Shown piece after piece: positions 1 through 64,000 of a DNA stretch of 64,000 bases. This DNA comes from Myxococcota bacterium. GTDB taxonomy: Bacteria; Myxococcota_A; Polyangia; Nannocystales; Nannocystaceae. Position 1 is the first letter of the stretch. Each line of letters starts with the position of its first letter. Below the pieces are notes generated by a model. That model saw only the letters and a list, made by a program, of their open reading frames with translations, ran no database searches and was not told the origin of the DNA. A program made the position numbers and the translations under genes. The stretch lies in assembly GCA_039028615.1 (NCBI GenBank), contig JBCCHT010000028.1, positions 1 through 64,000 of the forward strand. The letters run 5' to 3'.

Positions 1-424
1 GCACGCCAAGCTCGCCGTCCGCGACTTCATCCGCACGCTCAATCGCGAGCACGGCACCACCGTCATCCTGACCACCCACGACATGGACGACATCGAGGCG
101 CTGTGCACCCGGGTCTTGGTGATCGACAAGGGGTTGATCTCCTGCGACGGCGACCTGCCCTCGCTGCGGGCCCGCGTCGGCGGACAGCGGCGCATCACCG
201 TCGACCTCGCGCACCAAGGGCCGGTGGAGGTCGAAGGCGCCACCGTAGTCGAGCGCGAAGGACACCGGGTGGTGCTGGACTTCGATCCCGAGCGCACGCC
301 CCCGGCAGCCCTCGTCGCCCGGCTCACCGAGCGCTACGCCGTCCGGGACCTGCTGATCGAAAACCCGCCCATCGAAGAGATCGTGACCCGGCTGTACGAC
401 GACGTGAAGGGCGGCGACGGATGA
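1..424 (+). CDS. ABC transporter ATP-binding protein, C-terminal part (5' truncated by window edge)
   Basis: Frame from nt 2 reads HAKLAVRDFIRTLNREHGTTVILTTHDMDDIEALC (H-loop TTHDM); directly upstream of two ABC-2 permeases. Confidence 0.9.
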   Translation, partial: HAKLAVRDFIRTLNREHGTTVILTTHDMDDIEALCTRVLVIDKGLISCDGDLPSLRARVGGQRRITVDLAHQGPVEVEGATVVEREGHRVVLDFDPERTPPAALVARLTERYAVRDLLIENPPIEEIVTRLYDDVKGGDG

Positions 425-1212
425 GGGCCTACCGCGCCACCTTCAGCGCCAAGTTCCGAGCTCTGCTCCAGTACCGCGCCGCGGCGGCGGCCGGGCTCGC
501 GACGCAGGCCTTCTTCGGCCTGCTGCGCATCATGATCTTCACGGCCTTCTACGCGTCGGCCTCGGGCCCGCAGCCCATGACCCTGCCCGACGTGGTCACC
601 TACGTCTGGCTGAGCCAGGGCCTGCTGATGCTGCTGCCGTGGCGGCCGGACGCCGACGTCGAGCAGCTCATCCGCAACGGCAACGTGGCCTACGAGCTTC
701 TGCGACCGGTGGACCTGTATGGCCTGTGGTTTTCGCGGGCGCTGGCGGTGCGCACCGCTCCCGTGCTGCTGCGGTGCGTGCCCATGTTCGTCATCGCGGC
801 GCTGTGGTTCGACATGGGCGCCCCGGCCAGCGTCGCCTCGGGCCTGGCCTTCACCGTCTCGCTCATCGCCACCGCAGCGCTGGCCGCTGCCCTCACCACC
901 CTGCTGTCGATCTCGATCTTGGTGACCATCTCCGGCCGCGGCGTGCATGTGCTGACCATCTCGGTGGTGAACCTGTTCTCCGGGGTCATCGTGCCGCTGC
1001 CCCTGCTGCCGGACTGGATCCAGCCGCTGGTCGCCTTCCTGCCCTTCCGCGGCCTGCTCGACACCCCCTTTCGACTCTACCTGGGGCACCTGCCGCCATC
1101 GGCGATCTGGGTCGCGGTGGGGCACCAGGTGCTGTGGACCGCCATGCTGGTGCTGGCCGGACGCATGATCCTGTCCCGAGCGCTGCGCCGAATCGTGGTG
1201 CAGGGAGGCTGA
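421..1212 (+). CDS. ABC-2 family permease (DUF990-like)
   Basis: ATG at 421 overlaps upstream TGA (ATGA); hydrophobic; motifs LQYR, GNVAYELLRP, FSGVIVPL, C-terminal VQGG. Confidence 0.88.
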   Translation: MRAYRATFSAKFRALLQYRAAAAAGLATQAFFGLLRIMIFTAFYASASGPQPMTLPDVVTYVWLSQGLLMLLPWRPDADVEQLIRNGNVAYELLRPVDLYGLWFSRALAVRTAPVLLRCVPMFVIAALWFDMGAPASVASGLAFTVSLIATAALAAALTTLLSISILVTISGRGVHVLTISVVNLFSGVIVPLPLLPDWIQPLVAFLPFRGLLDTPFRLYLGHLPPSAIWVAVGHQVLWTAMLVLAGRMILSRALRRIVVQGG

Positions 1213-1215
1213 GCG

Positions 1216-2013
1216 ATGGAGACGCTACGCCTGTACCTGCGCTACATCGGGGCCTCGGCCCGCAGCCAGCTGCAATACCCCGCTTCGGTGATCATGTACG
1301 CGCTCGGCCACCTGCTCGTGACCGGCGTCGAGTTCTTCGGGCTGTGGGCGCTCATCGACCGCTTCGGGGCCATTCGCGGCTTCGGCCTGGCCGAGGTCTC
1401 GCTGCTCTACGGCATGGCCAACGTCTCGTTCGCCGTCGCCGAGACGGCCGGGCGCGGCTTCAAGGATTTCGGCGTGATGGTCAAGAGCGGCGACTTCGAT
1501 CGCCTGCTGCTGCGCCCGCGGGGCACCGCCTTTCAGGTCGCCGCCCAGCAGATCCAGCTCGTCCGCATCGGTCGTCTGATCCAGGGCCTGGCCGTGCTCG
1601 CCTATGCCTTCACCGCGCTGGACCTGTGGAGCACGCCGCTCGAGTTCGGGCTCGCGGCGATGGCCATGGTCGGGGGCGCCTGCACCTTCCTCGGCCTGTT
1701 CGTCCTGCAGGCCACGCTGGCGTTCTGGACGGTGGAGAGCCTCGAGGTGTTCGCCATGCTCACGTACGGCGGCGTCGAGACCAGCCAGTACCCGCTGACG
1801 ATCTACTCCGCCGGCTTCCGCCGCTTCTTCACCTACGTGGTGCCGCTGGCCTTCCTCAACTACGTGCCCGGCCTGGTCATCATGGGTCGACCCGAGCGCT
1901 TCGGGCCCGACTGGCTCGCCTGGGCGTCCCCCTTGGTCGGCGTGGCGTTCCTGTTCGTGTGCCTGAAGATCTGGCGACTCGGCGAGCGCCACTATCGATC
2001 GACGGGCAGCTGA
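1216..2013 (+). CDS. ABC-2 family permease (DUF990-like), second subunit
   Basis: Motifs SQLQYP, GDFDRLLLRP, QYPLTIY, C-terminal YRSTGS. Confidence 0.88.
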   Translation: METLRLYLRYIGASARSQLQYPASVIMYALGHLLVTGVEFFGLWALIDRFGAIRGFGLAEVSLLYGMANVSFAVAETAGRGFKDFGVMVKSGDFDRLLLRPRGTAFQVAAQQIQLVRIGRLIQGLAVLAYAFTALDLWSTPLEFGLAAMAMVGGACTFLGLFVLQATLAFWTVESLEVFAMLTYGGVETSQYPLTIYSAGFRRFFTYVVPLAFLNYVPGLVIMGRPERFGPDWLAWASPLVGVAFLFVCLKIWRLGERHYRSTGS

Positions 2014-2816
2014 AACCGGGCGGGCTGGTGCCCCGCGTGCAGCATCGAGGACTGCGCGTCGATGTGCAGCACGGGCGATTCCACCGGCTCCCAGCGCGGC
2101 GGAGGCTCGGCGCACGAGAACGTGCCGTGGGTGGAAAAGGGCAGGCCCTTGTCCGGGTCGATCATCACCGTCGCTCGCGAGTCGCCCACCACCAGCACGC
2201 CGTCGTCGGTCAGTCCGCCGCGCAGCCACAGGTTGGTGTGGCGCACATCGGCGCGGGTCAGCCAAGGATCGAAGCACTGGTCGAGCCACGCCACCGTCTC
2301 CGGCTGCAGCGGATGCGCCTGGCCGTCGACGATGACCGCCCCCCGCGTGGTCATGGCCGGCTCGGTCGCCGCATCCAGCACGTCGCGGGCTTCGGTGCTG
2401 CGAGGGAACGCGCCGTCGTAGGAGCCCGGCATCGGGCCGAACGCGGCGGCCATGGTGCGCACGCCCAGCGTCGACGACCAGCGCCAGACCCACTCGTGGC
2501 CGGATCCCTTGGCCTGCGCCTCGCTCAGCGGTGCGCGCGACTGGGGATCGAGGCCGGCCGTGTCCGTGGAAGGATTCCCCGGAGAGGCGATGGTCGCCGT
2601 CCCGGCGAAGTACATGGCCGCGCCCGCCAGGCAAGCCACGCCGAACGGCGATGCGCCCGCCGCCAGCGCGGCCAGGCCAAAACGGCGCTGGAGCAGGGCG
2701 TGAACGACCACGACCAGCACGAACGCCAGTGCAAATACGGAAAACACCGACAACACGGCAGCCGGCCACGCCAAAGCGAGCAGGAGCACGTACCACGACG
2801 GATAGCGAAGGCGCAT
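1992..2816 (-). CDS. hypothetical membrane protein
   Basis: MRLRYPSWYVLLLALAW..., 2-3 N-terminal hydrophobic helices; start chosen at internal ATG 2816. Confidence 0.55.
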   Translation of the reverse strand: MRLRYPSWYVLLLALAWPAAVLSVFSVFALAFVLVVVVHALLQRRFGLAALAAGASPFGVACLAGAAMYFAGTATIASPGNPSTDTAGLDPQSRAPLSEAQAKGSGHEWVWRWSSTLGVRTMAAAFGPMPGSYDGAFPRSTEARDVLDAATEPAMTTRGAVIVDGQAHPLQPETVAWLDQCFDPWLTRADVRHTNLWLRGGLTDDGVLVVGDSRATVMIDPDKGLPFSTHGTFSCAEPPPRWEPVESPVLHIDAQSSMLHAGHQPARFQLPVDR

Positions 2817-3066
2817 CGCCCCGTAGATAAAGCAACCGGTGTGCCACCTCGTGCCGGACCGCGCGCCACCGTGGCAAAGCGACACAGTCCAGCCCGAACT
2901 TCAGCCCACCGTCTCGAGGGCCACCGTGTGTACAACGGACTCCGACACCGACTCCATGGTCTCCCCCACACGTCGTGATGCGTTCCACGACAAAGCGCGC
3001 GATCGGTCGTTAGGATCGACAGTTCGAGCCGAACGTGGGTCGATGTAGTTCGCTTCGACGAGGTGG

Positions 3067-4365
3067 CTACGGTAGCCAGCCTCGCCCCAGCTCGACGTCG
3101 GGGATCGAGCACTCGTCGCCCGCACAGAGCACGGGACGCAATGCCACCAACGCCTGCACCAACGCCTCCGTGGTGATCTCGTCGCGCGGCACGATCGTCA
3201 CGCGGGGCGACGCGGACAGGGCATCGCGGTGTGCATCGAGCTTCGCGATCAGGCTCGCCGCCGCATGGTCTTCGGTGCGAACGGGCGCCGCCTCGGGAGA
3301 TTCAGCCGCCGTCAGCATGAAGCCGCGGTCGTCGATCTCGACGGTCACGGTGGGTGTCTCCGATCGTCGCTCGCCGGCCCGCACGACGCGAAGCGGCGCC
3401 ATGGCGTACTGATAGACGCCGGTCTCCGCCACCACGCCCACGCGCTCGAGGCCCGCCTCCGCGACCGTGTGCAGGACGTCGGCCAGGGTCACGAAGGGCA
3501 CGCGTCCGTCGACGATCAGCGTGAGGCCGACGTCGTCGGGACGGTTGTTCATCGAGCCCAGCGCCGCGTGCATGCGACCGATGCGATGGTCGGTGACCTC
3601 ACTCGGGGCGAGCCGCCCCTGGTCGAGCCGCGCCAGGTTCTCGGTGCCGACCCGCAAGGCATCCATCGAGACTTCGACCTTCGACCAGCGGGGCACGGGG
3701 TCGAGCGTCGTGCTCACCCGGGGCACCTCGATCCCCGCATCGCGCCGCACCGCGGATCGATGGCGACGGTCGAGCAGCTCCAGCGCCCGGGCAATGGTGC
3801 GAGCGGCGTCCCCCTCGACACCTTGGTCGACCAGCCACTGGAACAGGATGAAGGGCAGCGGCGACGCCGAAGCCCGCGCGGCAAAGACTTCGCGCTCGAC
3901 GATGTCGTAGCGCCCGAAGTTGCAGCCGTCGAAGAGCTTGGCCGCCCGCCCCTCTTGCTCGGAGTGCGCGATGGAGGTCACCACCTCGTGCGAGCCGGGA
4001 CAGGCCCGCTCGTAGGCCTGCTTCCACTCCGAGGGATCCGGGCGAGGCGGCGCTTGTTCACCCCCGCCCGCAAAGCCTGTCGCCACCGCGAGCTTGAGCG
4101 TCGCGAAGCTCGGCAGCGTGCACGCCTTGCCCAGCTCGAGCGCCACTCGTTGGGCACGTGCCCGCGGCTCCGTCTCCTCCAGGGTCCGAGCCAGCGTCGC
4201 CACGCGCTCGATCCGACACGCCCCGGACGTCGAGTCGTCCGCCGTCTTCGTCTCGTCGGCGGAGCCCTCGGTTCTCTTGGCAGTCGGGCGTGGCCCGGCG
4301 GGCGCTTCGCCCGGAGAACATCCCGCCGCCAGAAGGCTCGCCACGAGGACCGCGTGCAACCGCAT
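3067..4365 (-). CDS. lipoprotein with C-terminal ExbD/TolR-like domain(s)
   Basis: Lipobox LAAGC after MRLHAVLVAS; LIVDGRVPFVTLADVLHTVAEAGLERVGV and VTIVPRDEITTEALVQAL resemble the ExbD periplasmic motif. Confidence 0.65.
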   Translation of the reverse strand: MRLHAVLVASLLAAGCSPGEAPAGPRPTAKRTEGSADETKTADDSTSGACRIERVATLARTLEETEPRARAQRVALELGKACTLPSFATLKLAVATGFAGGGEQAPPRPDPSEWKQAYERACPGSHEVVTSIAHSEQEGRAAKLFDGCNFGRYDIVEREVFAARASASPLPFILFQWLVDQGVEGDAARTIARALELLDRRHRSAVRRDAGIEVPRVSTTLDPVPRWSKVEVSMDALRVGTENLARLDQGRLAPSEVTDHRIGRMHAALGSMNNRPDDVGLTLIVDGRVPFVTLADVLHTVAEAGLERVGVVAETGVYQYAMAPLRVVRAGERRSETPTVTVEIDDRGFMLTAAESPEAAPVRTEDHAAASLIAKLDAHRDALSASPRVTIVPRDEITTEALVQALVALRPVLCAGDECSIPDVELGRGWLP

Positions 4366-4382
4366 GGCCCGCAGTGTAACGG

Positions 4383-5459
<1,077 letters not shown>

Positions 5460-5505
5460 GCGGCCGACTGTATCGGCTCGCCCCCGCCTGTCACCAGCCC
5501 GGCCC

Positions 5506-7077
5506 CTACTCGACCGGGGTCACCGCTTCCTGGATGAGCCCGGTGAGGCAGCGAATGGCCGGGCTGAAGTCGTCGCCGCAGATCGACTCGACACAGCAGC
5601 GAATCCGCGTCTCGTCGATGCCGCGGGTGGTGGGGTCGTCGGGCGTGTTGAGGCTCTCGCAGACCTCGCGAATCCGCACCGGGGGGATCGCCTGCCCGGT
5701 ATAGGTACCCGAGCCCGGGTCGTAACCCGTGCACCCCGGGCCCACGCCGAACTCGAACTCCTTGTTCACCGCCCGCACGCCCTGGTCCCACTCGTCGGGC
5801 AGGATGTCGCCGCCCGAGGGCACGTCCGGATCCCGCCACGTGCGATACACCAGCGCCTCGAGCCCGCCCGCGATGGGCTGATGCGGCGGCGCCTTGGCGT
5901 GCTCGGTGACCTCGGGGACGCCCAGCACCCCAAGCATGATCACCTCGCGCCCCTGCCCGCCCAGCGCCGCGAGCAGGTTGGTGTAGCGCGACAAGGGCTG
6001 TAGCACCGCGTCGGAATCGGCGACGCCCACGTCCCCCGCGCTGCCCTTGTTGGCCGAGGTGCACCCCGAGTACGCGCCCGTGCGGGGATCGTGGTCGGTG
6101 CAGATGACCCCCGCGTTCCAGCAGATCGCCGAGCTCGACATCGGACCGCCGACCGCGGGCTCGACCTCCATGAAGGTCTCGCTCTCCATGATGGTGAAAT
6201 CCTTGACCGAGCAGTCGGCTTCGTCGGTGATGAGCGCGATGGCCAGCACCGCTCCCGGCCGCAGAAAGGGCGCGGTGATCCAGTCCCAGTCGGGATCGGT
6301 GCACGCCTCGGGGTCGTTCCAGCACGCCCCGGGGTTGAGCGCCTGCAGCATGCTCTCGAGCGGCGCCTCGAAGCCGCACCCGTCGATGCCCTGCGGGCCG
6401 ATGCACGCCAAGGCATCGGACGGCGTGCCGCCCACCACGTTGTGGTTGCCATCGGCATCGAAGTGAATGAACTGATCGGCGGGCGCAGCCGGGGCCGCGG
6501 GATCGCAGACATCCAGGCACGCCTCTTCGATGACCAACGGATCGGGGCCAAAGCCGGTGAAGCGGCTCAGCCGTTGCGTGCACGGGCTCGAGATCGGCGA
6601 GCCCTTGGCCGGCTCGTAGTCGCGATGCACCCACGCGCCCTGGCACAGCGGATTGTCGAAGTCGGTCGTCGTCACCATGATGTTGACGTCGGCCCCGACC
6701 GGCTCGCCCCGCTGGTTCTCCAGGGTCTGGAGCTGCTCGATGAGCATGGGAAAGTTGGACGCGAGGTTCAGCTGCTCCTCGCCCATCGTCCCCGAGTTGT
6801 CGATCACGAAGAGCAGGTCGATCTTGTCGTTGCAGATGTCGAGCCCGTCGGGACCGATGCACGGCGAGACTGGACCGGTGTCGTCGAGCCCGCCCGAGCT
6901 TTCGTCGGTGCCGCTGCTGCCTCCCGTGCTCCCGACGGTGGTGGGGTCGAGGCTGCCCACGCTGGTGGCCGAGGTCGGCTCTGCGCCCAGGATCAGGCCC
7001 GGGTCCGCGCACCCCGCGGCCAACGCCAGCGGAATGAGCGCACATCCACCTACCAAAGCGCGGGTTCGCAAAAACAC
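5506..7077 (-). CDS. myxobacterial vWA-domain lipoprotein, Cys-rich
   Basis: Lipobox LAAGC, S/T/G/D linker, MIDAS-like DLLFVIDNSGTM, GCGFEAPLE, ITDEADCS. Confidence 0.75.
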   Translation of the reverse strand: MFLRTRALVGGCALIPLALAAGCADPGLILGAEPTSATSVGSLDPTTVGSTGGSSGTDESSGGLDDTGPVSPCIGPDGLDICNDKIDLLFVIDNSGTMGEEQLNLASNFPMLIEQLQTLENQRGEPVGADVNIMVTTTDFDNPLCQGAWVHRDYEPAKGSPISSPCTQRLSRFTGFGPDPLVIEEACLDVCDPAAPAAPADQFIHFDADGNHNVVGGTPSDALACIGPQGIDGCGFEAPLESMLQALNPGACWNDPEACTDPDWDWITAPFLRPGAVLAIALITDEADCSVKDFTIMESETFMEVEPAVGGPMSSSAICWNAGVICTDHDPRTGAYSGCTSANKGSAGDVGVADSDAVLQPLSRYTNLLAALGGQGREVIMLGVLGVPEVTEHAKAPPHQPIAGGLEALVYRTWRDPDVPSGGDILPDEWDQGVRAVNKEFEFGVGPGCTGYDPGSGTYTGQAIPPVRIREVCESLNTPDDPTTRGIDETRIRCCVESICGDDFSPAIRCLTGLIQEAVTPVE

Positions 7078-7116
7078 TTGAGCCGATCCGTGCCCCTTCG
7101 GCGATCATTATGCACG

Positions 7117-7680
7117 GTGACCGCTGTGGCCCAAGCGCGCCCACTCCTCGGAGTCGAGGATTCCGACGAAGTCCTGGTCGAGCGCGTAATACGCGGCGAC
7201 ACCCAGGCCTTTCGCATGCTCTACGGGCGACACAGCCGCTACGTCGCCGGGGTGGTCTTTCGGCTGATGGGCAACGACGCCGAGCTCGAGGACATCGTGC
7301 AGGACACCTTCGTCCGGGCCAACGAGCGCCTCGACTCGCTCCGCGACCGCGGCCAGGTGCGCTCGTGGCTGGTGACCATCGCGGTGCGCCTGGCTCAGTC
7401 GAAGATGACCCGACGCCGCCGGCGAAGCTGGCTGCGCCGCCAGATCATGCCCGCCGCGCCCACCGTCTCGGACCCCCGCGACCGGGCGCCCGCCGACGAG
7501 CTCTACTCGGCGCTCGACCAGATCCCCGACAAGCTGCGGACCCCGTGGATCCTCTCCCGGGTCGAGGGACTCAAGCTCGAGGAGGTCGCGTGCAGCTGCG
7601 ACGTCTCGCTCGCCACCGTCAAGCGGCGCATCGCCGACGCACAGACCCGGCTCGACCGGCGATTGGGGGACTCGGCATGA
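7117..7680 (+). CDS. ECF RNA polymerase sigma factor
   Basis: SDEVLV..GDTQAF, EDIVQDTF, SWLVTIA (region 2); EGLKLEEVA..VSLATVKRRI (region 4); GTG start inferred. Confidence 0.9.
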   Translation: MTAVAQARPLLGVEDSDEVLVERVIRGDTQAFRMLYGRHSRYVAGVVFRLMGNDAELEDIVQDTFVRANERLDSLRDRGQVRSWLVTIAVRLAQSKMTRRRRRSWLRRQIMPAAPTVSDPRDRAPADELYSALDQIPDKLRTPWILSRVEGLKLEEVACSCDVSLATVKRRIADAQTRLDRRLGDSA

Positions 7681-8777
7681 CCGATCGACACGCCCGTGAC
7701 CTCGCGGCCCGCCCCGTGCCTTGGGACGACATCCGTCAGCGCCGCGTCTTGGGGCGCATCGAGGCCACCCTGGCCGAGACGCGCTCGAGCACCGCGGCCC
7801 CGACCAAGTCCCGCCGACGCGGGCCGATCCTCGGCGCGGGGCTCGGTCTCGCCGTCGCGGCCGCGGCTGCCATCGCGCTGGTCGTGCTGCCGAGCGCCCC
7901 GGTCGAGGAAGCCATCGAGTTCCCCGCCGTGACGGAGTCGCTCGCGGTCGCCCCCGTGCCTTCCATTCCCTTCGCGTCCTGGCCCGAGCTGCGCCTGCCC
8001 GACGACTCGGTCGCCCAGCTCCGCCACGGGGCGCGCGTGGACGTGCAGGTGCATACCGACGAGCTCGTCGAGCTCGCCCAGCACAGCGGTGAAGTCCGCT
8101 ACGAGGTCACCCCCAACCGCACGCGGGCCTTCGTCGTCGATGCGGCGGGCGTCGAGGTTCGCGTCGTCGGCACGATCTTCACGGTGACCCTGAGCGAGGG
8201 CGAGCCCGCTCGCGTCACGGTGCAGGTCGAGCGCGGCTTGGTCGAGGTCGACAACGGCACGCGGGTGGCCGAGCTCGGTCCCGGGGACTCGCTCGGGCTG
8301 GATGTCGACGACGTCGACGACGAGATCATCATGGTCGAGCCCGAGCCCGCCACGGAGCCCGCCACCGCGACCAAGCCCGCCTCGCCGCGCCCGGCTGCCC
8401 GCGTGCCGAGCATCGAGACCCTGCTCGACGACGCCGACTCGGCGCGAGCCGGCGGAGACCTGGCCCGCGGCGCCGCAGCGCTCCGCGAGCTCGTGCGGCA
8501 CTATCCCAAAGATCCCCGCGCCTACAGTGCGTTGTTCCAGCTCGGCAAGGTCGAGCGTGCCCGCGGTCGTCATGCCGCCGCCGCAGCCGCCTTCGCCCGC
8601 TGCTGGAAGCGCTCGCCCCGAGGGCCCTTGGCCGAGGACGCGCGCGCGGAGTCGGCCGTGTCGTGGCAGGCGGCCGGCCGCGCCGATCGGGCCCGCACCG
8701 CCGCCGAGGGCTACCTGAGCAAGTACCCCAGCGGGACGCACCGCGCCCGTATGCAGCCGTTGCTCGGGGCGCACTAG
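7677..8777 (+). CDS. FecR-domain anti-sigma factor with C-terminal TPR
   Basis: ATGA overlap with sigma; single TM helix; FecR motifs LPDDS, FVVDAAGVEVRVVGTIF, VERGLVEV; TPR-like ALFQLGKV..YLSKYPSG. Confidence 0.85.
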   Translation: MTDRHARDLAARPVPWDDIRQRRVLGRIEATLAETRSSTAAPTKSRRRGPILGAGLGLAVAAAAAIALVVLPSAPVEEAIEFPAVTESLAVAPVPSIPFASWPELRLPDDSVAQLRHGARVDVQVHTDELVELAQHSGEVRYEVTPNRTRAFVVDAAGVEVRVVGTIFTVTLSEGEPARVTVQVERGLVEVDNGTRVAELGPGDSLGLDVDDVDDEIIMVEPEPATEPATATKPASPRPAARVPSIETLLDDADSARAGGDLARGAAALRELVRHYPKDPRAYSALFQLGKVERARGRHAAAAAAFARCWKRSPRGPLAEDARAESAVSWQAAGRADRARTAAEGYLSKYPSGTHRARMQPLLGAH

Positions 8778-8809
8778 CGAGGTCCGGCGTGCGCCTGCGA
8801 CGATGAGCC

Positions 8810-9820
8810 GTGGGCGCCCTCGCCACGATGCTGCTGGCCGGCGCGATGCTCCAGGCCAGCCCGACCGAGCCGAACCCACGGGCTCGCGTCGTCGTGCAGA
8901 CCGAAGCCTGCGAAGGCCTCGCCGACGCCGAGGTGGGTCGGCTCCTCGACATCGAGCTCGCCACCGTCACCGCGGAGATCCGCGAGGGGCCGCCGCTGGA
9001 GGTCTCGCTGGTCTGCGAGGGCGCGCGGCTGACCATCACCGTCATCGATCCGCTCACCCGCAAGCGCCTGGCCCGGGACATCCCCGCGCCCGCCTCCGAG
9101 CCCGGGCGTGAGCGGGTCGTCGCCCTGGCGATCAGCCAGCTCTTCGCGGCTTCGTGGCTCGAGCTGCTCACCGCCGAGGTGCCACCGCCTCCGCCTCCCG
9201 ATGCACCCGAGCCCGCCCCCGATGCCGAAGCGGTGGAAGCGGCACGGCGCGTGGCCGAGAACGCGACCAGCTCCGACGCCGAGCCGCCGCCCGAACCTCC
9301 CCGCCCGGGCATCGAGCTTTTGGTGGGTGCGGGCGCCCGCGGACGCGCCCTCGAAACCACCGCTCGCCTGCCCGCCGTGCGCACCGAACTTCGCCTGCGC
9401 AGCTGGCTCCGCCCGGGCGTGGGCGTGCTCGCCATCGTCGGCTGGGACTTCGCGCAGGACACCCGCCGCCGCGGACGACTGCGGGGCCAGGCTCTGACCG
9501 CGGGGACCGGGCTCGCCTGGGCCTATCGCCCCGGCTCGATCGGCATCGGCGGAGCGGTGACCGTGGCCGGAGGCTGGGCCCGGGTCCGCGGCCTCCCCAG
9601 CGATCCCACCGTCCCCTCGGGGGCCCGGGACGACCTCACTGCCGAAGCAGGCGTCGGCATCGGCCCCCGCGTTCGCTACGGACGCCTGCGCTTCGACCTC
9701 GACGCCGAGATCGGAGCCATGCTGCGCTCGCCCGTCGGCGAAGTGACCGGCGAAGTCCCGATGTCCATGGGCGGGCTGTGGGCGGGCGCCGTCCTTCGCC
9801 TGGGCGGCGCCCTCCGGTAG
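8810..9820 (+). CDS. exported protein with putative C-terminal beta-barrel
   Basis: Signal-like N-terminus, Pro-rich linker, Gly-rich alternating beta-strands at C-terminus; third gene of the ECF-FecR unit. Confidence 0.6.
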   Translation: MGALATMLLAGAMLQASPTEPNPRARVVVQTEACEGLADAEVGRLLDIELATVTAEIREGPPLEVSLVCEGARLTITVIDPLTRKRLARDIPAPASEPGRERVVALAISQLFAASWLELLTAEVPPPPPPDAPEPAPDAEAVEAARRVAENATSSDAEPPPEPPRPGIELLVGAGARGRALETTARLPAVRTELRLRSWLRPGVGVLAIVGWDFAQDTRRRGRLRGQALTAGTGLAWAYRPGSIGIGGAVTVAGGWARVRGLPSDPTVPSGARDDLTAEAGVGIGPRVRYGRLRFDLDAEIGAMLRSPVGEVTGEVPMSMGGLWAGAVLRLGGALR

Positions 9821-9832
9821 TTCGCGAGGCGC

Positions 9833-10354
9833 TCAGACCCCGTCGTACTCGAGCGCGAGCAGGACCTCGTCCCCCTCGAGCGGCACCCCGTCGACCTCGG
9901 CCGTCGCCTCGATCCGTACCAGTCGACCGTCGACCGTGTCCGGCTCGGGGATGAACACGATCAGATCGTCGAAGGTGCGGTGCCCTTCGGTGTCTTGCAG
10001 CAGGTCGGGCTCGCGCAGGTGATCGATGCTCGCGACCTCGAGGTCGTCGTCCATCCGAATCATCCGCAACGAGATCAAACACTCGGCTTCGATCTCGTCG
10101 CCCACCAGCCGGCCGTCGACGAACACGTGGAATCCGCCCTGCAGTCCCTGCTCGATGGCCACCGGGCTCTCGGCCTCATAGGGCGCGAAGATCCGGCCGG
10201 TCGCCAGCTCACCCAGCTCGAGCGCCGTCTCGGGGGCAGGCTCGGGCAGCGGTTCTTCTGCGCAGCCCGTGGCCCAACCAATGACGAGGGGGACCGCCAT
10301 CATGGCGACCCCCCTTCGCATGCGACCTCGAGCACTCATGGCTGCGATTCGCAT
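9833..10354 (-). CDS. hypothetical lipoprotein
   Basis: Lipobox-like ATGC; QGLQGGFHVFV motif; acidic; start uncertain. Confidence 0.6.
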   Translation of the reverse strand: MRIAAMSARGRMRRGVAMMAVPLVIGWATGCAEEPLPEPAPETALELGELATGRIFAPYEAESPVAIEQGLQGGFHVFVDGRLVGDEIEAECLISLRMIRMDDDLEVASIDHLREPDLLQDTEGHRTFDDLIVFIPEPDTVDGRLVRIEATAEVDGVPLEGDEVLLALEYDGV

Positions 10355-10369
10355 GATAGCACCGCGGGA

Positions 10370-11926
10370 CTACTGGCAGCCGATGGGATCGGGCACGTAG
10401 ACCTGGACCGACTTGGAGAAGTTGCGCCAGTTCAGCTCGGCGTCGACCTCACCCGACACGCTGGCGTCGTCGTAGGGCAGCGCGGTGCCGTCGGCGAAGG
10501 CCAGACCGATGCGCGGGTACAGGTAGTTGTCCCACAGGTCCTCCATGTCGGTGATGCTGGTCTCCTCGGGGCACAGCGGGAAGGCCGTGACCGCGCCGAA
10601 CACCGGAGCCGTGGAGCCACCGAGGGTCTCCCCCGCGGTCATGGCCACCACGTAGGGCGCCGCCGTGCCACCGCAGCCGCGGCAGCGGGTCTCCGCGTCG
10701 GAGGCGTAGACCATGTGGTTGCCGTCGCTGCTGCCGGTACCGAAGTCCCACTGGTCGCAGGTCAGGAAGCGGTCGTCGTAGCCGCCGGTCGCGGGCGGCA
10801 CGAAGTTGGGCTCCTGGCACAGGTTGGTGATGTTCCAGCTGTTGCCGTTGACGGGGTCCTGCTCGAAGAACCAGTAGGTCTGGTCGTTGAGCACCGCACA
10901 GGGCACGCGCACGTCGGCCCCGTTGTTGATGAACTCGGTGCGGCTGAAGCACTCGACCAACATGCCGTAGTCGTTGTCGGTGTTGGAGAAGATGTGCCCC
11001 CACGCGCCGTGCGAGATGATGCCCTCGGGCGTGGACAGGGTGACGCGACCGTCGACCTCGTCCTCCAGCTCGATCTCGCCGAAGAGCTTCCAGCCGGTCT
11101 CCAGCGAGGCACCGAACAGCTCGGTGCGCTCGCCCGTCTCGAGCTCGGACGCGCCCAGGACCGGGAAGCGGTCGCCCTCGATGCGAATGCGCGCGGGCGG
11201 GTCGAAGACCACGTCGCGGGGCTGAATGGTCCACAGCGGTCCGAAGCCGTCCTCGGGGATGGCCATGGGCGCCTTGACCTGGTCGAGCAGGGTGAGGGTG
11301 ATCTCCTCCTGCGCGTCGTCACCCACGTGGATCGAGCCCGGCTCGACTACGAGGGTGACGCGGAAGTCGTTGCCGTACTGCGTGTCGTTGGTGACCCAGG
11401 TCAGCTCGCCGCCGTTGGTGATGAGCTCGTCGGTGATGGCGAAGCCCTGGCCCTGGCGCGGCACGAAGGCCGTCTTCATGGGTAGGCTCGCCCCTTCGAC
11501 CATGTCCTCGGCGATGATGAACTCGTCGAGCGTCGCGGGCAGCAGGTGGATGTGGTCGCCCTCGGCGGTGCCGAGCGGAGCGAGATCCTCCTGGGGGGCC
11601 GAGAACAAGACGGTGACCTCTTGGTCGGCGTCCCACGCCTCGCGAACGCGATCGGTGGGGATGTCGAGGGTGTAGTGACCCTCGGCGTTGGTCATGGTGG
11701 GCTCGGTGACGGGCACGGACCCGATGGCGAGCACGACCTCGGCGTGGGCTACGGGCGCGTCGTCGGTGTCCAGCAGCTGGCCGGTCAATCGCGTGGTGGG
11801 GCCGTCCTCTTCGACGATCGCCTCGGCATCGTCCACGGGACCCAAGTCATCGCCGCCCACCGCACACGCGCTCGCTGCAATGAGGGTGCTGCCAATGAGA
11901 CTCCAACCAATCAGAGTGTTTCGCAT
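10370..11926 (-). CDS. large acidic lipoprotein with carboxypeptidase-regulatory-like domain and Cys-rich C-terminus
   Basis: MRNTLIG...ASAC lipobox; LTGQLLDTDDAPVAHAEV..TNAEGHYTL typical of CarboxypepD_reg-like beta-sandwich; host-like codon usage. Confidence 0.7.
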   Translation of the reverse strand: MRNTLIGWSLIGSTLIAASACAVGGDDLGPVDDAEAIVEEDGPTTRLTGQLLDTDDAPVAHAEVVLAIGSVPVTEPTMTNAEGHYTLDIPTDRVREAWDADQEVTVLFSAPQEDLAPLGTAEGDHIHLLPATLDEFIIAEDMVEGASLPMKTAFVPRQGQGFAITDELITNGGELTWVTNDTQYGNDFRVTLVVEPGSIHVGDDAQEEITLTLLDQVKAPMAIPEDGFGPLWTIQPRDVVFDPPARIRIEGDRFPVLGASELETGERTELFGASLETGWKLFGEIELEDEVDGRVTLSTPEGIISHGAWGHIFSNTDNDYGMLVECFSRTEFINNGADVRVPCAVLNDQTYWFFEQDPVNGNSWNITNLCQEPNFVPPATGGYDDRFLTCDQWDFGTGSSDGNHMVYASDAETRCRGCGGTAAPYVVAMTAGETLGGSTAPVFGAVTAFPLCPEETSITDMEDLWDNYLYPRIGLAFADGTALPYDDASVSGEVDAELNWRNFSKSVQVYVPDPIGCQ

Positions 11927-12137
11927 CGCTGTTTTGTCTCCCCCGGTGTCTTTATCCCCGCACTTTCCAACCGCGCCCCCCTCCCAAGGGGACAACGTAC
12001 GGTGATGTGCGACACCTGGCCCCAGGGTAGGAGAAGCCCCTGGATCCGCAAGCACATTTTGTAGGAGAGACTCCAATTTTTGCCGAACGGTTCCGTATCT
12101 CGGCGTCGATCACGCCGAACTGGTCCTAGGGCCTCGA

Positions 12138-12163
12138 ATTTTGGGGTTTGAGGGCCCCAAAAT
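12138..12163. promoter_or_regulatory. perfect 9-bp inverted repeat ATTTTGGGG-N8-CCCCAAAAT in divergent intergenic region
   Basis: Read directly from the sequence; lies in lower-GC spacer 11927-12282. Confidence 0.4.
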
Positions 12164-12282
12164 CTCCGGTTTGAAATCGAGCCTCGGCCCGCGCGGCCGG
12201 TAGACGGCAAAAACGCTCGGGTGTCGCAACCTGACGCGCGGCGTACGTCCCTTTGTTTGGACCCCCAAGGAGTTTCGATCCA

Positions 12283-13185
12283 ATGAAGGCTGCCCCCGCC
12301 CGCCTGCTGTGCCTCCCATTGCTCGCCGCCCTCGCCCTCCCCGCTTGCGGCAATGGCAAGGCTGCCGGTTTCTTCAAATTCGAAGGTCACATCACCAAGA
12401 CCAAGATGAATGCCGATGGCACCACGACCACCGAGCATCAAGAGTTCGACAACTGGGACGACATGAAGGCCGCGCTCGAGGTCTCCTCCAAGGAGCTTCG
12501 TGCCACCACCAAGGAGCTCATCACCAAGCTCACCGAGGCCCCGCCCCCGGGCCAGGTGCACCTGAGCGATCTCTCCCCCGCCCTCGCCAACTACGAGGGC
12601 AACGCCAACTTCGACTTCCTCGCCACCGCCGACAGCGACCCCGAGCATCCGGCGTTTTCCTACGTGCGCATCGGCGTCCCCAGCTACGACGACTTCTTCC
12701 AAGCCGCCGCCGAGTTCCACGCGTTCGTCTATCAGACCAAAGAGTCCATTCTCAAGCTCACCACGATGGCCCGGGCCCGCATCCAGGCCACGGCCAACGG
12801 TCGCGTCAGCGCGGAGATCAGCCTCGGCGACCTGGTCGCGCTGGCCCTGCGCCAGACCGGCGACAAGGGCAAAGCGGTCGACGGAGCCCTCGGCGGAGCG
12901 CTGGGTGAGGCCGGCGAAGGTGTGCCCGACGACCTCATCGAGATGCGCGACCTGGCCCTGTCCATCGGCAAGTCGGCGCCGCAGTTCGTCGAGAAGACCC
13001 AGCGCCTGATCCAGACCGGCCGTCAGCTGGTGGTGGCCGCCCCCTCGTCGATCACCAACCCCAAGACCGTCCTGCACATCGACCTCATCGTCAAAGGACT
13101 CGAGGACTCGGTGCTGGTGGTCGGCGACAGCGGCAAGCTGCTCGGTGGCCTGGTCAAGGAGCTATCGACGCTGCGCAAGGGCTGA
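12283..13185 (+). CDS. hypothetical helical lipoprotein
   Basis: SD AAGGAG upstream; lipobox LPAC; host-like codon usage. Confidence 0.75.
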   Translation: MKAAPARLLCLPLLAALALPACGNGKAAGFFKFEGHITKTKMNADGTTTTEHQEFDNWDDMKAALEVSSKELRATTKELITKLTEAPPPGQVHLSDLSPALANYEGNANFDFLATADSDPEHPAFSYVRIGVPSYDDFFQAAAEFHAFVYQTKESILKLTTMARARIQATANGRVSAEISLGDLVALALRQTGDKGKAVDGALGGALGEAGEGVPDDLIEMRDLALSIGKSAPQFVEKTQRLIQTGRQLVVAAPSSITNPKTVLHIDLIVKGLEDSVLVVGDSGKLLGGLVKELSTLRKG

Positions 13186-13278
13186 GCCTTCAACCGGCTC
13201 CGCCCGCGCGTGATCGCGATCAACGGCGGGCGAAATTCGTGGGTAACGGAAGAGCACGAAAGGGGCCATGGGTCGTTG

Positions 13279-13944
13279 ATGACGCGACCCATGCCACCGT
13301 ACCGCCCCCTTCCCCTCGCATCGCTCCTGCTGGGCCTCGCGACCCTGAGCGCGTGCACCGATCGCCCGACCGACGATGCCGGGCTCGATGAGCCCGACGC
13401 CTCGACCGGGCCCGCCACGCCGATGGAGCCCGCCGACGACGGGTCCACGGGTGACGTGTCGGCGACCTCCGCCGGGCTCGACGACACCACCGCGTCCGAC
13501 GAGACCGAAGGCCTCGACGACACCACCGAGGGCAGCACGGGCAACGACCTGCCCGAGCTGTGCGAGCCCTACCTCGACCTCAACCAATCCGATACGCAGC
13601 GCTGCGGCCTGACCCACGTGAACTTCGAGTGGCGCAGCGGCAGCCTGAACCTCGCCTCGAAGTGTCAGCTGGCCGCAGCCGCGCCGTGCATCGCCAGCCG
13701 AGGGCTGCCGCTGTACCTGGAGGCTCATACGTCCTCGGGCGAAGGCGACGATGCACCGCCGATGCAGGCGCAAGAGTTCATGATCCAGCTCGCCGACGAC
13801 CGAGGCGAAACGGTCAGGCGCTACCTCGAGAACTGGGGCGACGTCCCGCCCGAGCAGCTCGCGGTCATCGTCAAGGGCGGGCTGGAAGCATCGGACCCCG
13901 ACCTTCCCGAAGAGCGACGCGTCGAGTTCGTCTGGGCTCGCTAG
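13279..13944 (+). CDS. OmpA-like domain lipoprotein
   Basis: Lipobox LSAC, D/T-rich linker, VNFE..S, LEAHT, LADDRGETVRRYL, ERRVEF. Confidence 0.7.
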   Translation: MTRPMPPYRPLPLASLLLGLATLSACTDRPTDDAGLDEPDASTGPATPMEPADDGSTGDVSATSAGLDDTTASDETEGLDDTTEGSTGNDLPELCEPYLDLNQSDTQRCGLTHVNFEWRSGSLNLASKCQLAAAAPCIASRGLPLYLEAHTSSGEGDDAPPMQAQEFMIQLADDRGETVRRYLENWGDVPPEQLAVIVKGGLEASDPDLPEERRVEFVWAR

Positions 13945-14117
13945 CGCGCCTTCGAAAGCCCACGAAATCGGGCGACGTCCCGATCGAGGCATGGCGTAAA
14001 ATGCCTATGGGTTGGCTCGAAGTGAGAGTGTTCGCTTCGAGTCGCGACGCAATACTCCGAACGAGGGATGGCATGGCCGCGACGATGCGCGGCGCCGTTC
14101 CTCGCGAGGAGTGATCG

Positions 14118-15707
14118 ATGGACGACGACCAACGAATGAAGTGCTACGAGCCGGGGGGCAAGCCGCTCGAGCCCTTCTGCTACAACCCACAGCTCAACGC
14201 CGGGCCCAAAGGCCAATACACCGCCGAGTACCAGGGGCCCGACTACGCCAGCGGCGGTGTCCAACTCGGGGACGTATCCGTGTTCATGGGGCTCGAGCCC
14301 ACCACGCAGGCCGCGGAGGTCTTCGCCGAAAACGGTTCGGATAGCTTCAGCCAGTGCTGGGCCGACGATGCGCAGAAACACCTCATGGGCAAGCTGCTCG
14401 GGTGCAATGCAGACCAATGGAGCCACGAGACGCGCCCGGTCGACGGAGCGCAGGAAACGGTCTGCACCTCCCGCTTCAGCGCGCCCGTGGGCGACCTCCC
14501 CCCTCAATACGATGGCGACCTGAAGAACTGGGAGTACGGGCCCACCGAAGAGCCGCTCTTCCTCGACTTCAGCGAGGGCATCAACGGCGAGGTCGGCATG
14601 ATCACCGTGGGCAACAACAAGGGCGGCGGCATCCCCAACGCCAACCGCAACAACTGGGACGACAACGTCGAGGTCGTGTGGGATGAAAGCCTCGGCAAGT
14701 ACGTCTGCCAGCTCGACACCTATATGGTCGTCAAGGGCAAGGGCAAGGACGCGGTGTGGGCCATCAAGAACACGGGCGGCCTGATCACCACCAAGATGTA
14801 CGCTTCGGGCTCGTACGAGGTCCGAGCCAAGATCCCGAAGGCATCCGGCCTCGTATGGGCGATGTGGACGTTCTGGACGGCCGAGACCGACAGCGACCGC
14901 ACTCCCGATCCCACCAAGCACGACCCGTGTGCCGATTCGCGAGACTTCGTGGAGAGCAGCAGCGGCTCGCCTTTGTGGGTGGACCGCACCACCGATCCCG
15001 GGACGCTGCTGCCGCAGCGCGGCAAGGAGATGCCCAATCACGAGATCGACATCGAAATTCCGTCCAATTCCCCGCAGACCGTCGACCCGAGCCATCACCC
15101 GGGCAAGGCGGACAAGTACGACACGCTCAACATGAACTGCTATCGCTGGACCAACGGCAATGGCACGGGCACCTACAACAACCTGTTTGCCCACAACAAA
15201 GCGGGCGACTTTCTGGGCGACGGCGAATACCACACGTACCGCTTCGACTGGCATACGGGCGATCCCGAAAAAGGCATCGCGCCTCGAGTCGACTTCTACT
15301 TCGACGATCAGTACATCGGCACGAACGACGCCATGGTCCCGTACATGGCGGGCCGGCTGTGGGTGATGCTCTGGGCCCCGAACAACGGCCAAGCGGGCGG
15401 CAACGGCTCGTGGAACGGAGTCGTCGACCAGAGCTTCCATGGCACCGAGCTCCCCCCGGAAGGCACCATCGCTCGGTATGCGCGCGTGCTCGTCGAGCAT
15501 GTCCGCGTCACCCCCTACGGCGAGGCGAACGATCGCTATGCGTCCTCGCCCTACGATCAGCCCGCCATGGGTACGGGCCAAGGCTGCACGGACTGCGGCA
15601 AGAAGAACCCGGCGGGCACGACCTCGATCCTGCCGTACTCCACGAAGGACCCGCACGCGCCCGGTGGGATCGAGTGGATCAAAAAGGGGGCTCCCACGAA
15701 ATCGTGA
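14118..15707 (+). CDS. glycoside hydrolase family 16 protein
   Basis: SD GAGGAG; GSYEVRAK, GLVWAMW, catalytic EIDIE, YHTYRFDW, VDFYFDD. Confidence 0.8.
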   Translation: MDDDQRMKCYEPGGKPLEPFCYNPQLNAGPKGQYTAEYQGPDYASGGVQLGDVSVFMGLEPTTQAAEVFAENGSDSFSQCWADDAQKHLMGKLLGCNADQWSHETRPVDGAQETVCTSRFSAPVGDLPPQYDGDLKNWEYGPTEEPLFLDFSEGINGEVGMITVGNNKGGGIPNANRNNWDDNVEVVWDESLGKYVCQLDTYMVVKGKGKDAVWAIKNTGGLITTKMYASGSYEVRAKIPKASGLVWAMWTFWTAETDSDRTPDPTKHDPCADSRDFVESSSGSPLWVDRTTDPGTLLPQRGKEMPNHEIDIEIPSNSPQTVDPSHHPGKADKYDTLNMNCYRWTNGNGTGTYNNLFAHNKAGDFLGDGEYHTYRFDWHTGDPEKGIAPRVDFYFDDQYIGTNDAMVPYMAGRLWVMLWAPNNGQAGGNGSWNGVVDQSFHGTELPPEGTIARYARVLVEHVRVTPYGEANDRYASSPYDQPAMGTGQGCTDCGKKNPAGTTSILPYSTKDPHAPGGIEWIKKGAPTKS

Positions 15708-15715
15708 GAGCCCCC
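15686..15715. terminator. GC-rich hairpin between convergent GH16 and rtcB
   Basis: GGGGGCTC...GAGCCCCC stem preceded by AAAAA (U-tract on minus strand): plausible intrinsic terminator for the rtcB transcript. Confidence 0.6.
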
Positions 15716-15722
15716 GACGGGC

Positions 15723-16853
15723 TCACCCGCCCTTGAACACCAGCAGCGGAGTGAGCCGGCGAATCGCTCGGGTCAGGTCACGCTGGGCCCGCATGACCTG
15801 CCCGATGTCCTTGTAGGCCCCGGGCGCTTCCTCGAGCAGCCTCCGGCTCAACCGGCGGTCGAACCAGATGCCCTCCATGGCGTCGGAAAGCTGAGCCCCA
15901 GTGATCCGACGCCGAGCCACCGACCGCGACATCGCGCGGCCGGCCCCATGCGAGCTCGTGCACAGGGCCGCCGTGCACCCGCGCCCCTCCACATGAAAGC
16001 TCGCCGTGCCCATCGAGCCCGGGATGATGCCGAGCTCGCCCGCTCGGGCCGAGATGGCGCCCTTGCGATGGACCCACAGCGCCTGCCCCTCATGCGTCTC
16101 ACGACGGACGAAGTTGTGATGGCAGGCCACCGTGCTGTCCTCCCGAGCCCGAACGCCGAACCGAGCGGCGAGCACCTCCGCCACCCGAGCCACCATGCGC
16201 TCCCGGCTGCGCGCAGCGTAGTCGAGCGCCCACTCGAGATCGGACAGATACGCTCGACCCGCATCGGAGTCGGCCTCGAGCACCGTGATGCCCGCTCGGT
16301 TGCGCCGCCCCTTGCGTTCGTGGGCCTGACGAATGGCCTGGCCCATCCCGCGCGAGCCGCTGTGCACCATCAGCCACAGCCCGCCCGCGTCGTCGGCCTG
16401 GAGCTCCACGAAGTGGTTCCCCCGGCCCAAGGTGCCGAACTGCAGCGCTGCCTCGCGCTCCTTGGTGGCTTCGAGGGCCGCGTCGCTCAACGTACGCTCG
16501 GCGAGCGAGGCCGGCAGCTGCACCCCCGCGGAACGACGATGCCGCATGATGGGGACCGTCTCGTACAGCCCCTCGAGCAGCGCCGCCGCGTGGGCTGCAT
16601 CGGCGAGCAGCTCGGCCGGAGCCTCGAAGGCCACCGCCGCCATGCCGCACCCGATGTCCCCACCGACGGCGGCCGGACACAGCGTGCGCCGAGTCGCGAG
16701 CGCGACCCCGACACAGACCTCCTTCGACAGGTGCACATCGGGCATGACCGCGACGCGGTGCACGTCCTCGTCGCGAGCCAAGCGATCGATCGCCTGCTTC
16801 ACGTCCGCAGACAGCGGCTCCGCCACCCACTGGTGGACCTCAGTACGAATCAT
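15723..16853 (-). CDS. rtcB: RtcB family RNA ligase
   Basis: MPDVH, VGGDIGCGM, GTLGRGNHFVE, HSGSRG, HHN, HRKGA, PGSMG, SSHGAGR, EEAPGAYK all present; SD GAGGAGG. Confidence 0.95.
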   Translation of the reverse strand: MIRTEVHQWVAEPLSADVKQAIDRLARDEDVHRVAVMPDVHLSKEVCVGVALATRRTLCPAAVGGDIGCGMAAVAFEAPAELLADAAHAAALLEGLYETVPIMRHRRSAGVQLPASLAERTLSDAALEATKEREAALQFGTLGRGNHFVELQADDAGGLWLMVHSGSRGMGQAIRQAHERKGRRNRAGITVLEADSDAGRAYLSDLEWALDYAARSRERMVARVAEVLAARFGVRAREDSTVACHHNFVRRETHEGQALWVHRKGAISARAGELGIIPGSMGTASFHVEGRGCTAALCTSSHGAGRAMSRSVARRRITGAQLSDAMEGIWFDRRLSRRLLEEAPGAYKDIGQVMRAQRDLTRAIRRLTPLLVFKGG

Positions 16854-17271
16854 CGTCGTCCTCCTCGGGGTGCAGCAACACCGCAGCCGGCGTCACGATG
16901 AAGTGCAGATGTGGCGTCCGCTTGCGGTGCAGCGCTCCCGCGATCTCCGATCGCAGCAGCCCTCGCGCCGCATCCAGGTGCGTGCGCACCTGCGCCGCTC
17001 GCTCGGCCTCGTCGACGATGACCTGCACGAGCAACGAGCGCCCGCCCGGCTCGGGCCTCACCGCGTTCACCCACAGCCCCTGCAAGACAGGGTCGTGGAG
17101 CTCTCCGCCCAGGGCGATATCCAGCCGTCGCTGAACCTGACGGCACATTTGTAGAGTTTTGATGTCGGTGTCGGTCTGTCCTCCAAAGAAAAGGGTCTGA
17201 AGGTCCGGGGCATGCTCGCTCGGGACCTGGTGACGGGAGCCTCGCTTCCGTCGGTTGCGTTTCGAAGTCAT
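16840..17271 (-). CDS. RbfA-like protein (ribosome-binding factor A paralogue)
   Basis: DPVLQGLWVNAV..LLVQV..LDAARGLLRSEIAGALHRKRTPHLHF matches the RbfA KH-fold signature (L..A.G.lR..l...l..R.tP.L.F); basic N-tail; overlaps rtcB start by 14 nt. Confidence 0.8.
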   Translation of the reverse strand: MTSKRNRRKRGSRHQVPSEHAPDLQTLFFGGQTDTDIKTLQMCRQVQRRLDIALGGELHDPVLQGLWVNAVRPEPGGRSLLVQVIVDEAERAAQVRTHLDAARGLLRSEIAGALHRKRTPHLHFIVTPAAVLLHPEEDDDDSY

Positions 17272-17278
17272 TGTCGAT

Positions 17279-17448
17279 GGACTCTCACTGCGGCCACGCC
17301 AAACCGGCGCGACCCACTGGGGTAACGAAAGAGGGTGAGAGCCTCGGGTCCACGGGCACCACGCACGCAAATGCAGGCGTAGCTGCGCTACACCGACACT
17401 CCACGCGTAGTGAGGCCTAGGGGCGGCCTAGCGTCGTACGGGCGTGGA
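17279..17448 (-). promoter_or_regulatory. putative translational attenuator (segments 1:2, 2:3, 3:4)
   Basis: seg1 UCCACGC (17448-17442) pairs seg2 GCGUGGA; seg2 GUGGAGUGUCGG (17404-17393) pairs seg3 CCGAGGCUCUCAC (17347-17335); seg3 GGCUCUCAC pairs seg4 GUGAGAGUC (RBS region of RbfA-like gene). Confidence 0.6.
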
Positions 17449-17490
17449 AACGAGGCTCGACTTCGATCCGCTGGTGACAAGGGGCTGCAT
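17428..17490 (-). CDS. putative 20-aa leader peptide MQPLVTSGSKSSLVSTPVRR
   Basis: GGAAAGGAGG SD 6 nt before ATG at 17490; TAG at 17430-17428; below ORF-track size cutoff. Confidence 0.65.
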   Translation of the reverse strand: MQPLVTSGSKSSLVSTPVRR

Positions 17491-17546
17491 GGTCGTCCTC
17501 CTTTCCTCGTCGCTCGCCGATGCACTCGGCCGACTACGACCGACGA

Positions 17547-17575
17547 AAACTAGGGGGCAGCCTCCACCCTGTCAA
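17547..17575 (-). promoter_or_regulatory. sigma70-type promoter TTGACA-N17-TAGTTT
   Basis: Perfect -35, 17-nt spacer, TA---T -10; about 55 nt upstream of leader ATG. Confidence 0.7.
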
Positions 17576-17832
17576 GGGAGTTTGCGCCGGGCTGGTCGTG
17601 TCCAAGACATTGCGGTTCACGACGAACCGAAGCACCGACCCCGCGTCGCGTCGGTCGCATCCAAGGCCGCGAGCGATGCATCGTCGGAGACGCGGATGCC
17701 GAGTCACCCCGCGCGGCGAATCAACCGCCGCGATCGAGGGCCTGCGCGGCCGCGAACGAACCAAAATCGCGCACATTCCGCAGCGCCCGAGCGTTCCTTC
17801 CAAGGTCACACTCGGCCCTCCGCACCAAAGCC

Positions 17833-17860
17833 TTGACTGCCTCGCAGACATGCTTAGTGT
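17833..17860 (+). promoter_or_regulatory. possible promoter for htpG, TTGACT-N16-TAGTGT
   Basis: Consensus-like hexamers about 80 nt upstream of htpG start. Confidence 0.35.
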
Positions 17861-17942
17861 GCGGCCGCATCCTACTGGCGACGGTTGCGCGAGGACCCCG
17901 TCCCCCGCCGTCGCCAAGGCCCAGCCCACCGAGGAATCTCCC

Positions 17943-19889
17943 GTGACCGACTCTGCTGCCCAGACCCACGAGTTCAAGGCCGAGGTCGCCGCCGTTTTAC
18001 GCCTGGTGACCAACTCGCTGTACACCAACCGCGAGATCTTCCTGCGCGAGCTCATCTCCAACGCCTCCGATGCGCTCGACAAGGCCCGCTTCACCGCCCT
18101 GGTGGACAAGGACCTCCGCGATCAAGAGATCGAGCCGCACATCCAGCTGACGCTGGACAAGGCGCAGGGCGTGCTGGTCATCGAAGACACCGGCATCGGC
18201 ATGACGGCCGAAGAGGCGCAGAACAACCTCGGCACCATCGCCCACTCGGGCACGCTGCGCTTCCTCGAGCAAGCCGCGGCCGACAAGGCCGAGGGCAAGA
18301 AGGCCGACCTGAACCTCATCGGTCAGTTCGGGGTCGGCTTCTACTCGGCGTTCATGGTCGCCACGCGGATCGACGTGCACAGCCTCTCCGCCCGCCCCGG
18401 GCAGGAGCCCGTGCACTGGAGCAGCGACGGCAACGGCTTCTCCGTGTCGCCCTCCGCCCGCAAGTTCCGGGGCACTCGCATCGAGCTGACGCTCAACGAC
18501 GAGGGCAAGGAGTTCCTCGAGCGCTTCCGCGTCGAGCACATCGTCAAGCGGTACAGCAACTTCGTCCTGTACCCCATCAAGCTCAAGGTCATCGACGACA
18601 AGGGCGAGATCGACGGCGAGAACACGCAGGCCAACGCCGCCAACGCGTTCTGGACTCGCAGCCCCAAGGACGTCACCGACGACGACTACAAGGAGTTTTA
18701 CACCCACCTGATGGGTGGTTTCGTGATGCCCGGCGACGAGCCGCTGGCCCGCGTGCACCTGTCGCTCGACGCTCCCATCCAGTTCAAGTCGGTGCTCTTC
18801 GTGCCGGGGCGGCGTCCGCCCGATCTGTTCGCCGAGGACAGCCGCGCGCTGCAGCTGTACGCGCGTCGCGTGCTGGTGATGGAGAGCTGCGACAAGCTGC
18901 TGCCCACCTACCTGCGCTTCATCCGGGGCGTCGTGGACTCCGAGGACCTGCCGCTCAACGTCTCCCGCGAGATGCTGCAGGAGCACCAGTCGGTGGCCGC
19001 CATCCGCCGTCAGCTGGTCCGCAAGGTGCTCAAGACCCTGGCCGACCTCGCCAAGAAGGACGCCGACAAGTACGCCCTGTTGTGGCAGGAGTTCGGCGTG
19101 TTCCTCAAAGAGGGCCTGCACACCGACAACGGCCACCGCGAGCAGCTCACCGGGCTCCTCCGCTTCGAGAGCACCACCAGCGAGGGCAAGGGCATCTCGC
19201 TCGACGAGTACGTCGAGGGCATGCCCGAGGGCCAAGAGGCCATCTACTACATCACGGGTGACTCCACCGAGGCGCTGGCCCGCAGCCCGCACCTCGAGGC
19301 CTGTCGCTCGCGCGGCTACGCCGTGCTCATGATGACCGACGCGGTCGACGAGTGGGTGGTCCAGGACCTCAGCGAGCACAAGGGCAAGCCCCTGCGCAGC
19401 GTGACCCAGGGCGACCTGGGCCTCGATGGCAGCGAGAAGGACGACGAGGCCAAAGCCGAGGGCGAGGACGGCGAGTCCAAGGACGAGTCGGCCAAGGCCA
19501 CCGCCATCGATCCGCTGCTGCGCGCCGCCAAAGAGGTGCTCGGTGAGCGCATCAAGGAGGTTCGCGCCTCCTCGCGCCTCACCGACAGCGCCGCGTGCCT
19601 GGTCGACGCCGAGGGCGGTCTGAGCCGCAACATGGAGCGGATCCTTCGCATGTCGAACCGCGACGTGCCCACCCGCCCGCGCATCCTCGAGCTCAACCCC
19701 ACCCACCCCTTCGTGGTGGCCGCCAACGCGCTCGCGGGCGAGGGTGAGGCCTCGGACAAGCTCGGCTCGTGGGTCGAGCTGCTGCACGACCAGGCCAACC
19801 TCGCCGAGGGCACCGTGGCCGACCCGGCCGGCATGGTCCAACGCATCCAGGCGCTGCTCGATCAGGCGGCTGGGGTCGACGCCAAGTGA
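17943..19889 (+). CDS. htpG: molecular chaperone HtpG (Hsp90)
   Basis: SLYTNREIFLRELISNASDALDK, IEDTGIGM, GTIAHSGT, IGQFGVGFYSAF, DSEDLPLNVSRE; GTG start after GAGGA. Confidence 0.97.
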   Translation: MTDSAAQTHEFKAEVAAVLRLVTNSLYTNREIFLRELISNASDALDKARFTALVDKDLRDQEIEPHIQLTLDKAQGVLVIEDTGIGMTAEEAQNNLGTIAHSGTLRFLEQAAADKAEGKKADLNLIGQFGVGFYSAFMVATRIDVHSLSARPGQEPVHWSSDGNGFSVSPSARKFRGTRIELTLNDEGKEFLERFRVEHIVKRYSNFVLYPIKLKVIDDKGEIDGENTQANAANAFWTRSPKDVTDDDYKEFYTHLMGGFVMPGDEPLARVHLSLDAPIQFKSVLFVPGRRPPDLFAEDSRALQLYARRVLVMESCDKLLPTYLRFIRGVVDSEDLPLNVSREMLQEHQSVAAIRRQLVRKVLKTLADLAKKDADKYALLWQEFGVFLKEGLHTDNGHREQLTGLLRFESTTSEGKGISLDEYVEGMPEGQEAIYYITGDSTEALARSPHLEACRSRGYAVLMMTDAVDEWVVQDLSEHKGKPLRSVTQGDLGLDGSEKDDEAKAEGEDGESKDESAKATAIDPLLRAAKEVLGERIKEVRASSRLTDSAACLVDAEGGLSRNMERILRMSNRDVPTRPRILELNPTHPFVVAANALAGEGEASDKLGSWVELLHDQANLAEGTVADPAGMVQRIQALLDQAAGVDAK

Positions 19890-20914
19890 GCGGTACCACC
19901 GGGCTGCTCCTGCTGAACCTGGGGACCCCCGACGCACCGCGTGCGCCGGAGGTCCGCCGGTACTTGCGACAGTTCCTCTCGGACCCGCGGGTGATCGACA
20001 TCAACCCGGTGGCCCGGTGGCTCCTGCTCAACCTCATCATCTTGCCGATTCGGCCGGCCAAGTCGGCCGCCGCCTACCAAAAGGTGTGGAGCGACGAGGG
20101 CTCGCCGCTGCTCGTGCACGGCAAGGCCCTGCGAGACGCCGTGGCCGAGCGCCTCGACGACACGCCCGTCGTCCTGGCGATGCGCTACGGCAACCCTTCC
20201 ATCGCGCACGGCCTCGACCAGCTGCGCGAGCAGGGCTGCGACGAGCTCGTGGTGCTGCCGCTGTTTCCCCAGTACGCGTCGAGTTCCACCGGCTCCGCCA
20301 TCGAGGCGGTCTATCGCGACGTCGCCGAGCGCTGGAACACGCCCTTCATCCGGGTGGTGCCGCCCTTTTACGAGGACGTGGGCTTCATTGATGCCTTCGC
20401 CCAGATCGGCCGGCCCGTGCTCGATGAGCTCGACCCTCAGCACGTGCTGATGTCATTCCACGGCCTGCCCGAGCGCCACATGATCAAGAGCGACGACTCG
20501 GGTCGGCACTGCTTGGCCAGCGACGGCTGCTGCGACGCTGTCGGGCCCGACAATCGCAACTGCTACCGGGCGCAGTGCTTCGCCACCGCCCGGGCGCTCG
20601 CCGCCCAGCTCGAGCTCAGCGACGCCGACTACAGCGTCACGTTCCAGTCTCGGCTTGGCCGCACGCCGTGGATCAAGCCCTATACCGACGAAGTCTTGAT
20701 CGAGCTGGCCAACAAGGGCGTGGAGCGCTTGGCCGTGTACTGCCCCGCGTTCGTGGCCGACTGCCTCGAGACCCTCGAAGAGATCGGCATGCGAGCCGAC
20801 GAGGACTTCCGCGCGGCGGGGGGTAAGCGCCTCGTGCTCGTGCCCTCGCTCAACTCGCATCCGGCCTGGGCCGACGCGGTCGTCCAGCTCAGCGGCCTCG
20901 GCACGTCCGCCTGA
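19886..20914 (+). CDS. hemH: ferrochelatase
   Basis: LLNLGTPDAP, FLSDPRV, AMRYGNP, PLFPQY, SFHGLP, FQSRLG..WIKP, FVADCLETLEE; GTGA overlap with htpG. Confidence 0.95.
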   Translation: MSGTTGLLLLNLGTPDAPRAPEVRRYLRQFLSDPRVIDINPVARWLLLNLIILPIRPAKSAAAYQKVWSDEGSPLLVHGKALRDAVAERLDDTPVVLAMRYGNPSIAHGLDQLREQGCDELVVLPLFPQYASSSTGSAIEAVYRDVAERWNTPFIRVVPPFYEDVGFIDAFAQIGRPVLDELDPQHVLMSFHGLPERHMIKSDDSGRHCLASDGCCDAVGPDNRNCYRAQCFATARALAAQLELSDADYSVTFQSRLGRTPWIKPYTDEVLIELANKGVERLAVYCPAFVADCLETLEEIGMRADEDFRAAGGKRLVLVPSLNSHPAWADAVVQLSGLGTSA

Positions 20915-20935
20915 GGCCTTCGTCGATGCCGTGGC

Positions 20936-21343
20936 CTAGGCGGCGCCCGCTTTGGCGAGGCGCTCCAGGGCCCAGCGAATGCCCTCTTCTTCCTCGCGGA
21001 ACACTTTGTAGGGGACCGGCAATCCCTGCATCTTGAGGATCGCCCGCAGCACCCCGCGCATGACGGGTGAGGGCAACACGAAGGCCGCGCCTGCGCACAG
21101 GTCCCGAATGCGCTGCTCGTTGGTCGCGAGCCAGCTCGCCTGCATCCGCGCATGACGGGCCTTGGTCATCGGCGTATGCGGCTTCGTGATCATGATCGAG
21201 GCGTAGGGCAGGCCACGATTGAGTACCGCGTCGAAGTCCGCCAGATACGCCTTGAAGTCCTCGTCCGTCGGCTGCCCGACGACCCGACCAATCACGATCG
21301 GCCAGCGATCGCGATCGACGTAGATGCCTGGTCCTCCGCTCAC
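20936..21343 (-). CDS. small STAS/SEC14-like myxobacterial protein
   Basis: WPIV..TDEDF..., GAAFVLPSPVMRGVLRAI..PVPYKVF..W pattern. Confidence 0.6.
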   Translation of the reverse strand: MSGGPGIYVDRDRWPIVIGRVVGQPTDEDFKAYLADFDAVLNRGLPYASIMITKPHTPMTKARHARMQASWLATNEQRIRDLCAGAAFVLPSPVMRGVLRAILKMQGLPVPYKVFREEEEGIRWALERLAKAGAA

Positions 21344-21433
21344 GACTTCGGATCATATCCGGGTCGTGGGTAAAAAGGGCCCGGTCCGACTGCGCCGAAT
21401 TTGCACTAAGGGGTTCTCCTAGCCGCCACAAAA

Positions 21434-21538
21434 CGAGGCCCAATGGGCGATTGCAGGTCCGACACGGAACGGTGGGGGCCATGGATCATCGTTCCGTTGG
21501 ACCTGGAGCGTTCGGGTCTCGGCGCGAGTGTTCCGCGC
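21434..21538 (+). ncRNA. candidate structured RNA (long irregular hairpin)
   Basis: Four stacked helices, about 33 bp with several G-U pairs, plus a small 3' hairpin; family unknown. Confidence 0.35.
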
Positions 21539-21814
21539 AACGAATCGACGATCGATCCCGGAGGTGCACCTGTTCACGAGGATGCCGCACACGCACCAGT
21601 GCGCCGCGATCCATCCACCGCGCTCGCAGCTCTCGCTCTCCCAATGATCGACGGCCGCGACCGGGCCAGACATCCGGTCCTGCGTTCGTTGTCACGGCGC
21701 GCCCCTTCGAACGTTCCCGATCGCCGCATTCAATCCCGGGAATATTTTTTCAGATCGGCGCTAGGGGTCGTGCGTACGACCTCTCGCTGGCGGGTGATGC
21801 CAGCGGAGGTGAAC

Positions 21815-23290
21815 ATGCGTCCGTCGATCCTGGGTCTCGTCATTGCCAGCGCCAGCCTCATTGGTTGCGCGGGCCAACAAAGCGCGGCACCGCTGGCCCC
21901 CGATGCCGGCCCTGCCCCCGTCCACGCAAACGCGACCGAGGCACCCGCCCCGGATTCCACGCCCGCCATCGCCGAGGCCCCGCCGCAGCGCAACCCCGAG
22001 ACCCGCAACGGTCGCTGGATCAGCACCGCCACCTCCAGCGACTTCATGCTCGAGGGCAGCTCGGACCAGGCCTTCGGGGTGTGGATCGACGTCCCCGCGG
22101 GCGCTACCACCGGGCACGTCCCCACCGCGCTGACCCTCGCCATCGATACCTCGGGTTCGATGAGCGGCGACAAGATCCTCCACGCCCGTGAGGCCGCCCG
22201 CCGTCTCATCCAAGAGATGGAAGATGGCGACCGGCTCTCCATCGTCACCTTCGCCGACCGGGGCCGCGTCCGCGTGGAGCCCACCGTCATCGACAACAAC
22301 AGCCGACGCAACGCGCTGGCGATCGTCGAGGAGCTCGGGGCCGACGGCGGCACCGCGATGTTCGAGGGGCTCAAGCTCGCCGAGTCGCAGATGTGGAACA
22401 CGCCCGAGACCCACCTGGTACGCCGCCTGGTGGTGATTTCCGACGGTAAGGCCACCGAGGGTCCGACCACGCCCGACGCGCTGGGCCGGGTCGCCGAGGT
22501 CGGGCTGCAAAAGGGCATCCAGGTGACCTCGGTGGGCGTGGGCCTCGACTACGACGAGTCCACCCTCAACGCGCTCGCCATTCGCTCGAGCGGTCGGCTC
22601 TACCACGTCGAGCACTCGCACCAGCTGCCCAACATCGTGGCCGAGGAAATCGCGCTGCTCGAGTCCACCGCCGCCACCGACGTCGAGGTCGAGCTGGTCG
22701 CCGCGCCCGGCGTGACCCTCATCGGCACGGACACCGCCCGCATGCGCTGGACGGACGGGGGGTTGGTGGTGCCGGTCGGCGCCGTGTTCAGCGGCCAGGA
22801 GCGCGAGCTGCTGGTACGCGCCCGGGTGAATCATGCCGAGCCGGGTACCAAGGTGCTCGCCTCCGTGCGCATGCACTTCCGCGACCCGTCCGAGGATGGT
22901 CTGCGCCGCGTGCAGGAGACGGTCCTGCGCGCCACGGTGACCGACGACCCCACGCTGGTCGCCGCCCACGCCAATAGCCGCACCCAGACCCTGGTCGCCA
23001 TGCGCGAGGCCTCCATGTTCACCCAGCAGGCCTCGGTGCAGGCGAGCGCGGGCGACCTGGACATGGCCGACGAGCAGCTGGCCCAGGCCGAGCACAAGCT
23101 CCACGAGCAGGCCAAGCGCGCCAAGACCAAGGCCGACAAGACCCGGGTCATGCGCTCCGCCGCCAAGATCTCCAAGCAGCGCAAGGGCCTGGCCAAGGCC
23201 AAGAAGGCGCCCGCGGCCAAGCGCGCCAAGGCGAGCCGCAAGCTCTCGCTGGAGATGAACGACGACGCGCTGGGCGGAATGGGCTACTGA
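21815..23290 (+). CDS. vWA-domain lipoprotein
   Basis: SD GGAGG; lipobox LIGC; MIDAS IDTSGSM, GGTAM, VISDG; Lys/Ala-rich C-tail. Confidence 0.85.
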   Translation: MRPSILGLVIASASLIGCAGQQSAAPLAPDAGPAPVHANATEAPAPDSTPAIAEAPPQRNPETRNGRWISTATSSDFMLEGSSDQAFGVWIDVPAGATTGHVPTALTLAIDTSGSMSGDKILHAREAARRLIQEMEDGDRLSIVTFADRGRVRVEPTVIDNNSRRNALAIVEELGADGGTAMFEGLKLAESQMWNTPETHLVRRLVVISDGKATEGPTTPDALGRVAEVGLQKGIQVTSVGVGLDYDESTLNALAIRSSGRLYHVEHSHQLPNIVAEEIALLESTAATDVEVELVAAPGVTLIGTDTARMRWTDGGLVVPVGAVFSGQERELLVRARVNHAEPGTKVLASVRMHFRDPSEDGLRRVQETVLRATVTDDPTLVAAHANSRTQTLVAMREASMFTQQASVQASAGDLDMADEQLAQAEHKLHEQAKRAKTKADKTRVMRSAAKISKQRKGLAKAKKAPAAKRAKASRKLSLEMNDDALGGMGY

Positions 23291-23345
23291 CGCGCCACCC
23301 GCGAGGGTTTGACCCCCGCTTCGCGAGCCCCCGATACTGCCGACC

Positions 23346-24737
23346 ATGGCACGGGGGCTCGCTTCATTGGTTTCGTACTCGTCGCTCGCGGCCGCGCTCG
23401 CGCTGACGCCGGCCTCCACCGCGTCGGCCGCCCCCATCGAGCTGGTCGAGCAGCGCGCCCAGTTCATGCTCTTCGACGACGTCGACGGCTCGGTGGAGAA
23501 CGCCAACTGGTTCGCGCGCGACCCCTTCTTGGCCGGCTACCAGGCGGTCGAGGAGGGCTTCTTGCTCGAGCACCCCGACGACAGCCAGTTCCTCGTCGTC
23601 TACACCACCTGGACGCTGCCCGCGGGGATCGGGGCCTTCTTCCAGAGCATGGCCAACGACGTCGAGGGCATCGGCTTCGAGCACATCGCCAACGAGGACC
23701 CGATCATCCCCGCCCCCTTCTTCGACGACACGCCGAACTCGCAGGTCCAGGGCTTCCTCAACATGAATCGCTGGACCCAGTACCTGGGCTCCGACGACGG
23801 GGGGCTCGACGACGCCCGCATCTCACTGATCTTCGGCCAGGAGCTCGGGCACGCGTGGGCGTCGTTCGTCTACTACAACCAGGGCATGGGCTGGGAGACG
23901 AACCTGCTCGGTCGCGCCAACGCCCACTGGTCGTTCTACATGCAGACGGGGGGCTCGCCGCTGCAGGGTCACGAGTGGGTCGACAACGGCGACGGGACCT
24001 TCACCGCGATTCCCCAGGACGTGTTCCTGTTCAGCGACCTCGACCTGTACCTCATGGGCCTTTTGCCCCCCGAGGACGTCGAGCCCTGGTTCATCCTGGA
24101 AAACCCCTTCAACTGCGTCGACTCGGCCAGCAAGAGCGGGGACTGTGCGCCTCCCGGGGCGTTCCTGTTCGAGGCGGACACGTACACGATCAACGCGACC
24201 CGGCGCGACGTGGACGTCAGTGACGTGATCTCGGCCGAGGGCATGCGGGTCCCCGCGTTCCCCGACGCACCCGACGAGTTCGATGTCTCGTTCTTGTTCA
24301 TCAAGCGGCCCGGCGAGGAGCTGAGCGAGTCGGAGCTCGAATCGATCGATGCGGTCATCGAGCGTTCGATCGAGCTGTTCGTGGTCCAGACCCGCGGGCT
24401 CGGGCACGTCATCAATCGCACTGCGGCCGAGCCTCCGCCCGGGTCGGACACGGGGGGCAACGACGACAGCGGGGGTGGAGCGGACGAGACCGGCAACGCG
24501 GGCACCGACGGCTCTGCGGGCGGCGAAGAGGGCCCGGGGGGTGCCTCCGACTCGGCCGTCGCCACCACGGGCGGCAGTGACGGCACGGGAGGCAACGACG
24601 GCGCCGGACAAGACGGTGACGGCGGAGGCTGTGCCTGCGCCGCCGACTCGCCGTCGGGATCGGGGCTGGGGCCATGGGCCGCCGCCTTGCTGCTGCTGCC
24701 CGGGTGGCGCCGTCGGAAGACCTCAGCCGCCCGATAG
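23346..24737 (+). CDS. secreted MYXO-CTERM protein with zincin-like domain
   Basis: Signal peptide; GQELGHAW..AHW..FSDLDLYLMG; G/D-rich linker; GGGCAC...LLLL..RRRK tail. Confidence 0.8.
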   Translation: MARGLASLVSYSSLAAALALTPASTASAAPIELVEQRAQFMLFDDVDGSVENANWFARDPFLAGYQAVEEGFLLEHPDDSQFLVVYTTWTLPAGIGAFFQSMANDVEGIGFEHIANEDPIIPAPFFDDTPNSQVQGFLNMNRWTQYLGSDDGGLDDARISLIFGQELGHAWASFVYYNQGMGWETNLLGRANAHWSFYMQTGGSPLQGHEWVDNGDGTFTAIPQDVFLFSDLDLYLMGLLPPEDVEPWFILENPFNCVDSASKSGDCAPPGAFLFEADTYTINATRRDVDVSDVISAEGMRVPAFPDAPDEFDVSFLFIKRPGEELSESELESIDAVIERSIELFVVQTRGLGHVINRTAAEPPPGSDTGGNDDSGGGADETGNAGTDGSAGGEEGPGGASDSAVATTGGSDGTGGNDGAGQDGDGGGCACAADSPSGSGLGPWAAALLLLPGWRRRKTSAAR

Positions 24738-26027
24738 CCACAGGCCGAGCGTCGGGTCCGTCTCCCCGATCCACACCGCGACGTCGCGCGCACCATCGCC
24801 ATCGATGTCGGCCGTGCCCGCCACGCGCCCGTAGAGGTCGATGATCTCCGTCGTGCTCGAGCCCCAGCCTGGCTCCGACACCACCAGCGCCGCCAGCGGG
24901 TCCCCGAAGGTCTCCTGATCGATCACAAAGGCCGGGTTTGCGTCGGGCCCGAGCTCGATCGGCACCAGGATCCGACCGTACTCGTCGTGGGTGTGAGGGA
25001 CGACGATCGGTGGGTCGGCAAAGACCCCGTCCCCGAGGTTCTCGATCACGTACACCCCCAGGTGGGTAGGCGTGAGCACGTCGAGGTCCCCGTCGTGGTC
25101 GACGTCGTAGACCCGCACGTCGCCCAGCTCGATCACGGGGCCGAGGTCGGCCCCAATGCCCTGGGCGATCTCGAAGACCCCGTCGACGTGGCGATAGATC
25201 GCCAAGGGCAGGAACTCGGGAATCGAGTTGCAGCTGCCCGTCCCCGCGACATCGTCGAGGCCATCCCCGTCGAAGTCACCGACGCCCAGCCCCGAGAAGT
25301 AGCAGGCCGGGCCTTCGACCGTCGGGCCCTGATCGAAGGTCCCGTCGCCTTGCGACCAGGTGAGGAACGCCCCCTGCGAGTGCCCGAGGGGCACGAACAG
25401 ATCGTGGGCCCCGTCGTCGTCGAGGTGCAACGCCGCGGCGGGGAAGCCATAAAAGCCCGAGGCCTGGGCGAAGCTCGCCGTCATGGAGCCGCGCCCGTCG
25501 TTGAGGAGCACGTCGAACCCGTCGCCGGCCGAGCTGTCGAACGCGGCCACATCCAGATCACCGTCGCCGTCGAAATCGCCGAGTCGACCGTAGTCCGTGC
25601 CCGTGACCCCCGCCTGCGCCACCATGGCGAAGCTCCCCGTGCCGCTGCCTGTATGCACTTCGATGGGGTCGGGGCCGCCCGCGACCAGATCGAGCCATCC
25701 GTCGCCGTTGAAGTCGCCGAACTCGACCCAATAGCCCGAGACCGTGGGCACATCGACGAAGGCGAACCCCCAAGGGCCGAGGCCGTCGTCGGGCACCTGC
25801 GGTCCACCGCTCGAGGTGTCGGCCCCATCGTCGGTGGTGTCCGTGCTGGCGCCTGCCGTGCCGTCGGCATCGGGTGGTGGCGTCGGCTCGGTGCCATCGG
25901 TCCCCGGCGCTGCCGACGAGCCCGTCCCAATCATCCCCTCGGAGTCCTCTGCATCCGCGCGATCCACACACGCTCCCAGCGAGAGCACGGACGCGACGAG
26001 CCAAAACCTCGAGAAGCAGCGCGACAT
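24723..26027 (-). CDS. FG-GAP/VCBS repeat lipoprotein
   Basis: Lipobox LGAC; repeats GDFNGDGWLDL, GDFDGDGDLDV, GDFDGDGLDDV, DVDHDGDLDV, ADIDGDGARDV. Confidence 0.88.
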   Translation of the reverse strand: MSRCFSRFWLVASVLSLGACVDRADAEDSEGMIGTGSSAAPGTDGTEPTPPPDADGTAGASTDTTDDGADTSSGGPQVPDDGLGPWGFAFVDVPTVSGYWVEFGDFNGDGWLDLVAGGPDPIEVHTGSGTGSFAMVAQAGVTGTDYGRLGDFDGDGDLDVAAFDSSAGDGFDVLLNDGRGSMTASFAQASGFYGFPAAALHLDDDGAHDLFVPLGHSQGAFLTWSQGDGTFDQGPTVEGPACYFSGLGVGDFDGDGLDDVAGTGSCNSIPEFLPLAIYRHVDGVFEIAQGIGADLGPVIELGDVRVYDVDHDGDLDVLTPTHLGVYVIENLGDGVFADPPIVVPHTHDEYGRILVPIELGPDANPAFVIDQETFGDPLAALVVSEPGWGSSTTEIIDLYGRVAGTADIDGDGARDVAVWIGETDPTLGLWLSGG

Positions 26028-26137
26028 CACGCCACAAATACTATCAAAACGATCGCAAAACAAACATTGCTAGCTCAGAGCCGCGGTGAGGCGGGAGCAA
26101 CAACGGGCGTGCGACCACCGTTGACCTTCCCGCAGGC

Positions 26138-26533
26138 ATGGCCAAGCGCTCGATCCGAATCATCCACCGACCCAGCGGGGCGGTCATCGCCGAGGGTCCG
26201 CGGGGCTGGGCCATCACCCCGTTCGAAGGCAACTACTACGTCTCGCGGCGATGCCTACGACAGGGCCGCTTCCGGGCGTCGTTCATCCCGGGCCTGTGCT
26301 TTTACAAGTTTCTGTACCTGTGGCTGCACTACGAGCCACCGGGCGCCACGAAGCAGGAACGAAGCGACATGCTGGGCTGGATCTACGTGCTGCCCAACCC
26401 GCTGTTTCCGTTCATCGCATTCCGTGTCGCCGTGCCCGGTCAGCACCCGGACATCGCGATCGCAGAATTCGAAACGGTCGAGGATCAGGCGGAGGCCGCC
26501 TCGGGCGTGCCCGTGACCCACACCGTGGGTTGA
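26138..26533 (+). CDS. DUF427-like small protein
   Basis: IAE..FEGNYY..C.YK..W.Y..P.P..I..RVA pattern resembles DUF427. Confidence 0.55.
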   Translation: MAKRSIRIIHRPSGAVIAEGPRGWAITPFEGNYYVSRRCLRQGRFRASFIPGLCFYKFLYLWLHYEPPGATKQERSDMLGWIYVLPNPLFPFIAFRVAVPGQHPDIAIAEFETVEDQAEAASGVPVTHTVG

Positions 26534-26766
26534 TCGTCGGCCTCGGCCACGTTGGGGCGCACGCCCGCGCGGGCCAGCGCCTCGGCCAGCGCTTCCGGTC
26601 CCGGCCGCATCAGCGTGGCCACGTAGCGATAGCCCAGCGCCTCGAGCTCTTCTTCGGGCTCGGCATGCCACAGCGACTGCCGCTGCTCGTCGAGCCAGAG
26701 CGTGCGGTAGCCGTGGAACGCGCGAAGCTGGCGAACGAGATCGGGAACGGAGGGCACGCAATCCAT
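26485..26766 (-). CDS. small hypothetical protein
   Basis: VPDLVRQLRAFHGYRTLWLD..HAEPEEELEALGYRYVATLMRP; protein-like composition; start uncertain. Confidence 0.5.
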   Translation of the reverse strand: MDCVPSVPDLVRQLRAFHGYRTLWLDEQRQSLWHAEPEEELEALGYRYVATLMRPGPEALAEALARAGVRPNVAEADDQPTVWVTGTPEAASA

Positions 26767-26843
26767 GCCGGCAACCTGGCAGTTTCGCGCACGCCACATC
26801 AAGAAATCGGCAAAGCGCGGCGTGAAAACGGTTTCCGAGGGCC

Positions 26844-27137
26844 TCAGGGCGTCGACTCGGCGATCGCCCCGCCGCCGAGGATCCACCCCGCGAACACGAA
26901 GCTCCAGGCGAAATGGCCAATGAGCCAGGCCCAGAAGACCGCCATCGCCCCCGCACCGGGCTCGGCGAGAAGCCCCGCCACGACCATCGCGGCCACGGTG
27001 GCGACCGCCGCGACGACGTTGACCCGCACCAGCATCGGGGTGAAGCGAGCGCGCGTGAGCAGCTTGAGGCCGGGGATGTGACCCATGAAGGCGATGCCCG
27101 CGAGCACGGGTCGGCTGAAGCCCGGCTCGGTGCTCAT
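26844..27137 (-). CDS. small membrane protein
   Basis: ATGA overlap with upstream gene; MSTEPGF..., 2-3 hydrophobic helices. Confidence 0.6.
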   Translation of the reverse strand: MSTEPGFSRPVLAGIAFMGHIPGLKLLTRARFTPMLVRVNVVAAVATVAAMVVAGLLAEPGAGAMAVFWAWLIGHFAWSFVFAGWILGGGAIAESTP

Positions 27138-28231
27138 GCTCGGACTCCGCTTTGGGCGATGGCCGCGGCCATACGTCGGGCCGCCTCCAGCATGCGAGGG
27201 CCCGGACGGCCGGAGAAGCGCTCGTCCAGCGGATAGACCCGGCGCGCACGCGCGGCCGACAGCGCCTCGAGACCCGCGCGCCCGCACAGGTTGTCGGGGT
27301 CGAGCTTGGACTCGTCCACGCCGCACCACGACAGGAAGCACAGCTCCGGGGCCGCGGCCACCAGCTGCTCGGCGTCGATCTGTACGCTGGCCCCCGGCTG
27401 CTGCCCGAACACGTTGAGGCCGCCCGCGAGGGTGATGAGCTCGTCGGCGTAGGAATCCCGACCGGGCGAGAACATCGGCCGCGGCCACCACTCGAGGTAG
27501 ATGCGGACGGGCTCGGCGGGGCGCGAGGCCTCGAGCCGTTGCAGCTGCCGTCGCATGTCGGCCACCACCCGCTCGGCGGCCTCGGGCACGCCCAGGCGCC
27601 GACCCACGCGAGTCAGGTCGCTCAGCACGTCGGCCACGCTGGCGGGCGCGAGCACGACCTGCGGGAGCCCACGCGCGCGCAGCTCGGTCACGATGCGCTC
27701 CATGCCGGGCACGGTCAGCGAGCTGAGCACGAGGTCGGGCTTCAGCGCGGCCACCTGCTCGAGGTCGGGACCGAGGTCGGGGCCCAGGCGCGGTAGCTCG
27801 GCCACCTGCGGCGGGTAGTCGCTCGAGTCCTCGCACGCGACCACGCGCTCGAACACCCCCAGCGCGTGCACCAGCTCGGCCACCGAGGGCGCCAGGGTCA
27901 CCAGTCGCTGGGGCACCGCATCGGGCACCGGGTCTCCGAGCGATTCCACATCGAAGGGTCCCGACGCGACGGACGTGCCCGCTTCATCGAAGAGCGCCAG
28001 CTCGCAGCAGCCACGCGCCGCCAGCCAGCAGCGCACCGCGTGCTCGAGATCCGGGTCCTCCAGCGCCACCGCGCAGGCCACCTGCCGCCGCAGCTGCAGC
28101 GTCGCGCGGCCGCGACGGCCATCGGAGAACCTCAGCTCGAAGGTCTCGTCATGGGCAGACGCGGCCCCCTCGGCGGGCACGAGGACCGCCTCGTGGAGGC
28201 GCGTTCGCCAGCGGTGCTCGGGCTTGCGCAT
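27134..28231 (-). CDS. BtuF-like (cobalamin/helical-backbone metal) binding protein with extra N-terminal domain
   Basis: QRLVTLAPSVAELVHALG, SDYPP, PDLEQVAALKPDLV, AGGLNVF, FSGRPGPRM. Confidence 0.8.
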   Translation of the reverse strand: MRKPEHRWRTRLHEAVLVPAEGAASAHDETFELRFSDGRRGRATLQLRRQVACAVALEDPDLEHAVRCWLAARGCCELALFDEAGTSVASGPFDVESLGDPVPDAVPQRLVTLAPSVAELVHALGVFERVVACEDSSDYPPQVAELPRLGPDLGPDLEQVAALKPDLVLSSLTVPGMERIVTELRARGLPQVVLAPASVADVLSDLTRVGRRLGVPEAAERVVADMRRQLQRLEASRPAEPVRIYLEWWPRPMFSPGRDSYADELITLAGGLNVFGQQPGASVQIDAEQLVAAAPELCFLSWCGVDESKLDPDNLCGRAGLEALSAARARRVYPLDERFSGRPGPRMLEAARRMAAAIAQSGVRA

Positions 28232-28235
28232 GACC

Positions 28236-30293
28236 TCAGGTGATGCGCTCGCCGGGCCGGCTGGTGCTCGGGTCGAGCAGCGGCATGGTCAGCCCTGGAT
28301 CGTCGTCGCCGGCCACGAGGATCATGCCTTCGCTGACCCCGAAGCGCATCTTCCGGGGCGCCAGGTTGGCGACCACCATCACGTGCTTGCCGATGAGCGA
28401 CTCGGCCTCGAAGCTCTTGGCGATGCCGCTGAAGATGTTGCGCTGGCCCAGCGGACCGAGGTCCACCGTGAACTGCAGCAGCTTCTTGCTGCCCTCGACC
28501 TTCTCGCAGGCGAGCACCTTGCCCACCCGCAGGTCGATGGGCGTGAACTGGTCGAAGCTGATCTCGCCTTCGAGCCCGGGCACCTCGTAGTCGGCCTCGG
28601 CCGCTTCGGCTTCGTCTTCGGATCCACCCATGGTCGCCTTGCTCGCCTCGATGATCGCCTCGATGGCCTCCGGCTTCACCGGCTCGGCCAAGGTCTCGTA
28701 CTGCGCCAGCTCGTGCCCCCCGGGGAGCGGGGTGCCGGCATTGTCGAAACTCAGGGGGGCAGGCAGCTTCAAGAAGCGCTCCACCTTCTCGGCCCACTGC
28801 GGCAGGACCGGCTTGAGCAGCGCGGCCACGACCTGAGTGGCGTAGATGCCCGCCGAGCAGATGGCCCGCGCCAGCTCCGGGTCGCTCTTGGCCTTCTTCC
28901 AGGGCTCGCCCTCGGTCAGATACAGGTTGAAGTCCTCGGCCGTCTCCATCGCCAGGCGCATGGCCTTGGCCGTCTCGAACTCGCGGAAGTGCCCCGCCGC
29001 CTCGGCCAGCCGCGCTTGGGCCTTGGCCACCAGCGGCGCCGCGTCCTCGCGCAGGTCGCCGACCGTGCCGCCCAGGCGCCCGCCGATGAACTTGACGCTG
29101 CGGCTGGCCAGGTTGGCCGCCTTCTTCACCAGGTCCGCGTTGACGCGATTGACGAAGTCCTCGAAGTTGAGATCGATGTCGTCCTGGGAAGACCCGAGCT
29201 TGGCCGCGAAGTAGTAGCGCAGGTAGTCGGCCGGCAGGTGGTCGAGGTAGGTGCGGGCGAGCACGAAGGTCCCGCGCGACTTGGACATCTTCTCGCCGTT
29301 GACGGTGAGCCAGCCGTGCACGTGCACGCGCGAGGGCGTGGTGTAGCCGGCCGCGTTGAGCATGGCGGGCCAGAACAGGCAGTGGAAGTAGACGATGTCC
29401 TTGCCGATGACGTGGACGATCTCGGTGTTGCTGCCGTCGTCGTGCCAGTAGGCGTCGAAGTCCTTGCCGTTGTCGGCGCACCACTTGTCGGTGGCTGCGA
29501 TGTAGCCGATGGGCGCGTCGAACCACACGTAGAAGTACTTGCCGGGGTGGCCGGGAATCTCGAACCCGAAGTAGGGCGAGTCGCGGCTGATGTCCCAGTC
29601 GCGCAGGCCCTCGTCGACCCAGTTCATCACGTAGTTGCGCACCGAGTCCTGCATCAGGGTGGTGCCGCCGTGGGCCGGCGACTTCAGCCACTTGCGCAGA
29701 AACTCTTCGTGGCGCCCCAGCGGGACGAACAGGTGCTCGGATTCCCGCAGAACGGGGGTGGTGCCGCAGATGGCACAGTGCGGCTCGATGAGCTCGGTCG
29801 GCTCGTAGGTCGACCCGCAGACTTCACAGTTGTCGCCGTACTGATCGGTGGCGCCGCACTTGGGGCACGTGCCCTTGACGAAGCGGTCCGGCAGGAACAT
29901 CTCGTCGTGCGGGCAGTACAGCTGCTCGACCGAGCGCGAGGTGACGTCCCCGCGCTCCTTCATCGTGTTGAAGATCTTGCCCGCGTGCTTGCGGTTCTCG
30001 TCCGAGTGCGTGGTGTAGAAGATGTCGTAGCCGATCTGGAACTCGTCGAAATCGGCGCGGTGCTCGTCGTAGGCGCGGGCGACCAGCTCCTCGGGCGTGA
30101 TGCCCTCGCGGCGGGCGCGGGTCTGGATGGGCGTGCCGTGGGTATCGTCGGCCCACATGAAGATGCAGTCCTCGCCCGCCTGCTTGCGCGCGCGGACGTG
30201 GATGTCGGTCTGGATGAACTCCAGCAGGTGACCGAGATGGATGGAGCCGTTGGCGTACGGCAGAGCGGCGGTGACCAGAACCCGCTTGGACAT
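28236..30293 (-). CDS. metG: methionine--tRNA ligase
   Basis: ALPYANGSIHLGH, Zn-knuckle CxxC pairs, WDISRD, YVWFDAPIGY, KMSKS, C-terminal tRNA-binding OB domain. Confidence 0.98.
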   Translation of the reverse strand: MSKRVLVTAALPYANGSIHLGHLLEFIQTDIHVRARKQAGEDCIFMWADDTHGTPIQTRARREGITPEELVARAYDEHRADFDEFQIGYDIFYTTHSDENRKHAGKIFNTMKERGDVTSRSVEQLYCPHDEMFLPDRFVKGTCPKCGATDQYGDNCEVCGSTYEPTELIEPHCAICGTTPVLRESEHLFVPLGRHEEFLRKWLKSPAHGGTTLMQDSVRNYVMNWVDEGLRDWDISRDSPYFGFEIPGHPGKYFYVWFDAPIGYIAATDKWCADNGKDFDAYWHDDGSNTEIVHVIGKDIVYFHCLFWPAMLNAAGYTTPSRVHVHGWLTVNGEKMSKSRGTFVLARTYLDHLPADYLRYYFAAKLGSSQDDIDLNFEDFVNRVNADLVKKAANLASRSVKFIGGRLGGTVGDLREDAAPLVAKAQARLAEAAGHFREFETAKAMRLAMETAEDFNLYLTEGEPWKKAKSDPELARAICSAGIYATQVVAALLKPVLPQWAEKVERFLKLPAPLSFDNAGTPLPGGHELAQYETLAEPVKPEAIEAIIEASKATMGGSEDEAEAAEADYEVPGLEGEISFDQFTPIDLRVGKVLACEKVEGSKKLLQFTVDLGPLGQRNIFSGIAKSFEAESLIGKHVMVVANLAPRKMRFGVSEGMILVAGDDDPGLTMPLLDPSTSRPGERIT

Positions 30294-30338
30294 GGCCGAG
30301 CGCTTGTAGCACGCCCGGTGGCCCGCGGCGCCCGGCCG

Positions 30339-31202
30339 CTACCGGGAGCCGTCTTTGAGGTCTTTGAGCTGATCGGAGCCCATGGCGATCGTCCGCCGTG
30401 GCCCCGAATCCGCACGCGGGGTGGCCTGCACGACCCCCTGCTGCGCCGGCCAATGTCCCGAGGACTCGGCGCCGTGGCCCGGCACGGGCTGCCCGGGGGT
30501 GGACTGCGCCGCCGGGTGCGGGTGCATGCCCGGCTGCGGCACTGCCTGCTGCTGCGGCACTGCCTGCTGCTGCACTGCGTGTTGCGGCACCGCCTGCTGC
30601 GGCACACCTTGCTGCGGCACCGATTGGGCCGCCATCGGCTGACCCGGCACCATCACGTGCCGCGGCCCGGACTCGCTCGCTGGCGAGGTGACCTTGCGCC
30701 AGGGACCGGAGTCTTCGAGGCTCATGTTGCCGAGCGCGACCTGCTCGAGGTTTCGCACCAGCGCCTCGGCCGTCTGGCAGCGCTGCTCCAGCGAGCCGAC
30801 CATCTCGTCGACCTGCCCGGCCAGGCCATGCACGACCTCGGGCAGCAGATCGACAGCCCGGTAGCGAAGCCGCCGCGGCGCCTGCAAAAGCGGCGTGACC
30901 TCGCCCGGGTTGTGGTTGGCCATGGACAGCTTGGACTCGAGCACCTTCACCGACTTGATGGCCAGGTGGTACTCGCGACCCGTCCGCATGTAGCCGACGT
31001 AGCTGAGCTCGATGACCCGCTTGCCGCTGTGGTCGGACGAGGTGAACTCGTCGATCGGCCGCGGGTGCACGTAGTCGAGCCCGATCATCAGCTTGGACAG
31101 GAGCTGATCGATCCGCTCGATGAGGTGGTTGAGTTGGTCGGAGCCAGCGTTGAGCCGGCGGGCGGAGCCGCCGAGTCGGATGAGCTCTTGCGTGATGGCC
31201 AT
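30339..31202 (-). CDS. hypothetical protein with Q/P-rich C-terminal repeats
   Basis: MAITQELIRLGG...; globular N-domain then (A/G)VPQQ repeats. Confidence 0.7.
   Translation of the reverse strand: MAITQELIRLGGSARRLNAGSDQLNHLIERIDQLLSKLMIGLDYVHPRPIDEFTSSDHSGKRVIELSYVGYMRTGREYHLAIKSVKVLESKLSMANHNPGEVTPLLQAPRRLRYRAVDLLPEVVHGLAGQVDEMVGSLEQRCQTAEALVRNLEQVALGNMSLEDSGPWRKVTSPASESGPRHVMVPGQPMAAQSVPQQGVPQQAVPQHAVQQQAVPQQQAVPQPGMHPHPAAQSTPGQPVPGHGAESSGHWPAQQGVVQATPRADSGPRRTIAMGSDQLKDLKDGSR
30533..30626 (-). repeat. coding tandem repeat of 15-18 nt units encoding VPQQ(Q)A
   Basis: Repeated TGCGGCAC(T/C)GCCTGCTGC-like units on + strand. Confidence 0.8.
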
Positions 31203-31353
31203 GCGTGCGAACCTTCCGGTGTTGCCGGGGGGGCTCGCACTTCCGTGGCCCGTCAAGGCCGGGCCGGTATCGACCCGCACGCCCTCCCCGCGTCGCGAAG
31301 CCAGCGTACGGGACCGGTCCGGCCCTGTAAAACCCAAAAGCCGCTACGCGCGC

Positions 31354-32865
31354 CTACTCCCAGGAGATGCCCTGGGCCAGCGGCAGGTCCTTGGACCCAT
31401 TGACCGTGCAGGTCTGCCGCCGCATGTAGGCCTTCCACGCATCGCTGCCCGACTCGCGACCGCCTCCGGTGGCCTTCTCGCCGCCGAACGCTCCGCCGAT
31501 CTCGGCGCCGCTGGTGCCGAGATTGACGTTCGCGATGCCGCAGTCGCTGCCGGCCGGGCTCCAGAACTGCTCGGTCGCGCGCACGCTGTCGGTGAAGATC
31601 GCGCTGGAGAGGCCCTGCTCGACCTGGTTCTGGATGTCGATGGCGGCGCCGAGGTCCCCGTCGGGGAAGGTGCGCACGTACAGGATCGGCGCGAAGGTCT
31701 CCTCGTCCATCAGCGGGAAGCTGCCGGTCTTGGGCACCTTCACCACCGTGGGCTCGACGAAGTAGCCCTTGCGATCGAGCACCCGGCCGCCGACGAGAAT
31801 CTCGCCGCCGTCCGCCTTCACCCGCTCGATGGCGGAGGCGTACTGGTCGCGCGCCTGCGCGTCGATGAGCGGTCCCACCAGGTTACCCGCGTCGCGCTGG
31901 TCGCCGATGCGCTCTGCCAGCTGCTGGTAGGCGCTGACGACCTTGCGGGTCAGCTCCTCCGCGACGGACTCGGCGACGAGCAAGCGGCGGGTGGTGGTGC
32001 AGCGCTGCCCAGCGGTGCCGGCCGCCCCGAAGGCGATGGCGCGCGCGGCGAGGTCGAGGTCGGCGGTCTGGTCGACGATGATCGCATTGTTGCCGCCGAG
32101 CTCGAGCAGGGTGCGACCCAGGCGAGCGGCGACGCGCGGGGAGACCTTGCGGCCCATCGCGCACGAGCCGGTGGCGCTCACGAGCGGCACGCGGGGGTCG
32201 TCGACCAGCGCCTGCGAGACCTCGAGGTCGTCGCCGAAGGCCAGCTGCAGCACGTTGCCGTGGCCGGCTTCCTCGAGGATGGGCTGGAGCAGCGCGTGGG
32301 TGGCCAGCGCCGTCAGCGGGGTCTTGAGGCTGGGCTTCCAGACCACCGGGTCGCCGCACACCAGGGCGAGCGCCGCGTTCCAGGCCCACACCGCCACCGG
32401 GAAGTTGAAGGCGGTGATGCACAGCACGGTGCCGAGCGGCTGCCACTGCTCGAACATGCGGTGACCGGGGCGCTCGGACATCAGGGTGCGGCCGCCCAGG
32501 CTCCGCGACAGGCCGGTCGCGAAGTCGCAGATGTCGATCATCTCCTGCACCTCGCCGCGGGACTCTTCGATGCCCTTGCCCATCTCGGCGCAGACCAGGC
32601 GCGACAGCGACTCTTTGTGCTCGCGCAGGCGCTCGCCGATCTGGCGGACCAGCTCGCCGCGGACGGGGCCGGGCACCATTCGGAAGCTCGCGAACGCCTC
32701 GTGGGCGGCGGCCAGCTTGGCCATGGCGGACTCACGATCGTCCTGGGCCACGGTCGCGATGATCTCACCGGTGCTCGGGTCCTCGACCTCCAGCCCGTCC
32801 TTGACGTCGGCCGGTGCGGTCAGGCCCATCGCCTCGAAGATTTCCACGATTTCGGTACTCGGCAT
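31354..32865 (-). CDS. aldehyde dehydrogenase, ALDH7/piperideine-6-carboxylate dehydrogenase-like
   Basis: GEVQEMIDICDFA, SERPGH, ITAFNFP, LLELGGNN, GQRCTT, SGAEIGGAFGGEK, GSDAWKAY, LPLAQGI. Confidence 0.93.
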   Translation of the reverse strand: MPSTEIVEIFEAMGLTAPADVKDGLEVEDPSTGEIIATVAQDDRESAMAKLAAAHEAFASFRMVPGPVRGELVRQIGERLREHKESLSRLVCAEMGKGIEESRGEVQEMIDICDFATGLSRSLGGRTLMSERPGHRMFEQWQPLGTVLCITAFNFPVAVWAWNAALALVCGDPVVWKPSLKTPLTALATHALLQPILEEAGHGNVLQLAFGDDLEVSQALVDDPRVPLVSATGSCAMGRKVSPRVAARLGRTLLELGGNNAIIVDQTADLDLAARAIAFGAAGTAGQRCTTTRRLLVAESVAEELTRKVVSAYQQLAERIGDQRDAGNLVGPLIDAQARDQYASAIERVKADGGEILVGGRVLDRKGYFVEPTVVKVPKTGSFPLMDEETFAPILYVRTFPDGDLGAAIDIQNQVEQGLSSAIFTDSVRATEQFWSPAGSDCGIANVNLGTSGAEIGGAFGGEKATGGGRESGSDAWKAYMRRQTCTVNGSKDLPLAQGISWE

Positions 32866-33018
32866 GGCGCGCCCGGTATAGCAGCGCGCACCCTTTCCGC
32901 GTGCCCGCAGCCACGTGAGCTAGGCGGGCTCCCCTCCCCTCTAAGCGCGGTCCTGAAGCAATCGGGGCACACCGGAACGTGGGTAACCGCGCGGGCGCGT
33001 TCGCGTACTGGAGAGGGC

Positions 33019-33489
33019 ATGCCGCGCACTCGCATTGCCCTGGTCTTCGTTCTCGGATTGTCGAGCGTCTCCGCCTGCGCCGATCGCAACGAGGCGGACG
33101 CCATCCGCGACCAGCTCGAAGACGACGACTACCGCAACACCTATGCACGCGCGCCGGGTTGGTCGATGCCGCGACAACCCGCCGAGGGCGGCCCGCATGG
33201 GGCCTTCATCGACATCTACGTCAACGACGTGGTCGAAGACGCGATCGCCTCGGGCGAGGCGCTCGACGCGTGGCCCGAGGGCTCGCTGATCGTCAAGGAC
33301 GGCTGGAGCGCGGCCGAGGGCGGCGACTACGAGTTCCTCGCGTTCATGGAGCGTCGCGAATCGGGCTGGTTTTGGGGGGAGTACCGCGGCAACGGACGCA
33401 TCGTGGCCAGCGGACTCGACGACCGGCGCTGCGCCAACTGCCACGCTGCGGGCCAGGACCAGGTGCGCGCGTTCGACCTACCCCGCTGA
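33019..33489 (+). CDS. cytochrome P460-family lipoprotein
   Basis: Lipobox VSAC; WPEGSLIVKD, GWFWGEY, C-terminal CANCH haem motif. Confidence 0.75.
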   Translation: MPRTRIALVFVLGLSSVSACADRNEADAIRDQLEDDDYRNTYARAPGWSMPRQPAEGGPHGAFIDIYVNDVVEDAIASGEALDAWPEGSLIVKDGWSAAEGGDYEFLAFMERRESGWFWGEYRGNGRIVASGLDDRRCANCHAAGQDQVRAFDLPR

Positions 33490-34257
33490 GCGGTGCTCTC
33501 GGAACATGCGTAGCGCGTGCTGGCCCGCCGGGCGACGGCGAGCCGCCTCGACCACTTCGGACGCGTTGGGGCGGAGCCCGTCGAGCGCGGGCAGGTGCGC
33601 GCTGTAGCCCTCGGCGTGCTGCACCAGCACCAGCGGCGCGGCCATGCACGCGAAGGTCAGGTCGGCCGCCGTGAAGCGGTCGCCCACCAGGTAGCCCGTG
33701 TCGGCGATGGCCGCCTCGACCTCACCGAAGATGGCGTCCACCTGGGCCCGGCTCCGTTCGAAGCCAGCCTCGTCGATCTTCAGGCGGCGGCGGAGCCTCC
33801 CGGCCGCCATTGGGTACAGCCGCTTGAACAACCACGCCTGCGCCCGCCCGACGTTGGTATCGGCCATGTCTTGCAGCAGCGACGGGTCTTGCAGCGCGAA
33901 GTAGTACGCCATGCGCCGCGTGTGGGGACCGAGTTTGTCGTGCAGCCGCTGCTCCCAGGCATCGACATCGGGCTCGCCCCGCAGCTGCACGCCGGCCTCG
34001 CACGCGAAGTCCACGATGGCCCCCGAGTCACGAAGCCAGCGACCGTCGGGGAGCCGTAGCGCCGGGGTCGACCACACGCTCGACACGCGATCGGCCTCGC
34101 CGCGCTGCCACCGGGTCGACATCATCACCCCGAGCTGGCTGAAGCCGGGCATGAAGGCGCGCTCGGTGAAGGGAATGCCCGCGAGATCGAGCGCCCATCG
34201 GGCGCGCTCGTTGTAGTGCGAGAACGCCAACGTGACGAGGTGATGCGTCCGTTCCAC
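33478..34257 (-). CDS. glutathione S-transferase
   Basis: SHYNERARWALD, TPAL..DSGAI, YLVGDRFTAADLTFA; GTG start inferred. Confidence 0.85.
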   Translation of the reverse strand: MERTHHLVTLAFSHYNERARWALDLAGIPFTERAFMPGFSQLGVMMSTRWQRGEADRVSSVWSTPALRLPDGRWLRDSGAIVDFACEAGVQLRGEPDVDAWEQRLHDKLGPHTRRMAYYFALQDPSLLQDMADTNVGRAQAWLFKRLYPMAAGRLRRRLKIDEAGFERSRAQVDAIFGEVEAAIADTGYLVGDRFTAADLTFACMAAPLVLVQHAEGYSAHLPALDGLRPNASEVVEAARRRPAGQHALRMFREHRSAG

Positions 34258-34273
34258 GGTGATATATTTTTTA

Positions 34274-34299
34274 TACTTAAGAATCTCGAAGCGCAAGTA
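34274..34299. promoter_or_regulatory. AT-rich divergent control region with TACTT-N16-AAGTA inverted repeat
   Basis: 66-bp AT-rich spacer between GST and HxlR genes. Confidence 0.5.
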
Positions 34300-34323
34300 C
34301 TCTCGCCCGGCGGGACCGCCCCC

Positions 34324-34983
34324 ATGCCCTATCGCCACTTCTGCATCGCCGCCCGAGCCCTCGAAGTCGTGGGCGATCGCTGGACCTTGCTCGTGGTGCG
34401 CGACCTGCTGTCCGGGCCCAAGCGCTTCAACGAGCTGCGCCGCTTGCTGTCCCAGGTCACCCCGCGGCAGCTGTCGCTGCGACTGCGCAGCATGGAAGCC
34501 GATGGTTTGGTCGAGCACCGCGAGGTACCGGACTCGAACGATTGGCACTACGCCCTGACCGACAGCGGCCGCGCATTGGCGCCCGTCGTGCACGCCCTCG
34601 CAGCCTGGGGGGCCGAACATGCGATGCGTCCCCCCGCCGAGGGCGAGCCGGTGCACCCCGAGCACCTGGTCAACGGCGCGGTGGCGCTGCTGACGACGCG
34701 ACGGGTTCGGCCGCCCCGAGCCACCCGCTGGAGCTTCGCGTTTCCCGACGGCGCGCGGACGGTCGAGTGGACGGGGCACCGGTGGCAGCTCGGCACCACC
34801 GACGAGGGCGCGCGGGTGACCGTGAGTGCAGAGCCTCGCGACCTCGCGCTCGCGATCGCGGAGCCGAGTCGGCTGCCCACGCTGCTGGGCACACGAATCA
34901 CCGTCGACGGCGACCCGGCCGAGATTGCCCTGATGATGAGCGTCGTGGTGCCGATGGACCACGAAAAAGAGCCGAAGAGGTGA
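34324..34983 (+). CDS. HxlR/DUF24 family transcriptional regulator with C-terminal SCP2-like domain
   Basis: C.AARALEVVGDRWTLLVVRDLL.GPKRFNEL, YALTDSG. Confidence 0.9.
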   Translation: MPYRHFCIAARALEVVGDRWTLLVVRDLLSGPKRFNELRRLLSQVTPRQLSLRLRSMEADGLVEHREVPDSNDWHYALTDSGRALAPVVHALAAWGAEHAMRPPAEGEPVHPEHLVNGAVALLTTRRVRPPRATRWSFAFPDGARTVEWTGHRWQLGTTDEGARVTVSAEPRDLALAIAEPSRLPTLLGTRITVDGDPAEIALMMSVVVPMDHEKEPKR

Positions 34984-35015
34984 AAGAAATCCGCGCTGGG
35001 GGTCATTCAGGAGAC

Positions 35016-35432
35016 GTGCTCCGCCTCCTCGCTCCCCTCGTCGTGTCCCTGCTCGCGGTCGGATGCGCAAGCAGCCCGACTCCCATCCCGCCGTCGGCCC
35101 CGGTCACGCTCCCGGACGGCACCACGCCGACCGACGATCCGAAGTCGGCCGAGCTCGACGGTCAGACCATCACCCTCGGCTTTTCGCACGGGGGCGGCTG
35201 CGGGGGCCATCAGTACGAGATCGGCAAGCGGCTCGCCGACGACGGCGCGGTCGAGCTGTGGCTGGTCCACTACGATCTCGACGGGGATAGCTGCGACGCC
35301 ATGCTGTGGAAGGACGTGACCACCGAGCTCCCCGACGACTGGGCGGAACGAGAGATTCGCGTGCTCCGTCTCGCGGGTACGCCCCGAGTGATTCGCACCG
35401 CCGACGGCACCGACCTGCCGTTCCACGACTAG
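35016..35432 (+). CDS. small hypothetical lipoprotein
   Basis: SD AGGAG; lipobox AVGC; HGGGC..H..D.CDA motif. Confidence 0.65.
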   Translation: MLRLLAPLVVSLLAVGCASSPTPIPPSAPVTLPDGTTPTDDPKSAELDGQTITLGFSHGGGCGGHQYEIGKRLADDGAVELWLVHYDLDGDSCDAMLWKDVTTELPDDWAEREIRVLRLAGTPRVIRTADGTDLPFHD

Positions 35433-35505
35433 GGGCGCCCGACGGCCCACCGATGGCTTGAAAACCTACCGCCGGGCGCTTATGCGTGAGGACGCGAGCC
35501 GCTCC

Positions 35506-36162
35506 ATGAGCGCGTCCTCCTCATCCGACCCCGCCGGGCCCCCGGCCACCAACGACGAGCCCGCCGCTCGCGCCCGGGTGCTGGACAACATCGGTGCGCT
35601 CGGCAGCGTCATCGCCCTCCTCGGCGTCATCGGGTTGCTCGCGATGCAGATGGGCATGGCGCAGGACCACCCGTGGCTGGTGGTGGCGGTCCCCGTCCTT
35701 TACGTGGGCGGCGTCTTGCTGACCGTCGTGCGCCGTACCGGTCGAGCCCGAGTCTCCGTGCTCAACGTCGTACCGCTATTCGTGATCTACGCGATCCTCG
35801 GGTTCTGGGACCTACTGAGCATCGGGCTGGTGATGGCCTTCGTGGTGGTGGAGATGATCCTCGGTCCATTGCTCGGCATGGCGACGATCGTGGCCGTGAT
35901 GATGCTGGGCATCTTCGTCATCGAGACGGTGCTCGGCATCCCGCTCGACGGGATCAGCGGACCGGAGTCGTGGGGTCAGGCGGGCATCTTCGTCGCGGTG
36001 CTCGTCGTCGGCGTCGTCGTGCTGCGCTGGCGCTTCGGCCGAGACGAGGGCGAGGACCCGATCATGGACGCGTACGCCCGCACCCACGCCCGCATCCTGG
36101 GCCTGCTGCACCTGGCCATCCTGGCGTGTGGAGGGCCCTCGCCGGACCACGAAGAGCCTTAG
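35506..36162 (+). CDS. hypothetical polytopic membrane protein
   Basis: About 5 hydrophobic helices; start uncertain (35482 or 35506). Confidence 0.6.
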   Translation: MSASSSSDPAGPPATNDEPAARARVLDNIGALGSVIALLGVIGLLAMQMGMAQDHPWLVVAVPVLYVGGVLLTVVRRTGRARVSVLNVVPLFVIYAILGFWDLLSIGLVMAFVVVEMILGPLLGMATIVAVMMLGIFVIETVLGIPLDGISGPESWGQAGIFVAVLVVGVVVLRWRFGRDEGEDPIMDAYARTHARILGLLHLAILACGGPSPDHEEP

Positions 36163-38192
36163 GGCTCGATCGGCCGCACCGCCTTGAGCCCTTGCGGGCC
36201 GTCGAACAGGACCCACTGCTCGTTCCCCGTGGTGCCGAGGTCGACCGGAACGATGAAGGGCTCGAGGATGAGAAAGCTGCTCGGGCCCGTCGGGTGCATC
36301 TGCGCCTCGACGCCGTCATCGAAGGTCATGCGCAGGGTCTCGCCCTCGCGCGTGATCTCGAAGCCCTTCACCGGCAGCTGGGTGCCGGGAACGAACTCGT
36401 AGTGCCCCGCGTGGCGATCGAAAATCTCGGCATCGAGCGGCGCGACGGTGAGCTCGCGCTCCTCGTGCGCGGGCCAGCCGTAGACGTGTGCGACCGCGTT
36501 GATCACCTCGTCCGTCAGGACGCCACCGTTGTCGGAGTTGGTCATCACCACCACGCCGGAGCCCCGCTCGACGTCCAGGAGCATCTGGCTGCGGAATCCC
36601 TCGTTGCCGCCGCCGTGCCCGAAGCGCAGGTCACCCGTTCGCGGCGCGACCATGAAGCCGAGCCCGACATAGCCCGCCGCCGAGCCGGGCTGCCCCACCA
36701 TCCCCGGGCACTGGCGCAACAGGGCCGCCTGCGCCGTCTTCGGGCTCACCAGCGCGGCCTCGTCTCCACCGTGGGCCCGACGGACCTCGAGCAGCAGCTG
36801 CGCCAGATCGCTCGGTCGAGTCCAGAGCCCCGCCGCGCCCATCTCCGGGTACGTGTGCCATCGGCCCGGGATGGCCTTGCCCGTGTCGCGGTGGGCGACC
36901 GCGGCGTTGGCATGAAACCGCTTCGGCAGCGGCTGCTCGTAGGTGCTCCGTCGCATGCCGACCGGCTTCAGCACCTGCTCGGCGAGCACCTGCGGGAACG
37001 ACTTGCCGGACACGTCGGCCAGCAACAGCTGCAGGATGGTCGTGCCGCCGCCCGAGTAGCGAAACCCCTGCCCCGGCGGCTTGTCGACGCGAATCGGCTG
37101 GTTGTTGGCCGGGGCCACCCCATCGAGGATCTGCGGCACGGTGGGCACGGGTACCCCTTCGGCATAGCCGGGAAACCCGTGCACGGTCAGGCCCGCGCAG
37201 TGACTCGCGAGACCGCGAATGGTGACCGGCTGGGCCTTCGTGTGCTGGTTGTCCGGCAGCGTCCACGACTTCAGGTAGGTGTTGACGTCGGCGTCGAGAT
37301 CGAGCGTGCCCGCCTCGACCATGCGCAGCGCCGCGAGCACCGTCAGCGGCTTGCTCATCGACGCCGCCTGGAACATCGTGTCCGTGTCCACGGGGGTCGA
37401 CCCGCCCGCCTGGAGCACGCCGTAACCCGCCGCCCAGTCGATCTTGCCGCCGTGGATCACAGCGACGCTCATGCCCGGCACGTCGAGCTCGGCCATGCGC
37501 TGCTGCACCGTGCGAGGGTCCCGTGCGCCGAGGCGAATCGACGGCGTCAAGCTGGCCTCGACCAAGGCGCGCCGGGCCTCGGCGTCCGCGGCCAGCGGCT
37601 CCCCGCCGATCGATCGCGTGGAGCGAGCCAGCCCGTAGGGCTCGTTCGCCTCCAGCGCGACGGCGGTGGTGCCCGCCCCCTGAAACTCGACGACGCGCTG
37701 CTCCTCGCGAGGATCGAGATCGACCTCGAGCCACTGGTACGTCGGCTCGCCATCGGGCCGCTGCCAGCTGATGAGGCCGACGACTTCGTCTTCGCTCTGC
37801 TCGACGACACGGCAGATGGTGGCCGGCCCTGCCTCCCCCAGCCATGCCTTCAATAGCGGGAGTTGCTCTTCGAGCGGCCAACGCAGCGACATCTCCGCGG
37901 TGGCCTCGTCGCGGCTGAAGGCCGCGACGGCCTCGGGGGTCGGTGCATTGAGCAAGTCGACCACCGCGACCAGGCGCTGCGTGGCCCGGTCGTCGCGAAG
38001 CTCCGCCGCCTCGCACATGGGGCCGGTGGGCTCGGGCGTCTCGACCGTGGCCGGCGTGCTCGAAGGCTCCGCGGGCGAGCTGGGCCGGCACGACGCTGCA
38101 CCCAGCGCCACCGCGATGATGGGCCACGCACCCGCTCGTGCGACGCTCGAACGAAGCCAGAATCCACGGGTCGACAGTGGAGCGGAACGCAT
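36159..38192 (-). CDS. serine hydrolase, beta-lactamase/AmpC family lipoprotein
   Basis: SxxK (AASMSK), FRYSGGG, AAGLW, FGHGGG; lipobox AASC. Confidence 0.9.
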   Translation of the reverse strand: MRSAPLSTRGFWLRSSVARAGAWPIIAVALGAASCRPSSPAEPSSTPATVETPEPTGPMCEAAELRDDRATQRLVAVVDLLNAPTPEAVAAFSRDEATAEMSLRWPLEEQLPLLKAWLGEAGPATICRVVEQSEDEVVGLISWQRPDGEPTYQWLEVDLDPREEQRVVEFQGAGTTAVALEANEPYGLARSTRSIGGEPLAADAEARRALVEASLTPSIRLGARDPRTVQQRMAELDVPGMSVAVIHGGKIDWAAGYGVLQAGGSTPVDTDTMFQAASMSKPLTVLAALRMVEAGTLDLDADVNTYLKSWTLPDNQHTKAQPVTIRGLASHCAGLTVHGFPGYAEGVPVPTVPQILDGVAPANNQPIRVDKPPGQGFRYSGGGTTILQLLLADVSGKSFPQVLAEQVLKPVGMRRSTYEQPLPKRFHANAAVAHRDTGKAIPGRWHTYPEMGAAGLWTRPSDLAQLLLEVRRAHGGDEAALVSPKTAQAALLRQCPGMVGQPGSAAGYVGLGFMVAPRTGDLRFGHGGGNEGFRSQMLLDVERGSGVVVMTNSDNGGVLTDEVINAVAHVYGWPAHEERELTVAPLDAEIFDRHAGHYEFVPGTQLPVKGFEITREGETLRMTFDDGVEAQMHPTGPSSFLILEPFIVPVDLGTTGNEQWVLFDGPQGLKAVRPIEP

Positions 38193-38240
38193 GCCCTGAT
38201 TGTCCGAGACCGGACGCGCCGATGTCCAATACCGACGACC

Positions 38241-38891
38241 TCAGTCCCGATTCGAGGGCCGGTCCATCAGCGTGCGAATCTCCTTGGCCCACGTCCGCAG
38301 GCTCACCGGATCGTCGAGCATGGCCGCCGCGCCTCGATCGATCTGCTGCAGCTGCTCGGCCAGTCGCTGCTTGCCCAGCCGCAACCGACCCCGCACGGTG
38401 GCCTCGGGAATCCCGAGGAGCTCCGCAATCTCCCGCCCGGGCAGGTTCTCGAAGATGTTGAGCTCCAGCGCGATCTGGAAATCCAGCGGAATGTTGCGCA
38501 TCGCAGAAGCCAGCCGCCGCAGGTTGTCCTTGCGCGCCATGACCGTGGTCAGGCTGACCTCGGCGAGCGATCCCAAGCACAGCGAGTCGAAGTCGAGGGC
38601 TTCGCGCTCGCGCTTGTACTTCTTGCGAAGGTGCTGCTGGAACACCTTGAGCGCGATGCGGAAGGCAAAGCGCTCGAAAGGAACGTCACCGCGAAAACGG
38701 TCTTTGCTCTCGGTGCAGCCCAAGAAGGTCTGACCGATCAAGTCGGCCGCGTCCTCTTCGTTGGCCACCTTGTTGTGAAAGAACCGCGCGATGGGCCGGA
38801 AGTGGCGCTGAACGAGGGTGTCGCCCGCCTTGCGGTCGCCAGCCCGCCATGCGTCGAGCAGCACCCAGTCGTCTTGCTCCGTCGTGCTCAT
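38241..38891 (-). CDS. ECF RNA polymerase sigma factor
   Basis: LLDAWRAGD, ADLIGQTF, REIAELLGIPEATVRGRL. Confidence 0.9.
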   Translation of the reverse strand: MSTTEQDDWVLLDAWRAGDRKAGDTLVQRHFRPIARFFHNKVANEEDAADLIGQTFLGCTESKDRFRGDVPFERFAFRIALKVFQQHLRKKYKREREALDFDSLCLGSLAEVSLTTVMARKDNLRRLASAMRNIPLDFQIALELNIFENLPGREIAELLGIPEATVRGRLRLGKQRLAEQLQQIDRGAAAMLDDPVSLRTWAKEIRTLMDRPSNRD

Positions 38892-39016
38892 CGAGACGCC
38901 GATCGACCACCCGAGCCGACTCGCAACGAGCGTAGGCCGGCCCAATTTCGATTTGTGTGATCGATCTCGGCTGGATCGTAACATGGAACTACACCCTCCC
39001 TGCAGCATCCGCCGAC

Positions 39017-41812
39017 GTGCAGTTCGACGACCCCACGACTCGACCCACGCTGGACCCGACCTTCGATACGGGCGGTGGTTTCCATCGCGAGGTCGAGGAC
39101 GCCCTGCTGGGCAAGGTGCGCGCGCGCCTATTCGGGACCGCATCCGACCGGCCCCGCCAGCTCGGCCGCTTCCGGCTCATCGAGCGCCTCGGCTCCGGGG
39201 GCATGGGCGTGGTGTACAGCGCCTACGACGACGAGCTCGGTCGACGCGTGGCCGTGAAGCTGCTGCAGCCGGGACGTACGGCCCAGGCCGAAGGGCGAGC
39301 GCGCATCCAGCAGGAAGCCCGCGCGATGGCCCGGCTGTCCCATCCCAACGTGGTGCAGGTGTTCGAGGTCGGCGAGCTGTCGGATGGCCAGGTCTACGTG
39401 GTGATGGAGCTGGTCAACGGCCAGACCCTGTCGCAGTTCGCCAAGGCGCCGCATGCATGGAAGGAGATCCTCGAGGTCTACGTGCAGGCGGGGCGCGGGC
39501 TCATGGCCGCCCACACGGCGGGCCTGGTGCACCGCGACTTCAAGCCGGCCAACGCCATGCTCGGCGACGAGGGCCGGGTACGCGTGCTCGACTTCGGGCT
39601 CGCCCGCCGCCCCGAGATGATGGGGCCGGATTCGACCAACCCCTCCTACGACTCCGACCCGCCCCGAGAAGCACGGCTCACCTGCACGGGCATGGTGGTG
39701 GGAACCCCGGCCTATATGGCGCCCGAGGCCGCGACCGAGGGCCGGGTCGACGCCCGCAGCGATCAGTACTCGTTCTGCGTCGCGCTGTACCAGGCGCTCT
39801 ACGGGGAGCACCCGCGCTTCAACGACAACCACAACCCGAACGTCGATCCTTGGTACGGGCCCATCCACCCTGCCCCACCCGGTCACGGCGTGCCACGATC
39901 GCTTCGCCGCGCCCTGCTGCGCGGGCTCTCGCTCGAGCCCCACCGCCGCTACCCGTCCATGGCCCACCTGCTCCGCGCGCTGCGGCGCCTGGGTGAGACG
40001 CGGAGCAAGTGGCAGCTGGTCCCGGTGGGCTTGATGCTCACCGCCACCGTGGTCATCGCTGGTCGGCTCTCCGGCGATGCGAGCTGCGAAGATCAAGCCT
40101 CCCGCAGCATGGAGCAGACCTGGAACTCCACGCAGCGATCCGAGCTCGGCCTGGCCATTGAGCAGACCGCCCACCCGCAGGCCGCCCAGATCGTCGACCA
40201 GCTCTCCCCCGCCATCGACGAGCACGCCGAGCGCTGGGTCCAGGCTCGACGACAGGTCTGTGACACCCTCAGCTCGCAGCGGCACGCGGATCTCCAAGAC
40301 GACCACCGCCTGGCGTGCCTCGACGACCGCCGACGGGAGCTCGGCGTGGCGATCGATCTGTTGGCCGAGTCCGATCGCCACGGCGCGGGCCGGGCCCTCG
40401 AGGTCATCGCCGGGCTCGGCGACGTGGGCCGCTGCCTCGAGCTCGACCCCAACGTCGAGCGGCTCGCGTCCCCGCGCAGCGCCAGCCAGGCCCGCGCCAT
40501 CGACCGCGAGCGGAGCCGGCTGAGTCGCGCCGACGGGCTGGGCAAGATGGGGCGCTACGAGGACGGACGCATCCTGGCGGGCGAGGTGGCCGAGGCCGCG
40601 AAGAAGCTGAACTACCCGCCGCTACAGGCCGAAGCCGAGCGTCTCCACGGCTGGCTGACCAAGAACTCGGGCGACTACGAGACCTCGATGGAGCGCCTCG
40701 AGCGGGCGTATTTCCTCGCTCGTCGGCACCGACACGATCGGGTGGCCCGCATGGCGGCGATCGACCTGGTCTACGTCACCGGAGTGCTGCTCGAGCGCCA
40801 CGAAGACGCCGAGCGGTGGACTCGCGACGCGCGTTCGGAGCTCGACCGCAACCCCTCGCCCCCGGACGAGGCCCGCTTCCTCGTCGTGCTGGGCGGGGTG
40901 GCGGAGCGCCGCGGGGAGTTCGAGCGCGCCCGGGAGTACTTCCAGCGGACGCTGGTGCTGCACGAGAGCATGTACGGCCGGTTTCACTCCACGGTCGCCC
41001 GCTCGCTCAACAACCTGTGCCTGTCGTATGCGGGGCAGGGCCTGGTGGCCGAGGCGCGGCCCCGCTGCGAGCGAGCGCTGGAGATCTATCGCTCCGAACT
41101 CGGCCCGCATCACCCCACCGTCGCCCGAACGCTGGACGTGTTGTCGTCGCTGGCCGCGGCCGAGCACGAGCCGGGCAAGGCGTTGTTCTTCGCTCGCCGG
41201 GCGGTGACCGTCAGCGAGCAAGCGCTCGGCGCCGATCACCCGGAGACGGCGGCCTACGTCCGCTCGGTCGGCCGGCTGCTGCTCCAGGCCGATCAACCCG
41301 ACGAGGCCCGCCCGCACCTCGAAAAGGCGCTCGAGATCCAGCGCGCGACCCTGGGCGAAGAGCACCACCACCTCACCACCACGCTGATGCTGCTCGCGAC
41401 CCTCGACGTGCGCGACGGCGCCATCGACCAGGCCCGCGCCCGCTACCACACCACCATCGCCATGCTCGAGTCATCGCTGGGGCAGCAGCACACCAAGCTG
41501 CTGGCCCCGCTCATCGATCTGGCCCGACTCGAGATCGACCACGGCCGCTCCGATGCCGGCCTCGAGCACGCCACTCGGGCCCACGCCCTGATCGACCCCG
41601 AAAATCGCTACGACCGCGCGCAGACCAAGTACCTGCTGGCTCGAGCGCACTGGGCCCGCGGCTCCGAGCCCGATCGCGCCCTGGCCATGGCCGCCGACGC
41701 GGCCCGGGACTATCGCTCGTGGATGTCCACGGGCGCGGTCAGGATCTACGCGCCCTCGGGCGACCCCACGGTGGAGGAGATGGAGGCGTGGGTGAAGGCG
41801 CGGGAGGGCTGA
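39017..41812 (+). CDS. Ser/Thr protein kinase with TM helix and TPR repeats
   Basis: LGSGGMGVV, VAVK, HRDFKPAN, DFG, GTPAYMAPE; TPR units SLNNL..LGPHHP; start uncertain. Confidence 0.93.
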   Translation: MQFDDPTTRPTLDPTFDTGGGFHREVEDALLGKVRARLFGTASDRPRQLGRFRLIERLGSGGMGVVYSAYDDELGRRVAVKLLQPGRTAQAEGRARIQQEARAMARLSHPNVVQVFEVGELSDGQVYVVMELVNGQTLSQFAKAPHAWKEILEVYVQAGRGLMAAHTAGLVHRDFKPANAMLGDEGRVRVLDFGLARRPEMMGPDSTNPSYDSDPPREARLTCTGMVVGTPAYMAPEAATEGRVDARSDQYSFCVALYQALYGEHPRFNDNHNPNVDPWYGPIHPAPPGHGVPRSLRRALLRGLSLEPHRRYPSMAHLLRALRRLGETRSKWQLVPVGLMLTATVVIAGRLSGDASCEDQASRSMEQTWNSTQRSELGLAIEQTAHPQAAQIVDQLSPAIDEHAERWVQARRQVCDTLSSQRHADLQDDHRLACLDDRRRELGVAIDLLAESDRHGAGRALEVIAGLGDVGRCLELDPNVERLASPRSASQARAIDRERSRLSRADGLGKMGRYEDGRILAGEVAEAAKKLNYPPLQAEAERLHGWLTKNSGDYETSMERLERAYFLARRHRHDRVARMAAIDLVYVTGVLLERHEDAERWTRDARSELDRNPSPPDEARFLVVLGGVAERRGEFERAREYFQRTLVLHESMYGRFHSTVARSLNNLCLSYAGQGLVAEARPRCERALEIYRSELGPHHPTVARTLDVLSSLAAAEHEPGKALFFARRAVTVSEQALGADHPETAAYVRSVGRLLLQADQPDEARPHLEKALEIQRATLGEEHHHLTTTLMLLATLDVRDGAIDQARARYHTTIAMLESSLGQQHTKLLAPLIDLARLEIDHGRSDAGLEHATRAHALIDPENRYDRAQTKYLLARAHWARGSEPDRALAMAADAARDYRSWMSTGAVRIYAPSGDPTVEEMEAWVKAREG

Positions 41813-41837
41813 CCGCCCCCCCGCACGCCCGCGATCG

Positions 41838-42908
41838 TCACATGTTCTTGCGGTCCGTCACCCAGCCGGGATCCGTGCACAGGTCGCACCCGTCTCCTAT
41901 GAACAGGGCTTCGGCCTGCACGTCCCCCATCAGCTCCATGCGCAGCCACGCCGTGATCGGCCCCCGGTAGCCTCCCGCATCGCCGACCGGCTCGAAGTGG
42001 CTGGCGCCGAGCAGCTTGCCGTAGAAGGTCGGCACGTTCGACGGGCCGTAGACCAGCGACTCGACCAGGCCCGGCGAGACGATGGTGTCGCTGCCGCCCG
42101 ACATCACGAACATCGTGCCGCTCAGGCCACTCACGTTGCCCGGCGCGGGCTGGATGGGCACCACGGTGGACACTCGCGGGTCGCCCCCCGCGTTGATGCT
42201 CCCGCCCCCGCCCTGCGAGTGGCCGAGCGACCCGATCGAGTCGACATCGAGCGCCCCGTAGAATTCAGAAGCCCCGAGCGCGTTCTGGTCGATCAACCAG
42301 CTCATGCCCTCGATCATCTCCATACCCGAACCGGTCTGCGTGCTGTTGGACGCAATGACCACGAAGCCGTGGCTCGCGAGGTGCTCGAGCAACCCCGCGT
42401 AGTACTGCGGGATGGCGAAGGTCCCGTTGCCCCACGTCAGGATGGGGTGCTCGAACCCGCTGCTGGCCACGTTGGCGGGATAGTGCAGCGCAAAGGCGCC
42501 CCCCGGCCCTTCGTTGTATCGCGTGGTGACCGAAAAGGGCCCCGGCTGGTCGAAGCTGGCCACCGCGGGGAAGCCCGGGTCCGGGTCGGCCGGCGGCTCG
42601 TCATCGCCTCCCGAGTCCGCGCCGTCTCCCGGACCTGGGTCCTCGCCGCCCGTGCTGTCGCCCATCCCGTCGTCATCATCATCGTCGCCACCGAAGGTCT
42701 CGTCCGACGGCGCGTCTGCGGCCCCGGCGTCGTTGTCGTCCTCGTCCTCGTCCTCGTCCCCCGTCGGCCCCACCGAGCCCGCGGAGGCCGGACCGACCCC
42801 GGGCGTTCCCCAGGTGGTTCCCATGTCCCCTCCGGCGGCACACCCCGAGGCCAGCAACACCCCGAGAGGCCACGCCACCTGCACCTTTAAGCACTTCCGC
42901 GTCGTCAT
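41838..42908 (-). CDS. alpha/beta-hydrolase lipoprotein, cutinase/polyester-hydrolase-like
   Basis: Lipobox ASGC; WGNGT, HLASHGFVV, GHSQGG, GGSDTIV, ASHFEP. Confidence 0.85.
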   Translation of the reverse strand: MTTRKCLKVQVAWPLGVLLASGCAAGGDMGTTWGTPGVGPASAGSVGPTGDEDEDEDDNDAGAADAPSDETFGGDDDDDDGMGDSTGGEDPGPGDGADSGGDDEPPADPDPGFPAVASFDQPGPFSVTTRYNEGPGGAFALHYPANVASSGFEHPILTWGNGTFAIPQYYAGLLEHLASHGFVVIASNSTQTGSGMEMIEGMSWLIDQNALGASEFYGALDVDSIGSLGHSQGGGGSINAGGDPRVSTVVPIQPAPGNVSGLSGTMFVMSGGSDTIVSPGLVESLVYGPSNVPTFYGKLLGASHFEPVGDAGGYRGPITAWLRMELMGDVQAEALFIGDGCDLCTDPGWVTDRKNM

Positions 42909-43098
42909 GCATGCTCACAGTTACGGCCCGCGCCGCTTCGATCACGGCGTCGTCGAGGTGTTTCGGTCTGCTCGCTGACCCCGGATACACGCGGGGCTCG
43001 TTTTGCAGGGAACGGCTCGGATCACGCATCGCCGCAAACGCATCGGGGCCGATGACGAACGTCATCGACCCCGCATGGCCGCCATCCCCGGCGCGTCG

Positions 43099-44436
43099 CT
43101 AGATCGGGATGTACAGCAGCTGCGTGCCCGCCACGAGATCGGGCGTGTTGCAGTTGAACTGGAACCCGGTCGCAGAGTCCAGCTGGATCCCCGAGGTCGC
43201 CTCGGCCCCGTTGTCGGCGCTGTTGCCCGCGTTGATGGTGTCCTCGTAGCAGACGTCGATGTTGCCGGACGCCTCGTGCAGCACCACCTGGAAGCGCATC
43301 AGGTCGGACGCATCCCCCGAGAAGTTGGCGGTATCGAACTGCACCACGAAGCGCTGGTCGCCCGGCATGCCGAGCAGCTCGTAGCGCACCGCACCCGCGC
43401 CCACCGTGGGGTTCAGGTCGTCCCAGAACACGTAGAGCATGTTGGTCGAGGGCGAGGACGCGGTGGGCAGACAGCTGTTGGTCAGGCCCATCTCCGCGGG
43501 GCTGCCGAAGTGGATGGCCCCGTTGGACTGCAGCGTGATGTCCGTGTAGTCGACGCCGTAGAACGGGAACGTAAAGCCCATCGGCACGGTCGCGGCGTCG
43601 TCATCGGTGAGCCCCGCGTTGGTGCCCGTGGCACTGATGTCGTCGCACAGTGTCATGGGCAGGCTGAGCGCAAAGCCGTTGTAGCCGACGTCGCTGCCGA
43701 AGGGCACGCCCGGGATGTCGCACTCGGAGAAGTCGTAGGTGCAGCTCGGCGTGCAGCTCAGCGTGCCCCCGGTCAGGCCCAGCGAAGCGCAGTCGTTGCC
43801 GGCCAGGTCGAGGCCGTCGCAGCTCTCTGGATCTTGGGTGATGCCGTCGCCACACAGCGCGCACGCGGTGGTGTCGTAGAAGCAGTCGTCACCGCAGGTC
43901 ACCGTGCCGCCCTCGAAGCCGAGGGTGAAGCAATCGACGTCCTCGGGCACTCCTCCTTCGCACTCCTCCGCCAGATCGAGGGTCCCGTTGCCGCAGATGA
44001 AGCAGCCGAGGAGGTTGTAGTCCTCGCAGGTCAGCAGGCACCCGAGCTGTCCGCCTTCGTGGCCCAGCGACTGGCAGGTCTCGCCGTTGAGCTGCGCCAG
44101 GTCGCAGACCTCGTTGCCTTCGATGACGTTGTTGCCACAGACGGAGACCTCACCGGTCGACCCGGCGCCCGTGCTGCCTCCCGTGCTTCCGGTCGCCCCG
44201 GTCGAGCTGCCCCCGTCGGCCGCGGCCGTCGACTCGCCCGCGGAGCCCTCGTCGACCCCCGACTCGTCGGTCTGCGCGGTGGCGGGATCGGTGGTGTTGC
44301 CGTCGTCGCTGGTCAGCGGGCCGATGCCAGTGGTGGCGGTCGTCAGCCCGGTCGTGGATGGAGAAGAGTCGTCGCCGCATGCACCGAGAAACGACAACGC
44401 CAAACACACGGTAGGACAGACGATCCGGTAACCCAT
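43099..44436 (-). CDS. Cys-rich repeat lipoprotein with NIDO-like C-terminal domain
   Basis: Lipobox LGAC; CGN..EG.E.CD repeats x3; DDD..GFTFPFYG..SNG..FWDDL..FQVVL. Confidence 0.75.
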   Translation of the reverse strand: MGYRIVCPTVCLALSFLGACGDDSSPSTTGLTTATTGIGPLTSDDGNTTDPATAQTDESGVDEGSAGESTAAADGGSSTGATGSTGGSTGAGSTGEVSVCGNNVIEGNEVCDLAQLNGETCQSLGHEGGQLGCLLTCEDYNLLGCFICGNGTLDLAEECEGGVPEDVDCFTLGFEGGTVTCGDDCFYDTTACALCGDGITQDPESCDGLDLAGNDCASLGLTGGTLSCTPSCTYDFSECDIPGVPFGSDVGYNGFALSLPMTLCDDISATGTNAGLTDDDAATVPMGFTFPFYGVDYTDITLQSNGAIHFGSPAEMGLTNSCLPTASSPSTNMLYVFWDDLNPTVGAGAVRYELLGMPGDQRFVVQFDTANFSGDASDLMRFQVVLHEASGNIDVCYEDTINAGNSADNGAEATSGIQLDSATGFQFNCNTPDLVAGTQLLYIPI

Positions 44437-44473
44437 GGTCCCGACTATACACGGGCCGAGCTACGGGCTGGCA

Positions 44474-47053
44474 TCAAAAGGCAATATTGTCTTCGACGAT
44501 CGGATCGACCTCGTTGCTCCACCGCGGCAGCGTGCCGGTGTAGAGCATGGAGTACGCCGCCGACACTTCGGTGACCCGCTTGGTGTAGCGGTAGCTCTCC
44601 TCGAACGCGATTTCCTCTACGAAGGTGTCGAGCTCGAGGGTCGCCCCCTCGCCCGACTTGGCCCGGAGCCAGCGTCCTACATTGCTCGGGCCGCCGTTGT
44701 AGCTGGCGTAGGCCATGGGGGCTTGCCCGTGGAACTTCTTGAGCAGCTCCGACACGTACACCGCCGACAGGTGGGCGTTGGTGTCGATGTCGAACAACGC
44801 GTCGGAGTTGAAACGGCCGTCGGCGGGCATCTCGTCGATGCGCTGGGCGAGCTGGCGGGCGGTCCACGGCATGATCTGCAGTGCACCTCTCGCCCCCACG
44901 GGCGACACCACGTGTCGGCGAAACCGCGACTCGGTGTACATCAGCGACCACATGTGGATGGGGTCGAGACCCCGCAATCGGGCTTCGCGCTCGACGGGGC
45001 CGCGGTAGGCCCGTGGGTGCCAGCGTGCCTTGTAGGGCCCGTCGGCGGAGGTCGATAGCCGCGCCCACGCGTGCGGCTCGCTGAGATCGTGCGCCAGGGT
45101 TCGCAGGCTTCGTTGCAGCGCCTCGCTCTCCTCGGCGTTGCGCATGGTCTTGCGGCCGGCCGAGGTGGCCCGGGTGCGCGGGTACTCCCACTCCGCCTTC
45201 CACCCCAGGCCCACGAACAGCGCCTCGCTCCGCGGCCCGGGGCTGCGGCCCTTCTTGACGTCGGTGAAGGCTCGTGCGGCGTGCCGCAGCTCGCGGCGCG
45301 CCTCCTCGATGTAGCCGGCTTCGTACAGCTGTCGGGTGCGACGAATGGTGGGCCACGCCTCGCCGAAGCGGAGGTCGGCCGCCTCGAGGTGCCGCTCGGT
45401 GTCTTCGCGACCGGGGCGACGTGCTTCGTCGGCCACCGCGGGCAGCTCGGGCAAGGGCGGCGTCTCGACCCCCGCGTCGAGCAGGCGCTGGCGAGCGATC
45501 AGCCCGTAGTAGGTCCAGGCCCCGCCCGCGGCGAGCTGCTGGAGCAGCGACGTTCCTTCGGTGCGATGCTCTTCGGTCGGGCCTTGTAGCAACAGCTTGC
45601 CCAGGAAGTAGCGAGCCCGGGTAGCGTCGCGGCTGCGCCCGTCGGCGAGCTCGCGGAAGCCGTCGATCGCTTCGCCGTCGCGGCCGAGCCGATAGGCGAT
45701 CCACGGCCGCAGCCAGTCGCGCTCGCTTCGGTGACCCTTGTGATCGCGCTCGTAGGCCTCGAGCCAACGGTCGGCCTGCACGTAGCGACCGGCCCGAACC
45801 GCCAGCTGGAGCCCGTTCCACAGCCCGTTGGCCCGGGTGCTGCTGCGATCGTCGTCGACCCGCTTCTCCCAGATGGCCAGGGCCGGCTCGTACATCTCGC
45901 CGCGCTCGTAGCAGCGCAGCAGCCAGTCGCGGACGTCCCCGTTGATGCCCGAGTCGTACATCGGCCGCAGGTCGTCGACGCAGGTCTGGTAGTCGCGCTG
46001 CTTGTAGGCCGTGTACGAGCGCGAGCGCTGGGCCTGGCGGCGTCGCGAGCTCGACAGGTCGGGGTCGGCGATGAGCTCGTCGAGGATGCGTCGCGAGGTC
46101 TCGACGCGCCGCAGGCCACGGGCATAGACGGCCTGCTCGAGGCGCTCGCCCACGCTGAGGCTGCGCTGCTTGACCTTGGAGTTGGCGCTGGCCAGCGCGC
46201 TCAGCTCGGCCCACGCCACATCGGACTCGGGCTCGCCCGCGCGCTCGATGGTGATGCGCCGCAGGGTGTCGGCCGCCTCGGTGACGCTACCCGCCCGCAC
46301 CTGCGCCCGCGCCAACGCGAGCCGCAGCTCACCGATGCGGGGATGATTGGGATAGTCGAGGACCAGCTTGGTCATGGCCCCGGCGGCCTTCGATGCCGCA
46401 CGGGCGGTCGAGCGCTCGCTGCTGCCCTCGATCTCGGCCATGGCCTCGCCTTGCAGCACGCGCAGCTCGGCTCCGTTGCGCAGGGACTTGATGCGCCGCA
46501 GCTTCGACAGCTCGCGCACCGCTTGCTCGCGCTGCGCGTCGGCCTGCTCGGTGTCGAGGCTCCCCTGGCGGGCCCACTCGACCCGCGCCTGGGCCAGCTC
46601 GTAGCCGACGACATCGGGAGGAAACAGCGCCTCCAGATCGTCGTGCGTGGTCAGTGGCTCCAGCACCGCGACGGCCTCGCCGGGCTGCCCTCGCATTCGC
46701 ATCGCGCGGCCTCGAAGGGCGCTGTGGACGAACCACTCGCGCGAGCCCGCCACCGTGGAGGGCTCGGCATCGAGCAAGCGCAGCGCGGTCTCGGGATCGC
46801 GAGCGATCAGCGCAGTAGCCGCTCCGGGGCGGCCCTGCAGTGGCTCCACGGAAGAGCCTGGAGCAAAGGTCGGCAGACCTTCGTCTCCGGCCGCAGGGCC
46901 CTCGAGCGCGAACGCAGCCGATGCATTTTCCGCAGGGGCTTCGACCGGCGTCGGCTCGGCTTCCGCGGGCAACGCAGGCGTGACCGCTGCGCCCGTCAGC
47001 AGCACCAACCCGAGCCTCATGAGCAACGGTCGGCGCGACTTTACAGGCTTCAT
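44474..47053 (-). CDS. soluble lytic transglycosylase with TPR/helical N-terminus
   Basis: YTESRF (catalytic Glu), GALQIMP, SYNGG, ESYRYTKRV; signal peptide. Confidence 0.9.
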   Translation of the reverse strand: MKPVKSRRPLLMRLGLVLLTGAAVTPALPAEAEPTPVEAPAENASAAFALEGPAAGDEGLPTFAPGSSVEPLQGRPGAATALIARDPETALRLLDAEPSTVAGSREWFVHSALRGRAMRMRGQPGEAVAVLEPLTTHDDLEALFPPDVVGYELAQARVEWARQGSLDTEQADAQREQAVRELSKLRRIKSLRNGAELRVLQGEAMAEIEGSSERSTARAASKAAGAMTKLVLDYPNHPRIGELRLALARAQVRAGSVTEAADTLRRITIERAGEPESDVAWAELSALASANSKVKQRSLSVGERLEQAVYARGLRRVETSRRILDELIADPDLSSSRRRQAQRSRSYTAYKQRDYQTCVDDLRPMYDSGINGDVRDWLLRCYERGEMYEPALAIWEKRVDDDRSSTRANGLWNGLQLAVRAGRYVQADRWLEAYERDHKGHRSERDWLRPWIAYRLGRDGEAIDGFRELADGRSRDATRARYFLGKLLLQGPTEEHRTEGTSLLQQLAAGGAWTYYGLIARQRLLDAGVETPPLPELPAVADEARRPGREDTERHLEAADLRFGEAWPTIRRTRQLYEAGYIEEARRELRHAARAFTDVKKGRSPGPRSEALFVGLGWKAEWEYPRTRATSAGRKTMRNAEESEALQRSLRTLAHDLSEPHAWARLSTSADGPYKARWHPRAYRGPVEREARLRGLDPIHMWSLMYTESRFRRHVVSPVGARGALQIMPWTARQLAQRIDEMPADGRFNSDALFDIDTNAHLSAVYVSELLKKFHGQAPMAYASYNGGPSNVGRWLRAKSGEGATLELDTFVEEIAFEESYRYTKRVTEVSAAYSMLYTGTLPRWSNEVDPIVEDNIAF

Positions 47054-47164
47054 CGATCCCCTACTTCGACGTTAGCACGGGTACGTTGACCACGCCCAAA
47101 ACGGTGCGCCTTGGGTCACATGGTGTGCAACTCGCGCACCTCCCACGGCACAACCTCTACCGCT

Positions 47165-49612
47165 ATGGTCCGGCCCGTGAACCTCCAACGACCTCCCCAT
47201 CAACTCGTCGCGACCGTCATTGGAGCGGGCACGATGGGGGCCCAGATTGCGGCCCACCTCGCCAACGCGGGCGTGCGGACCCACCTGCTCGACATCGTAC
47301 CCAAGGGTGCGGACAAGAGCGCAGGCAAGGGTGCACGCGATGCCATCGCCGCCGGAGCCCTCAAGCAGATGCTCAAGGCCAAGCCGGCTCCCTTCATGGA
47401 CAAGGCCTTCGCAGCCAAGCTCACGGTGGGGAACTTGGACGACGACCTCGAGTCCGCCGTCGCGGCCAGCGACCTGGTGGTGGAGGTGGTCATCGAGCGG
47501 CTGGACATCAAGCAGCCGCTGTTCGAGCGCATCGGCAAGGCCGCGCCCGAGCACGCCGTGCTCGCCACGAACACCTCGGGGCTGCCCATCGGGGACATCG
47601 TGGCCAAGCTGGCGCCGGAGATTCAGCGCCGCGTCGTGGGCATGCACTGGTTCAACCCGCCCCGATACATGCACCTGCTCGAGATCGTGCCGTCCGAGCA
47701 CACCGACCCGGCCATCGCCGCGCAGCTCGGTGAGTTCAGCGACAAGGTGCTGGGCAAGGGCGTGGTCATGTGCCGCGACACCCCCAACTTCATCGGCAAC
47801 CGGATCGGCATCGGCGAGATGATGCTGACCTTCAAGGCGGCCTTCGAGGACGGCTACACCGTCGAAGAGGTCGACCTGCTCAACGGCAAGCTGATGGGGC
47901 GCCCCAAGATGGGCAGCTTCCGCCTCGGCGACCTGGTGGGCATCGACGTGGCCGCGCTGGTCATCGAGAACCTCGCCAAGGCCACCTCTGCCGAGGAAGG
48001 CCACCCGAACTTCGACGAGCTGCACGGGCTGATGAAGGTCCACCCCGCGCTCACCAAGATGTTCGAAAAGGGCCTCAAAGGCGACAAGACCGGCAAGGGC
48101 TTCTACAAGAAGACCCGCGACGAGGCCGGCAAGCGCAAGATCCTCTCGCTCGACCTCACCACGCTCGAGTATCGCGACCGCCAGGAGCCCGACTTCCCCG
48201 AGCTGAAGGCCGCCCAAAAAGAGCGCAAGCTCCCCGCCCGCATCGCCGCCGCGCTGCGAGCCGAGGGCCGCGCGGGCGACTTCCTGCGCAACCTCTACCT
48301 GCCGCTGTTCAACTACGCGGCCAACCGCCTGGGCGAGATCACCGACGACCCCCGCAGCGTCGACGATGCGATGTGCTGGGGCTACGGCTGGACCACCGGT
48401 CCCTTCGCCATGTGGGACGCGGCCGGCTTCGGCTGGGTGATCGAGCAGATGAAGGCAGCCGGCATCAGCCCGGCCAAGAACGCCCTCGCGCTGCTCGAGG
48501 CCAAGGGTGACGACGCCAGCTGGTACGGCACCGACATCGCCGAGCCCACCATGTGGTCGGCCGAGGCGGGCAAGCACGTGCCCGTGCCCTCCACCGAGGG
48601 CATGCTCTTCCTGCCCCAGCGCAAGGCTCAGGTCGGCGTCATCAAGAAGAACGCCAGCGCCAGCCTCCTGGACATCGGCGACGGCATCGCCTGCGTCGAG
48701 TTCCACGCCAAGATGAACGCCATCGACGAGGGCATCGCCACGATGCTCTCCGAGGCGGTCGACTACGCCACGGAGACCGAGAACTTCCGCGGCATCGTGG
48801 TCGGCAACCAGGGCAGCAACTTCTCGGCCGGCGCAAACCTCTTCGTCATCCTCGCGCTCGCGGGGCAGTCGAAGTGGGACGAGCTGGACGAGTTCGTCAA
48901 CGCCTTCCAGCAGACGATGATGAAGCTACGGCACTCGCCGGTCCCGGTGGTCGCGGCCCCCTTCGGGCTGACCCTGGGCGGCGGCGCCGAGGTGACCCTG
49001 GCCTCGTCGGCCGTGTGTGCCGACGCCGAGCTGTACATGGGCCTGGTGGAAGCGGGCGTGGGCCTGGTGCCCGCGGGCGGCGGTCTCAAGGAGATTGCCC
49101 GACGCGCCTCCGAGTGGGCGGCCCAGATTCCCGACGGTGACCCGTACCCCTGGCTGCGACGCGGCTTCGAGGGCGCGGCCCAGGGCAAGGTGGCCACCTC
49201 GGCCCACGAGGCCCGCGGCCTCGGCTACCTGCGCACCACCGACAGCATCGTGTTCAACAAGCGACGCGTCATCGCCGAGGCCAAAAAGCGCGCCATCGGC
49301 CTGGCCGAGGGTGGCTACGCGCCGCCCGACCCCAACGCCCCGATCACCGCCATCGGCGTCAACCAGGGCGCCAACTTCCTCATGGGAGCGGCGCAGTTCG
49401 AGTGGGGCGGCTACGCCAGCGAGCACGACCGACTCATCGGCGAGAAGATCGCCCACGTGCTCACCGGCGGCATGACGGCCGTCCCGGGCACGGCCACCGC
49501 CCAGCAGTTCCTCGACCTCGAGCGCGAGGCCTTCGTCAGCCTGGCCGGCACCCAAAAGACCCGCGATCGCATCGCGCACACCCTCAAGACCGGCAAGCCG
49601 CTCCGCAACTAG
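47165..49612 (+). CDS. 3-hydroxyacyl-CoA dehydrogenase / enoyl-CoA hydratase (FadN-type)
   Basis: GAGTMG, NTSGL, GMHWFNPPRY, DTPNFIGNRIG; C-terminal crotonase FSAGANL, GGGAE, GLVE. Confidence 0.93.
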   Translation: MVRPVNLQRPPHQLVATVIGAGTMGAQIAAHLANAGVRTHLLDIVPKGADKSAGKGARDAIAAGALKQMLKAKPAPFMDKAFAAKLTVGNLDDDLESAVAASDLVVEVVIERLDIKQPLFERIGKAAPEHAVLATNTSGLPIGDIVAKLAPEIQRRVVGMHWFNPPRYMHLLEIVPSEHTDPAIAAQLGEFSDKVLGKGVVMCRDTPNFIGNRIGIGEMMLTFKAAFEDGYTVEEVDLLNGKLMGRPKMGSFRLGDLVGIDVAALVIENLAKATSAEEGHPNFDELHGLMKVHPALTKMFEKGLKGDKTGKGFYKKTRDEAGKRKILSLDLTTLEYRDRQEPDFPELKAAQKERKLPARIAAALRAEGRAGDFLRNLYLPLFNYAANRLGEITDDPRSVDDAMCWGYGWTTGPFAMWDAAGFGWVIEQMKAAGISPAKNALALLEAKGDDASWYGTDIAEPTMWSAEAGKHVPVPSTEGMLFLPQRKAQVGVIKKNASASLLDIGDGIACVEFHAKMNAIDEGIATMLSEAVDYATETENFRGIVVGNQGSNFSAGANLFVILALAGQSKWDELDEFVNAFQQTMMKLRHSPVPVVAAPFGLTLGGGAEVTLASSAVCADAELYMGLVEAGVGLVPAGGGLKEIARRASEWAAQIPDGDPYPWLRRGFEGAAQGKVATSAHEARGLGYLRTTDSIVFNKRRVIAEAKKRAIGLAEGGYAPPDPNAPITAIGVNQGANFLMGAAQFEWGGYASEHDRLIGEKIAHVLTGGMTAVPGTATAQQFLDLEREAFVSLAGTQKTRDRIAHTLKTGKPLRN

Positions 49613-49642
49613 CCGCAGCCCAACGAGAAAAGGAATCAAGCA

Positions 49643-50794
<1,152 letters not shown>

Positions 50795-50820
50795 CCCTCG
50801 ACGACTCCGTCGCTTCTCGA

Positions 50821-50853
50821 ACGGCCGGGCCCGCACCACGCGAGCCCGGCCGT
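50821..50853. terminator. GC hairpin downstream of thiolase
   Basis: ACGGCCGGGC/GCCCGGCCGT 10-bp stem; no clear U-tract. Confidence 0.4.
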
Positions 50854-50867
50854 CGTACGTTCAGCCG

Positions 50868-51125
50868 CTACTCGCAGCTCGAACCATCGTCGAGCGCCGT
50901 CTCCCACATCACACAATCCAGAGGAATCGGCGCCGCACAGGTATTGGAAAGATCGTTCGCCGGAGGCCCCGTCTCGTCACAACAATCGCCGACATCCGTC
51001 CCCCGACACTCCACCTCGTCCGGACGCGGCGCCGCACAAGTCTCATCCACCTCGACCACCACGCTGCGCTCAGCCTCGCCCGCGGTAGCCCAGTTCCCAA
51101 ACAGTGACTTCAATACGCTCTTCAT
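50868..51125 (-). CDS. possible small acidic Cys-rich protein (85 aa)
   Basis: 7 Cys, TCAAP twice; atypical codons, weak SD. Confidence 0.3.
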   Translation of the reverse strand: MKSVLKSLFGNWATAGEAERSVVVEVDETCAAPRPDEVECRGTDVGDCCDETGPPANDLSNTCAAPIPLDCVMWETALDDGSSCE

Positions 51126-51263
51126 TCAAAGCAACTACTGTCCCTATCCACCCCCCATTTCCTCCAGACGATTTCCTTTCCCCAAGCGGACGTGCCACCA
51201 GGCCGCCTCACTCGACCTCAACTCATCCAACCGGACCGCCCCCGCTCAACCGCTCGAGCACAG

Positions 51264-51349
51264 CCCCCGCACCGCCCCGACCCCTCCGAGCAATCTCCAA
51301 TCACGAACCCCCGCACCGCCCGACCCTCCGAGCAATCCCAGATCACGAG
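51264..51349 (+). repeat. two imperfect tandem copies of a ~43-bp C-rich unit
   Basis: CCCCCGCACCGCCC(C)GACCC(C)TCCGAGCAATC...ATCACGA at 51264-51307 and 51308-51349. Confidence 0.8.
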
Positions 51350-51634
51350 CCCCCCTCATATTCACCAACCCACCCCCCCATCGACCGCCCCCGATGTCCG
51401 TGACCGGCACGATCGATTCCGCCCCTCGAACTGCAGATCCCGCCGATGACCCAAACGACCCCTTCCCGACCCGAGATCCACCGACCCGTCTAGTTTTGGT
51501 GCACAGTCCGAATTCAGGACAACGTTATTCACGTGAGATTGGCCCATTAAACTCAGTTCGCTCTATTCAAACGTGCCTTGAGATACCGAGTTTTCATAGA
51601 GTGATCCTCTAGACTGGGGCCTACGAACCCCACT

Positions 51635-52801
51635 ATGGAACGTCGATCTGCCGTGCGAACCCGACCGTATTCCGGGGCCCCCTCCCCGGGGGTTCCGCAG
51701 CGGATCGAGGACGACTATCGGCCAGTTCGCTTCCCCAACAATGGCCCCCTCAAGCCCGGCGACCGCGTCGGCCGATACATCGTCCGCACCAAGCTCGGCC
51801 GCGGCGGCATGGGAGTCGTCTACGGAGCCTACGATCCGGTCCTGGGTCGCCGCGTCGCCCTGAAGCTCGTCCGCCACCGCGACACCCCCGAGAGCCTCGA
51901 CGCCAAGGTCGACGAACGCCTGCGCCGCGAGGCCCAGGCCCTCGCCCGGCTCTCGCACCCCAACGTCGTCTCGCTGTACGACGTCGGAGCCTGCGAGCAC
52001 GGGGACTACCTGGCGCTCGAGCTGGTCCCGGGGATCGACCTGGACCGCTGGCTCCGCAAGCAGACCCGCCCCTGGCAGAAGCAGCTCGAGATCTTCCTCG
52101 ACGCGGGCCGAGGGCTGGCCGCCGCCCATGCGGCTGGCCTCATCCATCGCGACTTCAAGCCCACCAACGTGATCGTGGGACCGCAGGGCCACGTGACGGT
52201 GGTGGACTTCGGCCTGGCCCGCTCGGCCGAGCTCGACACCACCGTGGCCAACAAAGCCATGGATCGCGAGCCCGATGCCCCGCAGGGCGTGCTGCTGTCG
52301 CGACGGCTGACGGGCACCCACGTCATCGTGGGCACGCGCGGCTACATGGCACCAGAGCAGCTCCTCGGCTTGGCCGTGGGCCCTCGTGCCGACCAGTTTT
52401 CGTTCTGCGTGTCGCTGTACGAGGCGCTGTACGGGGTCCGGCCCTACCCGGGGAAGAACGCGGTGGAGACGGCCACGTCGTTCGCCCGCGGCACGCTGGT
52501 CGAGCCCGAAGAGCGCAACGGCGTCCCCGCTCGCCTGCACGAGACGATCATGACCGGGCTGAGCATCGAGCCCGGCGATCGCTTCCCCACCATGGACGCC
52601 CTGATGTCGGAGCTGCGCCGCGCCCTGCCGATCTCGCGCGCACGGTGGCTGCTGGCCGCGGCGCTGGCCGGCACCGCGATGGTCTCGGCCACGCTCGGCG
52701 CCACCGCCCACGCCAGCTTCGCCGAGCCCGAGGCCCGCCCCGCCGCGACCTCCTGCGACTCGACCACGGCCAACGGCACGCCCGAGCAACTCACCGACTG
52801 A
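51635..52801 (+). CDS. Ser/Thr protein kinase with TM helix and very short external tail
   Basis: LGRGGMGVV, VALK, HRDFKPTN, DFG, GTRGYMAPE. Confidence 0.93.
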   Translation: MERRSAVRTRPYSGAPSPGVPQRIEDDYRPVRFPNNGPLKPGDRVGRYIVRTKLGRGGMGVVYGAYDPVLGRRVALKLVRHRDTPESLDAKVDERLRREAQALARLSHPNVVSLYDVGACEHGDYLALELVPGIDLDRWLRKQTRPWQKQLEIFLDAGRGLAAAHAAGLIHRDFKPTNVIVGPQGHVTVVDFGLARSAELDTTVANKAMDREPDAPQGVLLSRRLTGTHVIVGTRGYMAPEQLLGLAVGPRADQFSFCVSLYEALYGVRPYPGKNAVETATSFARGTLVEPEERNGVPARLHETIMTGLSIEPGDRFPTMDALMSELRRALPISRARWLLAAALAGTAMVSATLGATAHASFAEPEARPAATSCDSTTANGTPEQLTD

Positions 52802-52831
52802 GCGCCACCCTGTCGCGGCCGAGGCTCGGTT

Positions 52832-53293
52832 ATGCTGCCGCGGATGCCTTCGCGACGGTTCGGAAATACCCTCGGTCTCTGCCTGGTCGTGGGCGCGTGC
52901 TCGTCGAATCCGCCGGCGCCCGCCGAGACGCCCCCCTCGGGCAAACCCGCCGCGCCGGCCGATGCGGCCCAACCGGCCCCCCCGACCAAAACGGGCCTCC
53001 CGGATCGAGATCCCGCGCTGGCCCATCGCCTCGTCGAGCAAGAGGGCGCGTTGCTGCTCGACGTACGCAGCCCCGACGAGTTCGCCGCGGGGCACATCGA
53101 GGGCGCCCGCAACATCCCCCACGACCAGCTGCGATCGCGGCTGGATGAAGTCCGAACGCTCGTGGAGGGCAACCTGAAGGCCCCCATCGTGGTGTACTGC
53201 CGCTCCGGTCGGCGGTCCGGGATCGCCAAGGAAACCCTGCTGTCCGCCGACTTCGAGCAGGTCACCAACCTCGGCGGCATGAACGACTGGTAG
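52832..53293 (+). CDS. rhodanese-like lipoprotein
   Basis: Lipobox VGAC; LDVRSPDEF..GHIEGA, VYCRSGRRS, LGGMNDW. Confidence 0.9.
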   Translation: MLPRMPSRRFGNTLGLCLVVGACSSNPPAPAETPPSGKPAAPADAAQPAPPTKTGLPDRDPALAHRLVEQEGALLLDVRSPDEFAAGHIEGARNIPHDQLRSRLDEVRTLVEGNLKAPIVVYCRSGRRSGIAKETLLSADFEQVTNLGGMNDW

Positions 53294-53355
53294 CCCTCCC
53301 ACGGGCCGCCCCTCCCGTGGCATCATTGCCGCCGTCCCCGCCCGCTCCCTTCGGT

Positions 53356-54069
53356 ATGGACCCTTACGGCCAACAACAAGCGCAGCAGATCTTCTGCCCC
53401 CAATGTGGTGCGCCCGCGCCCTTCCGCGGCGCCGCCGTCTCGCTCGTCTGCGAGTTCTGCGACAGCACCATCGTGCGCACCGGGGTCGACATCCGCCTCG
53501 TGGGCAAGGTGTCGGCGCTGGTCGACAACGGCTCGCCCATCATCCTCGGCAGCCGCGGGCGCTTCCACGGCACGCCCTTCGAGGTCGCGGGGCGGCTCCA
53601 GGTCGGCTACGGCCGCGGCACCTGGAACGAGTGGTTCGTGAACTTCGCCGACGGCACCATCGGCTGGCTGGTCGACGCCCAGGGCAAGTTCAGCATCGTG
53701 CGCCCCAAGGACCAGAGCGTCGTCGCGGGCAAGGTGCCGCCCTATACCGCGCTCGACGTGAACATGGTGCTCAACATCGACGGCATCGAGGCCGTGGTGG
53801 TCGACCGCCGCGGGGCCCACTACAAGGGCGCCGAGGGCATCCTGCCCTTTGAGGCCGAGCCCGGCATGATCTTCTACGGCGTCGACCTGCGCGGCTGGAA
53901 CGGCGAGTTCATGTCGCTCGACTACGGCCACGACACCAGCCACGCCAGCCCGGTCCCGTACATGGGCGAGGCCATTCAGCTCTCCGAAGTCGGTCTCCAC
54001 CCCCTGCGCCAGTTCGAAGGCTGGCGCTTCACCGGTTGGCAAGGTCAGCCCGGCCAAGGCCCCGCCTGA
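53356..54069 (+). CDS. DUF4178-domain protein with N-terminal Zn-ribbon
   Basis: CPQCGA..CEFC; G..G..FEVAGRLQ..WNEW..GWL; alternative GTG start 53317. Confidence 0.75.
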   Translation: MDPYGQQQAQQIFCPQCGAPAPFRGAAVSLVCEFCDSTIVRTGVDIRLVGKVSALVDNGSPIILGSRGRFHGTPFEVAGRLQVGYGRGTWNEWFVNFADGTIGWLVDAQGKFSIVRPKDQSVVAGKVPPYTALDVNMVLNIDGIEAVVVDRRGAHYKGAEGILPFEAEPGMIFYGVDLRGWNGEFMSLDYGHDTSHASPVPYMGEAIQLSEVGLHPLRQFEGWRFTGWQGQPGQGPA

Positions 54070-54070
54070 C

Positions 54071-55396
54071 ATGCAACAAGCTCCGACCAAGCTCTTTCGC
54101 GAGCCGGCCCGCACCGAGCCGGTGCAGTGCCCCGCCTGCGGTGGACCCATCACCCTCAAGGGCTTCGGGGCCGTAGAGCAGGTCTCTTGCCCCTATTGCG
54201 GCTCGGAGCTGTCGCCCCAAGACAGCGGGCCGCTGCAGATCCTCCAGCAGTACCAGCGACAGCGCCAGACGTCGGTCCTGCCCCTTTACGCCCGCGGCAC
54301 CCTCGACGGCCACGAGTGGGAGATCATCGGCATCGTCTGGCGGCAGTGCGAGGCCGACGGCATCGTCTACCCCTGGCAGGAGTTCCTGCTCTACAACCCG
54401 TACCAGGGCTATCGCTGGCTCGTGCACCAGATGACCGACGGGTACTGGAGCATCGGCGGGGGCCTCGACGGCGCGCCCAAGTCCAAGCTCTCGGGTCACA
54501 AGTGCGTCGAGTTCAAGAAGAAGACGTACAAGCACTTCCAGACCTCGGTCGCCCAGGTCATCTACGTCGAGGGTGAGTTCCCCTGGCAGGTGCGTCACGG
54601 CGACCACGCCGTCGCGCACGACTACATCCTGCCGCCCGAGGGCATCTCCATCGAGGAGCAGAACACCGAGGACGGTGGCTCCGACGTCAACTTCACCAGC
54701 GCGCGGCACATCGAGGCCTCCGAGGTGTGGAAGGCGTTCAACATGGACGGCTCGCCCCCGCCCCAGGTCGGCGTGGGCAACCTCAAGCCCAACCCGTGGG
54801 TCGCCAACCGCAAGCTGGTGTGGCTGTCCTTTTTGGTGCTGATGGCGCTGTACGTCCTGTCCGCGTTCCTCTACATCAACGGGCGCGACACCAAGGTGGT
54901 GTTCGAGAACCGCGAGCTGGGCCTGCAGCCCTTCTCCCAAGAGATCACCATCGGCGAGAAGGGCAAGAAGACCACGGTCGACCTGCGCTTCTCCGCGCGG
55001 CCGCTGTCCAACCAGTGGGCCTACGTCGACGTCATGTTGATCTCGCAGGCCTCCGAGAAGGCCATCGGCATCGGGGCGACGGCCGAAGACTGGCACGGGG
55101 TGTCGGGCGGCGAGTCCTGGCGCGAGGGCAGCTCCACGCAGACCATCACCGTGGGCGGCGTGGAGGGAGGCACCTACCTCCTGCAGATCGTGCCTCAGGC
55201 CGGCGCCGCCAAGGGCAAGCCCGCCCCCACCGACCTCAAGCTCTCGGTCCGCCTACGCCAAGACGTAGTGCTGGTGCGGTACCTGGTGGTACCGCTCATC
55301 ATCATCTTCCTGTTCCCCTTCCTCAACTTCCTGTTCGGTCGCATCTTCGAGGGGCGGCGCTGGGTCAACAGCGACTACGCCCCCTCTTCGGGCTGA
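54071..55396 (+). CDS. DUF4178-domain membrane protein with Zn-ribbon
   Basis: CPACGG..CPYCGS; WQEFLLYNP..GYRWL, VEGEFPW; two TM helices; C-terminal FEGRRW..SD. Confidence 0.8.
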   Translation: MQQAPTKLFREPARTEPVQCPACGGPITLKGFGAVEQVSCPYCGSELSPQDSGPLQILQQYQRQRQTSVLPLYARGTLDGHEWEIIGIVWRQCEADGIVYPWQEFLLYNPYQGYRWLVHQMTDGYWSIGGGLDGAPKSKLSGHKCVEFKKKTYKHFQTSVAQVIYVEGEFPWQVRHGDHAVAHDYILPPEGISIEEQNTEDGGSDVNFTSARHIEASEVWKAFNMDGSPPPQVGVGNLKPNPWVANRKLVWLSFLVLMALYVLSAFLYINGRDTKVVFENRELGLQPFSQEITIGEKGKKTTVDLRFSARPLSNQWAYVDVMLISQASEKAIGIGATAEDWHGVSGGESWREGSSTQTITVGGVEGGTYLLQIVPQAGAAKGKPAPTDLKLSVRLRQDVVLVRYLVVPLIIIFLFPFLNFLFGRIFEGRRWVNSDYAPSSG

Positions 55397-55418
55397 CCCA
55401 CCTTCAGAGGCATCAACC

Positions 55419-55625
55419 ATGTTCAAGATCGCATACTGGGTGCTCGGAGCCAGCTCGATGGGGCTGCTGATGTTCGATGCGCCCTCCGGATCCCTACTCA
55501 CCAGCGAACCCGAACGAGGCAAGGTCACCATGAGCAAGCCCGACAAGAATGGTGAGTCCAAACGCACCGTCCGCGGAGGCCCGACCTTCATCTGGCTCGG
55601 CGGCGGATACCACGGAGGCAAGTGA
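55419..55625 (+). CDS. small membrane-anchored protein ending GGGYHGGK
   Basis: SD GAGG; hydrophobic N-terminus; stop overlaps next ATG (TGATG). Confidence 0.7.
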   Translation: MFKIAYWVLGASSMGLLMFDAPSGSLLTSEPERGKVTMSKPDKNGESKRTVRGGPTFIWLGGGYHGGK

Positions 55626-55879
55626 TGAACGCGCTAATTTCCAACCTTCCCCTGCCCCCGCTCGCTGCTCTGGTCGAACTCGAGAGCATTCTCGGGGCGC
55701 TCATCTACTCGCTCATCGGCGTCGTTCTCTTCGCGCTGGCGTTCGTCGTCATCGTGCAAATTTCGCCCTTCTCGATCCGCAAGGAGATCGAGGAGGACCA
55801 GAACACCTCGCTGGGCATCATCATCGGCGCCGTGATCATCGGCCTGTCGATGATCATCAGCGCGGCCGTCTCGGGCTGA
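55625..55879 (+). CDS. DUF350 family membrane protein
   Basis: SPFSIRKEIEEDQN.SLGII.GAVIIG..IISAA. Confidence 0.85.
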   Translation: MNALISNLPLPPLAALVELESILGALIYSLIGVVLFALAFVVIVQISPFSIRKEIEEDQNTSLGIIIGAVIIGLSMIISAAVSG

Positions 55880-55891
55880 CCCCGCCCCCTC

Positions 55892-57685
55892 GTGGCCGAG
55901 CTGCCGCCCAACGCCGAGCCCTCGGTCGACGACGACCCGCCGTCGGCTCGGAGCCCGGGCGACGCGTCGGCTCGTGATGCCGTGACCGAAGAACCCGAAT
56001 CGACGACGGCCGAGCCCCGCTCGGCCGCGCCTGATCAATCCGAAGACGAACCCGCCGCCCCGCCGTCGGGCGACGCTGTCGCGCCCCCGGGCGACGCCAT
56101 CGGCTCGGCGCCCACCGCCGCCGCCGTTCGTGACGCCCGCAGCCGACTGCTGCTGCTGTCGGTCATGGTCGTGGCCACCTGCGGGCTCGTCTACGAGCTC
56201 ATCAGCGCGACCATGGCCTCGTACCTGCTGGGCGACTCGGTCACCCAGTGGAGCCTGGTCATCGGCGTGTACCTGTCGGCGATGGGCCTCGGCTCGTGGC
56301 TGAGCAAGTTCGTCGTTCGCAAGCTCCACACCCGCTTCATCCACATCCAGCTCGTCATCGCCATCGTCGGGGGCTACTCGGCGACCGCGATGTTCTACGG
56401 CTTCGCGCACCTGGACTCGGTGCGGCCGCTGCTGTTCGGCATCCTGGTGCTGGTGGGCACCTTGGTGGGCCTGGAGATCCCGCTGCTGATGCGAATCATG
56501 CAGCAGGGCCAGGAGCTCAAGGACCTCGTCGCTCGGGTGCTGGCCTTCGACTATCTGGGCTCGCTGGCGGCCTCGGTGCTCTTTCCGCTCGCGCTGCTGC
56601 CCTACCTCGGCCTCGTCCGCACCAGCCTGCTCTTCGGGCTGCTCAACGGCGGCGTCGCGCTGTGGTCGGTGCACGCTTTCCGCTCCGACCTGCCTCGCCG
56701 CCACACGATGCGCGCCCAGGCCCTGGTCGTGATCGCGTTCCTCGGCGTGGGCATGTGGGGAGGCAAGCGCCTCGAGAACTTCGGCGAGGCCTCGCTATAC
56801 GACTTCCCCGTCATCTTCTCGCAGAAGACGCCCTACCAGCGCCTGACGATCACCCGCTTCCGCAACGACGTCCGGCTCTACATCGACGGCAACCTGCAGT
56901 TCTCGAGCGTCGACGAGCATCGCTACCACGAGGCGCTCGTGCACCCGGTGATGGCCGCGGCCGCCGATGCTCGCCCCAACCCCGGCCCCAAGGGTCGGCG
57001 CGTGCTCGTGCTCGGGGGCGGCGACGGTCTGGCGCTGCGCGAGATCCTGGCCCACGACGACGTCGCCTCCATCGATCTGGTCGACCTCGATCCGGCCATG
57101 ACCGAGCTGTTCTCCAGCCACCCCATGCTCCGCGAGCTCAACGGCGACTCGCTCACCGATCCGCGGGTGCGGGTGCACAACGCCGACGCCATGGAGTGGC
57201 TGGTCGAGCACGAGCGGCGCGGCGAAGACCCCTTCGACGTCGCGATCATCGACCTGCCCGACCCCAACAACTTCTCGCTGGGCAAGCTGTACACCCGGTC
57301 GTTCTATCGGCTCGTGGGGCAGCGTCTGCACCCCGATGGGGTGGCCGTGGTGCAGGCGACCTCGCCCTATCTCGCGCCGCGCTCGTTCTGGTGCATCGTG
57401 GCCACGCTGGACTCGGCCGGGCTCAACCCCCACCCGTTCCACGCGCTGGTACCGAGCTTCGGGGACTGGGGCTTCGTGCTCGTCTCCCCCGTGCCTCGCG
57501 ACCCGCCCAAGACGCTCAATCCCAAGGTCCCGCTGCGCTTCCTCGACGACGCCACCATGTCGACGCTGTTCGTGTTCCCGGCCGACCAACGAGCGCCCGA
57601 GGTCGAGGTCAACCGCCTCAACAACCAGATGCTCGTGCACTACTACGAGTCGGACCTCATCGACCCCCTGGGCCGCAAGAGCTGA
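55892..57685 (+). CDS. membrane-bound polyamine aminopropyltransferase (SpeE-like)
   Basis: N-terminal TM domain (CGLVYEL, GLEIPL); TPYQ, GNLQFSS.DE.RYHE, VLVLGGGDG, DLDP, IDLPDP, VPSFGDWGF. Confidence 0.9.
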   Translation: MAELPPNAEPSVDDDPPSARSPGDASARDAVTEEPESTTAEPRSAAPDQSEDEPAAPPSGDAVAPPGDAIGSAPTAAAVRDARSRLLLLSVMVVATCGLVYELISATMASYLLGDSVTQWSLVIGVYLSAMGLGSWLSKFVVRKLHTRFIHIQLVIAIVGGYSATAMFYGFAHLDSVRPLLFGILVLVGTLVGLEIPLLMRIMQQGQELKDLVARVLAFDYLGSLAASVLFPLALLPYLGLVRTSLLFGLLNGGVALWSVHAFRSDLPRRHTMRAQALVVIAFLGVGMWGGKRLENFGEASLYDFPVIFSQKTPYQRLTITRFRNDVRLYIDGNLQFSSVDEHRYHEALVHPVMAAAADARPNPGPKGRRVLVLGGGDGLALREILAHDDVASIDLVDLDPAMTELFSSHPMLRELNGDSLTDPRVRVHNADAMEWLVEHERRGEDPFDVAIIDLPDPNNFSLGKLYTRSFYRLVGQRLHPDGVAVVQATSPYLAPRSFWCIVATLDSAGLNPHPFHALVPSFGDWGFVLVSPVPRDPPKTLNPKVPLRFLDDATMSTLFVFPADQRAPEVEVNRLNNQMLVHYYESDLIDPLGRKS

Positions 57686-57695
57686 GGACGCCGCC

Positions 57696-58529
57696 ATGCA
57701 GGGTCGTCCGCCGATCGCCGCTCTGCGCCCCTTCGTGACGCAGCTGTGGGCGACCGACACGACGGCGAGCCCGGGCGCGGTGGGACGCGAGCGCGTGTTG
57801 CCGACCGGTGCCGTGCACATCGCCGTTCGGTTGAGCGGGGCGCCGCTACGGACCCTCGCCCACGAGCGCGACCTCATCGGGCGCGAGCACGCTCCGGCGG
57901 TGATCGGGGGCCCTCGCATGCAGCCCTACTTGCGCCGGACGGGGGAGCCCTGCGCTTCGGTGGGCGCCATGCTGCGACCCGGTGCGGCCGAGTTCTTGGT
58001 CGGAGCGCCCGCCGAAGCCTTCGTCGACCAGCACTGTGCGCTGATCGACCTGTGGGGCGACGAGGCCACCGTGCTGCGCCAGCGACTGGTGGAGCAGCCG
58101 ACCGCCGCGGCCAGGCTCCGAGTCTTCGAGGCCGCCTTGATGGAGCGGCTCGCCCGACCGTCGAAGGCCTCCGTGCGCGCCCCTCGAGGCCTGCACCCCG
58201 CCGTCGCGCATGCGCTCGGCCGCTTCGCCACCGCCCCGGTCGGCGTGGGCACGGTGGTCGACGAGCTCGGCCTCAGCCACCGTCGTTTCGTCTCGCTATT
58301 TCGCCGCACGGTCGGGCTGCCCCCCAAGCACCACTGCCGCGTGCTCCGGTTCCGCCGCATGCTGCCGCTGGCCGCCGACCCGCAGCTGCCCTGGGTCGAC
58401 GCCGCGCTGCGGGGTGGCTACGCCGATCAGCCCCATCTCAGCCGCGAATTTCGGGCCCTGGCCGGCATGCGGCCCAGCGAGTATCGAGCCCGCGCTCCGC
58501 GGTGGACCGGTCACGTCCCGCTCGACTGA
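57696..58529 (+). CDS. AraC family regulator (DUF6597-type N-domain)
   Basis: P..ALRPFV..LW, ERVLPTG, FRRTVGLPPK, GYADQPHLSREFRALAG..P. Confidence 0.88.
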   Translation: MQGRPPIAALRPFVTQLWATDTTASPGAVGRERVLPTGAVHIAVRLSGAPLRTLAHERDLIGREHAPAVIGGPRMQPYLRRTGEPCASVGAMLRPGAAEFLVGAPAEAFVDQHCALIDLWGDEATVLRQRLVEQPTAAARLRVFEAALMERLARPSKASVRAPRGLHPAVAHALGRFATAPVGVGTVVDELGLSHRRFVSLFRRTVGLPPKHHCRVLRFRRMLPLAADPQLPWVDAALRGGYADQPHLSREFRALAGMRPSEYRARAPRWTGHVPLD

Positions 58530-58596
58530 CGCGGCCTCGCGAGGGGGTTCAATTTCGTCCAAGACGCCGCCCGCCCGCGCACGGCATGCTCGGGGC

Positions 58597-59040
58597 ATGG
58601 CGATTCACGAGCTGTTCGCGTACCTCCGCGTCGACGATGCCGGGCGGGCCATCGAGTTCTACCGCGAGGCCTTCGGCGCCACCGAGAAGATGCGGCTGAC
58701 GGAGCCGAGCGGTCGCATCGGGCACGCCGAGGTCGAGTTCAACGGCCACTGCCTCATGCTCTCGGACGAGTTCCCCGAGTACGGCCTCCCCGGACCCAAG
58801 ACCCTGGGCGGCACCCCGATGAACATCCACTTGCACGTCGACGATGCCGACGCGGTGATCGAGCAGGCGGTGAAGGCCGGTGCGGAAGTGGTTCGTCCGG
58901 CGCAAGACCATTTCTACGGCGAGCGGTCGGGCACCGTTCGCGATCCCTTCGGTCACGAGTGGAACATCGGTCACAGCATCGAGGAACTCGATCAACAAGA
59001 GATGCAGGCGCGCTACACCAAGATGATGACGGGCGGCTGA
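58597..59040 (+). CDS. VOC/PhnB family protein
   Basis: YLRVDDA..AIEFY..AFGA, IGHAE, FYGERSG.VRDPFGHEW. Confidence 0.92.
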   Translation: MAIHELFAYLRVDDAGRAIEFYREAFGATEKMRLTEPSGRIGHAEVEFNGHCLMLSDEFPEYGLPGPKTLGGTPMNIHLHVDDADAVIEQAVKAGAEVVRPAQDHFYGERSGTVRDPFGHEWNIGHSIEELDQQEMQARYTKMMTGG

Positions 59041-59261
59041 GCGCAGTCCCGCGCCGCGGCGCGCCTCCGAGCGCGCACTGCGAGCCCCGGTCCGACTCGG
59101 CGCGCGGGCAACGTTTTTCCGGCCCGCAGCCGCCTGCGCGATGAAGGGAGACTCACGGCTCGCCGCTGACCGCTCCGTACGTCTCGTCGACATCGCTCGG
59201 CCCCATGCAGTAGTCTGTTGCGCGGACGCGGAAGGGCTCATACCTCCGCGCACGGAGCATC

Positions 59262-59972
59262 GTGACCCCCATCGTCTATGCAGCGGCAGCGGGAGCCGCT
59301 CTCGGCGTTTCCCATCACCTCGGGCCTCAGTTCCTTCGCAAGCTGCAGGAGCGGAGGCTTCGCGACCTGTGCCGGGAGCAACGGTGCCTCGTCATCACCT
59401 ACGACGACGGCCCCACCCCGAGCCTCACCCCCGAGCTGCTCGCGGTGCTCGGTCGCCACGATGCGGTCGCCACCTTCTACATGCTCGGCAATCGGGTGGC
59501 GGAGCGTCGCGAGCTGTTCGAACGCATCCACGACGCAGGCCACGAGATCGGCTCGCACTCGTTCGAGCACCACAACGCGTGGAAGGTCTCGCCGTGGCGG
59601 GCCATCGAAGACCTGCGACGCGGTCACGCGGCACTTGCGCCCTGGCAAGGCGAAGGCGCGCTCTACCGTCCGCCCTTCGGCAAGCTCACGGTGCCGGCCT
59701 GGCTCGCCGTGAAGCGACAAGGCATGCGCCTCGGTTGGTGGACGCACGACAGCCGAGACAGCCACGGAACGCGGGTCGAGCCCGACGACCTGGCCCAGTC
59801 CATCGTCGACGATGGTGGCGGCGTGGTCCTCATGCACGACTTCGAAAAGCCGGGGCACACCGATTACGCAGTTGCAGCGACCGACGCGCTACTCGCGAGG
59901 GCCAAGGCGGAGGGAATCACCGTGCTCACCCAAGGGCAGTTGCTCGATCGTGAGCAAGGCCGAGGCACGTGA
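59262..59972 (+). CDS. polysaccharide deacetylase (NodB/CE4)
   Basis: ITYDDGP, ATFY, GHEIGSHSFEH, YRPPFG, VLMHD. Confidence 0.92.
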   Translation: MTPIVYAAAAGAALGVSHHLGPQFLRKLQERRLRDLCREQRCLVITYDDGPTPSLTPELLAVLGRHDAVATFYMLGNRVAERRELFERIHDAGHEIGSHSFEHHNAWKVSPWRAIEDLRRGHAALAPWQGEGALYRPPFGKLTVPAWLAVKRQGMRLGWWTHDSRDSHGTRVEPDDLAQSIVDDGGGVVLMHDFEKPGHTDYAVAATDALLARAKAEGITVLTQGQLLDREQGRGT

Positions 59973-60126
59973 AGATCCGGCTGCCACGGTAGCCACCACG
60001 ACTCACGCGGGGGCACGTCCAGACCCGCGCCACACCGCCTCCTGCACCTAGCCCACCCCCTTCCCCCGTGGTAGCGTGCACGCCCGCAGAAAGTGTCTGC
60101 GTGGCTACACGCAAGAGGCTCTCCGT

Positions 60127-61179
60127 ATGTCCGGGTCCCTTCGCCGCTACACCAAGCACCACGACGTCATCGGCCTGTGGCACGTGCCCAACATCAAGAT
60201 GCGGCACCCCGCGGTGGGAGCCAAGCCTTGGTACGTACGCATCAATTCCGACGGTCTGCGCGACGATCGCGACTTCCCGAAGGAAAAGCCGAAGGACAAG
60301 GTCCGCATCACGCTGCTCGGTGACTCGTTCACCTTCGGCCACAGCGTCGAGGTCCACGAGCGCTACAGCGCCAAGCTCGAGAAGCACTTCGGCGACATCG
60401 AGATTCTCAACTTCGGGCTCTGCTCGGCGGGTCTCGACCAGCACTGCCTGGTCTACGAGAACATCGCCCAGCAGTGGGAATCCGACATCTTGATGGTCAA
60501 CCCCTACCTGAACAACGTGGGTCGCTGCCAGCTGACCTACCACATGTTCCAGGGCCAACAGGGGCAGCGAAAGATGTCGGCCAAGCCCTACTTCGAGCTG
60601 CAGGGCGACGAACTCGTGCTGCGCAACGTGCCCGTGCTGCGGGAGCTCAGCACCGCCGACCAGGACCGGCTCAGCCAGGCGCAGAGCCAGCGCTCCGTCG
60701 GCCGCAACGTCGAGGCCGACCCGCAGCGCCGCGCCGTTCGCTACGCCAAGCAGCTCGTGCTCGAGCGCCAGCTCAAGTACCTGGCGATCAAGGCCTTCCC
60801 CATCCAGCCCTACCCCGAGTATCGCTCGAGCGACGCGCCCGAGTGGCGACTCGCCCGGGCCATCCTCCAGCGGCTGCGCGCCGCCTCCAAGCAAAAGGCC
60901 ATGGTCATCGCACCGATGCCGGCCTGGTCGTCCATCCTCAACCCCTCGCTCGCGACCTATCGCGAGCGTTATGCCGAGGTCCACGATCCCGCCAACGGGA
61001 TCCACGTACTCGACATCCTCCCTTACTTTCTCGAGCTGGGTTTCGCCGACCGGGTGCGCTGCATGGTGTCGACCCGCGATGCCCACTACTCGGACTTCGG
61101 CAACAGCGTCGCCGCACGCGGTGTCGCAGCCGAACTCGAGAAGACCGGGCTCCTGGACGCCGTGCGTTCCGGGGCCTGA
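60127..61179 (+). CDS. SGNH/GDSL hydrolase family protein
   Basis: INSDGLRD, LGDSFTFG, NFG, KPYF, DAHYS. Confidence 0.85.
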   Translation: MSGSLRRYTKHHDVIGLWHVPNIKMRHPAVGAKPWYVRINSDGLRDDRDFPKEKPKDKVRITLLGDSFTFGHSVEVHERYSAKLEKHFGDIEILNFGLCSAGLDQHCLVYENIAQQWESDILMVNPYLNNVGRCQLTYHMFQGQQGQRKMSAKPYFELQGDELVLRNVPVLRELSTADQDRLSQAQSQRSVGRNVEADPQRRAVRYAKQLVLERQLKYLAIKAFPIQPYPEYRSSDAPEWRLARAILQRLRAASKQKAMVIAPMPAWSSILNPSLATYRERYAEVHDPANGIHVLDILPYFLELGFADRVRCMVSTRDAHYSDFGNSVAARGVAAELEKTGLLDAVRSGA

Positions 61180-61217
61180 GCGCCAACCAACCGTAGGTCC
61201 CAAGGAGCGCCGTTTTC

Positions 61218-63047
61218 ATGGCCAACATCCTCGGAATTTCGTGCTTCTATCACGATTCGGCCGCCGCCCTGCTCACCGACGGTCGCATCGTCGCGGCCGC
61301 GCAGGAGGAGCGATTCACTCGGCTCAAAGCCGACGCTCGCTTCCCCATCAACGCGATCAACTACTGCCTGGAAGAGGCGGGGATCCACGTCGACCAGCTG
61401 GATGACGTCGTCTACTACGACAACATCATCCTGTCCTTCGACCGGCTGGTGGACACCTTCCTCGGCGTGGCCCCCAAGGGCGCCGACGTCTGGAAGAAGC
61501 AGGTCCCCAAGTTCGTCCAGCAGAAGTTCAACATCCTGGAGACGTTCAAAGAACAGCTCCAGTGGGATCGCGAGATTCACTGCTGCGAGCACCACCTGAG
61601 CCACGCCGCGAGTGCCTTCTACCCCTCGCCGTACCCCCGTGCCGCGGTCCTCACCATCGACGGCGTCGGTGAGTGGGCCACGGCCTCGTACAGCGTCGGC
61701 AACGGCAGCCAGCTCGAGATCGTCAGCGACATGCGCTACCCCGACTCGCTCGGGATGCTCTACTCGGCGTTCACGTACTTCACCGGGTTCAAGGTCAACT
61801 CGGGCGAGTACAAGCTGATGGGACTCGCGCCCTACGGGCGGCCGATCTACGTCGACAAGATCCTCGACAACATCGTCGGCCTCAACGAAGACGGCTCCAT
61901 CTCGCTGAACCTCGACTACTTCGGGTTCCTCGACTCGCACCAGATGATCAACGAAGAGCGCTTCGCCGCCCTCTTCGACGGGCCTCGTCGCCCGGGCGAG
62001 TCGCGGATCACCAACCGCGAGATGGACCTCGCCGCGTCGATCCAGCGGGTCACCGAGATGGCCGTGCTCAACATGGCGCGGCACGTCAAAAAAGAGACCG
62101 GCGAGAAGAACCTCTGCCTCGCGGGCGGCGTGGCGCTCAACTGCGTCGCCAACGGCAAGCTACTGCGCGAGAACATCTTCGACGACGTCTGGATCCAGCC
62201 CGCGGCGGGTGATGCCGGCGGCGCGCTCGGCTGTGCTCTCGCTTACCACTACCTCGAGCGGGGCGGCCGACGAACGGCCGACGACAACCCCTCGGCGCAG
62301 GGCGGCTCGTACTACGGCCCCTCGTTCGACGACAACGAGATCAAGGGCTTCCTCGAGGACAACGAGTACCCCTACGAGCACTATGAGGGCGACGCGCGTG
62401 GCGAGGCCATCGCCGACCTGCTCGCCGACGGTAAGGTCGTGGGTCACTTCGCCGGCCGCATGGAGTTCGGTCCGCGTGCCCTGGGTGCCCGCACCATCAT
62501 GGGGGATGCACGCAGCCGCGACATGCAAAAGTCGCTCAACCTCAAGATCAAGTATCGCGAGTCGTTCCGCCCCTTCGCCCCCGCGGTACTCGAGGAGAAC
62601 GTCAGCGACTACTTCGAGATGGACCGGCCCAGCCCCTACATGCTGATGGTCGCCCCGGTGAAGGAAGAGCGTCGCCTGCCCGTGCAGGCCCCGGAGAACC
62701 GGGAAGAAGACGACCTGCTCAGCTGGATCAACGAACTGCGCAGCGACGTCCCCGCCATCACCCACGTGGACTACTCGGCCCGTATCCAGACGGTGACCAA
62801 GGAGTCCCACGAGAAGTTCCACCAGATCATCGCCGCGTTCGGCAAGAAGACCGGCACCCCCGTGGTGGTCAACACCTCGTTCAACGTCCGCGGCGAGCCC
62901 ATCGTGTGCACCCCCGCCGACGCCTACCGCTGCTTCATGCGTACCGAGATGGACGTGCTGGTGCTCGAAGACTTCGTGCTCCACAAGTCCAAGCAACCCG
63001 AATGGAAGGAAGAAAATGACTGGCGAGAAGAATTCGCGCTGGACTGA
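61218..63047 (+). CDS. carbamoyltransferase (NodU/CmcH/SxtI family)
   Basis: ILGISCFYHDSAA, EERF, EHHLSHAASAF, DGVGE, GEYKLMGLA, AGGVALNC, EFGPRALG, RESFRPFAP, NTSFN. Confidence 0.96.
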   Translation: MANILGISCFYHDSAAALLTDGRIVAAAQEERFTRLKADARFPINAINYCLEEAGIHVDQLDDVVYYDNIILSFDRLVDTFLGVAPKGADVWKKQVPKFVQQKFNILETFKEQLQWDREIHCCEHHLSHAASAFYPSPYPRAAVLTIDGVGEWATASYSVGNGSQLEIVSDMRYPDSLGMLYSAFTYFTGFKVNSGEYKLMGLAPYGRPIYVDKILDNIVGLNEDGSISLNLDYFGFLDSHQMINEERFAALFDGPRRPGESRITNREMDLAASIQRVTEMAVLNMARHVKKETGEKNLCLAGGVALNCVANGKLLRENIFDDVWIQPAAGDAGGALGCALAYHYLERGGRRTADDNPSAQGGSYYGPSFDDNEIKGFLEDNEYPYEHYEGDARGEAIADLLADGKVVGHFAGRMEFGPRALGARTIMGDARSRDMQKSLNLKIKYRESFRPFAPAVLEENVSDYFEMDRPSPYMLMVAPVKEERRLPVQAPENREEDDLLSWINELRSDVPAITHVDYSARIQTVTKESHEKFHQIIAAFGKKTGTPVVVNTSFNVRGEPIVCTPADAYRCFMRTEMDVLVLEDFVLHKSKQPEWKEENDWREEFALD

Positions 63048-63402
63048 GCTTCGCGAGCGACCCATCGCCATGTACATGGCGGGGGCCTTCCGCTCGGCGC
63101 TGGTGCCCGCGGCGAGCGTGGGCAAGCTCTTCGGTCGACAGACCTACACCCGATCGCAGCTGTCGCAGCCGTGGTCCGAGCGACGCCACGTCTCGCACTG
63201 GTCGAAGCGCACGACCAAGAAGGCCAGCTTCACTCGGCTCGACCCCAAGGCGGGCGAGCTGGTGCGGCAGTGCGCCAAGACCTTCGCCGCCGAGGGCAAG
63301 TGGGACCACATCGCGATCCTCACCGCGGTGACGCCCGTGCTGCTCATCCCGAACAAAGACAAGGGTGACGAGATCGATCCGTCGCTCTACGTGATGTTCT
63401 AG
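63016..63402 (+). CDS. small protein downstream of carbamoyltransferase, SxtJ/SxtK-reminiscent
   Basis: Overlaps upstream stop; SHWSKR segment and terminal PSLYVMF; start uncertain (63016 or 63070). Confidence 0.55.
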   Translation: MTGEKNSRWTELRERPIAMYMAGAFRSALVPAASVGKLFGRQTYTRSQLSQPWSERRHVSHWSKRTTKKASFTRLDPKAGELVRQCAKTFAAEGKWDHIAILTAVTPVLLIPNKDKGDEIDPSLYVMF

Positions 63403-63464
63403 CGACGAACCCTCGCCAGAGGGCAAGCGGAGCGATTCCCGAGCGGGGGTCGCTCCGTTCGTCG
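63403..63464 (+). other. compact three-way-junction structure right after stop codon
   Basis: CGACGAA/TTCGTCG closing stem; CCCTC-GCCA-GAGGG; 13-bp CGGAGCGATTCCC-GAGC-GGGGGTCGCTCCG. Confidence 0.55.
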
Positions 63465-63495
63465 TTCGAAGGGTCGGCTTTGCTACGCTGCGGCC

Positions 63496-64000
63496 ATGCC
63501 GGCCCGCCCCCACCGAGCTTGGCTTCGTCTCGCCCCCTGGATCCCACTGCTCGCCATGGCGCTGTGCCTGCCCGCGCTGGCGGGCGGCATCGAGCTGGAC
63601 GACCTGTTTCACGCCCAGCATGCGGCCCGTGCCGACTTCACCCGCTCCGCGTTCACGTTCTTTGGGCAGGGACCGCGAGCCCCCCATGTCCCCGCCTCCG
63701 ATCTGCCGTGGTGGACCGAGCCCGGCCTGCGCCTCGACCTGTTCCGCCCCGTCGCGGCCCTGACCCATCGCCTCGACTACGCGCTGTGGCCCGAGCAGCC
63801 GTGGCTGATGCACCTGCACAGCGTGCTCTGGTACGGCGTGCTGGTCGGGCTGCTCCTGCGCCTTTATCGGGCGCTATCGGACGACCCCGCGCGTGCGGCC
63901 CTGGCGGCTCTGATCTTCGGGCTCTCCCAGGCCCACGCGATGAACGTGGGCTGGCTGTCGGCCCGCAACGCCACCATCGCCGCGACCTTCGTCGTGGCCA
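63496..64000 (+). CDS. GT-C fold (TMTC-like) membrane glycosyltransferase, 3' truncated by window edge
   Basis: MPARPH..TM..ELDD, FRPVAALT..LDY.LW, MHLHSVLWY, AALIF..H..NVGWLSARN; open to window end and absent from ORF track. Confidence 0.65.
   Translation, partial: MPARPHRAWLRLAPWIPLLAMALCLPALAGGIELDDLFHAQHAARADFTRSAFTFFGQGPRAPHVPASDLPWWTEPGLRLDLFRPVAALTHRLDYALWPEQPWLMHLHSVLWYGVLVGLLLRLYRALSDDPARAALAALIFGLSQAHAMNVGWLSARNATIAATFVVA

Follow-up and report, generated by a model that had tools for sequence, protein, structure and literature searches.

An RbfA-like paralogue translationally coupled to an RtcB-family RNA ligase in a Myxococcota bacterium: a candidate route of small-subunit rRNA repair

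To our knowledge, the RtcB2-PrfH pair is the only dedicated ribosome-repair system that has been worked out, and its repair reaction requires prior dismantling of the 70S ribosome. RtcB2 can reseal 16S rRNA cut at A1493/G1494, and a section heading of the same paper states that Escherichia coli RtcB1 and RtcB2 have mutually exclusive substrates (PMC9304027). The 43-nt 3′ fragment of 16S rRNA that MazF cuts off can be religated by E. coli RtcB, whose interaction with ribosomes is called weak in a section heading (PMC5416887). Canonical RbfA is described as using its KH domain to hold G1530–A1536 of 16S rRNA in the mRNA exit channel, next to h28 and the h44/h45 linker, and Phe78 (E. coli) stacks on A1534–C1535 of the 16S 3′ end (PMC8177701). 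In Pseudomonas aeruginosa, a stall-sensing leader is known before an RtcB-like gene and prfH (PMC12057347). Here, we describe a locus in which a gene for an RbfA-like paralogue, named RbfL, is joined to an RtcB gene, and compare it with these systems.

The features of the locus are summarized in Table 1; the window is the whole stretch of DNA analyzed, with a length of 64,000 nucleotides. The initial annotation had noted an RbfA-like ORF of 143 aa that overlaps an RtcB gene with complete motifs by 14 nt, and our coordinates and motifs agree with it; in the ORF listing, the two reading frames share positions 16840–16853. The Shine-Dalgarno sequence of RtcB, GAGGAGG, sits within the codons of the acidic tail of RbfL, and the RtcB start is preceded by CCCGAGGAGGACGACG. 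Among the 17 RbfL-type linked loci examined, 15 show such an overlap between the RbfL stop and the RtcB start, with lengths of 1 to 17 nt; no candidate start was found for L019, and the L031-type locus has a 2-nt gap. RbfL could start at the ATG at 17271, giving 143 aa, or at a TTG at 17370, giving 176 aa, and N-terminal conservation among the homologues favors the ATG. A recorded 102-aa protein (P0002) matches the C-terminal 71% of the RbfL ORF with full identity and is probably a shorter automatic gene call of RbfL. Because homologues align at 23–83% identity, RbfL was interpreted as a genuine gene and not a chance ORF. A search of sequencing runs listed one DNA data set with the locus, a marine metagenome that may be its source, and no RNA data set. 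A Pfam scan of the neighbors identified GH16-like, OmpA-like, HtpG, and ferrochelatase genes on the flanks, and found none of nusA, infB, truB, rtcA, rtcR, or prfH among the flanking ORFs, as had been reported at the outset.

Table 1. Features of the RbfL-RtcB locus in the window.
Feature	Position	Strand	Basis
RtcB-family 3′-phosphate/5′-OH RNA ligase, 376 aa, ATG start	15723..16853	-	Pfam RtcB and motif alignment
RbfA-like paralogue, named RbfL, 143 aa	16840..17271	-	Pfam RBFA, AF2 model, Foldseek, family alignment
Translational-coupling junction RbfL/RtcB	16840..16869	-	RtcB ATG 14 nt inside the RbfL ORF; Shine-Dalgarno sequence in the RbfL tail codons
Leader ORF, 20 codons, MQPLVTSGSKSSLVSTPVRR, TAG stop, strong Shine-Dalgarno sequence	17428..17490	-	219 nt upstream of the RbfL start

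RBFA (PF02033) was the sole Pfam family returned for RbfL, with a marginal score of 34.7 bits, which equals the cut-off of 34.7 exactly (34.9 bits in the whole-genome scan). The scores of RbfL were far below the cut-offs of the NCBIfam rbfA equivalogs (TIGR00082, 22.6 vs. 51.15); by this measure, and by its GH16-like and HtpG neighbors and the lack of a nusA-infB-truB context, it differs from an orthologous rbfA. The AF2 model of RbfL had a mean pLDDT of 80.6, and the means of ten-residue blocks were 88–97 over residues 41–130. The predicted elements (helix 37–57, strands 67–73 and 79–86, helices 89–101 and 103–114, and strand 121–128) follow the order α-β-β-α-α-β, and RbfL is predicted to have a type-II KH fold, α1-β1-β2-α2-kink-α3-β3, as in RbfA. 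The top Foldseek matches of the model in the PDB were all RbfA (1jos, 7afq, 2dyj, 8bxa, and 8byv), with E-values of 6e-6 to 2e-4 and target-normalized TM scores of 0.70–0.83. Whether the ORF has the RbfA KH fold was a check proposed in the initial annotation, and, by the model and its RbfA-only top matches, it is predicted to do so. A PDB sequence search with RbfL returned a dehydrogenase as its sole match (E = 0.045), which was judged to be due to chance.

RbfL consists of a basic N-terminal head (residues 1–14), an aromatic LFF motif (27–29), the KH core (37–128), and an acidic tail. In the family alignment, Cys43 inside the KH core is invariant, A102-R103-G104 lies at the helix kink with the Gly preserved in most rows, and the RNA-binding hallmark RKRTPxLxF, which includes R116-K117-R118-T119-P120, is retained. 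Leu105 occupies the position of canonical Phe78, where L, H, Y, W, F, R, E, and Q occur across the family, and the canonical C-terminal extension is absent. The core is mildly basic, like that of canonical RbfA, which counts with the A-R-G kink among the retained RNA-binding hallmarks; the net charge is not decisive. The profile match begins at or before position 17 in 22 of 24 linked rows vs. 6 of 17 lone RbfL rows, but this contrast in the N-terminal extension was set aside as evidence because most of the rows behind the profile were linked ones and because the genomes, being related, do not count as independent. A search for fusions among longer proteins (1043 candidates) found none at E ≤ 1e-3, which is weak evidence.

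The presence of a second, canonical rbfA beside infB had been proposed as a check. This gene was found on contig C48 of the same genome, in the context nusA-ylxR-infB-rbfA-truB-pnp (101.6 bits), and a canonical copy was also present in all five relatives tested (86–98 bits). In the phylogenetic tree, the 42 RbfL rows split from canonical RbfA with support of 100/99; RbfL is an extra, diverged RbfA paralogue, and its clade is well set apart. At 50% identity, the family comprises some 1,700 clusters, and it extends past Myxococcota. A search of genome contigs with a single RbfL query found one distant match (L040), in a Spirochaetes MAG, at 39% identity across residues 49–116, and the 7.9-kb contig that carries it contained no RtcB. 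When a Phycisphaerae member (P0117) was used as the query, no relative was found in metagenome contigs.

The ligase scored 280.4 bits with Pfam RtcB (PF01139), against a cut-off of 27. Its motifs GGDIGCG, GNHF, HSGSRG, HHNF, and SHGAGR align with those of Pyrococcus horikoshii and Thermus thermophilus RtcB and are invariant across 14 orthologues. Asp66, Cys69, His147, His164, His246, and His302 match the motifs of solved RtcBs, are likewise invariant in the 14 orthologues, and are presumably the metal-binding and guanylyl-His residues, roles known from P. horikoshii RtcB. Members of the RtcB family seal 3′-phosphate or 2′,3′-cyclic phosphate to 5′-OH ends in a GTP- and Mn-dependent reaction, an activity that is putative for this protein. 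The 23 RbfL-linked RtcBs form a single clade (SH-aLRT 100), and such a dedicated clade suggests adaptation to the RbfL partner. Against the NCBIfam model TIGR03073 (release_rtcB, the RtcB2 cluster), the RbfL-linked RtcB scored 148.2 bits vs. a cut-off of 271.8, and it is closer to the RtcA-linked paralogue of the same genome (40% identity). Judged from these sequence comparisons, it is outside the 16S-repairing, PrfH-linked RtcB2 type. The same genome also encodes an RtcB with a PrfH-like gene behind it on C25 (252.7 bits against TIGR03073), an RtcB-RtcA pair on C16, and, on C4, an RtcB preceded by the sole archease of the genome; these pairings are a precedent for an RtcB that has a partner gene. 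A scan of this genome for a colicin E3-type rRNase domain (PF09000) gave no match, nor did its control, and it therefore carries no weight.

Prediction of an RbfL-RtcB complex gave a median score of 0.48 (runs 0.48, 0.42, and 0.55), whereas the best of three controls was 0.00; the partners had pLDDT values of at least 64, and the contact agreement between runs was at least 27%. Of 157 solved complexes, 116 reached the mark used for this score, as did 2 of 215 mismatched pairs; with scores of ≤ 0.60, only 18 of the 157 solved complexes passed, plus both mismatches. The value of 0.48 belongs to the weak band. No interface was returned by the prediction, and it gives weak support to a direct RbfL-RtcB contact. 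The initial annotation had proposed that the RbfA paralogue recruits RtcB; the predicted contact speaks weakly for this part, but the ligase recruited would not be of the RtcB2 type. The marginal Pfam score, the variable Phe78 position, the missing C-terminal extension, and the weak-band complex score were counted against a reading of the locus as rRNA repair.

A predicted contact would also be expected if RbfL were an RNA-binding subunit that confers specificity on RtcB, or activates it, for a non-ribosomal substrate such as cleaved tRNA or mRNA; it would then act as a KH clamp or drive turnover like archease, and would not dock on the 30S subunit. Several observations are consistent with such a role: the RtcB branch is nearer to the RtcA-type ligase than to RtcB2, RbfL is a small upstream gene (∼140 aa) placed like the archease before the C4 RtcB, and, in addition to its marginal Pfam score, the Phe78 equivalent is not conserved. 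However, the best fold match is RbfA itself and not generic KH proteins or archease, RBFA is the sole Pfam match, and the occurrence of lone RbfL in genomes that lack this RtcB, described below, speaks against a pure ligase cofactor. We consider a subunit of this kind unlikely.

A survey of gene neighborhoods, suggested in the initial annotation, showed that the arrangement is conserved. In the class sample of 201 genomes, 18 carry this RtcB branch (orthologue criterion: at least 49% identity, with a best matched stretch that scores 389 bits or more with the profile), and in all 18, an RbfA-like ORF lies directly upstream, its reading frame usually overlapping that of RtcB. RbfL also occurs alone. 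Four loci in the class sample (L021, L025, L026, and L028) have no RtcB within 1.5 kb, and in the wider phylum sample, 11 assessable lone RbfL loci lie beside unrelated genes, vs. 4 linked loci outside the class. Of five lone-RbfL genomes examined, none has this RtcB branch; their best matches are at 37–41% identity, and one genome has no match. Since RbfL is often found without RtcB, including in genomes that lack the branch, it has a role independent of RtcB. In two genomes (L031/L101 and L093), a second pairing was found, in which another RbfA subclade lies upstream of another RtcB branch.

Of 17 linked loci, 13 have a leader-type ORF of 15–20 codons with a Shine-Dalgarno sequence 121–226 nt upstream, and SSL recurs close to its end. 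At lone RbfL genes and further linked loci, the upstream ORFs are short (8–14 codons) and share no common sequence, with the exception of ORFs of 24 and 27 codons at L047 and L061. The leader ORF would turn the operon on once translation falters. Such control suits a stress response better than housekeeping, and bears on the possibility that the operon serves ribosome biogenesis, with RbfL holding the 16S 3′ region in late 30S maturation and RtcB joining or circularizing processing intermediates. We know of no bacterial rRNA ligation step, canonical rbfA is kept in every genome checked, and the distribution is sporadic (18 of 201 class genomes). Although RbfA is indeed a late 30S assembly factor at the 3′ end and h28 (PMC8177701), we regard a biogenesis function as very unlikely.

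The two proteins may also act in parallel without forming a complex: RbfL would be a stress-time 30S gatekeeper that, like RbfA, bars immature or damaged subunits from initiation, RtcB would mend any broken RNA, and the coupling would serve only for co-expression under a single stall-sensing leader. The conserved leader ORF, the frequency of RbfL without RtcB, and the weak complex score fit this explanation, as does the report that RbfA suppresses translation by immature 30S subunits (PMC7145577). In contrast, the upstream position of RbfL in 18 of 18 genomes with the RtcB clade, together with the frame overlap, is tighter than shared regulation needs, and the dedicated RtcB clade suggests adaptation to a partner. 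In our judgment, parallel action has a low probability.

The explanation that we tentatively prefer, at somewhat less than an even chance, is a repair operon. RbfL and its dedicated RtcB would be made from one translationally coupled operon; RbfL, by analogy with the RbfA family, would bind the free small subunit close to the 3′ end of 16S rRNA, hold or present the broken 16S rRNA, and bring RtcB to the break, which the ligase would reseal as other RtcB enzymes can. Because RbfL occurs without RtcB and the RtcB branch was not found without RbfL, RbfL would be the part that recognizes or holds, with RtcB as an added effector. A more detailed version is possible but doubtful: RbfL would be a 30S damage-recognition factor that captures the 16S 3′ segment in the mRNA exit channel, bars the nicked subunit from initiation, and passes the break on to an RtcB of its own, giving a PrfH-independent repair of small-subunit rRNA, and lone RbfL would be the ancestral gatekeeper half. 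The genome's own RtcB-PrfH-like pair, the non-RtcB2 ligase, and the frequent lone RbfL complicate the 30S-repair reading. No description of the RbfL-RtcB pairing was found in the literature covered, to which the main survey of RtcB neighborhoods (Burroughs and Aravind, 2016; PMC5062991) did not belong, and mending of small-subunit rRNA by RbfL-RtcB would be a route new to print. If the repair explanation is true, it would show that more than one ribosome-binding fold has been recruited by bacteria to direct RNA ligases to rRNA. The explanation would also provide a function for a large, unstudied family of RbfA paralogues that are routinely annotated simply as “ribosome-binding factor A,” and help to explain why myxobacterial-type genomes retain about five RtcB paralogues, each of which has a partner of its own.

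Compared with canonical RbfA, RbfL has the same predicted fold, the A-x-G kink motif, and the conserved basic-Pro-Leu-Phe strand, but it forms a separate clade outside the nusA-infB-truB operon, has the invariant Cys43 and an added basic/aromatic N-terminal extension, and lacks the C-terminal extension. Archease-RtcB pairs similarly have a small gene upstream of RtcB, whereas RbfL matches RBFA in Pfam and RbfA structures, and not archease (PF01951). The RtcB of the E. coli RtcBA/RtcR system is the closest ligase type, and its religation of the MazF fragment is a precedent for the part of 16S rRNA that RbfA holds (PMC5416887); however, no rtcA or rtcR lies beside the RbfL-linked RtcB, and a ribosome-factor paralogue is attached instead. 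The PA5471.1 leader of armZ (RtcB-like)-prfH in P. aeruginosa is also a short leader ORF, said to respond to stalled ribosomes, but its peptide differs from ours and ArmZ is an anti-repressor (PMC12057347). The RtcB2-PrfH system of E. coli ATCC 25922 likewise combines a dedicated RtcB branch with a paralogue of a core ribosome-binding translation factor in a two-gene operon of sporadic distribution (PMC9304027; PMC13166195). Its ligase reseals 16S rRNA within the 30S subunit, whereas the substrate of the RbfL-linked RtcB is putative. The partner also differs, being a KH-fold RbfA paralogue encoded upstream and not a release-factor homologue, and therefore neither peptidyl-tRNA hydrolysis nor A-site recognition is expected of RbfL. 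Additionally, the RbfL-linked RtcB falls below the cut-off of the RtcB2 model, and prfH is not adjacent. Based on this comparison, we infer that RbfL-RtcB parallels RtcB2-PrfH but is not a member of that system.

The gene for RtcB and the gene upstream of it, which encodes RbfL, a diverged RbfA paralogue, lie on the minus strand, and the ORF listing showed a 14-nt overlap between the 376-aa RtcB ORF and the upstream ORF ending at 16840. The motifs GGDIGCG, GNHF, HSGSRG, HHNF, and SHGAGR of this RtcB aligned with those of the P. horikoshii and T. thermophilus enzymes and were unchanged across 14 orthologues. The score of RbfL against Pfam RBFA was exactly the cut-off, and RbfL fell well under the NCBIfam rbfA equivalog cut-offs. 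The flanking ORFs were GH16-like, OmpA-like, HtpG, and ferrochelatase in the Pfam scan. The initial annotation had described an RbfA-like ORF, the 14-nt overlap, intact RtcB motifs, and the absence of nusA, infB, truB, rtcA, rtcR, prfH, and Ro60 next to the pair, and this description was right. The ORF convergent with RtcB (14118-15707, plus strand, 529 aa) matches GH16 only over a short stretch (29.3 bits at residues 216-253), and its remainder has no family. HtpG (Hsp90; 17520-19889, plus strand) is divergent from the leader region, and heat-shock and repair genes share this intergenic region; the Hsp90/ATPase match covers its 789-aa maximal ORF only from near residue 172 onward, so the true start is probably later.

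Coordinates of the genes and sites discussed (positions in the window unless a contig of the same genome is given)
Feature	Position	Strand	Details
RtcB ligase gene	15723-16853	minus	376 aa, Pfam RtcB 280.4 bits
RbfL gene	16840-17271	minus	143 aa from ATG at 17271; Pfam RBFA 34.7 bits
Cys43 codon of RbfL	17143-17145	minus	family alignment
Leader ORF, 20 codons	17428-17490	minus	strong SD
C4 RtcB	C4:165445-167287		archease upstream
C16 RtcB	C16:130601-132300 approx.		RtcA downstream
C25 RtcB	C25:42312-44041		PrfH-like gene downstream
C8 RtcB	C8:221417-222625		domain is residues 435-837 of 838-aa maximal ORF

The genome (12.27 Mb, 94 contigs) contains a second RBFA match of 101.6 bits on contig C48, in the order nusA-ylxR-infB-rbfA-truB-pnp, and the expected canonical rbfA beside infB therefore exists elsewhere. 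A canonical rbfA was also kept in all five relatives with the pair that were tested (86-98 bits). The AlphaFold2 model of RbfL (33 aligned sequences) had a mean pLDDT of 80.6, with ten-residue block means of 88-97 across residues 41-130, and the predicted order was helix, two strands, helix-kink-helix, and strand. The ten top PDB matches in Foldseek were all bacterial or mitochondrial RbfA (including 1jos, 7afq, 2dyj, 8bxa, 8byv, and 7afl; E 6e-6 to 3e-4), which supports the RbfA-type fold proposed for the upstream ORF. In a maximum-likelihood tree, the RbfL clade held 42 of the 60 RbfA-domain rows with 100/99 support, separate from the canonical RbfAs. The upstream protein is thus an RbfA paralogue with an RbfA-like predicted fold. 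Family alignments showed that RbfL retains the A-R-G of the helix kink and has RKRTPxLxF ahead of the last strand, that its N-terminal extension begins with a basic head and in most rows includes an aromatic LFF/YF motif, and that the tail is acidic and the canonical C-terminal extension missing. Cys43 (helix 1, motif QLCRQV) was invariant in 25 RbfL sequences and was also present in those RbfL members without an adjacent RtcB ("lone" RbfL) whose motif could be located, whereas canonical RbfA has no Cys at this position; metal, redox, or RNA contact are possible functions. An alternative form of the extension, LCxELxPDDGxDPR, adds another conserved Cys. The database record of a 102-aa version of RbfL (P0002; 16840-17145) starts at Met42, without the conserved extension, and this start was probably mis-called.

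At E ≤ 1e-10, 1677 representatives of 50%-identity clusters matched the RbfL profile, and 69 did so at E ≤ 1e-30. Because canonical RbfAs scored about 35-56 bits against this profile in the genome scan, we estimate that the majority of the 1677 are RbfL-type. Four of the 10 representatives looked up bear a name, in every case "ribosome-binding factor A"; one named RbfL-type representative comes from a Phycisphaerae MAG, and a closer named relative from Myxococcota.

Among 201 genomes of the class, 30 loci fetched from the RbfL side were examined: RtcB lay directly downstream of the RbfA-like gene at 18, including the window's own, seven had the canonical infB-rbfA-truB context, and five had neither (L021, L025, L026, L028, and L037). 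From the RtcB side, 201 genomes sampled from that class yielded orthologues of the linked branch (at least 49% identity, with a best matched stretch of 389 bits or more to the profile) in 18, including our own, and an RbfA-like ORF was directly upstream in all 18; in the next tier (about 40-52% identity), an RBFA ORF was upstream at two of 12 loci (L093 and L101), 14 weaker RtcB matches lying outside these counts. Of the 17 RbfL-type linked loci, 15 had overlapping genes (1 to 17 nt), the exceptions being L019, where no candidate RtcB start was found, and the L031-type locus with a 2-nt gap; GGAGG is typically encoded inside the acidic tail, ahead of the RtcB start. A quick tree of 35 rows placed the 23 linked RtcBs in one clade (SH-aLRT 100); the coverage filter applied to it had removed the C4, C8, and C25 paralogues of the genome itself as well as some split copies. 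Linked RtcB appeared in two frames or two tblastn pieces in several drafts (L014/L091 in G040, L051 in G542, L056 in G291, and L057 in G461); these are frameshifts or assembly errors, and some copies may be broken.

In a 401-genome sample of the phylum searched with the RbfL profile (30 fetched loci), RtcB was beside RbfL at 10 loci, including our own and four outside the class, seven loci were canonical, and 13 had lone RbfL, two of which run to the end of their contig, so that 11 could be assessed. Those 11 adjoin unrelated genes (cupin, PAP2, acyltransferase, CoA transferase, and others). The linked-branch RtcB was absent from all five genomes with lone RbfL that were searched (best match 37-41% identity), one of which had no RtcB match at E ≤ 1e-10. 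Linked and lone RbfL were intermixed in the tree, requiring nine changes. The linkage is therefore one-sided: conservation beside rtcB holds from the RtcB side, where no linked-branch RtcB was seen without RbfL, but RbfL often stands without RtcB. This one-sidedness fits a module in which RbfL does the recognizing and also has its own role, with RtcB added as effector.

The leader ORF starts 219 nt upstream of RbfL, and a comparable ORF of 15-20 codons, 121-226 nt upstream, was found in 13 of 17 linked loci, often with SSL near the end and a TAG stop. In P. aeruginosa, a leader responding to stalled ribosomes precedes an RtcB-like gene and prfH (PMC12057347). RbfL and RtcB might act in parallel under shared control, a reading that we consider unlikely. 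Since the genes overlap and co-occur strictly, direct binding is slightly favored. The predicted complex had a median score of 0.48 (runs 0.48, 0.42, and 0.55), rated "weak support", against 0.00 for the best of three controls; partner pLDDT did not fall below 64, and 27% or more of the contacts were shared between runs; no interface was reported. Of 157 solved complexes, 116 reached the score mark, as did two of 215 mismatched pairs, and passes at 0.60 or under comprised only 18 of the 157 and both mismatches.

The KH domain of canonical RbfA holds 16S G1530-A1536 within the exit channel for mRNA and wedges against h28, keeping the linker between h44 and h45 undocked (PMC8177701). A cut in the 30S between A1493 and G1494 is resealed by RtcB2 (PMC9304027), and once MazF has removed the 43-nt 3' fragment, E. 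coli RtcB joins it back on; a weak E. coli RtcB-ribosome interaction is a section heading of the same paper (PMC5416887). In line with the initial annotation, in which the paralogue recognizes or holds damaged 30S and recruits RtcB, RbfL would dock on the free 30S at the RbfA site or close to it; it would hold the 3' minor domain there and bring in, or keep in place, its own RtcB, which would seal a break in the region of that domain. Against this proposal we count the failure of this RtcB to match the RtcB2 model together with its closer resemblance to the RtcA-linked paralogue, the position matching canonical Phe78, which is not conserved in RbfL, the marginal Pfam score, and the weak complex score. 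RbfL could instead be a cofactor for non-ribosomal RNA, working as an RNA clamp or in the manner of archease, which seems improbable, and a module serving biogenesis is less probable still.

RtcB-family matches occurred at five loci of the genome (C4, C16, C25, C8, and C28, the present locus). The C25 RtcB scored 252.7 against release_rtcB, just under the NCBIfam cut-off of 271.8, and its neighbor 88.8 against prfH (cut-off 166.65); the N-terminal part of the C8 ORF had no Pfam match. As several of these loci have their own partners, the RbfL pair is one of several partner-specific RtcB systems in the genome, and its coexistence with a PrfH-type pair suggests that its target, or the ribosome state involved, is different. 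At L031/L101 (G059:C7) and L093 (G095:C284), a 396-aa RtcB from a different RtcB branch is immediately preceded by an RbfA paralogue; this paralogue is less diverged (72 bits against Pfam RBFA) and sister to the canonical clade, and because it belongs to a different RbfA subclade, we regard these loci as a second pairing. In G059 a canonical rbfA is retained as well, on C45. Our literature search returned no match describing an RbfA-RtcB pairing, the main RNA-repair survey lying outside its coverage, so a prior mention is possible. RtcB repair modules themselves are known; new here is a putative one with a ribosome-factor paralogue as partner. Unlike the RtcB of RtcB2-PrfH, the RbfL-linked RtcB fails the RtcB2 model, and it is nearer to the RtcA-linked RtcB than to RtcB2.

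Follow-up and report, generated by a model that had tools for sequence, protein, structure and literature searches.

Organization of the locus

The window, i.e. the whole stretch of 64,000 nucleotides that was analysed, carries on its minus strand a two-gene operon in which a gene for a paralogue of RbfA is followed by rtcB, and the first gene is preceded by a leader of 276 nt containing a short upstream open reading frame (uORF) with its own Shine-Dalgarno (SD) sequence. The features of this region, where S1 to S4 denote the pairing segments of the leader, are as follows.

17547-17575, minus: putative sigma-70-like promoter (-35 box 17575-17570, 17-nt spacer, -10 box 17552-17547)
17516-17530, minus: small 5' hairpin before the uORF SD, seen in the minimum-energy fold, with similar 5' hairpins in the folded homologues
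17491-17506, minus: S1, the uORF's own strong SD (17506-17497) and spacer; 5' strand of the OFF helix S1:S2
17428-17490, minus: uORF, with ATG at 17490 after a 6-nt spacer, 20 codons, stop ending at 17428
17443-17461, minus: S2, uORF codons 10-16/17, the switching strand, pairing with S1 or S3; covers most of segment 1 of the sequence-only reading (see below)
17357-17412, minus: variable insert hairpin, not conserved and folding on itself; contains segment 2 of the sequence-only reading (17406-17393)
17335-17354, minus: S3, whose 5' part pairs with S2 (ON) and whose 3' part pairs with S4 (OFF); includes segment 3 of the sequence-only reading
17292-17314, minus: conserved inner hairpin inside S3:S4 (minimum-energy fold, RNAalifold)
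17271-17288, minus: weak ribosome-binding site of the rbfA-like gene, with S4 at 17288-17280, 10 nt before the ATG
17262-17269, minus: first rbfA-like codons, forming in this copy an 8-bp helix with uORF codons 9-11 (17466-17459)
16840-17271, minus: gene for the RbfA paralogue (143 aa; its N-terminal tail is basic and of low confidence)
15723-16853, minus: rtcB, for an RtcB RNA ligase (376 aa; Pfam RtcB, E 4e-83)
15686-15715, minus: intrinsic terminator closing the two-gene operon (13-bp stem, T tail)

The putative promoter was missed by a consensus scan because its -10 box matches at 3 of 6 positions. The uORF and its SD are present just as they had been described in an earlier reading made from the sequence alone (the sequence-only reading), and both of the extra hairpins listed in that reading also appear in our folds. 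The leader as a whole folds with a z of -4.52, and 0 of 200 shuffles were as stable. In the alignment, S3 is a near-repeat of S1 that runs into segment 3 of the sequence-only reading; its pairing regions for S2 and for S4 share 4 nt in most homologues and 5 nt in this copy, and a pyrimidine tract is located 3' of S3. The S4 motif lies 6-12 nt before the start codon in close homologues, and no 16S rRNA 3' end for scoring the SD strength of S4 was found in the assembly. A search with 4227 Rfam models over positions 14000-21000 gave no match to the leader up to E 5. The possibility of intrinsic termination within the leader was considered and rejected, as no intrinsic terminator was found on the minus strand from the uORF to 17271. 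On the plus strand, a 529-aa ORF (14118-15707) with a weak match to glycosyl hydrolase family 16 converges on rtcB and ends within the terminator hairpin, while htpG (Hsp90; 17946-19889) and the ferrochelatase gene (19844-20914) are divergent from the leader promoter. The neighbouring genes vary between homologous loci.

Proteins encoded by the operon

The paralogue matches the Pfam RBFA model exactly at its cut-off (34.7 bits), and with a TIGR00082 score of 22.6 bits against a cut-off of 51.15 it fails the test for the housekeeping orthologue; the canonical rbfA of this genome is a separate copy on contig C48 (101.6 Pfam bits). In a PDB search with the structural model of the paralogue, every entry at ranks 1-10 was either RbfA or a complex of small-subunit assembly (best E 1.1e-5), from which the protein is predicted to have an RbfA fold; binding of RbfA to the small subunit is stated in the titles of the matched PDB entries. 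The rtcB gene overlaps the 3' end of the rbfA-like gene by 14 nt, and its product contains 9 of 9 motif patterns that we take to be those of the RtcB active site. This RtcB scores 148.2 bits with TIGR03073 (cut-off 271.8) and 191.6 with NF007153 (cut-off 407), and hence, as judged by these model cut-offs, it is apparently not of the RtcB2 class, its partner being RbfA-like and not prfH. There are five RtcB matches in the source genome. The other four, on contigs C16, C8, C25 and C4, are very divergent from the paralogue-linked copy, and in a tree the 16 paralogue-linked RtcBs cluster apart from these four (support 95/93), which form long branches. A search of the genome contigs with the single protein gave one weak locus. 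A Myxococcota label is attached to one homologous protein. Of the nearest Atlas clusters, those of known affiliation are mostly Planctomycetota.

Conservation of the leader and of the uORF

Loci encoding the paralogue were gathered from 61 relatives, 401 genomes of the phylum, 73 genomes of the family and a metagenome scan, and 66 of them remained once repeats of the same locus, seven near-duplicates and a single locus with insufficient upstream DNA had been removed. A uORF was scored where a frame of 8-26 codons was preceded by a strict or loose SD, with 4872 long ORFs of the source genome as background. A uORF with a strict SD was found in 46 of the 66 paralogue loci compared with 158 of the 4872 background ORFs (3.2%), one with a loose SD in 61 of 66 compared with 752 of 4872, and a uORF with a promoter-like motif upstream in 32 of 66 compared with 3 of 4872; since the loci are related to one another and each background start is guessed from the first ATG, these counts are enrichments and not independent trials. 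The uORF thus recurs in homologous operons, on whose possession of it the sequence-only reading had made its proposal depend. Of the canonical rbfA loci, 2 of 12 gave a strict match, and both of these look like pieces overlapping the upstream gene. An adjacent downstream rtcB is present in 42 of the 62 paralogue loci with enough downstream DNA. In the remaining 20 (L007, L037, L043, L046, L050, L052, L066, L075, L095, L099, L107 and others) it is absent, and many of these keep the uORF, which indicates that it is the RbfA paralogue, and not rtcB, that the leader accompanies. A covariance model of S1 and the uORF gave 14 matches in the 73 family genomes, viz. 13 strong ones and one marginal (E 0.0099); 12 of the 13 strong matches, most of them training sequences, are located directly upstream of the paralogue. 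The leader is real and conserved. In the thirteenth strong match (L112, G019:C18:150398-153481) the leader looks intact, S4 and the RbfA paralogue have been lost through a deletion behind it, and an internal fragment of rtcB is left; judging from the sequence, this copy of the operon has decayed. No regulon of leaders of this kind was found in the source genome, where nhmmer and the covariance model each detected only this copy.

The uORF has 18 codons in the 13 close homologues and 20 in the source genome. Over codons 2-17 in the 14 close leaders pN is 0.181 and pS 0.186 (pN/pS of about 1), compared with 0.315 and 0.579 for the rbfA-like gene, and distant leaders encode unrelated peptides, so that the uORF appears to be conserved as RNA and not as a peptide. 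All 14 of these leaders share the same Ser-Ser-Leu codons 11-13, whereas eight different amino acids occur at codon 6. Codons 3-4 are near-invariant as well (CCC in 14 of 14, CTT in 12 of 14), for which the sole explanation that we can offer is a small inner hairpin. These observations bear upon the suggestion in the sequence-only reading that Ser/Thr richness and A/T-ending codons serve as the sensor. The codons that it named are indeed rare within their amino acids (CTT 2.7%, GGA 7.2%, GTT 3.2%, GTA 2.1%, CGA 12.9%). However, synonymous change is suppressed (pS 0.186 vs 0.579), codons 11-13 are invariant and the GTA codon 18 is found in only 1 of 14 leaders, and the constrained bases of the uORF would be better explained as anti-SD pairing. 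Sensing that is peptide-specific or based on Ser/Thr is likewise disfavoured by the pN/pS of about 1. The idea that the uORF is read through or fused into the rbfA-like frame was also rejected as a conserved mechanism, since the frames agree in the source genome but in only 7 of the 14 close leaders. Among individual loci, the leader peptides of L062 and L087 end in four consecutive cysteines, and in L049 the paralogue lies directly behind another gene, the product of which has a C-terminus that presumably resembles HflX.

Three overlapping helices in the leader

In the alignment, S2 is complementary to S1 or, alternatively, over about 15 bp to S3, and RNAalifold returns both S1:S2 and S3:S4 unprompted. 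For the 12 close leaders, 88.9% of cells are paired over the 15 pairs of S2:S3 and 91.7% over the 8 pairs of S3:S4, compared with 31-55% for slid partners used as a control; these counts retain L007, L057 and L058, which are imperfectly aligned around S3 or S4. Covariation in these 12 leaders was not above that in shuffles, the observed score being reached in 161 of 500 shuffles for the OFF helix and in 87 of 500 for the ON helix. When S1:S2 was considered in 20 more diverse leaders, both sides changed at 8 of 17 pairs (14 cells), with 1 of 500 shuffles as high and the score reached in 4 of 500, although this level of covariation lies within what relatedness alone can sometimes give. In alignment-free comparisons, S1:S2 beats shuffles in 13 of 14 close and 4 of 21 distant leaders, and its median in the close leaders is -27.6 kcal/mol compared with -18.3 for 531 SD-led genes. 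The corresponding alignment-free counts for S2:S3 (6 of 14 close and 4 of 21 distant leaders) are weakened because the automated picking of S3 took the wrong strand in some loci (e.g. L003 and L057). In 22 divergent leaders, segments pair better with their own partners than with swapped ones (permutation p 0.0008 and 0.0005 for two helices). The helices are predicted to be mutually exclusive, and one of them would mask the rbfA-like gene's ribosome-binding site. The latter pairing had been recognized in the sequence-only reading, in which segment 3 (17343-17335) pairs with segment 4 (17288-17280) over 9 bp including one G-U, and it is conserved in the homologues.

Effect of ribosome position on folding

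An assumed ribosome footprint (-15 or -18 to +16) was walked along the uORF of each leader, the related leaders not being independent of each other. In ribosome-free folds of 15 leaders, the probability of S1:S2 exceeds 0.5 in 13 and that of S3:S4 in 11. With a ribosome at codon 1, S2:S3 exceeds 0.5 in 9 of the 15 leaders, whereas with a ribosome at codons 10-16 it does so in none of them and S3:S4 does so in 12-14. In the 14 close leaders, opening the start region of the rbfA-like gene costs on average 9.8 kcal/mol when the leader is free, 7.5 with a ribosome at codons 1-3 and 10.4 with one at codons 8-17; the early cost is below the late cost in 13 of these leaders, and a ribosome located late in the uORF lowers the cost by more than 1 kcal/mol in only 1 of 14. 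The early-minus-late effect changes from -3.45 to -0.61 upon shuffling of codons 10-17, and it shrinks in 15 of 15 leaders. The predicted exposure of S4 is modest, rising in the mean from 0.14 to 0.29 and exceeding 0.5 at codon 1 in only 2 of 15 leaders, and for L006 and L007 no switch is seen in the predicted folds.

Among distant leaders, the early cost is below the late cost in 9 of 13 (p 0.08), and among held-out leaders, four of which are near-identical kin, in 11 of 16 (p 0.065), with late positions also opening the site in 6 of the 16. By our reading of the folds, at least 8 of the 16 held-out leaders have an SD-to-uORF hairpin when ribosome-free. In a related group of loci (L097 and L101-L105) the leader is shorter and the uORF 9 codons long; folds of four members (L097, L101, L103 and L105) show the uORF SD region in direct pairing with the start region of the rbfA-like gene, in the manner of toiL, and these are four of the six late-opening leaders.

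Folding of the copy in the source genome

In its predicted folds, the copy in the source genome is atypical among the leaders. At full-length equilibrium the probability of S1:S2 is 0.00 in this copy, as compared with above 0.5 in 13 of the 15 leaders, and its S1:S2 duplex is no stronger than that in 27.7% of the 531 SD-led control genes. Without a ribosome, S2:S3 wins (-130.2 vs -116.7 kcal/mol; probability 1.00 at both 28 and 37 C), its advantage being about 13 kcal/mol in longer constructs and about 6 without the first rbfA-like codons. The helix between codons 9-11 and the first rbfA-like codons, which adds to the advantage of S2:S3 in the longer constructs, is private to this copy, no equivalent having stood out in the homologue folds that were viewed; its probability is 1.00 when the leader is free or has a ribosome at codon 1, and 0.00 with a ribosome at codon 5. 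The opening cost in this copy is unchanged at codons 1-3 (9.8 kcal/mol throughout). S2:S3 has a probability of 1.00 when free and with a ribosome at codons 1-6, and S3:S4 reaches 0.69-0.85 at codons 15-18. The unpaired fraction of S4 is about one half when the leader is free or has a ribosome at codons 1-5, and 0.03-0.37 when the ribosome is at codons 10-19. Since the ON helix is favoured here without a ribosome, the OFF state of this copy would need a kinetic trap due to the order of folding, or ribosome traffic. In line with the former, in transcript prefixes S1:S2 stands at 0.97-1.00 until S3 is complete, and when S1:S2 is held, S3:S4 is formed at 0.56-0.84. However, as the OFF state rests on folding order or on traffic, a leader that responds to the absence of traffic, which is considered below, stays alive as a rival.

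Proposed mechanism and its alternatives

Based upon these results, we consider the leader to be a uORF-dependent translational attenuator, which would be opened by ribosomes that initiate but then halt at the start codon or the first codons; the probability of this reading is, in our estimate, about 0.58. During transcription, S2 (codons 10-17) would fold back on S1, the uORF's own SD, leaving S3 free to pair with S4 and to hide the rbfA-like gene's ribosome-binding site (the OFF state). A ribosome translating through the uORF would cover S2 or would let it re-pair with S1, and the OFF state would persist. However, if a ribosome is held at codons 1 to about 3-4, it would cover S1 and leave S2 free, and the latter would then pair with S3 over about 15 bp, displace S4 and permit translation of the rbfA-like gene (the ON state), with translation of rtcB following by overlap coupling. 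What the computation shows is the conservation, the three overlapping helices and the direction in which ribosome position acts; that the uORF is translated, that the helices form in this order and that the output is translational rather than at the level of Rho is inferred, as are the natural inducer and the part played by the two proteins. As the signal in this mechanism is the position of the ribosome and not the sequence of the peptide, any block of the first elongation cycles should induce, and the inducers to be expected are drugs that arrest initiation, a cut decoding centre, or a loss of the tRNAs for codons 2-4. Induction by early stalling has precedents in the material cited from PMC9226507, PMC13041342 and PMC12121999.

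The natural inducer may be sought in the functions of the two proteins. RtcB is reported, in the part of the source drawn upon here, to re-ligate the 16S rRNA 3' end (PMC5416887), and together with the binding of RbfA to the small subunit this makes damage to the 30S subunit a plausible trigger; antibiotics that arrest initiation fit equally well. We put forward as a tentative extension, which is less probable than not by a good measure, that the leader senses initiating ribosomes in which the 30S decoding region or the 16S 3' end has been cut, and that the operon is a PrfH-independent module for 30S repair, in which the RbfA fold would present the broken 16S rRNA to the ligase.

One should also consider that the leader could be a sensor for the absence of traffic, similar to whiB7, with S2:S3 as the relaxed state, which would be kept melted, and S3:S4 thereby allowed to form, as long as codons 8-18 are steadily translated, so that any fall in uORF translation, including a lack of initiation, would turn the operon ON without a stalled ribosome. 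Of all the readings this one best fits the source-genome copy, where S2:S3 is at 1.00 when free (L058 behaves similarly), and a loss-of-start mutation in whiB7 is described, in the portion of the report cited, as raising expression (10.1101/2023.06.02.543512). However, 13 of 15 leaders adopt S1:S2 when ribosome-free, accompanied by S3:S4 in 11, the helix S1:S2, which is the best supported of the three, would be left with no role, and even in the source-genome folds it is S1:S2 that forms first during transcription; we therefore regard this reading as rather unlikely. It is improbable, too, that the same RNA switch acts mainly on Rho-dependent termination or pausing, or on mRNA stability, with masking of the ribosome-binding site being secondary. 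Repression of topAI translation brings about Rho termination (PMC12121999) and a uORF stall in S. meliloti controls a presumed Rho attenuation (PMC12218461), as far as the cited parts of these papers go, and a pyrimidine tract follows S3 in our leader. Against these stand the conserved helix, which closes exactly over the ribosome-binding site, the highly structured nature of the leader and, between the uORF and the gene, the lack of an intrinsic terminator.

Control by a factor other than the uORF ribosome, e.g. the RbfA paralogue itself or a small RNA, or a leader that only damps expression constitutively, appears decidedly improbable to us. RbfA folds bind RNA, the uORF peptide is not under amino-acid selection, and translation of the uORF is read from its sequence, all of which would suit such control; however, leaders of otherwise unrelated sequence retain a strong SD, a start codon and an open frame of 8-26 codons, with the switching strand at a fixed distance behind the uORF start. 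There is finally the model of the sequence-only reading, in which a late stall covers codons 15-17 (segment 1) and frees segment 2 for pairing with segment 3, with Ser/Thr or rare codons as the sensors. Its uORF, its 3:4 helix and the link it drew between the ribosome and this operon are retained in our mechanism, whereas its assignment of segments and its trigger are not. The complementarities can be drawn on paper, viz. 7 bp between 17448-17442 (codons 15-17) and 17406-17400 for 1:2, and 11 bp with a bulge and a mismatch for 2:3. However, the 1:2 helix is neither conserved nor favoured, being appreciable in this copy only with a ribosome at codons 9-10 (0.80 and 0.13), and the three scored pairs of the 2:3 helix are at 0.00 ribosome-free and at all 20 ribosome positions (21 conditions), this fold being 16 kcal/mol above the minimum. 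Segment 2, to which the switching role had been given, lies in the variable insert, and its motif is present at that place in 0 of 11 aligned homologues, most of which are gapped there. In folds with segment 1 blocked, 3:4 stays at 0.59 and 2:3 at 0.00, and the site is mostly closed. Late positions ease opening in only 1 of 14 close leaders, and in the source-genome copy they leave S4 less unpaired than it is when free or with a ribosome at codons 1-5. The conserved partner of segment 1 is instead a second copy of the segment 2 motif at 17354-17349, which adjoins segment 3, and hence a ribosome on codons 15-17 should keep the operon OFF and not ON. A late stall as the signal is, in view of these results, scarcely credible.

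Comparison with known systems

As judged by the features described in the cited parts of PMC12057347, PMC13041342 and PMC3516279, the closest known system is the PA5471.1 leader of armZ (PA5471, RtcB-like)-prfH (PA5470) in Pseudomonas aeruginosa. There too a short leader peptide precedes an RtcB-like gene, the hairpin of segments 3 and 4 is the OFF state, stalling at early codons induces (an amber codon at codon 3; dependence upon Gln3/Phe4), as is predicted for our leader, and trouble with ribosomes induces an operon that services ribosomes, as is proposed here. However, the PA5471.1 leader, in the same sources, exerts its effect by a transcription terminator, is 13 codons long and governs a prfH-linked RtcB, whereas the present leader, in which no terminator was found, is predicted to cover a ribosome-binding site with 3:4, and its operon joins an RbfA paralogue to an RtcB that falls short of the cut-offs of both TIGR03073 and NF007153. 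The source genome also has a separate rtcB-prfH-like pair on contig C25 (L029; rtcB 42726-43418, prfH-like gene 43472-44041), for which the best NCBIfam matches are NF007153, TIGR03073 and TIGR03072, all below cut-off. An SD-led uORF of 22 codons (L029:880-948), with a near-repeat inside, ends about 55 nt before the likely start of this pair, and from its sequence it is possibly a second leader of the PA5471.1 type. The RtcB2-PrfH ribosome repair pair (PMC9304027, PMC9223846) is, in the parts of these papers used, similarly a two-gene operon of RtcB and a ribosome-binding partner; here the partner is an RbfA-fold protein and not a release factor, and RbfA occurs 0 times in the main texts of these two papers.

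In the leaders of vmlR of Bacillus subtilis (PMC9226507), cplR and vga(A) (as cited in PMC12121999), a ribosome stalled at initiation is described as blocking an anti-anti helix, and an alternative long-range helix then disrupts the hairpin that sequesters the SD. A helix activating upon a start-stall is predicted in 9 of 15 of our leaders, and in 13 of 14 by opening cost; the equilibrium folding of the source-genome copy does not separate a start-stall from an absent ribosome. The vmlR leader differs, by the same partial account, in that its 3-codon uORF lies inside the first hairpin with a single-stranded SD, and in having an intrinsic terminator and an ABC-F target, whereas in the present leader the uORF SD serves as segment 1, the switching strand is formed by later codons of the same uORF, and neither a terminator nor an ABC-F gene is present. 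The toiL uORF of topAI-yjhQP in E. coli is, according to the part of PMC12121999 cited, a Gram-negative case of translational attenuation induced by drugs that trap ribosomes at start codons, but because the pairing partner of this uORF is the downstream ribosome-binding site itself, induction results from a stall at any position. For the core family of the present leaders, an indirect relay of three helices with an early window is predicted instead.

In the ermC and cat attenuators, 1:2 and 3:4 alternate with 2:3, 3:4 hides the ribosome-binding site and the ribosome stalls at an internal codon defined by the drug and the peptide. The present leader resembles these in its SD-led uORF and in the predicted mutually exclusive helices, one of which masks the ribosome-binding site; however, its peptide is not conserved (pN/pS of about 1), a ribosome at codons 8-17 keeps the site closed in the folds and the genes are those for an RbfA paralogue and RtcB. 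Mention is made of ermB and ermC in the cited part of PMC12121999. The leader is predicted to work in a similar way to these systems, but as it fails the defining features of each, viz. a terminator, a conserved stall peptide, the target gene, or RtcB2/prfH, it is not classed as a member of any of them. Among the matches listed by a search of the main texts of freely accessible papers, there was no description of this leader or operon, and the single mention of rbfA in the part of PMC8421152 that was matched is unrelated.

Significance of the leader

To our knowledge, most bacterial RtcB ligases are without an assigned substrate or trigger. A leader that is opened by early stalling would make this question testable, as the insult that induces it should point to what the pair of RbfA paralogue and RtcB services. 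It would also extend early-stall sensing from resistance genes and armZ-prfH to a second operon encoding RtcB, and it would do so by a compact design, in which the uORF supplies both the first segment (its SD) and the switch (its own codons). The Ser-Ser-Leu codons further suggest that a conserved motif in a leader peptide can be an RNA pairing signal read in frame. If the tentative repair role set out above is true, then damaged ribosomes would switch on their own repair kit by sitting on an SD sequence that doubles as the first segment of the attenuator.
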